Assembly (NCBI RefSeq): GCF_026210795.1
Contig: NC_089432.1
Location: 4,774,001-4,838,000 of the forward strand
Origin: Rhizophagus irregularis
Taxonomy: Eukaryota
Length of the DNA: 64,000 bases
Direction: 5' to 3'
Within the stretch, counting starts at the first letter, position 1. Every line of letters starts with the position of its first letter. The notes under the pieces were generated by a model that had not been told where the DNA came from, did not search any database, and was given only the letters and a program-made list of their open reading frames with translations. Below, piece by piece: positions 1 to 64,000 of the stretch. Both the position numbers and the translations under genes were made by a program.

Positions 1-936
1 ATTATTATCATAATCTAAAGTATGTTGGATATGTCGAGATTTAGGAGAAGACGTCTGAACGGTCACAGTTTGATTGATTGAATCATCATCTTCAAAAAGT
101 TCGAGTAACTCTTTTCGATTTTCAACATTGTCCGTCTCTTGATCAGAATTTTCTTGACCAGCTAAGACTTTTTGATCAGCTGCTGGTGGTACATTGAAAT
201 GACTAGAACTTTCTCGTTTAAGAGTTTCAACATTCTCCGCTTTTTTAACATTCGCACTAGGGTTATGATCTTCATCATCGTCTTTATCAGAAACACCGAC
301 TGAAACATAATCTCCAGTATTTGTAGAATTATTTTTTATATCATCGGACTCAATGATGATTTTATCGTTATCAATGGAAATATCAGTTTCTTCTTTATTG
401 TGTTCTTTATCATCCGAACCCCCTGTATTAGAAGTATGAGTTTGCTTATTATAATCTAAAGTATCTTCTCGTTGTTGTTCAGTATATTGAGATTTTGGAA
501 GAGAAGTTTGAATGGTCTCACTAGATACATCATCATCATCATTTATATCTTTTCGGTCTTCAATAATTTCCGTTTTTTTGTCTGATTCTTCTTGGTCAAT
601 TAAAACTTTTTGATATAAGTTCTCATCAATACGACTTGTACTAGTATGTTCATAATCATCATCTGATGATGGGAACACTTCTTGTTTACCCGTCTCAATA
701 TTTTCGATTTCTTTTTCGACTTGGTTATAAATTAAATTGGAGGTAATATTTTGTTCCTCGTTACTGGAAATGCCGACTGATAAATTATCATGAACATCAT
801 CAATTGACTCATCGGACTTATCGATTATTTTATCGTTACCAACAACATTTTCTGTTGTATCAGAACTCGAAGCTTGCTCTTCCTCATTATTTGATGTGGA
901 ATCATTCTCATTTTCAATATTTGTATCTTGTCCCAT
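1..936 (-). CDS. Acidic, low-complexity (D/E/N/S/T-rich) hypothetical protein, 3'-truncated by the window edge
   Basis: Manual translation from ATG at 936-934 (MGQDTNIENENDSTSNNEEEQASS...) stays open for 312 codons to position 1. It is preceded by a possible 3' splice site (TAG, 940-938). It is absent from the ORF track, presumably because no stop lies inside the window. Confidence 0.8.
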   Translation of the reverse strand, partial: MGQDTNIENENDSTSNNEEEQASSSDTTENVVGNDKIIDKSDESIDDVHDNLSVGISSNEEQNITSNLIYNQVEKEIENIETGKQEVFPSSDDDYEHTSTSRIDENLYQKVLIDQEESDKKTEIIEDRKDINDDDDVSSETIQTSLPKSQYTEQQREDTLDYNKQTHTSNTGGSDDKEHNKEETDISIDNDKIIIESDDIKNNSTNTGDYVSVGVSDKDDDEDHNPSANVKKAENVETLKRESSSHFNVPPAADQKVLAGQENSDQETDNVENRKELLELFEDDDSINQTVTVQTSSPKSRHIQHTLDYDNN

Positions 937-1935
937 GCTAAAAAATTTAATTTGTCAGTAATAAATAAAAAGAAAAAAAAATATAATAATAAAATAAAAT
1001 AAAAATCGTTAATAAAGAAAAAAAGCTATTAAAAAAAAATCGTCAGTTAAAAAAAAATATTTCTTTTTGACATAAAATTAGAAAAGAAAAGACTAGCAAA
1101 AACAAGTAAAAAAAAAATGATTTTTTTTTTTTTGAGAAATAAAACAGAGTATAAACCAAAAATGAGTTTTTAAAGAAAGAATAGAAAGAATAGTGCAGCT
1201 TGTGTAACCGGAATTCCGGAAAAACTACCTGATTGAATTAATCATCACAATACAGCGGTATCAGCAAATCAATCCTAGAGATATAAAGAATATAAATGAA
1301 AAAAAAAGAAAAATCCCTAATACCAGGAATAAACTAAAACTTTACCCTATTATTACGAAATTGAAATACGGTAATAAAAACTATAATAATAATAATAATA
1401 ATGATGAATGTGTAAATGTGAATAAAACAATAATTATAAATTATTAAATTTTCCACTTTTAACGTTATTGACATACAAAACTTTCGATACAATGTCTGAA
1501 AACTTTATTTTTTTCTTCCTTTTTTTGCTCCTTTTTTTTATCTTTTTTTACAATAAACGAGAAAACGAAAAGAATACGAATACCTATCAAAATATATGAC
1601 AAATCTTAAAAGTATTATTATTTTTTCTTTGAAGGATTGTATGGAATATTCGATTATACCCGATTAAATTATCAAATTATGAAAATTTCTACCATTTTCC
1701 GTTATTGTAAATGTAAAATGCATAAATTCTTTTAAAATGTTTTGCCTAGAAAAAAAATATTTTTTTATATAATTGTTTATGCAATAAAGCAAATTATGCA
1801 AGTTTGTACATTATCATTAATACAATATGTTATATAAAACCCACAACAAATGAACGGTTATAAAGGGTAAATCAGTACGAGAAGATAATAGAACGGAAAT
1901 TGACGAACTATGGAAGAAGCACAGGAAAATAAACA

Positions 1936-2325
1936 TCAATCGAGATAATGAACTAGTCCGTCGGCGAGTTGCACAGATTGCTGCTCTTGATTTGATAATA
2001 CAATAACTACTTGATTGTTATAAGTTATTTCGTAGCTGTAATACCAAAGTATCAAGTAATAACCAAGTGGTTGAAAACATGCTTGAGGTAGGATAAGGTT
2101 CCTGGTCGTATCTCTGACAACAATCCCAGGTGGGATTGCTATATTATTAGACGGGTTGTTGGTGTCAGTAAAATAAATTCGTGCGTTGGGAGAATAAATT
2201 GTTTCTATTCGTAGAACTACGTTCCCTCCTAGGTCAAAACAATAAATACTTTGGTTGCTAGGTAAGTACGAAAATGAATCGGCAAACTTCATATTGTCGT
2301 CTGTTTCTATCTTTTTATGGTACAT
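1936..2325 (-). CDS. Hypothetical 129-aa intronless protein
   Basis: Clean ORF with balanced amino-acid composition and higher GC than its flanks. TATAAAAA lies about 45-50 nt upstream on the minus strand (plus tttttata near 2369-2376). No family recognised. Confidence 0.6.
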   Translation of the reverse strand: MYHKKIETDDNMKFADSFSYLPSNQSIYCFDLGGNVVLRIETIYSPNARIYFTDTNNPSNNIAIPPGIVVRDTTRNLILPQACFQPLGYYLILWYYSYEITYNNQVVIVLSNQEQQSVQLADGLVHYLD

Positions 2326-2699
2326 AAAGAAGAAGAAAAATGATGCGCGAAGTTTATTTTTTTTTCACTTTTTATAGGTAATAGAGATCTAACTGACAGT
2401 CATTTTCCATCCGTCATTTGAATATTATTATAAATCTCACCTTTAATATTTGAGAACAGAAATTAACAAGAATATGAAACTTTGACAATATCGAGAAACT
2501 TTTAAAGAGTAATATTGAGAAGATGTTTACTAGTTATCAGTTAACCTTGTGGCTTATTATCAAACTATTTGCGATTTAAATGTCATCTGAGCAGTGATCA
2601 TCAGCTCAGAAGTCGGAAGGCATTACACAAATTTCTGCGCAATGTTGAAAATTACCCGACATTTCACTTTTTATCACCTGAGCATCTATAAAATTAAAA

Positions 2700-3007
2700 A
2701 GCACCACGGATTCATAGATGCTTCTACATGTAATGGTGGTGATGACGAACTTGCCTCGCTTAACCTCCTAACGCTTTCATTGTGTTCTTGTCCAAATGAC
2801 AATTCTAGCAAATGAAAATAAATATGTTATTAATAATGAAAAGTTTTCATGACAATCCTCGCCAGTGAAATTAGAATTTCCTATTTGTTTATCTTCTTAG
2901 CGATATCGCTCCAAAAAAAGTCATTTCTTTTTATTTGGAGTAGCATGATACTCAGAATTTCTTTGTGGAGATGAACGCCAGTAGCCAGTCCACTTGACAG
3001 AAGACAT
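2700..3007 (-). pseudogene. Degenerate small Myb/SANT-like (trihelix) protein gene
   Basis: From ATG at 3007: MSSVKWT...RNSEYHATPNKKK*(L)FWSDIAKKINK...NFTGEDCHENF. The W...FW..IA.KIN....FTG..C spacing fits trihelix Myb/SANT-like domains. The frame is broken by stops and frameshifts. Confidence 0.45.
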
Positions 3008-4467
3008 GGTATACAACTATGCGTATATAAAATTAAGAGAAACTGTAATTTTTTAAATTTTAAATTATCATAATTTAACAGGTAACCTTGCTTTAATTTT
3101 TCGATGAGAAAGCACAAAATAATCCATATTTTTGAAATAAGTTATTAGAATTTGCAATGATTAACTTTTATGAACACTTTAGTATAGAGTAAATTTTACT
3201 TTTTTGGATTTTGTATAATATCATACAACAATGCATACACATGTTAGAAATCATGAGTATAGTTAAACAGTAATCTAGAATTATAGTAAAAAAACTTTAT
3301 CACAATACTTTATATTTAAGAAATACATACTTGTTTATAAAGGAGAAAATAACAAAATTGCCCAATTTTTAATAGTTAAATTCTCTACTTTTTATGCGGA
3401 TCACGAATTTACAATTTTTGGAATATAAGTCGGACGGAAAGCTGAAATCATATTTGATTATAGATAGTAAATTCATTTATAATTCAGTTAGAACTTAGAA
3501 AGAAACTAAATTTTGTGACTAATAGTTCGTGTAACAATTGGCAATTAAGAATTCGTTTATACTTATATATAATTACTTGTAGGGCCAAATACATAGAAGG
3601 ATCCGTTTGATATATTTTTTTTTAATAGAACCTGTTTAATATTTTTTTGAATAATATTTTTTTAATAGGATCCATTTTGATAGCTTTTTTTTGATAACTG
3701 AAAGTACATATAGAAAAACGAACAACTACACGAATTTTTGATAAGCTATCTTTAAGATTTAAATTGACTAGTACGAGTTTTGACGGCATTTGAACTGTTA
3801 CGTTAATGACATCTTGTGCATTGGTGGGTACATTGGGTACATACTACATACTATTTTGATATCTCAAAAGCTATAGTTTTTGTTGTTATTTCTAACACGT
3901 AATAATATGTGTGTCACTTGGATGACGTCACGTAATTATTATATAAAGTATTATTGATGTAATGTCTATGTTAATGTTTCGTTCTTACTGATAAGTGATA
4001 ATCGAAATTTTGCATCACCATAATAAAATTTGCATTAGATTTAATGATATCACAGTATATAGAGCAATATAAATTTTAACGATAATAAATAATGCAAGTA
4101 AAAATGATGTGGAATTTACTAAATTCGTCATATACCGTATTTACATTATTTGCATTAGAGCTTAGATTCAAGTCAGACTAGTATGATTATATATTTGTTT
4201 CAAATAATAAGCGTATAACGAACTCTATTTCTTATATGGTTGTCAAATTAAGAAATTCTATTAAATTAAATTACATAATTTGTAAATTTTCTGAGGTAAA
4301 ACTCAATTAAGTCAACTCGGTAGTGTCTGTTCGGAACCGAGAGTCGTCCCCATTCCTAGCCGTTGTGTGTCAACTTCAAATGTTAATTTTATTGTATTTT
4401 TAGGAACAAGAACTTCTTATATAGTTTTGTGATACAATCGAAAAATTTTATTTATTAATATGTATAT

Positions 4468-4818
4468 GACTAGTTTTCTCCCCATGTGATTTAACCCAGG
4501 TGACATCACCTATGTAAAATTAAATCATGTGAATCTGGTATGTATGTATATTACATTACTCATAAAAAAAATAGTAGATTAGTTAGGGTTAGGGTTAGAG
4601 TTAGGGATTTAGGGATTTAGAGATTTAGGGTTAGGGATTAGCATTAGGGTTAGGATTATGGTTAGGGGACTAGGATTAGGGTACGGTTTGGTTCGCTGGA
4701 GTTGTTAATTTGATGATGTCATTTTAAAGGTTGAAATTTACAGTAATAAAAGTTATAAATTTTAATTTTTAGTACAGGTGACGTCACCTAGGTGACATCT
4801 CCCAGAGAGAAAGTTAGC
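4468..4818. mobile_element. Degenerate MITE-like element with imperfect terminal inverted repeats around a telomere-like tract
   Basis: Left end ctagttttctc...acccaggtgacatcacctat matches the reverse complement of the right end ctaactttctc...acctaggtgacgtcacctgt. Confidence 0.5.
4579..4682 (+). repeat. Interstitial degenerate TTAGGG telomere-like repeats
   Basis: ttagggttagggttagagttagggatttagggatttagagatttagggttagggattagcattagggttagg... over about 100 bp. Confidence 0.85.
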
Positions 4819-5814
4819 AAAATTCTATTAATATAACAAGTTAAGACAATAATTAAAATAGAATAACTATATTAACCGAATTAAAAATAAGTCATTCTCT
4901 AGTACGTTAATGTTCAGAGTAAGATCATTTCATTTCAATTAAAAAGTTATCTTTACATTAAATTGATAATTCGATCTTAGTTCTTTTTTCTTTTGAAATC
5001 TTTTCTAATTAATTAAATAATAATATATAAAGCCAGCTAGATTAAAGATGGTTTGGGTTATATTTTTTTTTTACAACATTCTTTCAATTCACGTTTAATT
5101 ATACGAACGAATTCCATAAATACCACCTTCTAAAAAAGTACACCCATATAAGGTTAATCACCTAAGCGCCTTTTAAGTATTTTATGCGGATTTTTTCTCC
5201 GAATATTGTCGCATAACGTCACTATTTTCGGTAAAATTTAAAATTTAATAATTTTTACAACGTCCTTCTGAATTTGAAGTAAATATACTTTAATATTGAC
5301 GACGAGCTTAAATTATTAATCTTACAGTATCTTCTTTAATTTCGCCACGCTTTCTATCATAATAAGTCTTTGCAAAAACCTTATTTGCTTAAAAAGCAAG
5401 CGGTGCACGTTTTAGGATACGTAATAAAAACATAAGCAAGAAGAAAAAGCATTCTCATCATACAAGTATAGCTATATGTCTTCTCGTATACTTAGTCAGT
5501 GGATTTTTAATTTAAATAAGGTATCTTTAACCGTAACTTGTTTAGCGTTTTCAAAACATCCAAATGAAATAATAAATGAAATGACTCTATTTAAAATAGT
5601 AAATATACCATTACTCGTTTTCATAAGTCACGTATAACTGAAAGAATATTCTGGCTAGATATCTACATATCAAGAATTTTATTATTGGTGATGCCGCAGT
5701 ACTACAGCAGGCACAATTCTTTCGTTTTGAAAATATTTTTTTTTTTTACTAAATACTTTTTTCTCTCATTTTTAAGATGTAATGTATGTTCTTACCGCTT
5801 ACCGCTGTAGAACT

Positions 5815-6620
5815 ATGGTAAGCGCCCATTTTTCATTTCGGAATATTTTTTCTTTAATTCATTAACTTTTTTAAAAAATTTTAGGCTCGGGAGGTCTTGG
5901 TTCAGCAGCTGTGATGATTCTATTTTTTTATTTATTTATTTATTTTTTTTAATAAAACTAGAAGGTATAATTGAAAATTTTCTATTTTAATTGTAATAGT
6001 CTCAAGATTTCATAGGTTGTATATTGAGTATTAAATAATTTTTTTTTTTTTTACGATATCTTTAATTTTTTAACAGCATTTCACAGTACACCATATGATT
6101 TTGAAATAGTAAGTAATTATTAAATTTATAACAATAATATATTTAATATATTTTTTAAAATTAATTGGTTGATAATTTTTTTTTTTTTAGTCGAAGATTT
6201 TAATAAATCAAGTAGTCAGAATTTTAAAAGTATTATAATTTTATTCGTAATACGTGAAAATTTTTTTTTTTTGTAGTTGAAATAGACAAACGAATAACAA
6301 ATTTTTAATAATTTTAGGTAGCTCCAAAATATTTAATAAGCTTCAAAAAATGGTATGTATGATCGTTATTCATCAGTTACAAAAATTTTATTAATTATGA
6401 ATAATTTTTTTTTTCAGATGTCCAAATTAACGAAGAAATAATACTACAGGTACAACAAAATATAAGAAGCGTCATTTTGATATGATTTGTAAGTAAAATA
6501 ATTATTTTTACAAAACAAAAATTATTTTTTATTTACTTGTTGTAGATAAGATGCATCATCGGTCACTTTGTTTTGTATGTACTTTATTTTCCCGTCCACG
6601 CAATACTACTCCTTTATGAC
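5815..6620 (+). other. Possible multi-microexon gene or its remnant
   Basis: ATG|GTAAGC at 5815-5823, then a regular series of T-rich tracts ending in AG and GTAAGT/GTATGT donors. First exons read MAREVLVQQL. I could not assemble a continuous frame. Confidence 0.3.
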
Positions 6621-7072
6621 TTCAACGGCTTCCTTTGGCGCAATATTATTTATTTCAAAGGCATTTTGGTCGTGACTTCTACTCTGAATCTAAAATACGT
6701 TTGATACTTATTGAAAATTTAAAAATTTATATTTTAATCCATTTTATAACATTAATATGTAATTTATTCGTTATCTTTTAAGTTTACACTTCAAAAAATT
6801 AACACAACCAGAGAGAAAGCTTACAATTTTTTGACCCCCATGTTTTTTGTTGCACCCATCAAACATTATTAAAATATCACGCACATCAATGGAAAACTGA
6901 AAAAAAGACTAATTAGTAAGAAAAATCACCTCCAAGAATTGAACTTGGACACAAAAATTGTGGAACCAACGGTGATGGATAATGTTGAGTTAATAAGTTA
7001 TTAAGGAAAGAACTCAACAAAGGAATGAAATAAAGGGTATCACATGTGAAGAATGAAATCACATGAGATAGA

Positions 7073-7296
7073 TCAAATGATCAAGAAAGGTAAATTTTAC
7101 AAGACAAAGGATCTCTCTGACACCAATTAGTATTGGGCGATGCAAACGATCCCCTTGTAAAATTTATCTATCTAAGAATGGTCAAATGATCAAAAAAGGG
7201 TAAATTTTTATAAGACAAAGGATCTCTCTGACACCAATTAGTATTGGGCGATGCAAACGATCCCCTTATAAAAATTATCTATCTAAGAATGGCCAA
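7073..7296. repeat. Tandem duplication (2 x ~110 bp) of a long hairpin-forming unit
   Basis: The core gacaaaggatctctctgacaccaattagtattgggcgatgcaaacgatcccctt is identical in both copies (7103, 7214), and each copy is flanked by inverted arms. Confidence 0.9.
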
Positions 7297-7423
7297 GTAT
7301 TCCCGAGTTGACCAAAGGGTAAAAGATTACGTCTCCATGCTATATTTGGTAAGCAATGGACCTAGCTACGTAATATAAGATTATTGAGAAAGAAAAAAAG
7401 AAAAGAAAAAGATAGTAACTAAG

Positions 7424-7918
7424 CTATTGGGAAATTATATTATTTAATAAATAGGTTAATTTATAAAGCAAAGAATAAAAAAAGTGGAGAATATAAATTA
7501 TGCAATTAAGCAAAAAAAGAAGATGAAGAAGAATTGATGATAAGGTAGATAATATATAAAGAGTAAATGATAATAATATATATAGCAAAAAATTTTTAAA
7601 AGCGTAAAATAAATTATAGAGATATGAAGGAAGAGAAGGGAGATGTTTAAGAATGGAAAAGAGTATAATAATTATGTATTTCAATGAAATAAAAAATAAA
7701 ACAATTATATGATTGAGGAGATTGGTATTTATGAGAAGGATTATAAAAAGAATGTAAAAAAGTAATGGAAGTAATGATAGATGTTGAAATAATGATGGAT
7801 GTTGAAGAGTTTCAATTTGTTGAAGAGTTTCGATTTGTTGAGGAAGGTTATAGCATTTATTGATTGGTATTTCATTGAAAACAGTAGAGATAATATTTGC
7901 ACACAATTGATAAGACAT
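7424..7918 (-). CDS. Hydrophobic Leu/Ile/Phe/Tyr-rich hypothetical protein, possibly membrane-associated
   Basis: 164-codon ORF with a gaaaATG context and a TATA-like run (about 8038-8048) upstream. It could also reflect low-complexity strand skew. Confidence 0.4.
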   Translation of the reverse strand: MSYQLCANIISTVFNEIPINKCYNLPQQIETLQQIETLQHPSLFQHLSLLPLLFYILFIILLINTNLLNHIIVLFFISLKYIIIILFSILKHLPSLPSYLYNLFYAFKNFLLYILLSFTLYILSTLSSILLHLLFLLNCIIYILHFFYSLLYKLTYLLNNIISQ

Positions 7919-10449
7919 TTTCAGTTGATATAGAAGATTAATATTTGAGAAAAATAATATTTGTGATTTGAAAAATAATACTTGAAAGTTTGAAAAATAA
8001 TATTTGAAATTTGAATTTTTTCTTGAGAAAGTGAGGGTATATATATACTTGTAAAAACATTTGATAGCTCATAAAAAAAATAAAGATTATCATGTATGAG
8101 TCACATTTGTTTCAATATGATTTACCCCCTATAAATCAGTAGCACTGATGTATTCACTTATACATAAGCTTTATATAATGTAAAACTATATAATATTTTG
8201 CAGTAAAAAATCGCATATTATGTATTTGGTTATTGTATTGTAGATTTATATTTATAAAGATGAGTCACATTTGTCACATCAATTGATTCATAAGCTAATT
8301 GATCTGAAACTTGTACTGTAATATGAATCTTAACAGTAAGTTTTTTCTAAAATATCATAATCAAAAATAATAAAATTAAAAGTAAATTAATATTGGTAAA
8401 GGATAGATATTGCTATATTTACTATATATTTTTGCTTTGGACATTTACTGTAGCTACAAGTAATTTTGAGCGATGTAATTATCACCGCATAAGCTTTTCC
8501 AGCAATTAGATATAATGACACAGATTTATACATTACAGATAATAGAGGTATCATAATAAGTGTTACATACTTGGGAATGTATTATTTGACCGTGACATAG
8601 CTTATAGCATCAGTTAAATGGATAAACTATATACTGTACATTATTTAATGTCGGATATTGATTATTTTTTAATAGCCTAGACAATAATAATATTATAGGT
8701 ATTATAGTATGTGGGCAATATCACATGGATTAATTGATGATCGGCTATAAATTTTTACTGATTTGGCCAACCATGTAAGTCAAACTTTTTATTATTACAG
8801 GTATAGTCAAAATAAACAAATATACGTTGTTGTAAATTGCAATTTCTGAAATGTTATTGATGTTGTATCTCATTATAGCTTTATAGCTTTATCAAAATTT
8901 CTTCAGAAATGTAAGATTGACATAGCAACAACTAAAAAAATTAATAAACGATGAACTTCATTAATAAAATCATACTGTATTTTCAATAACGAGACTGTTT
9001 TTTATAATATTAAAATTTTTTCATGAACAATTTGATTGAAAAAATTAGTAGATATCGTCATATTACATGAAACAACTGAGATATCATGTGAAGATCAGTT
9101 ACATCTGTGATTTATATTATAGATTTTATGTTCGCCAAAAAGATGAAATAGTATCCGCAATTATCATATTTTGATAAAAAACAAAGATCATTATCTTTAA
9201 CTTTGAACTTCGAAGAACAGAACTCGTATTAGCGTTAGATTTAAATATGTATAAAATATAATTATCATCTATTTTATACCCAAATTTCCGTTTTATATAA
9301 TATAACTGAAAATTTTCATTTAATTCTATAATATTCTTGTTCCCTATAACCAGGATTCAAATCACATCCTTCCAGCTGTTGAAAATGACCAATCATCTAT
9401 TCATCCACAAGCTTGTAATACTTCTCGATTACTTGATTCATTTACAAAAGATCTTAAAGATCTTCCAAAATCTAGCCGTAGTACCGCAGTACCGCAATTA
9501 TTTCGTGCACAGTATGTACAATGACGTCATCATAAGAATTTTTTTAAGCCACATTATAAAATATATTTTATTATTTGATGCCAATAAACTTAGTTTTTAT
9601 ATTATATTTTAACAATTAGTACTTCCGATTTTTGATATAGTTAAATCATAAATATACATATTAAAAGTTGGATAAATGTTGATAATTCATTCTTTTATTT
9701 ATTTTGTTTTGTTACCCTATCTATCCACTTCACTTATCACTATTTATATTTGGGTCCACTATTTATATTTGGGTCCTCTATTTTACTATTTAGCTCTTAA
9801 AAACTTTAATAAAGATACTAAAATATATAAGAATCATTGATTTAAGTTGGCCGAATTTTCTGAACATTATTGCAAATAATATGGTACATAATTATTAAAA
9901 GCGATATAATATCAGTTTTTTAAAAAATTATGCGTGAGTAATATTTAAGTAAATAAATTACAATTCTTCTAAGAAACAAGCATCAAATTTTAAGATTTAT
10001 CATTATGCAGGTCAGGCCAGGCTTCACCAAATGAATATTCAGAAACCACGCAAAGGCGAAGAATTTTTCTAAAATAGATTTATTTTCCCAGTTATTCTTA
10101 AATATCCAGTTGATTTTCTAATATCACTAATGTCGATTCCATTACTACTTTGCTGATATCCTACGATTTACTGTAAGTACACTATATTAGCACCACAAAA
10201 GACGTATCCCAAATTCCCAATTGTAATTGGAAAATATATCCTATGGTAGCTGAAGAAAAACATACCTTCAAAAACTCTAAACGTTATTAACTCAAATTCA
10301 ATGGTTTCCTCTTTTTTTGATTTTTCAAAAGAACTTTAACACATAATTTGGTTTAATTTATTATTAATCTATTAAAGGATGATCTTTGTCATGCACTGAA
10401 ATACTGCATACTATAATAAGAGAAATTTTTTATTCCATATTTAAGTTAC

Positions 10450-10818
10450 AGCTATAATGTACTTTCCGCTGCGGATAATGGATTATATTAAATAAATATG
10501 AAGAAGAAATTATTGAAGTATTTACATGTTATTTGGAGGATTCAATTTGATGACGACGAAGAACGACGTATTTATGAAACTGATTTAGCTTATTTGCACG
10601 AAATAAATAAGGTATCTTAAAATTCTATTTATTTGTTCATTTATTAATAATTTTAATTTTTTAATTTACTATTATATTTAAAGACAAAGGTGTTAGAAGA
10701 ATCACGCAATAAACCAAAAGGTTATCTATGGTTAAAGAAAATTCGGTCAAATTTCAATTTGTTGGAAAAAATGAAAGATGGTATTACAAACAATTATAAT
10801 TACGGTAAATCATTCTAA
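10450..10818 (+). pseudogene. Degenerate two-exon coding remnant, possibly a transposase C-terminus
   Basis: ...FDDDEERRIYETDLAYLHEINK|intron|TKVLEESRNKPKGYLWLKKIRSNFNLLEKMKDGITNNYNYGKSF*, with a frameshifted upstream part. Confidence 0.35.
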
Positions 10819-10843
10819 TATTAGAACTAAAGGATTCTGAAGT

Positions 10844-10866
10844 GCGGCGACTTTGTCGCCGCTAGT
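10844..10866 (+). mobile_element. Helitron-like 3' terminus (GC hairpin plus CTAG-T)
   Basis: Perfect 8-bp GC stem gcggcgac-ttt-gtcgccgc running into CTAG followed by T. Confidence 0.45.
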
Positions 10867-12530
10867 AGTAATTATTTTTTGTATTATCTAAATTTATGGA
10901 TGGTAAGATTATGGTGTGATGGTGTATTCTTTTTTGTTTATAAACTATTTACCTAAAATGAACTTGTGATATTATAATTGATTACTATTATTAAAGTAAA
11001 TATAGTAGATAATTGGAAATTTATGATATGTTTTTCTATTTATGAGTAATAAAAAAAATGTGTAAGTTGATTTTTTTAGAAATAGTTAAAGAACATTTTT
11101 TTAGCTATTTAATATATTTTCATAGAATAAAGGAATAGCATTCAAATTTTAATATATTATAGAGTACTTTTTAAATTATGGTCATAATGATTTAATAAAT
11201 AAGAAATTCAATTTGTTGTAATATTATGCATAAGAATGTTTTATAAATGTATTTAGTGCTTTTATATAAATATATATTTTTATTTATTTATTTATTTTTA
11301 ATTTATTATGATCTATAAATTTTTTATTATTTAATTACTACATATTTTGGTTTAAATAAAATGGTCTAATTATATGCTTGTAATGGTCTGGAAAATGGCA
11401 AAGGTTCAGATGCTTTTACTTCCAATCTTTAATATTCCTTAATCATAAATTTCATAATAAAAAAAAATGATTTATCCTAGAAGTGGAATAACTTACCAAT
11501 CTTCTGCAATTCTATTAATAAAAAAGATAATTAGCCAATAATTATTTGTAATTAAACAATAATCAGATAACTATTGTTGTTTATGATGATTAATGATAAT
11601 TATGGAAATTGAACAATAGGTACAATAGATGTTCTTCAAAAAATTATTTAATAAATATTTCACTTAACTGATTTGTCGCAGTATTATCCATCTGATGATC
11701 TTTCTATTTCAAGTTAGTGGAGTTTAGTTTTTCCGAATTTGGTCATACCATTTTTAGTATTTTTTTTTAAAAAAAATAAAAAAAAAAAAATTTATAATAA
11801 TTATTATTTAATTATTATCACTAATAAATAATAATTATTAGAAAAAAATATAGTGAATCTATAGGTATATAAGCATTCCTCCTAAATCTTAATTAATTAA
11901 TTAATAATTATATAAATAAATGTATATATTTTTATAATTATAAAATTGAAGTAGAAATCAATATAGAAATTTATATAAGAATTTAAAAAAATATCATTTT
12001 GTTTGATCATAAAATATAATAAACTAATTTGCAAAAAGTTAATAAATAACATATAAATTACAGTATTAAAATAGTATTTTTAATTTAAAAGTATTTTTTT
12101 TATAATCATAATAATAAAAGTATAGTAGGAAATAAAAAATGATTAAAAAATTATAACTTACTATAGAATATCACTAGAAATTTTACTATCCAAATTTAGC
12201 TTAATTTTCCCAAAATTGATTATACTATTTTAGTATTGGTGAAGTCATATTTATGACAACACATTTGTTTTTTAAATTAATTAATTAATTAATAATTAAT
12301 AATTAATAATCAATAATTACGAAAAAATATGATTGTTTTAATTGTATTTTTTTTTATAATATTTATATTTACTAAAAATAATTACTAATTACTAATAAAT
12401 TATTAATCATTATTTTTAAACAAATAGTTAAACAAATAGTAAAATCTACACATATATAAACAACCGTTGTTCGCAAAAAAAAAAAAAAATCGCAAAACAG
12501 ATTTATAAAACATAAAACATATTATAAAAC

Positions 12531-12581
12531 AGATATAGAAATCGATATAGAAATCGATATAGAAATCAATATAGAAATCAA
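12531..12581. repeat. 12-bp minisatellite (GATATAGAAATC) x4
   Basis: Direct reading of the sequence. Confidence 0.85.
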
Positions 12582-13446
12582 CATATAAAACATATACCAT
12601 AAAAGGAGATTTTTTTTGAAAAAGGAAATCATTTATTACACCAAATGATCCAGCAGTTCGGTAAACAATATGAAAAAATACACTTTAAGGTGGCACAAAA
12701 TTTTAACAGACCGTCCTTTATTATAGTATGTTAATTAATAAACGATTTTACTTAATAAAATTAATAACTTTACAAACATAATGTATATAAATATAAATAT
12801 TTTTTTAGACTATTAATTATTTGTCAGAAGTTCCCACCATTTGTTAAACGTTCGCTTTTTAATAATTATATAATTTTTTGGCTAAAAACTGAAAGTATAT
12901 TACTTCCACGAGAATTTTGGTAAAGTAATAGTAAATATTATTTTGGCGGGTAAAGCCATGTTGTAGTGACATAGGTATATGCAAAGTATTCAAACGAAAT
13001 TTTTGAACACAATTTATAATAAAAAAAAATACTAGTAATATTTGTTTACATGAAAATTTAAAATTTTCGCTTTATATATAAAATATGTTGCTAAATACTA
13101 CCATCTATTCTTCATATATACAATTATTTTATAAAGGTAGTGCTTAAGAATATGAATTAACTATTTAAGCAAATTTGATTGTTTAGAAAAAGATAGATTC
13201 TAGATTCTCATGAATTTTGTAGTCCTAGAATGACATTTTATTTCAAAAGTAAAAGGATGTATTTTTAATAAATTTAATAATCTTTCTCATAGAATTTATT
13301 ATTATTATTAATATTAAGTCTATATTTATTATACTCTAGAATATTATACTAACTATTTAATAAATGAATAGAAAAAAAAATAATGTAACAAAACTACAAC
13401 AAATTTAAATAACTTTGTAAAAAAAAAAGAATTTATTATAAATTAT

Positions 13447-15881
13447 TTACTTTTTTTGAAGTATTTCTAATTTATTTTGTGCATCCGGGTTTCCTTGACT
13501 GGCAGATTTTTCATACCAACGAATTGCTTCGTTCATATCTTTTGTAATTCCTCTTCCATGTTCATATATATCTGCAAGATTATATTGTGCCAACATATTT
13601 CCTGAATTTGCTGATTTTCGATATAATTCAATTGCTTTTCGCTTATCAACTTTAGTTCCAATACCATTATAATAACAATATCCTAACATTGCTATTCCAC
13701 CTAAATATTCTCCTTCAGCTGATCGCTTATACAATTCAAAAGCTTTATTATAGTCTTTTTCAACACCATATCCATCTTTATAACATCTACCTAAATTATG
13801 CATTGCTACTATATTTCCATTATTTGAAGCTTTTTCATACCAATATAAAGACTTTCTTAAATCTTGTTTAATACCTAGTATTCCATTTTCATAAAAATAT
13901 CCAATTAATACTTGACCCATAGCTGATTCTTTATTAGCCACTTTTTCATAAAATATAAAAGCTTTTTTTATATCTTTTTTAGTTCCATATCCATATTGAT
14001 AACATTCACTAACAAAAAATTGTGCTAATAAGTGATCTTTTTCTGATGCATTAATAAATAAGTTAAATGCTTTCTTATTATCTTTATTTTTTTCAATTCC
14101 AAAGTAATTAAAATATCCAAGTAAAAAAATGGAATTTGAAGTATTTTGATTATTTAATAACCAATTATAAAATTTTTTTGATTTAGTATTGGAATTATTA
14201 AAATATTCAATAACTTTCTCTTTTACTAATTTTGCTTCAATTCCTTTATTTAATGATTTAAAAATTAAATCATTTGTTTCATCAACAGTTACGTTAAAAT
14301 TTCTTTCGATTGAAATTTTCTCTGGTTTATTTGACTCTACTATAGTATCAATTTCTTTTATATTATTTAAATCAAAATTTTGAATAAATTGAGATAATTC
14401 TCCTTGTGAATTTTGTGATTCTGACTTATTGACACTTGAAATGGAACGTGATTTAAAAAATTTTGAATTTTGTGATTCTGACTTATTGACACTTGAAATG
14501 GAACGTGATTTAAAATCTTTTGAGTTTTGTGATTCTAACTTATTAACTCTTGAAATGGAACGTGATTTAAAATCTTTTGAGTTTGGTGATTCTGACTTAT
14601 TGACTCTTGAAATGGAACGTGATTTTGAGTTTTTGCCCGATAATCGAGGATTTTCTGTTTTCGTAATTATTGCTTTTAACAAATCAACTACTTCATTTAT
14701 GGTTGGACGATTATCTGGTTCACCATCCCAACATTCTAAAAAATAAATATAATTTAATATTAGCTAAAATAATATTTTAAATCATAATTAAATTTAAAAT
14801 TTTACTTACTGGTATAAATACTTTCATATTTTACAAGTGTGCCAGGGACAACAGTTTCTCTTTGACCTCGAAAAATGTTCAAAGCCAGGCAAATATCATA
14901 ACTTTTATCTTCAACATAAAAAGGAGGTTTTCCACTGGATATTTCCCATAATAATACGCCAACACTGTAAACATCACTTTTTTCATTTAATGAAGACATT
15001 TGTGATGGGTTATTGCCAAAGATTTTCGGATCAATATAAGGAACACTTCCAAATAATTTAGATTGAATATTGGATGATGCTCCAATTCTTTTTGACAATC
15101 CAAAATCTGCTAATTTGATTGTGTTGTTACGGACTAATATATTACCGGAGTGCTATTTAAAAAAATATATATATTAAATTAAGTAATGCAAAGTATAATA
15201 ATTTATTGACCATTAAATAATGTTAAAATATTTTACCAAATCACGATGCACTATTTCTTCACCATGTAAGCATGATACGGCACAAGATAACTGGTACGCC
15301 ATATTATATTTGTCATCCCAAGTGAGGTTACTAAAGTTTTTTTTCAAATAACTTCGAAGACTACCACCATCGGCGTATTCCATCACTAATAAATAATTAT
15401 GATTATTTTCTAAATAAATAAAATAAAAAAATCATTAAAATGAATTTTTACAATTAAAAGAATAATATATTTATTAAAGTAACTATATAATACCTGACTC
15501 AAGTTTTGATATTCCAAGGCAACGAATAATATTATCATGAAAGTCAACTTCACGTTGATTTTTTAACTAAATAAAATTGAAATTTTTCGAAATAAATATT
15601 TTGAGTTTAAAATCATGGACGAAAAAAAAAAAAGGTATTATACGCTAAATTACCTCACGAACGATTTCTTCCATAGTGACGTTATCAAGAACAAAAAAAG
15701 ATTTTATCGCCAATGGTTTTTCTAAATCTTTCCAATTAGCACGATATACTTTTCCAAAACCTCCGGCACCAATTTGTTCAATATTCTTAAATTCTTTGTA
15801 TTCGTAAAATTTTATAAGTTTATTGTCGACAGCTTCCTCAATCCAAGTAGTCGATTCATTAATATTTTTTGTACCAGACAT
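13447..15881 (-). CDS. TKL-type protein kinase fused to C-terminal Sel1-like repeats (5 exons)
   Basis: Exons 15881-15654, 15566-15494, 15409-15237, 15152-14810 and 14735-13447 splice in frame with GT-AG introns. Kinase motifs are GAGGFGKV, AIK, HRDLHSGN, DFG and SDVYSVG. Sel1 repeats are of the type AQYNLADIYEHGRGITKDMNEAIRWYEKSASQG. Confidence 0.93.
14408..14635 (-). repeat. Coding 57-bp tandem repeat x4 (19-aa unit KSRSISRVNKSESPNSKDF)
   Basis: gaaatggaacgtgattt recurs every 57 nt in the kinase-Sel1 linker. Confidence 0.95.
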
Positions 15882-15981
15882 ATTTAATAATAAAATTCGA
15901 CAGAAAAGTTTTTAAAAACAATAAAATTGAACGGTCAAAGTTGTAAAATTTATTGAGTATGTTAAAAAAGAAAACTGAAAG

Positions 15982-16266
15982 AGGAACAATTTAAATAACC
16001 CTTTTATAACAGATTTTTCCAATTATCGTCACAAACAAATAAAAAAGAAACTGATAGGAACAACGAAATAACCTATTTGTAATAAAATTTCTCCATGAAC
16101 AAGAAATGAATATCCCCTTTGTGACAGATTTGTTATTGTCACGAACAAGGGAAAAAGGAGGAACAACGAAAATAATCCTTTGTAACACATTTCTCTGATT
16201 ATTTTCGCAAACAAGGAAGGAGGAACAATAATAATAACCCTTTGTAACAGAATATCGTCGCACAAC
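15982..16266. repeat. Degenerate ~60-100-bp tandem repeat in the upstream region of the kinase-Sel1 gene
   Basis: Units of the form aggaacaa...aataaccctttgtaacagattt start at about 15982, 16056, 16159 and 16221. Confidence 0.75.
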
Positions 16267-17221
16267 TTTCCTGTCTATCATTAGCCGCAGTACCGCAGTA
16301 ATGACAAACTACCATTAATACGAGGCCCATCAAAGATGGAACCGCCACGCCTTTTAATTTCCAGAAGCCGTTTGGCTCAGCCTTGTTGACTAAACTATTA
16401 AAGTGGAATCCTAAAGGTAAGGTAAGAAAAATAAAAAAAAATTCATCCTATTAACTATTACTTGTTTATCTTTCGCCAAAAGTGCCACACGTAAATGTTG
16501 CCAGGTATGGAGGCGCCAGGTGTGTATAGGGATTACCGCTTTATTATTAAGTTTTATAAAAGGCTAAAGAAGTATGATGCTGCTACTTTGATAATATCAA
16601 GCACAATATCAAGCGACGCGACGATCGCGACGTTTCCTAAAAGTGTGATCAACGATCAGCAAATTTCCAACACGTGACATTTAACCATACGTCAAATATC
16701 CCTTATGACAGATCAGTTTGAATCTTCGCTAGCGAATTTGAGATGAAAACCTGAGAATCGTTATATCGAAAGCTGAAAATTTATTCTGATCAGACATTTC
16801 GAATCCTACGTTGTTGGGTGTTATGGAGGTTATATTTTCCATTTGGATGACTTTCTTTCAAGCGGTTGCCTGATTCTATAATGTTTTTATTCGGTAATCA
16901 TATAATGTTATCTCACAAATTAATGCAATGAAGTGTTTTTAAAATAGTCGTAAGAAATAAAATCCAAGGCGACCTATAAAAAAATTGGATACGTTTTTTA
17001 TATGGTTTTTATACGATTTTTTGTCCTTAGAAATAACGTATCATAATAGGATACGGAAAAATGCACAATTCCGTATCACTAAAAATACGGAATTCATATG
17101 GAATTTACATGATTTGATCACTGATTTTATCACGAAATTTATACGATTTGGTCACTGAATTTACTATTTGTATTACAGTTTACTATAATTATATTTACAT
17201 AAATCTAATTTTACTTTATTA

Positions 17222-17613
17222 TTGCTGTTTTCTAATTACTGTGATCTAACATTATTTAATAAAAAAAAAAATTTTTGAGAAAATATGTGAAAATAAAAAT
17301 TTTATTGCATTTTCAAATAAAGGAGGTATGATTATAAGCTGAAAATTACAATTTTAAGAAAAAATTTTCAATTTTTAAATAAGTTTACTTATAAGTAACT
17401 TTTTAAATTTTGTGTAACAAATCGTTTTTTAAAAAGTTATTTATAAGCAAACTTATTTAAAAATTGAAAATTTTTTCTTAAAATTATAATTTTAGTTTAT
17501 AATCAAACCTCCTTTATTTGAAAATGCAATAAAATTTTTATTTTCACATATTTTCTCAAAAATTTTTTTTTTTTATTAAATAATGTTAGATCACAGTAAT
17601 TAGAAAACAGCAA
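17222..17613. mobile_element. Palindromic MITE with TA target-site duplication (Tc1/mariner-type)
   Basis: About 185-bp near-perfect inverted arms (ttgctgttttctaattactgtgatctaac... / ...gttagatcacagtaattagaaaacagcaa) flanked by TA. The empty site ctttat-TA-aattaaat is present in the partner arm near 22027-22042 (reverse complement). Confidence 0.88.
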
Positions 17614-19087
17614 TAAATTAAATAAAAAATAAAAAATAAACAAAATACAAATACATTATGAAAATTCCCTCCTTATTAAGGCCACCTATTGCAACCAAAA
17701 TTATCTATAAGTTCAGGTTCATTTGGAGTCAAACAACCTAAAAGAACAAAAAAAAAGATTGGAAACAAAACCCCCCCTCATATAGTATCTGCAATCGTCC
17801 AAGTCACCAAAGGTCAGCATTCCTACAAAAAAAGAAAGAGAACTCCAGAATGTCTGACCTACATAAAAGAAAAGAATTATGAGGCGTCTAATGAAAAAGA
17901 AACCAAAACAACAAAATAAATCCAAAACTGACCTACAAAAAAAGAAGACTCTGAAGCAACAAAACTGAAACAACCTACAAGAAGAAAAGAATCTGAACCC
18001 AACTTACAAAAAAAAAAAAAAAAGAAAATTTGAACTGACCTAAAAAAAGAAAAAAAATCCTGAACAATCCTACAAAAAGGAAAGGACTCCCAAACTGATC
18101 TACAAAAAAACTGAATCTTCTCACAAAAAAAAATCTGCTGGCGGGACCAATGATTTTGTTTAAATAGAAAAATTTAGTATTATAATGTAATACTAAGTAA
18201 ATTAAAGATGGTTACAGTAGTTTTTGTTTATAATTAGAATTTAATATGATAATAATTAGTCAACAAAAAATAATAAAATGATATGTATACATTATGTTCC
18301 CTATAAGAAATCTGTATATGGAATGGATACGTTTTGTATACATTTTATGTACGTTTCTATAGATTCCGTATACAAATTCCGTATATTTAATAAGAAATTC
18401 ATTTTTGAACATTTTTTTAAAAAACTAACGTATACGAAATGTATACGGAAAAAATTAATAATGTGGGAATGTATACGGAATTTTTAAACTTAATATTTTA
18501 GAAAATAATTTTACAATCATCCCGTATCATAACACGTGATCACGTGATTGTTTATTGTTTTGTTATGGTACGTTTTTTTGTTTTTAAAACACTAAAAGAT
18601 TTGTTGGTTGCCGATCGTACTAAAATAGAAAAGCTTGATTTGAAAAGTATTTATATAATCAGCAAATCAATACCAAAGATGGGGGATCAGCATCTTAAAA
18701 TGGAAATCACTCAAAAACTAATCTTATGTTAACGTTAAGTTAACGTTAACCTATCATGACATGTCAATCATTTCAAGTCATAACAATAACGTGACGCTCC
18801 ACCCACCCACCCATAGGGTGATATTGCACTTATATAGAATGATCTTTCTTGCTTAATAATTATGGGATAAAATTTTTAGCAAATCATGTGAAAACTAAAT
18901 AATTTTTTTGTTAGCCAAAAATGATCAACAACCGGATGACAAATTTTAATATTATGTAAATAAACAATTTGTTTGTATTATTACTTATTTAAATATAGAT
19001 ACATTTTTTTTTTATTTTGAACAAAAAAATAAACAATAATCAAATGGTAAATTTTCATTATCGTCGTCATTACATTATCGTTATAAT

Positions 19088-20166
19088 TAAAGTTGCCTGC
19101 CGAAATTAGGGAGTTTCGGCATGTCAAAATTGTCAAAACTATTTTGACATGTCAAAATTGTCGAAACCTAAAAATATTACATTTCACGTAATAATTCGAC
19201 GTCCAATGATCGTAGAAAGATGCACCATAGCTCGTTGGAATCGTCTCATAACGACGAGTCGAATGGTAGTTAAATCGTCTTTCTACGATCACTGGATGCC
19301 GAGATAATAGACGAAACGTCAAACGGCGCAGTAGCGCAAAATACAAAATGCCGATTTTTGACGTTTCGCTTAATATCTCGGCATCCAATGATTGTAGAAA
19401 GATGCACCATAGCTCGTTGGAATCGTCTCATAACGACAAGTCAAATGGTGGTTAGATCGTCTTTCTACGATCACTGGATGCCGAGATATTGAGCGAAATG
19501 TCAAAAATCGGCATTTTGTATTTTGCGCTACTGCGCCGTTTGACGTTTCGTCTATTATCTCGGCATCCAATGATCGTAGAAAGATGATTTAACCGCCATT
19601 CGACTCGTCGTTATGAGACGATTCCAACGAGCTATGGTGCATCTTTCTACGATCATTGGATGCCGAGTTATTAAGTGAAACGTCAAATGGCGCAGTATCG
19701 CAAAATACAAAATGCTGATTTTTGACGTTTCGCTCAATATCTCGGCATCCAGTGATCGTAGAAAGACGATCTAACCACCATTCGACTCGTCGTTATGAGA
19801 CGATTCCAACGAGCTATGGTGCATCTTTCTACGATCATTGGATGCCGAGTTATTAAGTGAAACGTCAAATGGCGCAGTATCGCAAAATACAAAATGCTGA
19901 TTTTTGACGTTTCGCTCAATATCTCGGCATCCAGTGATCGTAGAAAGACGATCTAACCACCATTCGACTCGTCGTTACGAGACGATCCCAACGAGCTATG
20001 GTGCATCTTTCTACGATCATTGGATGCCGAGTTATTACGTGAAACGTAATATGTTTGGGTTTCGACAATTTTGACATGTCGAAACTATTTCGGCATTTCG
20101 GCATTTCTACAGGTTTTAGTTTCGACATTTCGACAATAGCCTGTAGAGTTTTGGCAGGCAACTTTA
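19088..20166. mobile_element. Non-autonomous hAT-type foldback element
   Basis: TIR TAAAGTTGCCTGCC at both ends and a perfect 8-bp TSD GTTATAAT (19080-19087 and 20167-20174). The interior is ~182-bp units, two in one orientation and three inverted. Confidence 0.93.
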
Positions 20167-20842
20167 GTTATAATGCTATCATGAAAATTTTTTCAGGGTA
20201 GTAATTCTAAAAATGATTAACAATCAGATAATAAAATTGTTGTTTATTATAATGTTATCATAAAATTTTTTTTTTCTCAACAATTGGATGATAAAATTAA
20301 ATAAATGTTATATCAAGTAATTTTTTATTTTGAAACAAAACAATAAACAACAACTAAATGGTAAAATTTCATTATCATTGCCTTATTATTATGATATTCA
20401 GTTATCATAATTTTCCAGAACTAAAAATGATCAGCAATCGGATAGTAGAATTGTTTTATTACAATATAATCGTGAAAAATTTTTTTCCAGAGCCGTAATT
20501 CCAAAAATGATGATAGTAAATATTAAATAAATGCTTTATCAAGTAATAAACAATCTTTCTGTATTGTTATTTAAAGTTAATCACATATTCTGATATATAT
20601 ATTTTTTTATTTTTAAACCAAAAAATAAACAACAATCAAGATAATTAACCTTAAAATGATTAACAAGTGAAATAACTAAGCCAAAAATGATTAACAAGCA
20701 AAATAAACCGAAAATGATCATCCTTTACCAAATGAGAAAAAAATTATGTTAATAGCTAGTTAAGAGTAATTTCTCATTTTTTTTTATAGATATGTTAAAT
20801 ATAATCAAAAATTTTGCAAATAAAGTGAAAGTTATAGTTTGG

Positions 20843-20873
20843 CTAGAAAAGCCCGGCGAGCGAAGCGAGCCAA
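20843..20873 (-). mobile_element. Possible Helitron-like terminus
   Basis: The minus strand reads ggctcgcttcgctcgcc-gggctttt-CTAG. The expected T after CTAG is absent. Confidence 0.3.
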
Positions 20874-23800
20874 ATGAAATTGCATCATCATAATAAATCA
20901 CATGAATATTTAATACACAATCACATGATCTACCAGTAATTTTTCCACCAGTTAAAATTTAGAAATTCTCTTTAAATCTTAAAAACTATTTATCATAATT
21001 ATGATCCTGTATGGTAGTATAAACCAACTTAATTAAAAAAAAGTCAGAATTATTACAGTTCTAATTATACTATGACTATAGCTCCCTGCCATGTTTAATG
21101 TTAACTTGTTTATATAAACCCTTAACAATTACTTTGATCTTCCTTTTTATCTTTCCTTTCTTTTGTCTTTTGTTATTTTGTTTTTTTTTTTTATTTTAAA
21201 AAATTTTTCAGATTTTTTTTTCGTCACTCTCCTTTAAAAAATTTGTTTTCATCACTATCCTTTTAAAAAAAAATTTTTTTCGTCACTCCTTTAAAAAAAT
21301 TTTTTTTTGACTTTATTCTTTTATTCCCCACTCACCACCCTTTCCTTTTTTTTAAAAAAAAAATTTTCTTTTTATTCTTTATAAAAAATTTTTTATTTTT
21401 CTAACTTTGACATCCTCCCTTTTTTTTTAAAAAAATTTTTTTAACTCGTCACCCCTCTTTTTAAAGAAAAATATTTTTTTGATTTGTTCATTCACCACTC
21501 ACTACCCTTTCTTTTTTATTTATATTATCTCTTTTTTTTCATAGGCCAACAGGTTTTTTTTGAAAGTTTCTTTTTTCTTTTTTTTGTAAATTAGTTTGGG
21601 ATTCCTTTTCTTTTTGTAGGATGGTACAGGATTTTTTTCTTTTTTAGGTCAGTTCAAATTTTCTTTTTTCTTTGTAAGTTTGGTTCAGATTCTGGATTTT
21701 TTTCTTGTAAGTTGTTTTGGTTTCTTTTCATCAGACGTTTTATGATTCTTTTCTTTTATGTAGGTCAGACATTTTGGAGTTCTTTTTCTTTTTTGTAGGA
21801 ATACTGACCCTTGGTGACTTGGACGATTGCAGATACTATATGAGGGTGTTTTGGTTTCCGGTTAAGTTAAACATTCTCATGTTTCTTTTTTCTTTTTAGG
21901 TTTTTTGACTCTGAATGAATCTGAACATATTATAGATAATTTAGGTTGCAATAGGTGGTTTTGATAAGGAAGGGAATTTTAATAATGTATTTAATATATT
22001 TGTATTTGTTTAATTTTTAATTTATATTTAATTTAATAAAGTAGAATTAAATTTATGTAAATACAACTATAATAAACTGTAATATAATGGTAAATTCAGT
22101 AATAAAATCGTATAAATTTCATGATAAAATCAGTGATCAAATCATGTAAATTCCATACGAATCCCGTGTAAATTCCGTATCCAAACCATATTTTTAGTGA
22201 TACGGAATTGTGCATTTTTCCGTATCCTTTCATGATACGTTATTTCTAAGGAAAAAAAATCGTATAAAAACTTTATAAAAAACGTATCCGATTTTTTTAT
22301 AGGGGTTTATAATATTAGAATGATATAAATTATATTTACAATAATATATTAATGATTTGATGTTTGAATGTAGAATGAAATTAAAGAATTGTCAATAATT
22401 TTGTTTCATCACATATTTTTGTATATTAGATTGAATAAATTACACTTTGTCATTATTTTAAGCGTGATTTTTCAAAATTAAATTATATATTAGGCTTGTA
22501 AAAAATGAAAAAAATGCTAATATTTTAACTAAAATTTTTATTTTTTTCCTTATGGTAATTAATTAATAAAAAAAAGGTCGTGATCGCGAAATTTATTGGA
22601 TGCAAAATTTTCAAAGGAAGGCATTGAATGCCTTCCTTATGCTAATTAATTAAAAAAGAGGTCGCGATTGTGAAATTTATTGGATAGAAATCATGAGAAA
22701 ATTTTCAAAGGAAGTACAAACTAGTCAAATAAACAAATAATTAATAATACTAATAATTCATCCTCATTTGCGTTATTTTAAGTGTCGTCTTCCATCACTC
22801 CTTTTCATTTTTATTGATCATTGTAATTTACTTATCTTTTTTATTTATTGTTATTGTTTGTATCACTTCATTGAGGTGATTTTTTCTTTAAAATCGTAAA
22901 TGTGTGACTTAAATTTTAATATTTGCAAATAAAATTTCATTAAATAAGATTATTTTGAATAAAGATGTTTGCAAAAAATTTGTTTAAGGAATATCTTTTG
23001 CGGTAAAAATTTTATGTTTAACCGATCAAAAATTAGCTAAGTTAAAAAAATCAGCCGTCAGCCGATTAATAAATTTACTCTATATTTTGTACATCATGTG
23101 ACATATTTGGAAAAAAACCCAGGCGACGTCTAGCAATCCCTCAAAAAATTTAGTTAAGGTATTTAAAAAATTGTATCATTAAAAATGTTTATGGTGAAAC
23201 AAATTATACTTATATATATTTATTATTAAAAAAAAATAATAATTAATTTGTTAAAACGTGTCCATACGATAACGAGATTTTTATAAAATTAATGTATGAC
23301 GTTAATTAATAATGTATTACAAATAAAATGACATCGATTTGAAGAATGTTAGTTACATTCTTAAAATGAAAAAAAAAGATTCCACACCCTGAATAATACT
23401 CACTTACACAAGAGTCAAAAACCAATCCCTATAAAAAAATCCAAAAAAAAGATGTTATTTATGTTTTTAAACTAAAAAAAATCTCTCCTATAAGTTATCT
23501 TTAGGTTTTATTCGGCGTTTTTAACTATTTAAGTTTCCCCTCTTCACGTGAAATTATCATTTAAAGTCTCTGATTTTGAAAATGCCCTTTCTTTGAAATC
23601 GTTGTTGGGTTGTCAAATACACAACACAGAAATAATCTGCGATCACATGACATATCCAATCAAATACGTGATTTTTATATATTGAAACGAAAAAAATCTT
23701 TTTCAAAAATTTATTAAGCCTTAAAAATTAAACACTCAATTTATAATAATTAGTAATATATATATGATTTAAATATAAAATTAAATATAATATTAAAAAC

Positions 23801-24021
23801 ATTGAGTCGTATTAAAACATGAAAGAAATTATAAAATAAATAAAATTCTTTGCAATATATTTTATTTAAACATAGTTTCACCATAGTTCATTCAGTAAAA
23901 AATAATATTAAATAACGCCAATAAAAAATGCACAAAGTTAAAACAATTTTCACTAATAAAAGAACAAACAACAAAAGAAATAAATTATGCAAGAGATTGT
24001 TATTAAAAACTGAAGAATAAT

Positions 24022-25556
24022 GTGAAAATATATAAATATAGGATGAAACTCCACTTTCAAAATAATAGTAATATGCAGCAAGTAATGGTGAAAAACGTTG
24101 TTATCATAAGGAAAAAACAATGTGAAATTTGTGTAGATTGGTTTAAGGCTGGAAAATCAAACAGTCATTTTAGGAGACCATGTAAAGGAAAAGGAAAAAT
24201 GGAAGTAAAGATTGAAAAATGTAGAAATTGTAACAGAGAAATATCAAAGTCAAATTTTAAAAGACACAGAAAAATATGTGAAAAATTTAATATCAAAGAA
24301 AAGGATACCCAAATATTACATTTGTATACACTGACAATAATGCATAAATACATGAAAATGATGGAAATAAAAAGGAGACAAACAAAAAGGTGGTTAAAGA
24401 ATATTGAACTTGAATCAATTCCACCAACACAAATGTATCAACATTTGCCAGAAGAATAGGAGAAATAATAGAAGAACAAAACCTATAAATGAAAACTTAT
24501 AAAAAGGATTAAATTCAGACCAAATCAAAAATTAATTATTTAAAATAATTAAATCCTACCTTAAAATAGTAAAAACCTTGATTCTTTTATTCTTTTTCTT
24601 GGGATGAAAAAGAATAACACTAATCAAATCTGATGGAATCAGACGATCTGAAATCATGTGAGATTAAAATCACATAACAAAAAGAAAGAGGTAAAATAAT
24701 TCTGGAAAATTGGGAAAATTAATGAAAATTTTTAAGAAAAGACCTAAAAGAAATCCAGTACAAAAATACCATGAAAATTTCCAAATGAAGTGACAATTGT
24801 GAGGAAATAAAGTGATAATTACAAAAATATCACATGACAACATCAAAAAAGTCATGAAAATTCGAAATAATCACAAACCAAATTTGAAAATCAAAATCCT
24901 AATGAAAAATAACTGCAAACAAGAGGAAGAAAATAATTAAAGAAATTATAAGAAGAAAATATTACAAGACAAGCAATGAAATGAAATAAATTAATTTCTG
25001 GAAAAAAAAATTAAAAGGAAGATAAAACCATTGAATTATATTTGAAGCAAAATTCTAAGCTGTTAAAAAGGCACAACAATCAATTAATAAATGATCAGCA
25101 AAAATGTTGAAATAACATGACCGATGGGAAAATCAACAAAGTGCAAAAGATAAACCAATGGAAATTCAGAATTGAAAATATTAATGGATTAAAAAAATAT
25201 TTTGACGATAATGTCAGAAAAATCATATACCTATAGTAGGGAGGGATAAGATTTCAAATTAAATAATTAATTAGAAATTACTAAATAAGGAAAGAAGAAG
25301 GTAGATCATCACCAAATAAGAAATTTTGGAAATACAAAGTAACACAAAGAGATGCAGTAGATTATGTGATGAACCACAGCCACAGGAGGAGAATATTTGA
25401 CCAACCGCAGTAGAAAATATTTGATAAGACACAGCAAAGTCAAGTGACAATGCATGCTTGATTTAGTGGTATAATTTGTACCTACTACTTCAAGACATGA
25501 GTTTGATTCTTATGGAAATAATTTGTGAGGTCACAAATTTCCATGCAGGGGAGAGT
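24022..25556 (+). mobile_element. Decayed 3' internal region of an LTR retrotransposon, including an ORF with two C2HC-like zinc-finger motifs
   Basis: ORF 24022-24459 contains CEIC-x11-H-x4-C and CRNC-x11-H-x3-C. K/E-rich broken frames follow and end in a polypurine tract AGGGGAGAG (25547-25555) just before TGTAATG. Confidence 0.5.
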
Positions 25557-25951
25557 TGTAATGCTGTAACTTACCTAGTAAATTTAATAATTGTGAGGTG
25601 CAGTACTATAGTATATAAATTTTTAGTTTAAAAATTGTATTTTCAATTAGTCCACAAAGATGTTAAACTACGAATCATATGATGCATTGATAATTGGTCC
25701 GCAAAGACGTTAAACTACGAATCATATGAACAAAGGATAATTGGTCCACAATGATATTAAATTAGTAGATCATTAAATCAGATAATTCAGAATATCAGGT
25801 GATTAATTTGTAGATCATGACGTTAATGATGAAATAATTTGGTTTCACAATTAAGGGGTCAACTTATGATGATTATTGTGGGGTAAAGTATCGAATTTAT
25901 GGAAATTATTATTTTAAGAATTTGTGGGAAATATTATTTTAAGTCATTACA
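25557..25951 (+). mobile_element. Putative 3' LTR (~395 bp)
   Basis: Begins TGTAATG right after the PPT and ends CATTACA (7-bp inverted termini). It contains a TATA-like gtatataaat and an internal ~47-bp tandem repeat. No 5' LTR is visible in the window. Confidence 0.55.
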
Positions 25952-26608
25952 CAGTACTCATAAATGAAATCATGAATTTAATGTAACAAAAACAAATATA
26001 AATTCAGAGGATAATATGACCACCCCAAGGGAATTAAAGAATAATGATTACAAATATTTTGATATAATTATTTATTATTTAATACTATTAAACCAAGCAT
26101 ATTATTGTATTTATTTATATTATTATGTTAATATCTAAGGTGGCAATGTGATTTATCACGGGTTTAGATGTTACAGTAGTGATGACGTGTACTCGCGTAG
26201 CAATTATAATTTAATATATATAGACCAACTCCTTCTCGCAATTTCTCTTTGCTTTGAGTGCATTTGTGTTTCTTACTCTCTTACTCTTCACTCTTCATGA
26301 CTATGACTAGGCAAGTATAAAAAATTTTGTTAAACTTTTTTTTGTTTAAATTGCTTATAAGGTCTATCAGATCTGGAGGAGAGTTTGATTATGTTTCTTC
26401 CTTATAGCAATATGAATATAATATCTATGGGATAAGTATTCACTATTTTGTACATGAGTTCTCATTACTACGAGTTTTTAAGCATATGTATTTCAAGTTT
26501 TCTTACATGAGCAGTACTCACTACGAGTGCTAATCTTTGTAAGGCCTGAATTTTTATCATACTTGCTTAGATGATCATCTAATCACTTGATTTATTTTAT
26601 AGTTTATT

Positions 26609-27722
26609 ATGGAAAAACATATAATTGATTATCTCAGAATAAATGGATATTGAAGTTGGGGTGTCCTAAGTGTTTTACAATATTTGTCTGTTAATATTAA
26701 ATACATGAATGACAATATCAAAGAAATTTCTCAGATATTACAACAACAATTAGATAAAACCCCACCTACTACTAAGATAAGTCACCCTGTGGTCTAAGGT
26801 AAGGTTTACATATAAAGCTCTTTAAAAATCCTACTATAAAAGGAAATTTCATGTTACATTGTTATGATTTTTTTCCTTTTTAGTTAATTAACCAATAGAA
26901 TTTAAGCAAATCCTAAGGTAAGGTTTCATATGAAAGTGAAATTTCTACCAGTGATATATCTTAGTAGTAGGTGGGGTCCTAATTAGATGTAACATTACAG
27001 GATCCCAATATCTTCAAGTTAGCATAAGATAATAAAGCAAAAAAACTTTCAGAAAATTTAGCATTAGAAATAAATAAACCAGAAGTTCAAGATTTTCTAA
27101 GCATAATGGTGGCTAGTTATAAGCTCACTTTTAATGTTTACTACTAAAATTTATTAAACTAACTATACTAATAACTGCCAATAGGAACAAGAGGAAAAAG
27201 AAATACCAGCCCAAGACCAACCTTCTCAAGACAAACCAGAACTTTCACAAGAACTTTCACCACTACCATATACATTATATGAAAATGATACACAGTTTGT
27301 ATTATTTATTTCTGTTGTAAAGGATTTGCATTCAATTTTATATATTTATGTATTTTTATTTTATTTTACAGCTATACAATTATTATTTATACTCCTTGTA
27401 TAATTTCAAAGAATCAATTAACAATTGGAGTAGAATATAATAAATTACTAGTAATAGAAGGAAGTTCTTATGTAAATGATGAAAGTAATAAATATGGAAA
27501 AGTGATAAAAAATATGGCCCCTAGGACTCGATTTGAAGATTCTGCTTATTACTAAGTAAGTTGTAATAAAAATTGGAAGTATTTTATTAAATATTTAGTA
27601 TATACTAATTTGCTTGTTTTTTGAGCAGAGTCAATCCAATGGATAAAGTAACAGTTAACATCAAACAAGGGTTAACAAAACTGTTAGTTAAAAAGTCGCG
27701 AGTCATGTTGACAATAGCCTAA
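26609..27722 (+). pseudogene. Multi-exon pseudogene with a possible HSP20/alpha-crystallin-like C-terminal region, interrupted by a MITE
   Basis: MEKHIIDYLRINGY*SWGVLSVLQYL...EISQILQQQLD[MITE]VTLQDPNIFKLA*DNKAKKLSENL... then PLPYTLYENDTQF...YTIIIYTPCIISKNQLTIGVEYNKLLVIEG...VNPMDKVTVNIKQGLTKLLVKK. The frame is restored when the MITE and one TSD copy are removed. The HSP20-like fold is inferred from motif spacing only. Confidence 0.6.
26756..26980. mobile_element. MITE with 8-bp TSD (hAT-like)
   Basis: Inverted accccacctactactaagata / tatcttagtagtaggtggggt, flanked by the direct repeat AATTAGAT (26748-26755 and 26981-26988). Confidence 0.85.
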
Positions 27723-28692
27723 TTTAAATTTTTTAAATTTGCGGTATTTCATCCATTTCAATTTAATAATTTGACTAAGTAGATGAAAAGCTATTGGGTA
27801 GGACCATTAAAACTGTTTATTTTATATTACTGCTATTATTATATTTAAGTTTAATAAAAAAAAACAAATAACAAAATTGCTTTGTAATCGGAAATACTTG
27901 TTACACATTATATGAAAATATTATTTTCCTTGATAGATCAACCCCTTAATTAAATTAGTTGTTTGGTGATCATTATGCTGAGAAAATAAAAAAAAAGATC
28001 ATACACTGATTGAGGGAGGGAAGCCATCTTGGATTATTTGCAAGTTTCATTTTTGAGATGTTTAAGGGATATTTTAAATTATCACGTGATATAAAACCTG
28101 AGAGTTAACAGGTTTTCTGAAAATTCGAAATTGTCACATGAGAGAGTCACTCACGAAATTTGGTTTGGCAATATGCTTTACCATGGCCAGCCCATTTGGT
28201 TGCTGGAAGTGCACCATCTTGCAACCCAACTATTTTGCTGGTATATGTATGCCAATTTCATGTCTGAGGTTGGAGGTGCAATACGGCCAGGCCATTTGAT
28301 TGCCAAAAAGTACACTAGTGTCCTAGGAAAAATATTAGAATTTTATTGGATCACTAAGTTTGTTATACGAGAAAGTGTTCTTTTTTCGTTTCTAGTTATT
28401 CCTGTATTGTCTCCCCTAGGTGCCTTAGGTATCCTAGTAAAAAATAAAGTTCTAGAAAAAAAAATGAATATTTTTTATGGTACCTTTTTGGTATATGTGT
28501 CAGTATGCTATGTATATGCTATGGTATATGTATACTATTTTTTCACTATATCTGTAGATAAAAAATAAAAAATAAAAAGTAAAAAAGTCCGATTTTTTCT
28601 AGGCCACCTAGGCCACCTAGGCCAGACCATTCAAGAAACCATTCTAGTGTCCTAATAAAGTTAATTTGCTATTTCGCTTCTGCCTCTGGAAG

Positions 28693-29001
28693 TCAAAAAT
28701 TTCCTAAGGCAGATTTTTCTAGGGCAGATTTGTCTAAGGCATTTAGTTTCTTCCTATGATAATATGTTTTCGAATGATACTTATCTACATGTAAATTACA
28801 CATACCATAGATTGAGGTAGTTTGTTTCCCACATTGTTTGCAAGAGTTTCGCTGTCACCTTTTCCAATGAATTTTGCATCCTTCTTCTCAGGTACTAGCT
28901 TGTCCGCATACATTCCCTTTGTTAGAGATATATTGGCAGATAATTTGGCTCTCATTGGGTACATAACAAAAAGATAAAATATTGCTGCCTCCACCGGCGA
29001 T
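28693..29001 (-). pseudogene. Cys/His-rich small zinc-finger-like protein pseudogene (last exon)
   Basis: After a CAG acceptor: IAGGGSNILSFCYVPNESQIICQYISNKGNVCGQAST*EEGCKIHWKR*QRNSCKQCGKQTTSIYGMCNLHVDKYHSKTYYHRKKLNALDKSALEKSALGNF*. Two in-frame TGA codons lie at 28890-28888 and 28857-28855. Confidence 0.7.
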
Positions 29002-30154
29002 CTGCAATATTACCAATAAAATTATTGAAAACTAAACTAAGCTAAAATCAACACTTAATAAAATCCCTTTTTAAAATCCCCTCATTCACCCATTCTATTT
29101 ATATTGTTCGTAATTTTGGTATAAATTATACCATGTATAAGTTAAACTTTGTATAAATTACACTGGGTGTAAATTAAACTAAGTATAAGTTATAAAAAGT
29201 ATAAGTTACACTGTTACACCACTGATCATTGGAATCTTATGCCACTTTCTTGAATCTTCGATGTGGCACAAATCCGCGTAACATCAGTATAATATAAATG
29301 GACAAAATCAATTATTTATAATACACCTCTCCAGAGTTCTTTATTCTTTTAACTCTAATATTCTAATATTATTAAGTATAGTTACTAAACCATTTAAATT
29401 AAGATCTTTGAGTTTCTTTGGAATAAAAACTAGAAAAATGATCATTTATTGGAGTTTTTTCCGGAATTTTTTTTATAGGGAAAAGGTTTACATATTGATG
29501 AATTATCAATTATTATTACAAAATATAGTGAATATTTAGAAAATTTTGAGTGTGCATTTATGAAACAATTATTTTAAAATATGATTCACATAAATTTTAT
29601 TCAAATATTAAACAGAATCTTAGTTACCTTTCAATCATTATAGTGAATTATAATAGTTGTATTTAGTGTAAGTTCAACTATATTACAAAATCTTAGGTTG
29701 AATGTTTATATTACAAAATTTATATTGAATAATGTAGTTTTATTATATTACAAAATTTAGGACAAAGTCCTTAAAAGTAGCAATCAGAGAAAACAATGAA
29801 TATAATTTGATAAAATATAACTCTTTTATGATAGCCATATTTTCAAAGAATTCTAAATGGAAGAAAACTCCTGTTCTGTCTTGTCTTGTCTTAGACAATA
29901 TAATACTTCCGGAAAAAAAATTGATAATCAAATTGCTAATACCGAAAATAGGATCAACAAATTTTCATACCAAATCTGCTCTGGTACCAAATTTATATTT
30001 GGTTTTTTTCATTTAAACATTCTAATAATGTCAAAATGATGTCAAAAACTGAAGTAGCAGTAGCAATGGAGGGCTAATATTAGTGAATAATCTAATGAGC
30101 ATGTTCAATACAAAAATAGATTTTGGGAAATAAGACTATGGAAATTGAAACCTA

Positions 30155-30660
30155 TTGAAAGATGATAATGATGCCAATAGCAAAGTCAAATTAAAGAATT
30201 ATGGAATTCCTTTGCAGCTCATGTTTAAAAAGCAAAAATTTTCTTATACTGATTATACTGATGAACTTGAGGCATATCTCAATGAACCATCAGCAAATTT
30301 TGACATGGATATTTTAGCATTTTGGAAGGTAAATAACAAACAAATAGCATTATTTATTATATTATTAGGAGTTTTATATTAATTATTGAATATTTTTTTA
30401 TAGGTTCATGAAAATAAATTCACAAACTTGTCTCAAATGGCCAGAGATTTTTTGGCAATTCCTGGTATATTTTAATTTCAATTGTTTAATAATAATAATT
30501 TACAATAATTATCACTAATTTTATTATTTTAAATAGGTACGACGTACGAGTGTTCCAGTTTTCCGATGATACTGATCTCATTACACAAAGAAGATTCTGG
30601 AAACGATCAGAAAAGCCATGTGTTTATAAGCATGGATAAACTTTAAAAAAAAATGTAATT
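30155..30660 (+). pseudogene. hAT transposase remnant (C-terminal dimerization domain)
   Basis: DELEAYLNEPSANFDMDILAFWK|intron|VHENKFTNLSQMARDFLAIP|intron|GT...DTDLITQRR...ETIRKAMCL*AW matches the hAT dimerization-domain pattern. The last exon is frameshifted. Confidence 0.85.
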
Positions 30661-33600
30661 ATTTAAAAAATATAATGTTTATATTATTGTTAAATAAAAT
30701 TAAATTATAACGAAAATATTAAAAAATTTGGTTGATCTAATTCCAAATATATCAGTATATATATTTGTTTCAGAAAAAATTATTCACTGATAAAAAAAAA
30801 ATATTTTTTTTTTTTTGAGTAGAAAGTGTATAGGCGACATTTTATTGTGAAGAACGCGTAATATACTTTCTCTTTTTTTCCAGACTCCTTTAGAGTTTAG
30901 ACGCCACTTCGGACCCAGAGCATGATGTGTAACAGGTATGTAGGAATATTTTAAGGAGTCGTGTAGGGGGTATAGATCTATACTAACTTTTTTTTTCTTT
31001 TTTTTCTGGTCCCTCTTGGATGCCATTTCGCACTGGTAAGTAAAAAAAAATTATTATAAATAGGAATATAGACATTACTACTACTATTACTATTATTATT
31101 TATAGCCTTCGGTATAAACTTCTTTAGGCATTTTTTATTTTAAGGAGTCAGTATAGGCCTATACTGATTCTTTTTCTTTTTTGTTTTGTAAAGTTACATT
31201 CCGGTAACCTTTTGAACGCGAAATAGTAACAAGTAATTTTTTTTTTAAGTATTTCGTGGAGATGTCATATAGGCCCATGTTGACTCCTTTCTTTTTTTTT
31301 GTAGGTTCTGGACTTTCTTGGATGCCATTTCAGATCGGTAAGTTAAATTTTTTTTAAATGGAAGGCATATAGTGAGACGTGAACGAGAATTTATACCGTA
31401 TGAGTTAAGCTTGCTTGTTCTTACAAAATAATTGTCCAGATTCATTTCTTCGTTGTATTTTTCCTGTTATTATGAAGATAAGCACCTCTGGCTCACATTA
31501 TACCCTTTTGGCTAGCATTATATTGCCTTTGGCTGGCGATACTATGTGATGAAATAAGATTCTTTAATAGCGGCATAAATTGGGCAACTAAATTATTTGG
31601 TAAAGATCTGTGTGCTGGTTAAAGTTTCTTGGTTGATTCCAGAAAAATAGGAATGGATTCACTTTATTTCCAACTTAGAGATATTTTATCCTGAGGTTTA
31701 AGATTATAATGAATTATCAAAGTAAATCTCCTCGTAATTAATAAGAGACTGCTAGTATTTTAAATGACGGGCAAATTCATAAGATTCTTGAAACTAATAG
31801 AAATGAATACATTAAATAAATAAAAAAATATAAGTTTTATATATACATATTGATAATGAACGAACGTATAATTCTTTGAGCTTTAATAATATTAATATTT
31901 TACTTCATTGAGATAAGTTAGTGCGCGCCATGTAATCATATGCCTTATCACGACTTGATTAAAATAAAAATTGAATTCATTATTTTTCAAAATTAACTTG
32001 AAAATAAATTGATAGGTTTTATTGAGTTACAACACCTATAAGGGGTATTACATACGAAAATCATAAATTAATCACATTTGTATACTAGAATAAATATCAA
32101 TGCATAAAATTATGTATAGGTTAATATTTTTTATAACAAAAAATTTCAAAGTATTTAGATTATAAATAATAAATTATTATATAAAATTTATTCATATAAA
32201 ATATAGTACTGTATAAGGAATTATAAATCGTAGTGTCATACAAGATTTCTGTAATATTGAAATATATAGAATTTTTCTTATTGAACTCTTACTTATTATT
32301 CGAAAATTTGTATATGAAAGTTTCCTGTAATTCATGTAAAGTGTAAAGTTTGTGATTAAACATGCAAATTAGAATGAACAGTGTTAACCCGGAAGTTTTT
32401 TTTACAAATGTTATAAAATATAAATCGGATGCCAAAATAAGAATATAAAATCAAAGTAGTTTAGTCCGCCAAAATATTTTGTTTATTATCAAGTTAGGAA
32501 AAGGCAACTACTGCACGTCATTTTTTTTTACAACCCTTTTTTTAATTTGCAAATATTTTATGAAAACTCTCAAGAATAATGTTCTAAATTTAGAGTAATT
32601 TGTCAAAATATTTATTTATTTGTTTATAAATAACTTTATATCAGGGATAAAATCCTTACGAATGTATTTTATCATTTAAGTACTACCCGCTACACAATTT
32701 TCTGTAAAAAATCCATGTAAGTGACGCAACCTGGGTCTAGAACACACTTTATAAAGGTACAAAACAATGATTGGCAATCACGTGTTATTTTACACCCTAT
32801 TATCACGTACGACATTTAAATCATTGTTAAGAAGTTATGATAATCAATAAGAGGGCTTACACATATTACGCAATTATTAAAGGCTTACGTTACACTTAAA
32901 ATCATATGATTTATAAATATTATAATTTTTTAAATCTAATAACAAGGGGTAAGCTTATATTAGATAAGCTATTAAACTGAATATTACGTAATATTTGTAA
33001 TATTTGTAAGTCCCTAATCGAATAATAATAATAAATCAATTCCTTCTCAAATAACAATAACAAAAAAAAAACAAGTCAATTAACCTATTTTTAAAATTGT
33101 TCAAACAACAATCAAAATTAATCAAACAATAATCACTGTCAAGCTAGTAACGATTGTTGCTTTTGTAATAACATTAATTCTACAAATTAATGTTTATCTA
33201 ATATTAAACACTGATACTATGAATTTATTTACATTGACTTAGCGTTATAATGAAGATTTTAAATTTTCTTGCTGCTGGAATAACTTATCCGATGGAAAAT
33301 TATTTTTTTCATTTTTATTGTACATTATCTCAAATTTACAATAAATATTGTATTAAGCTGTTTAACAAGAAATGTTATGATTTTCACTTTTACATAGCGT
33401 CAGAATATCAATTAACAAAAAAAAATTATTGAATATATTTGAACATATTATTATAATATACGAAATTCATTTTGTAAGGTTTAATTTAAATAATTTAAGT
33501 ATATTATGAATAAATTATTATCGTTATCACAGAGAGATGTATCGTGACAATGACTATAAGCAAAGAATATTAGTTTCAAATTATAAACAAACATGTACAA

Positions 33601-33950
33601 ATAAAGTTAAATTTAAAATCCTAAAAATGTTTTTCTAACCAAGAATATTAATTTGTGCAGCGGTCGATTTATTTGTGGCTGATGTAACGCATGAATATTA
33701 TTACTATAACAGATAATAGTTTTATACCAATCTTTAAATAATTTCTAAAAAAGGATATACCCGATATGACCTGAACAATTTTGAAACATAAAGGGAGAAT
33801 ATCAAAAACAAAATAATACAATGCATGGGGGAGGAAATAATAATGAAAATTAAATTACATAATAAGAAAACAATGTAAAGTATGTAAATTCTAATTTTCT
33901 ATGATGATAATAGATATTTTAAAAGCCTAAAATTTGTTTGTTTGATTTAT

Positions 33951-33958
33951 TATAAATA
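33951..33958 (+). promoter_or_regulatory. TATA box (TATAAATA) upstream of the CaaX peptide ORF
   Basis: About 140 nt upstream of the ATG at 34098, followed by an A-rich, G-poor leader with no intervening ATG. Confidence 0.55.
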
Positions 33959-34097
33959 CGCTTGGCTTCGCCTTGTAAAAATCCCATCAAAGAAAAAAGT
34001 TCAAAGAACAAAATAAAAATCAACTAATCAAATTAATCAAAGAAATCAAATAAATATTAAATTCTCAAAATTACTTTTCAAATAAACTCAATCAAAA

Positions 34098-34199
34098 ATG
34101 AATCCAACAACTATTACCTCTAAACCAATTGTTATTGTTGCTTCCGAAATAACTGAAAAACCTGATGGTAATCCTACAAACTCATGTTCTATAATGTAA
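34098..34199 (+). CDS. 33-aa CaaX-terminated peptide; putative farnesylated lipopeptide (a-factor/basidiomycete-type) pheromone precursor
   Basis: MNPTTITSKPIVIVASEITEKPDGNPTNSCSIM*. It ends in CSIM-stop, has an EK dipeptide 10 residues before the Cys, an aaaaATG context and an upstream TATA box. Confidence 0.72.
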   Translation: MNPTTITSKPIVIVASEITEKPDGNPTNSCSIM

Positions 34200-34664
34200 A
34201 TGGAAAATTCTTTCAACGACTTAACGATTTCGGTTATTACATGGCAAACCTATGAAGACCAATTTTAACCCTAATGACGTAGCTACTATTTATTACAAAA
34301 TGGCCTGGCGCTATTATTTTTATTAAATTTCTTTATATTAACATGTATCATAAAAAAAATATCTTTGTAATTTAAATTTTATTTGTAATTTTCAATATAT
34401 TTATTATATTTGTGTATATTTTTACTTACTTATTCATTAAAAATAAAATTTTTTTGATTTTACATAAATTATAAATTATCTAATTATCATATTATATTAA
34501 ATATCCTTCTGTTGTACTTCATATTTCGAAGCTCAATCTTTCATTAAAAAAAAAATGATGCAATATTGTTTGTTACGTAAAATAGCTGTAGTCAGCCATG
34601 TGATCAACTCCTTAAAAATGTGACCTGTAAATCCAAACTATTTTAATCACCATTGATTTGAGAA

Positions 34665-35089
34665 TAGGGATTGGAATCGATTCTGCCAAAATCGAATTAA
34701 TCAAAAATCCGATCAGAATCGATTTAACTCGATTGTCAAATAAAAAATCGAAATTATAGTGCCGGCCAGAATTACGAAATTATATATAACGTGACATCGG
34801 ATCTTTGAAATTTTGAATTGTGTCACATTGAAGTATTAATTCTGGCCGGAATTATAAAATTACCGCCGATCGCTGATTATTCGTGCAATTTTAAATGCGA
34901 AATCATAAAATTTAATAATAAAATGATTTATATGTTAAATTTATGATCATTGGAAATTTCCCTGTCACAAATTTAGTGATTTATCGAAATCGAAAATCAA
35001 AATTTTAGAATCGAAATTTGAGAAACTATTAATCGCGATTAGTCGATTCTAAAATCGATTCGAATTATGGAAATCGATTCCAATCCCTA
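34665..35089. mobile_element. hAT-type MITE
   Basis: TIR TAGGGATTGGAATCGATT at both ends, a near-perfect 8-bp TSD (TTTGAGAA / GTTGAGAA) and many subterminal AATCGA motifs. Confidence 0.88.
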
Positions 35090-35396
35090 GTTGAGAATAT
35101 TGCTAATCATTTCAAAATTCTCCATTTGATTCGTACTTTATTAATAAATAATTTACAAATAATTAATAATATTAAACTACATAACATATTTAAATAATAA
35201 TTTTAATTTAACTGTTAGTATATATATTTTTTATTATTATTAATAATAAAAAGTAGAAAGTATTAATTTTAATTTAATAATTAATAATAATATTTTAAAA
35301 GCAATTTTACCATAGCACGTCAACCTGACTTATCACTTAAAAAAATTTTTTATTTTTAAAATAAAAATAATTTATTGACAATAAAATAAACACAAC

Positions 35397-35815
35397 TTAC
35401 TGCAACACACCACCATCCAGATTTGGACACCATCCACCATCCAAAGGGGTATTGATGACAAGTCAGACATCGAAAAGAAGCCGGATTCGTCCTGCGTGAT
35501 GATGTTGGACACGGTAGTTATTGCTAGGTAATGTTGTGAGAGGCGACCTTACTATCACTATTACACTGTTTGCGTTTACTTTTACGAGAAGATTGCTTGT
35601 AGTAATTGGATTTCTGTCATGTCGTGATATAGTAGATTTTTCACATTTTTTTTAGAGATATGTTGTCTCATAATTTTTGTCATTACTGTATGGAGCGAAG
35701 ATAGGAAATCAATAGTAATGAAACGGAGATTCTTTGGTGTAACTGTAAATAATGTTAGAAAGTTCTTTAGGCACAAGTTGATGCATGGAGATTAAGTAGA
35801 TCAGATGGCTTTCAT
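35397..35815 (-). mobile_element. Possible 3' relic of a non-LTR retrotransposon ORF
   Basis: GC-richer broken coding frames such as HQLVPKELSNIIYSYTK and FLSSLHTVMTKIMRQ. The family assignment rests on resemblance only. Confidence 0.3.
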
Positions 35816-37304
35816 ACCAAAGATCTTATATTTCATTACATGTAAGTGAACCTACGTTAAAGGGATGATACAAATGAATCATCTGTGAATTTACAATATA
35901 ATAATCAATAATTCATAATGTAGCTTGAGGGATACATATTATACATTTTTGTTAGAATAAATCAGATTACATTATAATAAATCCTAAACATAATAATACC
36001 TCAATTTTGTATTTACAAATCAAACAGTGGTTATCATATTGACTTCAATCGCAGATTTTGTTTTATTTTCACTTTCCTTTTCAAATTCTGGAATTATATT
36101 ATTAATGTTGAGGACTTAAAACATTTTGTTTCTCTTTAATAACTTAACAAAACCCCAACATTTGAATAAACTATGAATTGGTTTAGATACATCTACAATT
36201 TAAATTATCGTATAGGAAAAAATTCAAAAAAATATAATATTTCAAAGAAATTCAATATAAGGAAATAGATTTTATTTCAACTTCCAGTTATAAAAGAAAA
36301 GTTAATATTATAACAAAAACAAAAAGATATCAGTGGAAAAAATTAACAAATACTTAAATTCTTACTGCAATAATTACTAGATAATTTTTCCGTTTATGAA
36401 TTTTTGATTATTGGTCCAATAAATTAAATTGATTTTTTTTTTGTTCATTTTTTTATTTTTTATTTATTTAACATGTACTGTATATAATACATTGCATTGT
36501 ATGTTAATTTATAAGCCGTTACAAAAGCAAGCGCGCCAGCAGCCTTCTGTTTCTTAACACGCTATTACTTTTTGTGAACAACTGAATGTCAAATGGAAAT
36601 TTTTTTAATAATAAACTTTAGTTAGAAATTGATGGAGCAGCATGATTTTGAGCGCTATTTTGAAGCTAGTAAATAAACAAAATACAGTCAGTTAAGAAAA
36701 TTGCTAAAGCTTATTCATTATATCACTCATAAAATTTAAATATAATATAGAAATTAAAGTGTAAACTATAAAAAAAAGTTTCAAAACTCCAAAATTTTAT
36801 TAGAAATTACCAAAAAAAAATATTACATTTAAATATATTATAATACGGTGTTTATTAGATAATACTACAATATGATTTATAATCCATAAAAATTTCACGA
36901 CTTAATGATATACAGTTTATGACTATATACTATTTAAACATATTTCTCAGATATCATAACTATTAAAGGCTCATTATGTCAATTCTTTTCAGTGAAATCA
37001 TCTTAAATTTTAATCATACTAATATATAATTGAATAATTTTATAAAGTAATTTATTGATAAGTTATAATATAAAAATATAAATTATTTAATTTACAAACT
37101 AAGAAATACTGTATTTAATCTTACTACTCTAGTCCTATTGTTTAAATAACTTATATAAAAATACTTAATGTGTAATAATATCATTACATAGCAGATAGAT
37201 AGCGTTATCATGGTTAATTATCTATATCTAAAAATTTATTAAAAAAGACTTTAGTAGTGATTTTTTAAATTAATTAAAAATTTCAAATTTAAAAATAAAG
37301 AATC

Positions 37305-39523
37305 CTTACTATCCGGAAGTTCCAATTCATCTTGTTCTTCCGAATGAAGATTTGGATTATTATGTATTTCATCATCATCTACAAATAAAATAATTATTTA
37401 GAAAGTATTAATTAATTATTATTATAATTATTATAATCAGTTTAAATAATTATATTACATACCGTCAATATCATCATGATATTTTTTTATTTGTTGTTGC
37501 ATTGTTTCTTGAATATCTAAAAATTAAAATAACGTTATATTCAATATTAAACAATTAAATTTGATAATATTAATACTTCTACTTGCCATTTTTCGAATTC
37601 CTTTTGAATATTTTGGATAATTTTTCACTACCAACTAAAAAATTTAAAATATAAACATTAATTTGTTTGATTATCTATTAAAGGAAATAATATTAAATAT
37701 GTTTTATAAATTACCTTTAAAAATGCTAATTATTTTTGAATTATTCTTCTGATTATTCAACTTATCAAAATCATCAACTAATAAATAAAAATAAATCAAA
37801 TAAAGTATCTTATTATATTAACATAAATCTAATAAACTTACTGTTATTGGGAATATGAAAGTTGTATGATTTATTACTGTGAAATGCTAATAAAAGAAAA
37901 TAATTTATTATTTAATTATTTAAAATAAAAAAATATATATAAAATTGTATGTTAATTTATACCTTCTTGTTCTTCTGCATTATTATTTAATTAAAAAGGT
38001 AAGATTTTAATTATTGATATCAACCATATATTAAAAATCAAATAACAAATTTCAATAATACCTTCTGTTGCATTTCTTGGTTCAGGGAGATTTTTAAATT
38101 GATGAACTTTACTCGTAAATAATCTGCTACTATTTGTATAGTTTTCTAAATCACCTATTTCCAAACTATTATCTTCATCCAGTTGGGTTAATAATTCATT
38201 TGATTTATTTTGGTAGTCTAAATTAAGTTCTCTTATTCTTTTCCTAAGTATTTCAATGTCTGGTCTATTCGATGGATTAGCATCCCAACATTGTTTCATT
38301 AAATTTTTATATTCTAAAGGAGTTCCTGATATAATTTTTGGTCTTATACCATTAATTATATTTATTGCAAGATCATAATCATGTTCGTATTTAATAAATG
38401 GTGGTTGTCCAGATGAAATTTCCCACATAAGTATGCCAATACTATAAATGTCAGATTTAAAAGTATTTACTTTTCCTGCAATAACTTCCGGTGCAATGTA
38501 GGGAAGATTTCCATATACACTCTTTAATGGTTTATCTGCAGGTCCACAAAATCCAAGATCACTAATACAAAATTTACTATCTCTAAATAATATATTTCCG
38601 GAATGCAAATCCCTATGAATCACATTCTCTCCATGAACTCGTGAAAGTTCTATTATTATGTCAGCAGCAATTTGATTTCTTTCTTTCCATGTAAGTTGAT
38701 TATGATTTTGTTGTAAATATTTTCTTAAATCTGTATCAAATTTATTCATTACAAGCATATAATCTCCATTTAATGGATCTTTTGTTAAACCATAACATTG
38801 GACAATCGCATCTGACCATTTATTACATATATTTAAATGCGAACTAGCCTATAAAATAAAGAAAATATTATAAAAAATTTTAAATGAAAATTACTATACC
38901 ATTTTTAGATTACAAACCTCTTCAAACCAACGTTTATTTGCACTTTCAACATTTTCTAATCTTTTAAGTACCACATTATATTTCCTAATTCTTTTTAATT
39001 GTTGTTCATTAGAATCCCATCCATAATAACCTCCATCAACCCATTCTGCTGTATAAATTTCAGAATATCCACCTTTTGTTAAATATTTAATATTTTTTAA
39101 ATTATTATATGGAATCCATTCAATTACGACATTCGGGTCAAGTGTTTTCATCTGACATTCTTGTATTAAATTGTCAATAACATCATTTCCAGATGTCCAA
39201 TTTGAAAAATTATTTTTTAAATAATTTCGAACACAATATTCACAGTATAATGTAGCTAAACATTTTTGGTTACAATTTTCACAAACTCTTCTTGTTCCTT
39301 CATTATAAATAAGTTTGCATTTATCATAAATTGCAGTCAAAATTCTTATTGCTTCAGATTTTTCATCTTTTGTAAGTGATTCATCAGCAAGAATTGTTTG
39401 TTTCCGAAATTCAAATTGTTTGTGCATATTATTGTGAATATTATAATCCGTTAGTGCAGATGCTTTGTTAAGTGTAGTATTAATTAAATCTTTTCTAATA
39501 ACAGACATAATGAAAAATTTCAT
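37305..39523 (-). CDS. TKL-type protein kinase with an N-terminal Cys-rich (CxxC...CxxC) region and several small 3' exons
   Basis: Exons 39523-38918, 38848-38062, 37974-37963, 37886-37842, 37777-37715, 37634-37587, 37516-37463 and about 37378-37305 splice in frame. Motifs are KGGYSEIY, VVLK, HRDLHSGN, DLG and APE, with a tail NPNLHSEEQDELELPD. The exact stop is uncertain. Confidence 0.9.
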
Positions 39524-42500
39524 TGTAAATTTTTTTAAAATTTTTTTCGGAACGGTCTATTTATAAAAGTCAATCATGTGTAATATTGACTGCGTATGTA
39601 CTCCTGTACTCAAACCTAATTAGTCTAGTCAAATGATTTGTGATTTTCATTGTCAAGGAAAAATTTTTTTCCGATACAAAAAGTTCGATAATTTTTTTAT
39701 TTTTTGATTTTCAATTTTTTAAATTAATTAATCTAACTTTACCATTTATTTTAAAGGATTCCAAAAAAAAAAAATTATTATTTGTCTAAAGGCGCAGGAT
39801 CACTTGACAAAAAACGACGATCGTAACTATTAAATATATATACTATACATCAGAAATTTATACCATTAAAATATATTAGACAAATTTAATTATAAATTTG
39901 GATTTTAATGTGCATAGGATTGGTTAAATTGATAAACTAAATTTATATATGTTAAAAATTGTAATATAAAAAAATATTCATAATATTTCTTTAAGGAGAC
40001 TATCTAAAATAATCAAAAGTCGAATTAACTTTCATAAACAGTTTAACTTATAATAAGTTGCTCCTCTGATGTGAAAATTTTTTTTTTTTCATTTCATCAT
40101 AATTTATAAGTTTTCCATTTAAAACATCTCGATATATCAGGTATTTATTTCAGAGAAGCGTCTATATACGACATGTATGTCACGTCCGCTTTATATATGA
40201 TACAGTCACTTTGTATTTGTTTTAAACATTTAACGTCTATATTATTAATATTATTGATCAATGAATAAGATATACTTATTTTAATGCTTATAAGAAGTTA
40301 AGTATTAAAAAAAATTCTGTTATTTATTATTTTAAAATTTTTTTTTTGAAGTTTTGGAAATCGAAACTATAAGAAAACTCAATTTTAACGTTATAAAATT
40401 TATTAGTACAATAATTATTATTTACTACTTCTGTTTCTTCAATTTTATTTTTTCTTATTTTGTCAATTTTTCATTATTTTCATTGATTTTTTTGTTATAT
40501 TTTTTTTTACGTTTTTCTTTATTAGAATGTGTAAAACTAACGCTAATACTATAAAAGTTGTTAATTGCGATTATCAAAAATTTTTAATCTTAAAATTACT
40601 TATTCAAAACGAATTTTATTTATACTGAATCTTGATACGGAAAACACTTTTGTATTCTACTTTATTTTACTTTTGCGATTGTAAGTGACTGCCTATTTAT
40701 CCGATTTATAATTTGAATTGTTCATACGCTCTTCGAATTTGTCGATAGTCTTCTGCTTTGGAGAAATTGTTCTAGCCTCGCCTGTTGCCTCAATTATTAT
40801 TTGCATGAATCTTAAGTTTACAACTAGCTGATCTCTCATCGTTATTCTTCCATTAATATTACTATTATTGGATTAAGTTAATAAGTTTTTCATCTATTAT
40901 ATCAAAAAATTGTCTTACTAGCAATACTGTTCCTATGAAAATAATCGTTAAATTTTTGTACAATTTTCATACAAATCCATATGGAATCCCTACAATTATT
41001 GCAGTTTTATGATAAAAATAGCCATAGTATTCATAGTATTTTGTTTAATGTACTAAAAATGTATGATATTCGTACAATCTAAATAAAGTGTGTAATTTAT
41101 GTTTAAATTTTAGCATACGATTATTTTGATATTCAATTTCCCTATGAAAAGTAATCATAATTTATGTACAATTTAAATATGATTTTGGTATAGAATTATG
41201 CACAATTAATTTTTATACATTTTTATATAATTATCAATTATTTAGTTTTTTCAGCCAAATATAAAAACAAGTAATATTTAATATTTTATTTCTTTAGTAA
41301 TTCATAAAATTTGTGCGTACTTTCTATGAAATCACGTGATATGCATCAGGAAATTTTATTGTTCTATTTTGTATGATTACATATTTATTCATTTTTTTTT
41401 TCCTTTTTTCTTTGTTGATTTTTCAGCCTCACACCCATATTTTTTTTTAATAAATAAAAACTGAAAATAGCTTGTAAAGTTGTTTTTAATTATTAATTAT
41501 AATGTTTTATTATTAAGTATTTTTTCAATATAATGTAAAATTACATACTGCTTTTCCACGTGCGGGGTTTTTCGTAATTTCAGTACTTTGTTAACTGAAA
41601 TATGCCTGGAGGTTTAAGAAAATTTACATGTGGAGTAATTCTAATATTGTGGTAATATTAGAATGTAGAAAATGTAAATATCGGAGAAATATTGTATAGG
41701 TCTTTAGGCAATACTTTGCTATTTTCATTATTAAGAACTCCCATTTTGAAACGGTAATAAATTAAAATCAATATCTTTTAATACTTCATTATTATTTTTA
41801 TTATTATTTAAATATTTATTATTATTATAAAAATTTCTTTTGGCTCGATCAAAGCATGATTTTATTCGTTAATGAATTCGGGTCGAATTTATGATGCAGG
41901 CCAGAATTTTGGCATATACAAATATACTCATTATAATTCCGGCCGCTGCCGGTTTCGGATATCAATAATTATTTATCTCCGGATAACTGTTTGTTTTCTC
42001 TCCATTTTTAATTTTCATTGAATTCGTTGTACAATCAAGCAATCCTTTCATTATATCCTTTTAGTAATTTTTTCATCCCGCCTTTCCTTTTAGACATTCT
42101 TTATTCTACCATACAATATACGTGCGCCAAATTTCAATACATATATAATGTTTGTACTTTTCCTTTTTTTACTTGATACAAAATATTTATATTTCGTTTT
42201 TTTGAAAAATAAATTTAAATAACAAAAAAATAAACTCACACAAGCTATGAAAAATGTCTCAGAATCAAGATAAACAGCAATAAACTTGCTTTATAAACTA
42301 AAATTTTGACATTATATATCAAATATTACAATTTCACTAAATATACATAAAATTCAACTCGTTCTAATTCTTTAAATATTAGAAAATCAATCATTATGAG
42401 GATTTGAGTGAAATCTCGGAAGTATGTATTATAATTAATATCAATCTTTTTTTTTTTTAAGGAGATTACTTTATTTAAAGATATGTTTTTCTTTTGCAGA

Positions 42501-43149
42501 CAATAAAAAATAATAGTAATGTTCATTTTAGTGAGACGAAGCCAATTCATAATCGGTAATTGAAATGTTTGTTTTTCGTTTCTTAAAAATAAAAATTTTA
42601 ACCCAGCGTCTTTATTAATAAATCAATCTCAGCTATTGTAAAAGAAAAAGAAATGTTTATTCAATTATTGCGAGAAATCTCATACACTAATTCTGAGAAA
42701 GCATCCTACGTACCTCTACTCGAATGAATTAGTACCTTACTCTCCTCTAATTGACTATTCAGCTGAAAGTATCATAAAATTAGATTATTTAATACTAAAT
42801 AAGTTCTCCTCAGGCTCTCTCTTCTTAGTAAGTTGGACATCATGCTACGATTGCTATAGACAAATTGATATTTTTTATTAACATTTTTATTACAAATACT
42901 ATTATTATTAAAAAAAATTATATTTAAATTAATTATTATTAATTGGTTTGCAAATTATTTTTGGACGAAACTTATAACATGTTAAATCGTATTAAACATA
43001 CAGTACCATGTATTTATAATTTAATAATCGTTTGATTCGTATCATAAAATATTAATACAGATTGTAAGAAATCTAGCAATACATGCATACATATAAAAAT
43101 TGGTTGTATGAAATTAAAAAAAGCTGTGTACACGTACTATAATAAATGG

Positions 43150-43738
43150 AAGAAAACTTGAAATAAATTAAAAAACTGTTGTTTGTATTTGTAATAAAAA
43201 CCCGAGGAAAAAAATACGAAAAAACAAGCGATAAAATGAAAGAAATTTTGATATAACTCGAACAATTTGTTTGCGTTTGTAATAAAATCCGAAAAAGTAG
43301 AATAATAATAAACGAAAAAGTTTGTATTTGTAATAAAATCCGAGAAAAAAAATATGAAAAAAAAACAAGCGATAAAATGAAAAAAAAATTGAAATAACTC
43401 GAACAGTTTGTTTGCGTTTGTAATAAAACCCGAAAAAAAAGAATAATAATAAATGAAAAAGTTTGTATTAGTAATAAAATCCGAGAAAAAAAATATGAAA
43501 AAAAAAACGGTGATAAAATGAAAGAAAAATTGAAATAACTCGAACAATTTGTTTACGTTTGTAATAAAAACCGGAAAAAAAAGAATAATAATAAACGAAA
43601 AAAGTGTTTGTATTTGTAATAAAATCCGTGAAAAAAAAATATGAAAAAAAACGGGGGATAAAATGAAAGAAAAATTGAAATAACTCGAATAATTTGTATG
43701 TAATAAAAACCGAAAAAAAAGAATAATAAACGAAGTAA
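43150..43738. repeat. ~141-bp A-rich tandem repeat x4
   Basis: taactcgaa recurs at 43254, 43395, 43536 and 43681. Confidence 0.9.
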
Positions 43739-43747
43739 TATAAGTTT

Positions 43748-45270
43748 TTATATTTGATACTTATCGGAATTTATGTCACAATCATCGCAACTTGGTAAGT
43801 TTGGTAAGTTCAATAAGTCAGAATCATCATTTCTTAATATTACTGTTGTTTCACTTTCATTTTTAAAATTATTTGCTAAGCTTGTGCTGACTTTAGGATC
43901 AGTAGAATCAATAATTTTATCAAGTTCCGAATTTACTTTGTGAATATTTGGTCTTTCATCTGGTTCTTGTCTCCAACATTCTATTCAAATAAATTTCAAA
44001 ATTAGATCATATAGTTAAAAATTAATAGTATTAGCTTAAACTTACCTTCATAAAGCGCAACGAATTTATCGTTTGTGTTTGGAATAGGTTTTTCTCTTTC
44101 ACCATCAAGAATTTTTAATATAATAGATGCATTATCATTCCTTGTTTCATAATTGAAAGGTGATGAACAACTAGTCAATTCCCAGAATATAACTCCTAAA
44201 CTATAAATATCTGATTTTTCGTTTAAATCGTAACCCTTAACATTATTAAGAATTTTAGGATCAACGTAAGGTATTATGCCACGTGGTTTAGTAGGTAGAT
44301 AGGAAACTTTTTCTTGTTGACGCAAACGTGAACATCCAAAATCTGATAATTTTATTGTATTTTGATGTATTAAAATATTTTTGGAATGCTAAATAGAATG
44401 AATAACTTAATGTGTTAATTGGTGTTAATTATATAATATCATAACGATATTAAAATAAATTAATCACACTTACAAGATCTCCATGTATGATTTTGTTATC
44501 ATGTAACCATAAAATTGCACCTGTAATTTCTTTGGCAAACTTAAATTGGATTTCCTATTTAATTAAAGATTTAGTGTTGTCTTTTAAATGATTTTCCAAT
44601 GTTCCCCCGTCCGCGTATTCAAGAACGAATGAATAATTTATTCCATCCGATTCATCTTAAATTATAAAAAAATTATGTAAACAATACTTAAAATATATAT
44701 CAAACGATCAAATGATTATCATACCTCATACCTTTTAATTTCGTAACTCCATAAAATCGAATTATATTTGGATGAGATGCTATCATCATTAAATTAATCT
44801 AAATGAATTCATAATATTAAAAATGACAATGTCAATAAAACAATAGGATATAGTATACTATATACTGTATAAACAGAGTTAATTATTAACATACTTCGTT
44901 AATAATTTCTTCCATGGAGTTTAAATTTTCATTAAATTCTTTAATCGCAAATTTTGTTGTGTTCTTCCAATATGCGACATGAACCGTAGAAAATCCTCCA
45001 GAGCCAATCTTAACAAAATTTTTAAATTCTTGAGAGTCATAGTAACAAATTATCTTATCATCCAATAATACATTAATGCTATTTGACTCACGTATCTTTA
45101 TAAAATAAAATATAATTAATTAATAAATAAATACTAATTAATAACTAGTAATTGAATGGTTTTAATTTTAAATCAAATGTATCCTAACTAACTGAAGGAT
45201 AAAAAAAAGTTAGGCTCAATATAATTCAATCAAAAAATAATAATTTACCTGTATATTCGTATTGTGCTTT
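43748..45270 (-). pseudogene. TKL kinase pseudogene
   Basis: Spliced exons give GSGGFSTV, FAIK, VLEYADGG, HGDL|HSKN, DFG and SDIYSLG. An in-frame TAG at 44557-44555 replaces the conserved Trp. No clear start ATG, and a probable frameshift in the last exon. Confidence 0.85.
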
Positions 45271-46346
45271 TTTTTTATTAATAAAATGCAAGAATGTAAG
45301 TTAAAGAAAAAAAAAATAAATAAATAAATTAAAAATCACGTAAATTCATGGAATGATTGACAGCAGTAATATTGTTATTACTACCAAAAAAGTAAGGATT
45401 ATGGATCTTGATAAGTCACAATTCACAATCGCTAAGAGAGAAAGTTATATTATAAGCTTGGGTGTAAAAGGATTGCAACCCAGAACGTAAGGATATTAGG
45501 ATATTTGATAGTTTTTTTTTAAAACTAAAATTTTTTTGGTGATCGGTAATCGAAAAGTGTGATCTCCTACTAAAAGAACCGAAAAATATGGTTTAGCATG
45601 GAATTCAGGCATAATTTTTAGAGATACGTCATAATAGTTAATGAGTCGAGATCAAGCAGAAAATCGATTCTTGAGTGTTATATATTGTTCAATAAACTAT
45701 CTATATTATGTAAATATCGTAAGCGCAATATATAAAAATTGTAGTTATTAAAGATTTTATAATATATGTAAATAATTGGCAATTGTACATTTTTTTAATA
45801 TAAAAATTATAATTAATAAATTCAAAATTTTAAATAAAAATGCATGTCAATGTACTTCTTAGAATTATAATATCAGCTTAGTAGTCATATTAAAATCAAA
45901 TTTAACGACTTACGACGTGGATCAAGGTAATTATTTCAATAGAGGTTATTTATTTAAATTTGTACATATACATATAATTATATATATGATATAATTTTTA
46001 CATGTAAACTTACTAATTGGAAAGCCGATTCAGATTGTATTTCAGGACTTATTTACTAATCAAAACGAAATGATTATGAATATGTTCATATATTTTCTGA
46101 TGAGTTTATCACTCTACAAGAAATATAAATATATTAATATAAATAAAATATAAATATATACATTTTGCATGATAATAATATGGTAAGTACTACTTCGTCG
46201 ATTTTTTTTTTATTTGTATATTGGAAAATTTTAAAAAGTTTATTCAGAAAGAATGGCGTATTTATTTCGCGATCATTATTTTTTTTGTGCTACTGAGACT
46301 ACTGACTAAATCATAACTATAAAATATATAAAATTCGATATTTTCG

Positions 46347-46677
46347 GACTTTTCGAACAATATTTTTAAAAAAGGCTAGTGAAATTTAAGATCTACGATT
46401 AATTTAGATGCTTTGGTTTGAATTAATTGTGTTACATTAGGTGATAGATATACAGATATACGACTTTTCGAACAATATTTTTAAAAAAAGCTAGTGAAAT
46501 TTAAGATCTACACATTTTTTCGATTAATTTAGATGTTTCGGTTTGAATTAATTGTGTTACATTAGGTGATAGATATACAGATATACGACTTTTCGAACAA
46601 TATTTTTAAAAAAGGCTAGTGAAATTTAAGATCTACGATTAATTTAGATGTTTTGGTTTGAATTAAATTGTGTTACG
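46347..46677. repeat. ~115-125-bp tandem triplication
   Basis: gacttttcgaacaatatttttaaaaaa(g/a)gctagtgaaatttaagatctac occurs at 46347, 46462 and 46587. Confidence 0.92.
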
Positions 46678-47204
46678 TAAGCACGGAAAGGTTGATGAAA
46701 AATCATCATGGTGCATGATGATTTTTCACCATGTTGCTTGATGACTTTTCTATGGAAAGCCATCCTTGACAAAAGGTTGATATCCAGACATCATGTTGGA
46801 TAATGTCTAGACATCATGTTTGATATATGTAGGATGATGTTTGTACATCATTCAACATGATGCTCAAGCATCAACCGACATGATGTCTTAGACATCATGT
46901 TACCAAATATAGTAAATTTTATTTTGTGTAACTCATAAATATACTATATTTGGTAATTTGATCAGCATGATGTCTAGACATCATGTCGGTTGATGTCTTT
47001 CACATCATGTTGAATGATGTACAAACATCATCCTACATATATCAAACATGATGTCTAGACATACCATCATGATGTCTAAATATTATATTTCATGATGTTT
47101 GGACATCAACCTTTTGTCAAGGACGGCTTTCCATACTTTTCACCATGATTTATGATGACTTTTCACCATGTGACAAATAATTTTCATCATGTTTCCTAAT
47201 ACGG
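46678..47204. mobile_element. Foldback/MITE-like palindromic element rich in CATCATG/CATGATG motifs
   Basis: Inverted arms atggaaagccatccttgacaaaaggttgat (46752) ... atcaaccttttgtcaaggacggctttccat (47133), with a central ttaccaaatatagta...tactatatttggtaa. Outer ends are imprecise. Confidence 0.75.
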
Positions 47205-48479
47205 AATTGTTCAATATCCAAAAATAGCTTACCATGCCACTGGTTTTTTATATTACAAATTTAATAAATTTTAAGATTTTCTTTTACAAATTTGGAAATT
47301 TACCGATCCTTTGGCATTTTTGCAATCACATTTACCGGTATAAAACATTTTTTTGCCATCACATCTATGAATTTTTTTTTCAACTAATCTAAATTTTTTC
47401 GGTTCCTCTTTTTTATAATTTTCATTTTTTCAAATTTCCTTTTTTCTCTTTCAAAACACCTTTGTCTTTCTTTTCACCATTTAGATTTGGTTTTTTTTCC
47501 AAAACTGAAAAATTATTATTATTTTTTTTTATTAAAAGTCTTTTAAGACTTATATTATTTTTTTTTGGTCTTTTTTTTTAGACCATATTATTGAATTTTA
47601 TTTTTCGGTCTTTTTGGACCGAATTATTATTTATTTCAGAATTTTTTCGGTACTTTTTAAACCCGATTTCTTTCTTTATCCTTTTTCATTCCCCGTATTT
47701 TTTTCTTTTTCTTTTGAAATTTTTCTTTTTCAACCCGATTTTTCTCTTTATTCCTCCCCACAAATTTTTTTTTTCTTTTTTTCCGATTGACTTTTTTTCC
47801 AATCCGAAAATTTTTTCCCCTTTCCTTTTTCGGTTTGGCCTTTTTTCTTTCATACCGAATTTTTTTTCTGAATACATTCTTTCACCATTTAGGTTTGGAC
47901 CGGTGATTAGATCAATGTTGCGGCGACACCTTTATTCCCGATTCTTATTATTAATAATAGTATTATTTTTTTGTATCAAGCTCAATAATAAATAGACTGA
48001 CATAATTATTTATTTTTTGTAACAATAGATCGTTATAATTAATTTTTCTGGGAATTTTTTTTTCATATTAATTAGTAAGATATTTTTTTTTCTAGAGGAT
48101 AAAAAAAAAGATTTTTTTTGTAACAATGTAACAACAAACTACTTATACAAAATTGTTTTTGTAATGAATTTGTAAATTCCACAATACTGCAACATTTGTT
48201 TCGTGTAATAAATAAATTTTGTATTTAACAATAATATTTTATATATTGTATAACACTTGCACATGTTATTTATTCTAGGTCCAAGTGTTTCAGTATGGAA
48301 ACTTCAGAACGGTGAATTTCGAAACAGTAAATTTCGAAATGGTAAGTTTCGTAACGAAACAATGCGAAACAATTTTTTTTATTTTTTTTAATAAGAAATG
48401 TTATTTATTCTAATGTTTCTTTATTTTTGCTGGTTTATTTTGACTTGGTAACTTCAGAACGGTAGATTTCGAAAATGGA

Positions 48480-48700
48480 TAAAATTCATAATGCGGGCCG
48501 AGATTCATAGTGCCGGTCAGACAATTTTGGCCTGAATTTCGTCTTTCAGCTAGAGTTTCGTTGAGTTTTGGTCTGGCCTAATTTTGGCCGGGATCAAAAA
48601 TATATTTGATCTAATCCTGGCCGAATTTTAATGCTGACTAGGATTGAGTTTTAACCGGTTATTAACCGGTTAAGACTTTTTGGACCGGTTCCAACCTCTA
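48480..48700 (-). mobile_element. Single hAT-like terminus with subterminal ACCGG/GGCC motifs
   Basis: Ends ...ggaccggttccaacctcta (reverse complement TAGAGGTTGGAACCGG), similar to the TIR of the 34665 MITE. The partner end was not found. Confidence 0.45.
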
Positions 48701-49204
48701 ATCCCGGGCATTTCTGTTTGTGGGTTTAACATTTGTAGTATAAACCAATTGAAAATAGGTAGATATTAATTAAATTTGTCTTTAAACAGTTTCTTGTATT
48801 TTACATGAAATGACAAAGAAATAGCATGATAAAATATTCTAAACATTTTCTATTTAAAGATTTCAGGATACACAACATTACGTGTAACATTTTTACTTTG
48901 ATTTCTTCTTATGCTAAGACTATATATTTATTACAATGTGCAAAAATTATTCTATTCTTTTTATAAATTCTGTAAAAGTAGTACTTGAATAACTAGGGCT
49001 AATTTTAATATGTTTTCCTAGTATTTTTAATTGAAAAAACTAAATAAATAAAATACAACCGAATTTGATTATGTCAAATAAATATTTACTAACTAGTATT
49101 AATATTTAATTCGTCAATTTTTCGATTAATTTCTTGTCTACTACTAAAATATAAGGTCAATCATTGAATTTAGATTTTGTAAAGATAAACGAAAATATTT
49201 TTAC

Positions 49205-49578
49205 CTTTCAGTATCTATTTTAAAATTAAGTTCTATTGAAACATAATCTGTATCCAAAGATTTAGTTATTAGTATTTTGAATTTACTTATCTATTTTATT
49301 TTTACATACCTTTTAAAAGAATATTTAGACGAGCAATTAGAAATAATAGATTTTAATGATCTACTTATATAAATAGCACTTGGATGAGGGTTTTCACTAA
49401 ACTCGGGACAAAGTTTCTTTAATTGTACTAATTCTTTCCTTTTTTTTCAGCTTGATTAAATTGTTCTATATCTTTATTTCTATATATACCATCTACCAAA
49501 GGTTTTGCGAATTTCTGTCATTGTAGATCTTTTTTTGGAATCAGGACTTTTCATTAAATTAGCAAAGCACTCTGGTGT
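49205..49578 (-). pseudogene. Fragment of a TKL kinase C-terminus
   Basis: TPECFANLMKS..DSKKRSTMTEIRKTFGRWY / DIEQFNQAEKKRKELVQLKKLCPEFSENPHPSAIYISRSL. The HPxAIYxSR motif is shared with the kinase at 62995-64000. Confidence 0.75.
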
Positions 49579-50059
49579 GAACAAGATTTTAAAATAGTCA
49601 GTTATTATGTTATAGGAATTTAATCTCCATTATTTATTGTATATTAACAAACATTATATTCCATATATTAACATAAAAATATTGCTCTATTATTCTTCGA
49701 TTATTTCAATATCAGCGACTCGTGAATTCACTGCTGATTTGACTTTCTGTGCGATAAAATATACCGTAATAGTGTATTCAAATGTAAGGTTTAATTTTCT
49801 TTTCCTGAATAAATAATGTGAAGGGTATAAAGAGTGACTAGTTGTGAAGCATCATATTTCATAAATATTTATTGATATCAATTTATATGTAATCTTACTC
49901 CAGCCACCAAGGTGTTGTATGAAAAAGTGATAACGTCATGATAGACGCAGCAAAAGCAGTGCCTTTGCATTACTTTATAAATAATTAAGTTGAAATTTTA
50001 TGATATAAATATTTACAGTTTAAAGTAATCTATTACAGAGAATATTTATTTATTTAAAT

Positions 50060-51645
50060 TAAATTAAATTATAGGTAATCGGAGTACATTCATGATAAAT
50101 ACTAGAAGAATATATTAATGATACTCCTCTTGCCCTAATTTGATCCAATAATTTTGTTTCTTCATCATTCAACACTCTTTCTAACTTTCCCATACCAAAG
50201 AATTTTAAACTATTATTTTCTTTTTTAATATAATTCAAAATTATTTTAAGATACTCTGAATGAATATTAATATTTAAACTAATCGTTTCAAAATGATGAG
50301 GAAGATTTTCAAAAAATGCTTCAAGTAGAAAAGTATGTTTAAATCCAAAAATAGTATATTGAAAATCAGAAAAAACTGAATAGAAATTTCCTTAACATCA
50401 AAAAATTTTAAATTTTTGGCAAAATTTCCCATCATTTCATCACTTGTAAAATTTCTAATTATATAAAGAAACAAATTACTAATTCTTAAATTTTTAAAAT
50501 AAGGAATTAATGAAAAAACAATCTCTGGATCAATTGTTATTTTTAAATTATTAAGGTTTAAACAATATAATGATAAATACTCAATAATAAGAATTGTTAA
50601 ATCACCATGAAAATATAATTTTTGTAATGATTCACCTAAATATTTGATTATTGAAGATGTAACTTTATCATTCCAAATGTTGCTCTTAATTGTTAACTCT
50701 TTTAGTTTAAATGATGCAAAATTTAAAATCCTACATTGATCAATTGATAATCCATCACAATTATAAAAATTTAAGTATTTAAATTATATAAAATTATTAA
50801 ATTCTCAAAAGAAATATCACGAAAGCTAATAGCTACAAATTCAATATAAACTAAAGAATGTTTTTGAAATTCTAATGATGAAAATATATAACTTAATAAA
50901 GAATAACGTATAAATATTTTAAATGCTTCAAGTTTATTTTGCTTTTGAATTATTGTGCTAATGATTTTTTTAATTCTTATGGGAATTTGACTCCCTTTTG
51001 AAAATTCCAATTTTCTCAAATTTAAACAATTATTCGTTATACTTTTTAAAAGTACTTCTCCTTTGTTTGGTTTTAAGTTTATATCACATAAACTTAATGA
51101 TTTTAAATTTGAAAAATTTTGTGGAATACTTTTTATATTATAATCTTGATAATCGCATTGGAATGAAATAATAGATTGTTTAATATTAATGCTTTTACGT
51201 AAATTTGATTGATGAAATGTTAAAATAAATTCTCTAACAATTCCATGATCTTCCTTTATATTTAAATATTCCCAAAACCAAAAAAAATTATTCGGTTTAT
51301 TACCAAATAATCGTAATATTCTATATATTTTGAATATTCAAATAATGGTTTATTTATTATATCATTAATATTAACGTCATTAATATTAATATTATATTGA
51401 TTTAATTGATTTTTAAATCGTAAAATTTCTGCTTTATTAAAACATAAAATAAAAGTAAAGATTATTTTGGATTTTTTATTATATTCATATGATAGTTGAT
51501 TAAAAGGATTTTTGTAAAGTAAAGGAACCGTTTCTCTGCACCATAATCGATTAACCAATAAACAATTAAATAAAGTTGAACGATCATCTTGAAGGTATTT
51601 TAATATACAGTAAATACAATCATCTGATAGATAGGGTGAACTCAT
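50060..51645 (-). pseudogene. F-box plus leucine-rich-repeat protein, frameshifted
   Basis: N-terminal F-box-like PYLSDDCIYCILKYL...LFNCLLVNRLWCRETVPLLY followed by LRR-like segments (NNCLNLRKLEF, FKLKELTI, YCLNLNNLKI) spread across at least three frames. Confidence 0.85.
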
Positions 51646-52938
51646 TTTCGTAAAAGTATTTCTTTATCTGATATATCGAAAAATTTCTTTCCATTTATAT
51701 ATAGACATTAAAACAATATTATATTTAAATTTGATTATTTGAATTGTGATCGCAGCATAGTCACGCAATGTCAAGGTAGAGTATTTATCGATCACATTTC
51801 ATTTTTGTTGACCACATGAACCCAACATATTATAATAATATGCCACGTAAATTTGTCTAACCGTCCTTATCTATTTTAGGTTCGGTTCCGGACACCAAAC
51901 GGAACACTGCGGGTAAGAGCGTCAATTTGTTTTTAATTTTTATTTTATTTGATTTATTACTAAAATTCGAAGTATTATTCTTCTCAACATCATGATAATA
52001 TTATTTCAAATACAGTATTATGTAAGCATAATAACATTGATTATACTTTCTGCTAAAAAATTTCCCTTCCGTTCTTTTTCTTTCAAGGCAAATTAACTGC
52101 TTAATTAACCAAAGAAGTATTGTTAAAAAAAAACTAAATTTATGTGGAAACGGAGAATAATAATGAAATTTTATGAAATGAGGTAGAGGATAAAATTAAA
52201 GGAAATTTAGCGAAAATACAGTATGTGTAGAAAATAGTTCTTATTGAAATTTTTTAATGAAAGAGAGAAGCCAGATGAAATTTCACACAAAATACATGCG
52301 AAAGTGAAAATTAATGCGAAAATGAGGTAAGAAAAATGGAATGATATTAAACGAAATTTATTGAAAAATAATTCTAACTGAAATTTTTCTAATGAAAAAA
52401 AAAGAAAAAGGTAGTGAAACTGGATGAAATTTAATAATAAAATGAGGAACAACGAAATTTAACTTAAAAACACATAATATATAGACATACAGAGGTCAGC
52501 GCCAGCTTATTATTATGAAGAACAATGATGGCAAACGCAAAAACGTGACAAATTTTTTGCCCAATTTTATTATTTAAAATTATTTATTTATTACTAGATG
52601 CTAACGAACTATATTTAATTTTGTAGATATATTAATAATTAAATAGGACTAATAATGAAATTATGGTTTTGATGTATATGCGAAGTGTATATGTGGTCAC
52701 CGATTTCTGGATAGCATAAATAATCTATATAGTATAATAAGTCAAAAAAAAAAAATTGTTAAATTGATTCCAAACCTTCGTGAATCATATCCTACAAACT
52801 CTTTATATTTAATTTACCCATATAGAATGACATCTTATTTCTTTTAATCTACAAATCAGTAATACTAAATATAACATACTTCTAATATACTAGTATAACG
52901 AATTAACAATTGAAACACATTTTATAATTTTAATAATA

Positions 52939-55231
52939 TTATTGATTATTTTGAAGTACTTCTAACTTATTTTGTGCATATTGATAACCTTGTTTAGCAG
53001 ATTTTTCATACCAATAAATCGCTTTAACTATATCTTTTGTAATCCCTTTACCTTCTTCATATATCCTAGCAAGATTATATTGTGCTGTCACATATCCTAA
53101 ATTTGCTGATTTTTGATATAATTTAAACGCCTTTTGTGTATCAATTTTAGTTCCAATACCTATTTCATAACAATATCCTAATAAATTTATTCCACGTGGG
53201 TATCCTCCTTCAGCCGATTTTTTGAAAAATTCAAAAGCTTTATTATAATCTTTTTCAACATCATTTCCATTTTTATAACAATTACCAAGATAATACATAG
53301 CCATTATATTTCCATTATTAGCAGCTTTTTCATACCAATAAAAAGCTTTTTTTGAATCTTTTTTAACAGCTATTCCGTTTATATAAAAATAACCAATATC
53401 TAATTGACCATGTGTGAAATTATTATTGGCTGATTTTTCATAATATTCAAAAGCTAATTTATCATTTTTTGTAGTTCCTCTTCCATAATAATAACAACTA
53501 CCAGCAAAGTATTGTGCAAATTCATGATTTTTTTCTGATGCATCAAGAAGTAAATTAAATGCTTTCTCCATATTTTTACTTGTTCCAATTCCATAAAAAT
53601 TAAAATATCCAAGTAAAAAAATAGAATTTGAATTATTTTGATTACTTATTAACCAATTGTAAATTTCTTGTGAATTAATATTTTGATCATTAAAATATTC
53701 CATAGCTTTCTGCTTTAGAAACTGCCATTTAATTCTTTTATTTGCTAATTTAATTAAATAATCATTTATTTCATCAACTATTATATCAAAACCTTTTTCA
53801 AATGAAGCTTTCTCTCGTTCATTTGATACTGCTATAGGATCAGTTTCTATTATATTTATTTTGTTGAAATAATGAATTAGTTTTGATAATTCTCCTTGCG
53901 ATTCTTGATTGGTTGGGAATTGTTGATCTATTATTCCGTTCAACAAATCAATTACTTGATATATGGTTGGTCGATTATCTTGTTTACAATCCCAACATTC
54001 TAAAAAAATGCAGGAAACATGATTTAAGATTAATTAAATAATATTAAAATTAAATTTAAATTTAAAATATTACTTACTAGTATAAATTGTTACATATTCT
54101 TCAGGTGTGTCAGGAACAATAGTTTCTCTAAGACCATTTGAAATTTCCAAAATTAAACTAACATTATGTCGATCGTCTTCAGCATAAAAAGGTGGTCGCC
54201 CACTTGATATTTCCCATAATAATATTCCAAAACTGTAAACATCACTTTTTTCATTTAATGAATACATTTGCGTTGTTTGATTATTATCATTTCTTTGTCC
54301 GTTAAAGGTTTTTGGATCAACATAAGGAACCATCTCAAATAATTTGGATTGACAATTAGATGATGTTCTAATTCTTTTTGATAATCCAAAATCCGCCAAT
54401 TTGATCTTGTTTTGATGAACTAATACATTGCCAGAATGCTATTAAAAATGAATAAAATTAAATATATTAAAAATTAAGTAAATACAAATATAATATTATC
54501 AACAACAATGATTAAATGATAATAAATAAATTACCAGATCATGATGGACAATTCCCTCATTATGCAAGCATGATACAGCGCTAGCTAACTGGAATGCCAT
54601 AATGTATTTATCATTCCAAGTAAGCTTATCAAAGTTATTCTTCAAATAGTCTCGAAGATTACCACCGTCTGCACATTCCATTACCAGCATATAATTATAA
54701 TTATCATGATTTTCTAAAAGAAAATTTATATATATATATACATTGTTAGAAATGCATTTTTATGAGTAAAATTGAATATATTACATTTAAAATTTTTATA
54801 ATACCTGATTCGAATTTTGTTATTCCATGACAATACATAATATTATCACGAAGATCATTTAAACGTTGAATTTTTAACTAAATAAATAAATTTAAAATTT
54901 TGAAATAAATATACTAATAGACTAATAAAGACCGAAAAGACCGAAAAGACCGAAAAAAAAAAATTATTGTACACTAAATTACCTCACGAATAATTTCTTT
55001 CAGAGTGATATTGTTAAAATTAAAAAAAGATTTTATTGCAAATTGTTTTTCTAAATTTTTATCATAATTTGCACGGTATACTTTTCCAATACTTCCAACA
55101 CTAATTTGTTGAAAGTTACTAAATTTTTTGTATTCGTAAAATTTTAAATGTTTTTTAAAGATAGCTTCTTCAATCCAGTTAATAGATTCACTCGTATTTT
55201 CGGTATCTTGCATTTCGATATTGTCAGACAT
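52939..55231 (-). CDS. TKL kinase-Sel1 repeat protein, tandem copy A
   Basis: Same 5-exon structure as the 13447-15881 gene. Motifs SVGSIGKV, FAIK, HHDL|HSGN and DFG, then Sel1 repeats. Confidence 0.92.
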
Positions 55232-55892
55232 AATGAATAATAATTTATTTGTAAGAAAAAGTATTAAAAATTTTAGAATTGAAATGTCTAGTTGAAAATT
55301 TTATTGTGTAAACTGCTTACGCAATATATTCTCCGCCCATAGTTACACAACGCCCATTAGCATCATTAAACGCAGTCACACAGTACTACAGTTAATAACA
55401 CATTCCGAAAATAATAATAATATAGTAATTTCCATATACTATATATATTGTCTCATTTTGCCGATCAATTAGCACAAATTAATATTTTAAAAAATAGTAC
55501 TATCAATTATTTTAAGTCAATCCCAACGACGAGACTGTAACCCAAGGTCACGGTACTTCATATTTGTTTCCCGCAGCTACTAACAATATAGAAAAATATA
55601 TATACTGTATATTGCAAATCGGCAAATCATTATTTTCTTTCACTTCGGCGAAATGATTCCAAATTATCACAAGTCTTGTAGTTCTAGAACGACATTAGTA
55701 AAAATATATACATTCAGTTAATAATAAAAATATACTCGTTAAAGAATAATTATCATTAAAATTTTAATAAGTCTTTTATTTGTAAATTAAAAAAAGTAAA
55801 TAATAATAAATACATGTATATCAAATTAAAAAAAAAATATATAATGCAGTATAGCAAATTTAATTGATTTAAATATCAAGAATCGAAAGAAT

Positions 55893-58222
55893 TTAAGAAT
55901 TTAATAATTTTTCTAATTTATATTTCGCATCTTGATACCCTTGTTTGGAAGATTTACCATACCAATAAATCGCTTTATCTATATCTTTTATAATTCCATC
56001 CCCATGTTTATACATATTACCGAGATTATACTGTGCTACCATACTTCCTAAATTTGCTGAATTTTGATATAATTCAAATGATTTTTGTTTGTCAATTTTA
56101 GTTCCAATACCTTTATGATAACAATATCCTAACATTGTTATTCCATTTGAATATGAATATTCTCCTTCAGTTGATTTCTTGAACATTTTAAAAGCTTTAT
56201 TATAATCTTTTTCAACACCATCTCCCCTTAAATAACATCCACCTAAATTATGCATAGCTATTATATTTCCATTATTTGAAGCTTTTTTGTACCAATAAAG
56301 AGCTTTTTTTAAATCTTTTTCAATGCCTATTCCATATTTATAACAATAACCAGTATCTAATTGTCCATTTGTAAAATTTTTATTAGCAGATTTTTTATAA
56401 TATTCAAAAGCTAATTGATCGTTTTTTATGGTTCCATTTCCATGTCTATAACAATTTCCAACAAAATATCTTGCGAATATATGATTTTTTGATGCATCAA
56501 CAAATAAATTAAATGCTTTTTTATAATCACGTTTTACACCAATTCCATAAAAATTAAAATAGCCAAATAAAAAAATAGAATTTGAATTGTTTTGATTATT
56601 CAATAACCAATTATACATTTCTTGCAAATCAATATTGTAATTAACAAAATAATCAATAATTTGTCGCTTTAACATCTGCCATTCAATTCCTCTATTTACA
56701 AGTTTAATAATATAATCATTTACTTCATCTATTATGTCAAAACCTTTTTCAAATAAAACTTTTTCTCGTTCATTTGATAATATTGTAGGATCAATTTCTT
56801 GTATATTTATTTTATTAAAGTTTTGAATAAATTGAGATATTTCTCTTTGTGATTCTAGATTCTCATTAAGTTCTTGCTTGCTTGAGAATTGAGTATTTTG
56901 TGTTACAACTGTATTTGAAATGATTTCTTTCAACCAATTAACTACTTGATATATAGTTGGTCGATTATCTGGCTCATTATCCCAACATTCTAAATAAAAA
57001 TAAATAAATTTATAATTAACTAAATAATATTCAAATTGTCATTAAATTTAAAATTTTACTTACTAGTATAAATTTTTATGTAATCTTCAGGTGTGTCAGG
57101 AACAATAGTTTCTCTAAGACCATTTGAAATTTCCAAAATTAAACTAACATTATGTCGATCGTCTTCAGCATAAAAAGGAGGTCGCCCACTTGATATTTCC
57201 CATAATAATACTCCAACACTGTAAGCGTCACTTTTTTCATTTAATAAATACATTTGCGTTGTTTGATTATTATCATTTCTTTGTCCGTTTACTCCGTTAA
57301 AGGTTTTTGGATCAACATAAGGAACCATCTCAAATAATTTGGATTGACAATTAGATGATGTTCTAATTCTTTTTGATAATCCAAAATCTGCCAACTTGAT
57401 CTTGTTTTGATGAACTAATATATTGCCAGAATGCTATTAAAAAGGAATAAAATTGAATATATTAAAAATTAAGTAAATACAAATATAATATTATCAACAA
57501 CAATGATTAAATAATAATAAATAAATTACCAGATCATGATGGACAATTCCCTCATTATGCAAGCATGATACGGCGCTAGCTAACTGGAATGCCATAAGGC
57601 ATTTATCATTCCAAGTAAGCTTATCAAAGTTATTCTTCAAATAGTCTCGAAGATTACCACCGTCTGCACATTCCATTACCAACATATAATTATAATTATC
57701 ATAATTTTCTGAAAGAAAAAGTTACATATATTTATATATTATTAGAAATGCATTTTTATGAGTAAAATTCAATATATTGCATTTAAAATTTTTATAATAC
57801 CTGATTCGAATTTTGTTATTCCATAACAATACATAATATTATCACGAAGATCATTTACACGTTGGATTTTTAACTAAATAAATAAATTCAAAATTTTGAA
57901 ATAAATATACTAATAGACTAATAAAGACCGAAAAGACCGAATAAAAAAAAAAAATTATTGTACACTAAATTACCTCACGAATAATTTCTTTCAGAGTGAT
58001 ATTGTTAAAATTAAAAAAAGATTTTATTGCAAATTGTTTTTCTAAATTTTTATCATAATTTGCACGGTATACTTTTCCAATACTTCCAACACTAATTTGT
58101 TGAAAGTTACTAAATTTTTTGTATTCGTAAAATTTTAAATGTTTTTTAAAGATAGCTTCTTCAATCCAGTTAATAGATTCACTCATATTTTCGGTATCTT
58201 GCTTTTCGATATTGTCAGACAT
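55893..58222 (-). CDS. TKL kinase-Sel1 repeat protein, tandem copy B (chimeric)
   Basis: 5 exons. The kinase exons are nearly identical to copy A and the Sel1 exon is nearly identical to copy C. Confidence 0.92.
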
Positions 58223-58952
58223 AATGAATAATAATTTATTTAATTTATTTGCAAAAAAAAAGTATTAAAAATTTTAGAATTGAGTTGAAAATTTTATTGT
58301 GTAAACGACTTACGCAATATATTCTCCGGTCATAGTTACACAACGCCCATTAGCATCACCGAAAATCATTAAACGCAGTCACACAGTACTACAGTCAATA
58401 ACACATTCTGACAATAATAACAATAATAAAGTAATTTCCATTTACTATATATATTTTCTCATTTTTTAACCACTACGTATGTATATTATGACTTTTTGCC
58501 AAACTAAAGGGGATTAGAACTATGCCGATCAATTAGCTGGTGCACAAATTAAAATTTTAAAAAATAGTACTATCAATTAATCCCAACAACGAGACTGTAA
58601 CCCAAGGTCACGGTACTTCATATTTATTTCCCGCAGCTACTAACAAAATAGGAAAATATATATACTGTATATCGCAAATCGGCAAATCATTATTTTCTTT
58701 CACTTCGGCGAAATGATTCCAAATTATCACAAGTCTTGTAGTTCTAGAACGACATTAGTAAAAATATATACATTCAGTTAATAATAAAAATATACTCGTT
58801 AAAGAATAATTATCATTAAAATTTTAATAAGTCTTTTATTTGTAAATTAAAAAAAATAAATAATAATAAATACATGTATATCAAATTTAAAAAAAAAAAT
58901 ATAATGCAGTATAGCAAATTTAATTGATTTAAATATCAAGAATCGAAAGAAT

Positions 58953-61247
58953 TTAAGAATTTAATAATTTTTCTAATTTGTATTTCGCATCTTGATACCC
59001 TTGTTTGGAAGATTTACCATACCAATAAATCGCTTTATCTATATCTTTTATAATTCCATCCCCATGTTTATACATATTACCGAGATTATACTGTGCTACC
59101 ATACTTCCTAAATTTGCTGAATTTTGATATAATTCAAATGATTTTTGTTTGTCAATTTTAGTTCCAATACCTTTATAATAACAATATCCTAACATCATTA
59201 TTCCACCTGAATATCCTCCCTCAGCTGATTGTTTAAACAATTCAAAAGATTTATTGTAATCTTTTTCAACACCTTCTCCATTTAAATAACTTCTACCTAA
59301 ATTACACATGGCCATTGTATTTCCATTATTTGCAGCTTTTTCATACCAATAAAGAGCTTTTTTTAAATCTTTTTCAATACCTATTCCATATTTATAACAA
59401 TAACCAGTATCTAATTGTCCATTTGTAAAATTTTTATTAGCAGATTTTTTATAATATTCAAAAGCTAATTGATTATTTTTTATGGTTCCATTTCCATGTC
59501 TATAACAATTTCCAACAAAATATCTTGCGAATATATGATTTTTTGATGCATCAACAAATAAATTAAATGCTTTCTTATAATCACGTTTTACTCCAATTCC
59601 ATAAAAATTAAAATAGCCAAATAAAAAAATAGAATTTGAATTGTTTTGATTATTCAATAACCAATTATACATTTCTTGCAAATCAATATTGTAATTAACA
59701 AAATAATCAATAATTTGTCGCTTTAACATCTGCCATTCAATTCCTCTATTTACAAGTTTAATAATATAATCATTTACTTCATCTATTATGTCAAAACCTT
59801 TTACAAATAAAACTTTTTCCCGTTCATTTGATAATATTATAGGATCAATTTCTTGTATATTTATTTTATCAAAGTTTTGAATAAATTGAGATATTTCTCT
59901 TTGTGATTCTAGATTCTCATTAAGTTCTTTCTTGCTTGAGAATTGAGTATTTTGTGTTACAACCGCATTTGAAATGATTTCTTTCAACCAATTAACTACT
60001 TGATATATAGTTGGTCGATTATCTGGCTCATTATCCCAACATTCTAAATAAAAATAAATAAATTTATGATTAACTAAATAATATTCAAATTGTCATTAAA
60101 TTTAAGATTTTTACTTACTAGTATAAATTTTTATGTAATCTTCAGGTGTGTCAGGAATAATAGTTTCTCTAAGACCATTTGAAATTTCCAAAATTAAATT
60201 AACATTATATCGATCGTAAAAAGGACGTCGCCCACTTGATATTTCCCATAATAATACTCCAATACTGTAAACATCACTTTTTTCATTTAGTGTATTTAGT
60301 GTATATATTTGTGTTGTTTGGTTATTATCATTTCTTTGTCCGTTAAAGGTTTTTGGATCAACATAAGGAATCATCCCAAATAATTTGGATTGAAAATTAG
60401 ATGATGCTCTAATTCTTTTTGATAATCCAAAATCTGCCAATTTGATTTTGTTTTGATGAACTAATACATTGCCAGAATGCTATTAAAAATGAATAAAAAT
60501 GGATATATTAAAATTAAGTAAATATAAATATAACATTATCAACAATGATTAATGATTATAAATAAATTACCAGATCACAATGAACAATCCCCATATTATA
60601 TAAGCATGATACAGCGCAAGCTAGCTGGTATGCCATAAGGTATTTATCACTCCAAGCAAGTTTACTGAAGTTATTCTTCAAATAGTCTCGAAGACTACCA
60701 CCGTCTGCACATTCCATTACCAACATATAATTATAATTATTATCATGATTTTCTAAAAGAAATATATATATATATATATATTATTGTTAGAAATGTATTT
60801 TTATTAGTAAAATTCAATATATTATGTTTAAAATTTTTATAATACCTGATTCGAATTTTGTTATTCCATGACAATACATAATTTTATCGCGAACATCAAC
60901 TTCACGTTGAATTTTTAACTAAATAAATAAATTCAAAATTTTAAAATAAATATGCTAATAGACCGAATAAAAAAAACTTATTATATATATTAAATTACCT
61001 CACGAATAATTTCTTTCAGAGTGATATTGTTAAAATTATAAAATGATTTTATTGCAAATTGTTTTTCTGAATTTTTCCAATTTGCACGGTATGCTTTTCC
61101 AGAACTCCCAGAACCAATTTGTTGAAAGTTACTAAATTGTTCGTATTCGTAAAATTTTAAATGCTCTTTAACGATGGCTTCTTCAATCAAGTTAGTAATA
61201 GATTCATTCATATTTTCGGTATTTTGCATTCCGATATTGTCAGACAT
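58953..61247 (-). CDS. TKL kinase-Sel1 repeat protein, tandem copy C
   Basis: 5 exons. Motifs GSGSSGKA, FAIK, HCDL|HSGN and DFG, then Sel1 repeats. Confidence 0.92.
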
Positions 61248-61799
61248 AATGAATAATGTTATTTGACAGAAAAGGTATTAAAATAATAGGATTGAACGGT
61301 CAACATTATTGTGCAAAATATTTATGCGGAATAATTATGTTTCGATTATAGTTGCACAGCGCCACTAGTATCACCAAACAAAAAAGGATTATTAGACGCA
61401 GTAGACGCAGTACTGCAGTAATGACGTATCAGCGATCGTATCACGAAAATAATAATAATCAAATTTTAACGCTGAAAATATTACCAATCATCATTTTAAG
61501 TTCGAACTTATACCATATAAATTGTTCTTATTTTTTAGATCACATTGGGCAACGTATGTATATTATGAATTTTTGCAAACCTTAAACCTTTAACAAGTTA
61601 ATAAACTAGTAGGAGATTAGGGGACTATGTCGATCATCTGGCTGGGTGGAGAGACTATTCATTATTATATACTATCGTCGTTCATGATCTTTTCTTTCAT
61701 ATATTCTGTATTACTGATATACTGTACTAATGAAAAATAAACATTAATTATTTCATGTCGATTAATTTTTTCAGAATAAAATGATTTAAAATCTTCACA

Positions 61800-62152
61800 A
61801 CATTGATGAAAAGTATATACATTCAGTTAATAATAAAAATATACTTGCTAAGAATAATTATTAATATTTTTATGTCTTTTATTTATTACATTTTGTAAAT
61901 TAAAAGAAAATATAATACAGTGTAGCAAATTAAATTGATTTAAATACTAAGTAATAGAAACTGTTGGAGCCCGAAGCGTTATAATCACATGTCACATGAT
62001 CATTATTAATGTATGGATAATATAAAAGTAAATAAAAAGCCTTTTCTAAATCTTTTTTAATACTTATTCCAATGTTCATAAAGACAACCAACTTCTGATT
62101 GTCCATGCGAGAAATTATTATTAGCAGATTTTTCATAATATTCAAAAGCTAA
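61800..62152 (-). pseudogene. Relic of a fourth kinase-Sel1 copy (Sel1 fragment plus 3' flank)
   Basis: LAFEYYEKSANNNFSHGQSEVGCLYE/(frameshift)IGISIKKDLEKAFY. The adjacent tatatacattcagttaataataaaaatatact...tagcaaatt matches the 3' flanks of copies B and C. Confidence 0.75.
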
Positions 62153-62994
62153 TTTAATATATTGGCACTTTAAGAATATGCATCTTACACGATGAATTTT
62201 TAATTTAATAAATTATTTTAATACCAGATCATACAAAATTTGTGTTCTTTTGTTTTGCTGAAATCAATCAATATATTATAGATTACTATACATTAAACGC
62301 GTAAAATTAATAAATTTATAAATTTTTAATAATCAACATAAATTTTATTAAATAAATAGTTCTTTTTTAAAATCATAATATTGACCATAAAGAAATGACT
62401 TATAAAAGTAAAACATTACCACAATAGAAACTTTTAGAAAAAATAAGTCTATATATATAAGCGTCACAAAGTTATAACTAAGAAACCAATAGAATACTTA
62501 TTTGCCCTTTCACAAAAAAAAAAGTTTCTCATTCGCTACTTTATACGAAGGTTTTTCAAAAAAGTATTTTATTTAATATACAAAATTCGTGTTCCTATTT
62601 GCCATATTGATCATATGAAATTACCGTATGCCTTTTCATCTCGAAAAAAAAAAAAATGAATTTTAGTTAACTTGATCTAATTACCTTAAGTATTAACCAA
62701 ACTATTTATTACGCATAAAATGATATAATCAAATGAAATTTCACTAAGAATTTGTAACAATTATCATTGAGCAAAGATACATTGAGCGGAATATTTGCAG
62801 TTGCAAATATACTTACTGTATTACAGTTTTATGTTTAAAATCTTTATTTATATAGAATATTCTTAAATATAAAATCCAATAAATCTATATGTACTATATA
62901 CTATAAAAATTTATAAAGTATAAATGAAAAAAAAATAAAAGTAAACTAACTTCAATACACGAATTAATATTCAACTTTCACATAAAAAGAAACT

Positions 62995-64000
62995 TCATTC
63001 AATATTATGTTCACTATCTTGATAAATTTCATTTAGTTCTATAAAAAATAATAAATTAGATATAGAATATTAATAAAATTACAAATAGTAATAACTTACC
63101 TAATTCACTTAATTGAACATCTAAGCATTCTGAAACTGAATATTACATATTTATAATATTTAAACGTTAATAAATTTAAATAAATAATTATAGTAATAAA
63201 GGGAATACTTACTTGGATTTGTTGATGTTGATTGAGCAGTATAATTAGTGTCTATTAAAAAATAAAAATAACATTAATGTAAAATGGATTATATGATAAA
63301 ACAAATTAAATTTAATTACCTGAACTGAATTGAAAAGATGATAAATCTGAAGAATTTACTGGTTTTGGAAGATTTTTGAAACTTAAAAGTCTACTAGTAT
63401 AAATTGCTTGCGGATGCGTTTTGAAGCTTTTGGATTCATCTTCATTTGACCTGTTTTTGAATTTTTCTTCTCTAATTTTATTATATTCTTCTATTTGAAA
63501 ACGAATTTCACTATTTTTGACACTGGAATACAAATCATCTAGTGTTTGATACAACTCTTTAGTGGTTGGTCTATTTTTTATTTCAGCATCCCAACATTTT
63601 ATTATTAAATCTGCAAGTAACTTTGGTATGTCTTTAGAAATTGTTGGTCTAAGTCCTTTACATATTTTAATAGCTAAAAATTCATTATGAGGGATATCAT
63701 TAAAAGGAATTTCTTCAGAAAGAAATTCGTTCATTATTATTCCAAATGAGTAAATATCTGCTGCTTTTGTATATTGTTGTCCACGTAAAACTTCTGGTGC
63801 CATATATGGTAATACTCCATAAATTCCTTCTTCTTTAACTGTTTGCTTTGTATTTGCTGGTTGACACATTCCTAAATCACTTATATATGGAGCAATTTCA
63901 AATAATATATTGCCTGAATGAAAATCTTTGTGAACTCTTTCAGCATTATGAATATCTAAAAGTCCTCTTGCAATTTGTCGTAATTGATCATTTTTTAAAT
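62995..64000 (-). CDS. TKL kinase, 3' part (5' end beyond the window)
   Basis: IARGLLDIHNAERVHKDFHSGNIL...SDLGMCQP...GVLPYMAPE...ADIYSFG...CWD...RPT...HPQAIYTSRLL, followed by small 3' exons ending in TGA at 62997-62995. Confidence 0.9.

Follow-up and report, generated by a model that had tools for sequence, protein, structure and literature searches.

A conserved, unannotated micro-gene family of arbuscular mycorrhizal fungi encodes candidate lipopeptide pheromone precursors

Introduction

Is a reading frame of 33 codons that ends in a CaaX box, in a 64,000-nucleotide stretch of the Rhizophagus irregularis genome (hereafter the window), a gene, and could its product be a pheromone? Arbuscular mycorrhizal (AM) fungi are partners of most land plants, and no sexual cycle has been observed in them. 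In the sections available to us, a previous report describes one STE3, STE6 and a MAP kinase cascade in Rhizophagus, with no pheromone gene found (PMC3834313), and a co-inoculation study describes no pheromone gene as upregulated (PMC7490403). STE3-like receptors are mainly found in Dikarya, according to the accessible part of a survey of fungal GPCRs (bioRxiv 2024.11.25.625238), and Ste3 is listed among fungal novelties in that of another study (PMC10406608). The original prediction, made from the letters of the window, saw in the frame the precursor of a farnesylated peptide. Here, we describe its homologs and flanking elements and discuss what they suggest about its function.

Results

A 33-codon reading frame between conserved flanking elements

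The reading frame (P0001) and the elements around it are arranged in the window as follows:

33933..33944, plus strand: TTTGT-rich element directly 5' of the TATA box, from the alignment with other loci
33950..33959, plus strand: TATA box TTATAAATAC, recurring in 7/8 ATG-bearing copies
33960..34097, plus strand: A-rich 5' leader (51% A) without ATG, inside which homologous RNA-library contigs start
34098..34199, plus strand: 33-codon ORF P0001, a candidate lipopeptide pheromone precursor, judged by translation, family and a dN/dS of 0.28
34302..34313, plus strand: conserved 3'-UTR motif GGCCTGGCGCTA, found in 7/9 loci

The ORF begins in the context TCAAAA-ATG, in a window with a GC content of about 25%, and translates to MNPTTITSKPIVIVASEITEKPDGNPTNSCSIM followed by a stop, i.e. 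33 residues with a C-terminal CSIM. Its peptide and the N-terminal 33 residues of an R. irregularis DAOM 197198 gene model are alike except at one position (97% identity). The features that had been claimed for it, namely an isolated 33-codon CaaX ORF with a TATA box, an ATG-free A-rich leader and an AAAA-ATG start, are all present. In a scan of 138 stop-to-stop frames of at least 58 residues, the only Pfam matches across the whole window were protein kinases and Sel1 repeats; the closest matching frame is a kinase on the minus strand, starting at 37994, and upstream of the ORF none was found back to 15911. There is no further copy of the micro-gene within the 64-kb window, and the repeats flanking it proved uninformative.

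For comparison, we used eight metagenome loci with homologous copies (L001–L008). A TATA box lies 104–148 nt upstream of the ATG in seven of the eight ATG-bearing copies (the window and L001–L007; the contig of L003 begins merely 111 nt upstream of its ATG), against a background of TATAAATAC in 2 of 319 200-nt bins of the window. A stretch comparable to the TTTGT-rich element, which we take, by its resemblance, to be a possible HMG-box factor site, aligns in L001, L004, L005 and L007; a strict TTTGT pattern matched three of the nine loci, the window not among them. Downstream, the 3'-UTR motif is found with up to two mismatches in 7/9 loci, 55–110 nt past the last sense codon (L001:909, L004:738, L005:2888, L006:1192, L007:1236, L008:665 and window 34302–34313), and in 1 of 319 200-nt window bins, with the proviso that it was picked by eye from the same loci in which it was counted. 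The motif is GC-rich (GGCCTGGYRCTA), is retained in seven of nine copies in an AT-rich and otherwise diverged 3' flank, and is possibly an mRNA localization or stability element.

Several other features of these loci were recorded. Four paralogous genes with kinase domains and Sel1 repeats, three of them in tandem, lie on the minus strand of the window (13447–15911 and 52939–61277), and kinases adjoin the micro-gene in L003 and L007 as well. A broken frame at 30149–30650 on the plus strand resembles, by eye, the C-terminal dimerization region of a hAT transposase; one frame was scanned and had no Pfam match. At 34660–35090, 460 nt downstream of the gene, an AATCGA/TCGATT-rich stretch, with an inverted pair similar to TAGGGATTGGAATCGATT at its borders (near 34666 and 35075), resembles by eye a small non-autonomous transposon. 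A low-complexity tandem repeat at 43073–43984 has open frames on the minus strand without Pfam matches, and adjoining frames in L005:201–1480 resemble, by eye, a multi-pass membrane channel, with no Pfam match at an E-value of 0.01.

Conservation across AM fungi

The CaaX micro-ORF motif alone is within chance expectation. The window has 533 small ORFs, of which 11 have a Cxxx end (15.6 ± 4.3 in a Markov null) and one a strict CaaX (0.7 ± 0.9), and six of 100 null windows contained a strict-CaaX ORF with an AAAA-ATG start. We therefore take the micro-gene as real because it is conserved, and not because of its CaaX motif.

A phmmer search returned 13 matches, 11 of which are homologs; the remaining two (P0007 and P0009), long repeat proteins, were excluded before all counts. 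Three profile searches gave 51, 53 and 53 overlapping matches, to which cluster members were added. The resulting family comprises 81 sequences, i.e. the window copy, 32 named gene models and 48 unnamed sequences. Every named member comes from Glomeromycotina (R. irregularis, R. clarus, Acaulospora colombiana, Diversispora epigaea, D. eburnea, Gigaspora margarita, G. rosea, Dentiscutata erythropus and Cetraspora pellucida), and all are annotated as hypothetical or by id alone. Named matches beyond Glomerales and Diversisporales were absent from the three word-limited profile searches, in the third of which the best 7995 candidates were scored. Multiple copies are common, with three UniRef entries in DAOM 197198, all of them with the peptide EKPDGNPTNSC, and five models in D. 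eburnea. The micro-gene is thus a copy of a conserved, multi-copy, unannotated Glomeromycotina micro-gene family. This bears out the claim that it is a real gene of an AM fungus, and the conserved C-terminus and variable middle that had been proposed as a check are both found among the homologs.

Known families provided no counterpart. No Pfam family matched P0001, no Pfam pheromone family matched any of 16 family members scanned, and PDB sequences, the ESM Atlas and an exact look-up gave no usable match for the peptide, which is part of a peptide family outside every catalogued pheromone family. A literature search, which left subscription journals and bioRxiv supplements mostly uncovered, returned no description of an AM fungal pheromone precursor or of these gene ids, and two DAOM model ids are absent from the 12 supplements searched, of 13, of the co-inoculation study (PMC7490403).

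The CaaX end in DNA copies and gene models

The C-terminal end of the ORF is given by the following feature:

34185..34199, plus strand: CaaX box CSIM with TAA stop; pN of 0, TAA in 7/8 loci

A TAA directly follows CSIM in the window and in seven of the eight metagenome loci, and the stop codon was part of no search pattern. L001 and L004 read NECSIM, which falls outside the CSIM-bearing search pattern, yet they keep the CSIM-stop. Among the 48 unnamed homologs, 40 have a Cxxx end (37 CSIM and one each of CSIV, CLIM and CTIM), and the terminal CaaX is missing in eight. By contrast, only 5 of the 32 named models end in CSIM and 27 have no terminal CaaX: nine of these have CSII with a tail behind it, five carry a partial flag, and in the others the divergence sets in within or past a unit. 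Of the named models, 10 contain CSII, which is absent from all 48 unnamed homologs.

Models with CSII and a tail are the outcome to be expected if a predictor mistakes the GT within ATG-TAA for a splice donor, and gene predictors have likely used the GT at 34196–34197 as such a false splice site. The extended ends of the 27 named models probably result from false splicing, as judged from the proteins rather than from their DNA. Tails of Rhizophagus paralogue models are mutually unrelated; some Gigasporaceae tails have common words (P0074/P0077 and P0076/P0081), given which some of these models may contain real introns. In our view, the gene was overlooked because it is too short and because predictors likely spliced its stop away.

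Two of the metagenome copies are degenerate or altered. In L002:115–345, the stop is lost (CAA for TAA), which creates a read-through ORF. L008:507–597 is an apparent pseudogene, in which little separates the TATA box from about codon 9 and the ATG is gone; it retains the CSIM-stop and a match to the 3' motif.

Eight DNA copies (the window and L001–L007; L008, which has no ATG, was left out) yield a dN/dS of 0.28 overall, 0.38 for the leader, 0.33 for the PIVIV-like stretch and 0.18 from TE to CSIM, values that are pooled over non-independent pairs and for which the recruiting patterns contained some of the scored residues. In the CSIM codons, pN is 0 and pS 0.51, which is partly circular, and all alignment gaps among the DNA copies are whole codons. 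Purifying selection acts on the family and is strongest on the predicted mature region.

Contigs from RNA libraries

Six of 24 runs were recorded as RNA, and four of them, from four studies, were examined as contigs. Ten of the 12 contigs from these runs fall on 33999–34248, where they cover the leader, the ORF and the start of the 3' flank; those covering the leader start at 33999 and 34010. ATG-TAA is read through by six of them with no joint listed, and a seventh has the CSIM-stop with a synonymous change, in a loose end. All four runs include contigs that read through the CaaX-stop unspliced, and run X15 has at least three variants of the gene. Two X17 contigs on AT-rich 34376–34500 were discarded as likely chance matches, and missing RNA cover on the flanks was given no weight as evidence. 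The contigs come from plant, root and soil libraries, have 80–97% identity and carry no strand or level, and RNA libraries may contain DNA. As for the transcript mapping proposed with the original prediction, unspliced contigs extend across leader, ORF and stop, but they represent homologs and not the window copy.

Precursor architecture and the predicted mature peptide

Upstream of the CaaX box, the precursor falls into two parts:

34098..34154, plus strand: N-terminal pro-region, residues 1–19, the most variable part, predicted to be cut off
34155..34187, plus strand: predicted mature peptide EKPDGNPTNSC, residues 20–30, at an x[EDK]xP anchor with a putative cut site

The pro-region, with its dN/dS values of 0.38 and 0.33, consists of a Ser/Thr-rich leader and a hydrophobic KPIVIV stretch and ends at the T of a TE-x-P anchor. 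Of 96 complete units, 94 come after an x[EDK]xP anchor, which has TE in 87, whatever the preceding spacer; a mature peptide starting at EK, as first guessed, fits this anchor. The distance from E to C is 9–13 residues (10 in 52 of 90), and 46 distinct E-to-C peptides occur between the fixed anchor and the fixed CaaX. EKPDGNPTNSC, predicted to be S-farnesylated and methyl-esterified, is the expected product of the window copy and of all four DAOM 197198 records, EKPAQPTNSC is predicted from another R. irregularis record set, and a single G. margarita precursor contains two different predicted peptides.

Such two-unit precursors make up 34 of the 81 family sequences, among them 13 unnamed sequences and the majority of the named Diversisporales entries, all of them known from protein rather than DNA sequences; the window copy has a single unit. 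An internal C-x-I-[MI] is kept in all 34, as CSIM in 31 and as CSII, CLIM and CTIM in one each, and the CSII case (P0006) may be two adjoining genes fused by the predictor. The internal CSIM is often followed by Y, H or Q; together with the stop loss in L002, this suggests an origin for the tandem forms. In Gigasporaceae, two types of two-unit genes are found, one with two different predicted peptides and the other with two alike (gene pairs P0055/P0077, P0061/P0078, P0062/P0076 and P0072/P0081).

Units in which anchor and CaaX are fixed and the middle varies, and which recur within a precursor, point to a released peptide rather than to a folded or anchored protein. Likewise, the occurrence of two-unit precursors with an internal CaaX strengthens their interpretation as pheromone precursors.

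Discussion

A putative a-factor-like precursor

As far as sequences can tell, it is probable that the ORF encodes an a-factor-like lipopeptide precursor that acts through an STE3 signaling mechanism. By analogy to known pathways, farnesyltransferase would modify Cys30, Rce1 would take off SIM, and the cysteine would then be methylated. A protease cut at the TE-x-P anchor would free the 11-residue EKPDGNPTNSC, which STE6 would export and STE3 and the MAP kinase cascade would sense; cleavage behind the internal CSIM of two-unit precursors would yield a second lipopeptide. The motif itself has precedents: in the sections available to us, yeast a-factor with CSIM is described as supporting mating comparable to the native motif and as being cleaved by Rce1, not Ste24 (PMC9231725), and putative Leotiomycete a-factors include CSIM (PMC10569646). 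The accessible parts of PMC7735620 treat a-factor processing in general and contain no mention of CSIM.

Several known pheromone families resemble the new one, each in a different manner. Judging from the accessible text of Srikant et al. (bioRxiv 10.1101/2021.09.28.462209), farnesylated pheromones of Saccharomyces and other yeasts are likewise encoded by short, unannotated CaaX-stop ORFs in several copies with the C-terminus most conserved, and the sequence-level features given there for a-factors are found in our family except for the asparagine rule (bioRxiv 2021.09.28.462209). The Asn cleavage site of Saccharomycotina, located 5–20 residues before the cysteine, is not conserved: Asn25 fits it here, and many homologs have K, H, Q, D or G. 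In contrast to yeast a-factor, to which no sequence similarity was detected, the family has a TE-x-P anchor in place of the conserved Asn site, comprises two-unit precursors and is found in hosts outside Dikarya. Tandem units with CaaX-like spacers are known from rhodotorucine A (RHA; PMC3068285) and Microbotryum a1 (PMC4675872), whose multi-copy precursors, as described in the parts accessible to us (see also bioRxiv 2025.09.11.675505), resemble the 34 of 81 sequences here in that each unit is followed by a CaaX-like tetrapeptide. They differ in having three to five units instead of two, and RHA genes are reported to share a P/R locus with STE3; in our family, neither an STE3 close to the micro-gene nor mating-type alleles were seen.

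A CPAX-type end with a polar first position and a final Met, as well as a Ser/Thr-rich N-terminus, is a likeness to the hypocrealean h-type HPP1 and to Leotiomycete a-factor, as described in the available portions of PMC3068285 and PMC10569646; expression of the Leotiomycete a-factor-like genes is without mating-type dependence, according to the Discussion of the latter (PMC10569646). Sequence and lineage are unrelated to these, however, and neither a Gly-Tyr motif nor Kex2-type dibasic sites were seen in our family. Agaricomycete precursors have an acidic and a basic residue side by side, some 10 positions ahead of the cysteine. Such a pair upstream of the cysteine (taken from the accessible part of PMC3068285) is also found here, as EK in 66 of the 94 anchored units; others have EQ, ER, ED or EN, and, unlike Agaricomycete pheromone precursors, the family has no Pfam match and no receptor linkage.

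Alternative explanations

The gene models themselves suggest a different view, in which longer proteins have the ORF as their first exon and the CaaX-stop is not its true end: in 27 of the 32 named models, the sequence extends beyond the CaaX or diverges before it, ATG-TAA-AT contains the donor-like word GTAA, and some Gigasporaceae tails are alike. The unrelated tails of the Rhizophagus paralogues argue against it, as do the restriction of CSII to 10 named models (0/48 unnamed), the six RNA-library contigs that pass through ATG-TAA without a listed joint, and the fact that such splices would remove the conserved 3'-flank motif; we regard it as very unlikely. Less likely still is a proline-flanked cyclic-peptide precursor with a variable core between two prolines, similar to what we take to be the MSDIN family. 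It could account for the variable residues between KP and PTN in many Glomerales copies, but the core would have merely 2–6 residues, many units (GLT, DLT, DAV) lack the second proline, and the invariant terminal CaaX would be left unexplained. It is also improbable, if less so, that the farnesylated peptide is retained in the cell, where it would serve as a membrane-anchored micro-adaptor, e.g. a calcineurin tether. PIVIV[AT] presumably resembles the PxIxIT calcineurin-docking motif, a PxIxIT-like stretch with a dN/dS of 0.33 is present in 51 of the 81 sequences, and ordinary RNA libraries from roots and soil contain homologs. As this stretch is absent from the other 30, every named Diversisporales entry included, while TE-x-P...NxCSIM is kept, the reading as a PxIxIT-type anchor fails, and the internal C-x-I-[MI] of all 34 two-unit precursors would not be explained by any intracellular anchor.

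Closer to the proposed mechanism is a secreted, processed lipopeptide that addresses another receptor or organism, such as the host plant, endobacteria or competing fungi, or that acts as an autocrine density signal unrelated to STE3. We consider this unlikely, yet a more serious candidate than the foregoing. It would be consistent with the lack of STE3 linkage and of a mating-type pattern in our data, with the presence of homologs in plant, root and soil libraries, with near-identical predicted peptides in several Diversisporales species and with Leotiomycete a-factor-like genes, which are not expressed by mating type in the sections seen of PMC10569646. On the other hand, an orphan STE3 and STE6 are reported for the same fungi (PMC3834313), and short, repeat-bearing CaaX precursors of fungi are otherwise pheromones (PMC4675872, PMC3068285), as far as the available parts of these papers go.

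Receptor, mating type and likely use

For the preferred a-factor-like lipopeptide, the question is what it signals. Pfam matches to STE3, STE6 or homeodomains were absent from the 138 window frames of at least 58 residues and from 12 chosen frames of L001 and L003–L007, scans that short exons and short contigs limit. No mating-type-specific distribution was seen among the MAT-untyped family sequences, and in Gigasporaceae the two gene types are listed under identical species names with ids built alike. It seems that the peptide goes with the species and not with the mating type. The idea of a cryptic mating or hyphal-recognition signal has thus gained a CaaX-stop family and two-unit precursors, but no link to the receptor gene or to a mating type was found. 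Since such a link is lacking and homologs occur in ordinary root and soil libraries, vegetative recognition is as open as mating. Its most likely use is species-level attraction or recognition of hyphae before fusion, in mating or anastomosis, with mating-type choice made later at other loci; we favor this because one receptor gene is reported and because the peptide seems to track species. A comparable role in attraction or self-recognition is debated for the Leotiomycete a-factor-like genes (PMC10569646, in the part accessible to us).

Implications

We lean slightly towards the view that this family is the ligand of the orphan AM fungal STE3 and the first lipopeptide pheromone system outside Dikarya. 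If so, a-factor/STE3 signaling would predate the split between Mucoromycota and Dikarya, and AM fungi would have a signal for hyphal recognition, coded by species, with which cryptic sex or anastomosis begins. The family provides a concrete ligand candidate for the AM fungal STE3 in the form of an 11-residue lipopeptide that can be synthesized. Mating and hyphal recognition in AM fungi would thereby become directly testable, and controlled fusion or crossing of inoculant strains could follow.
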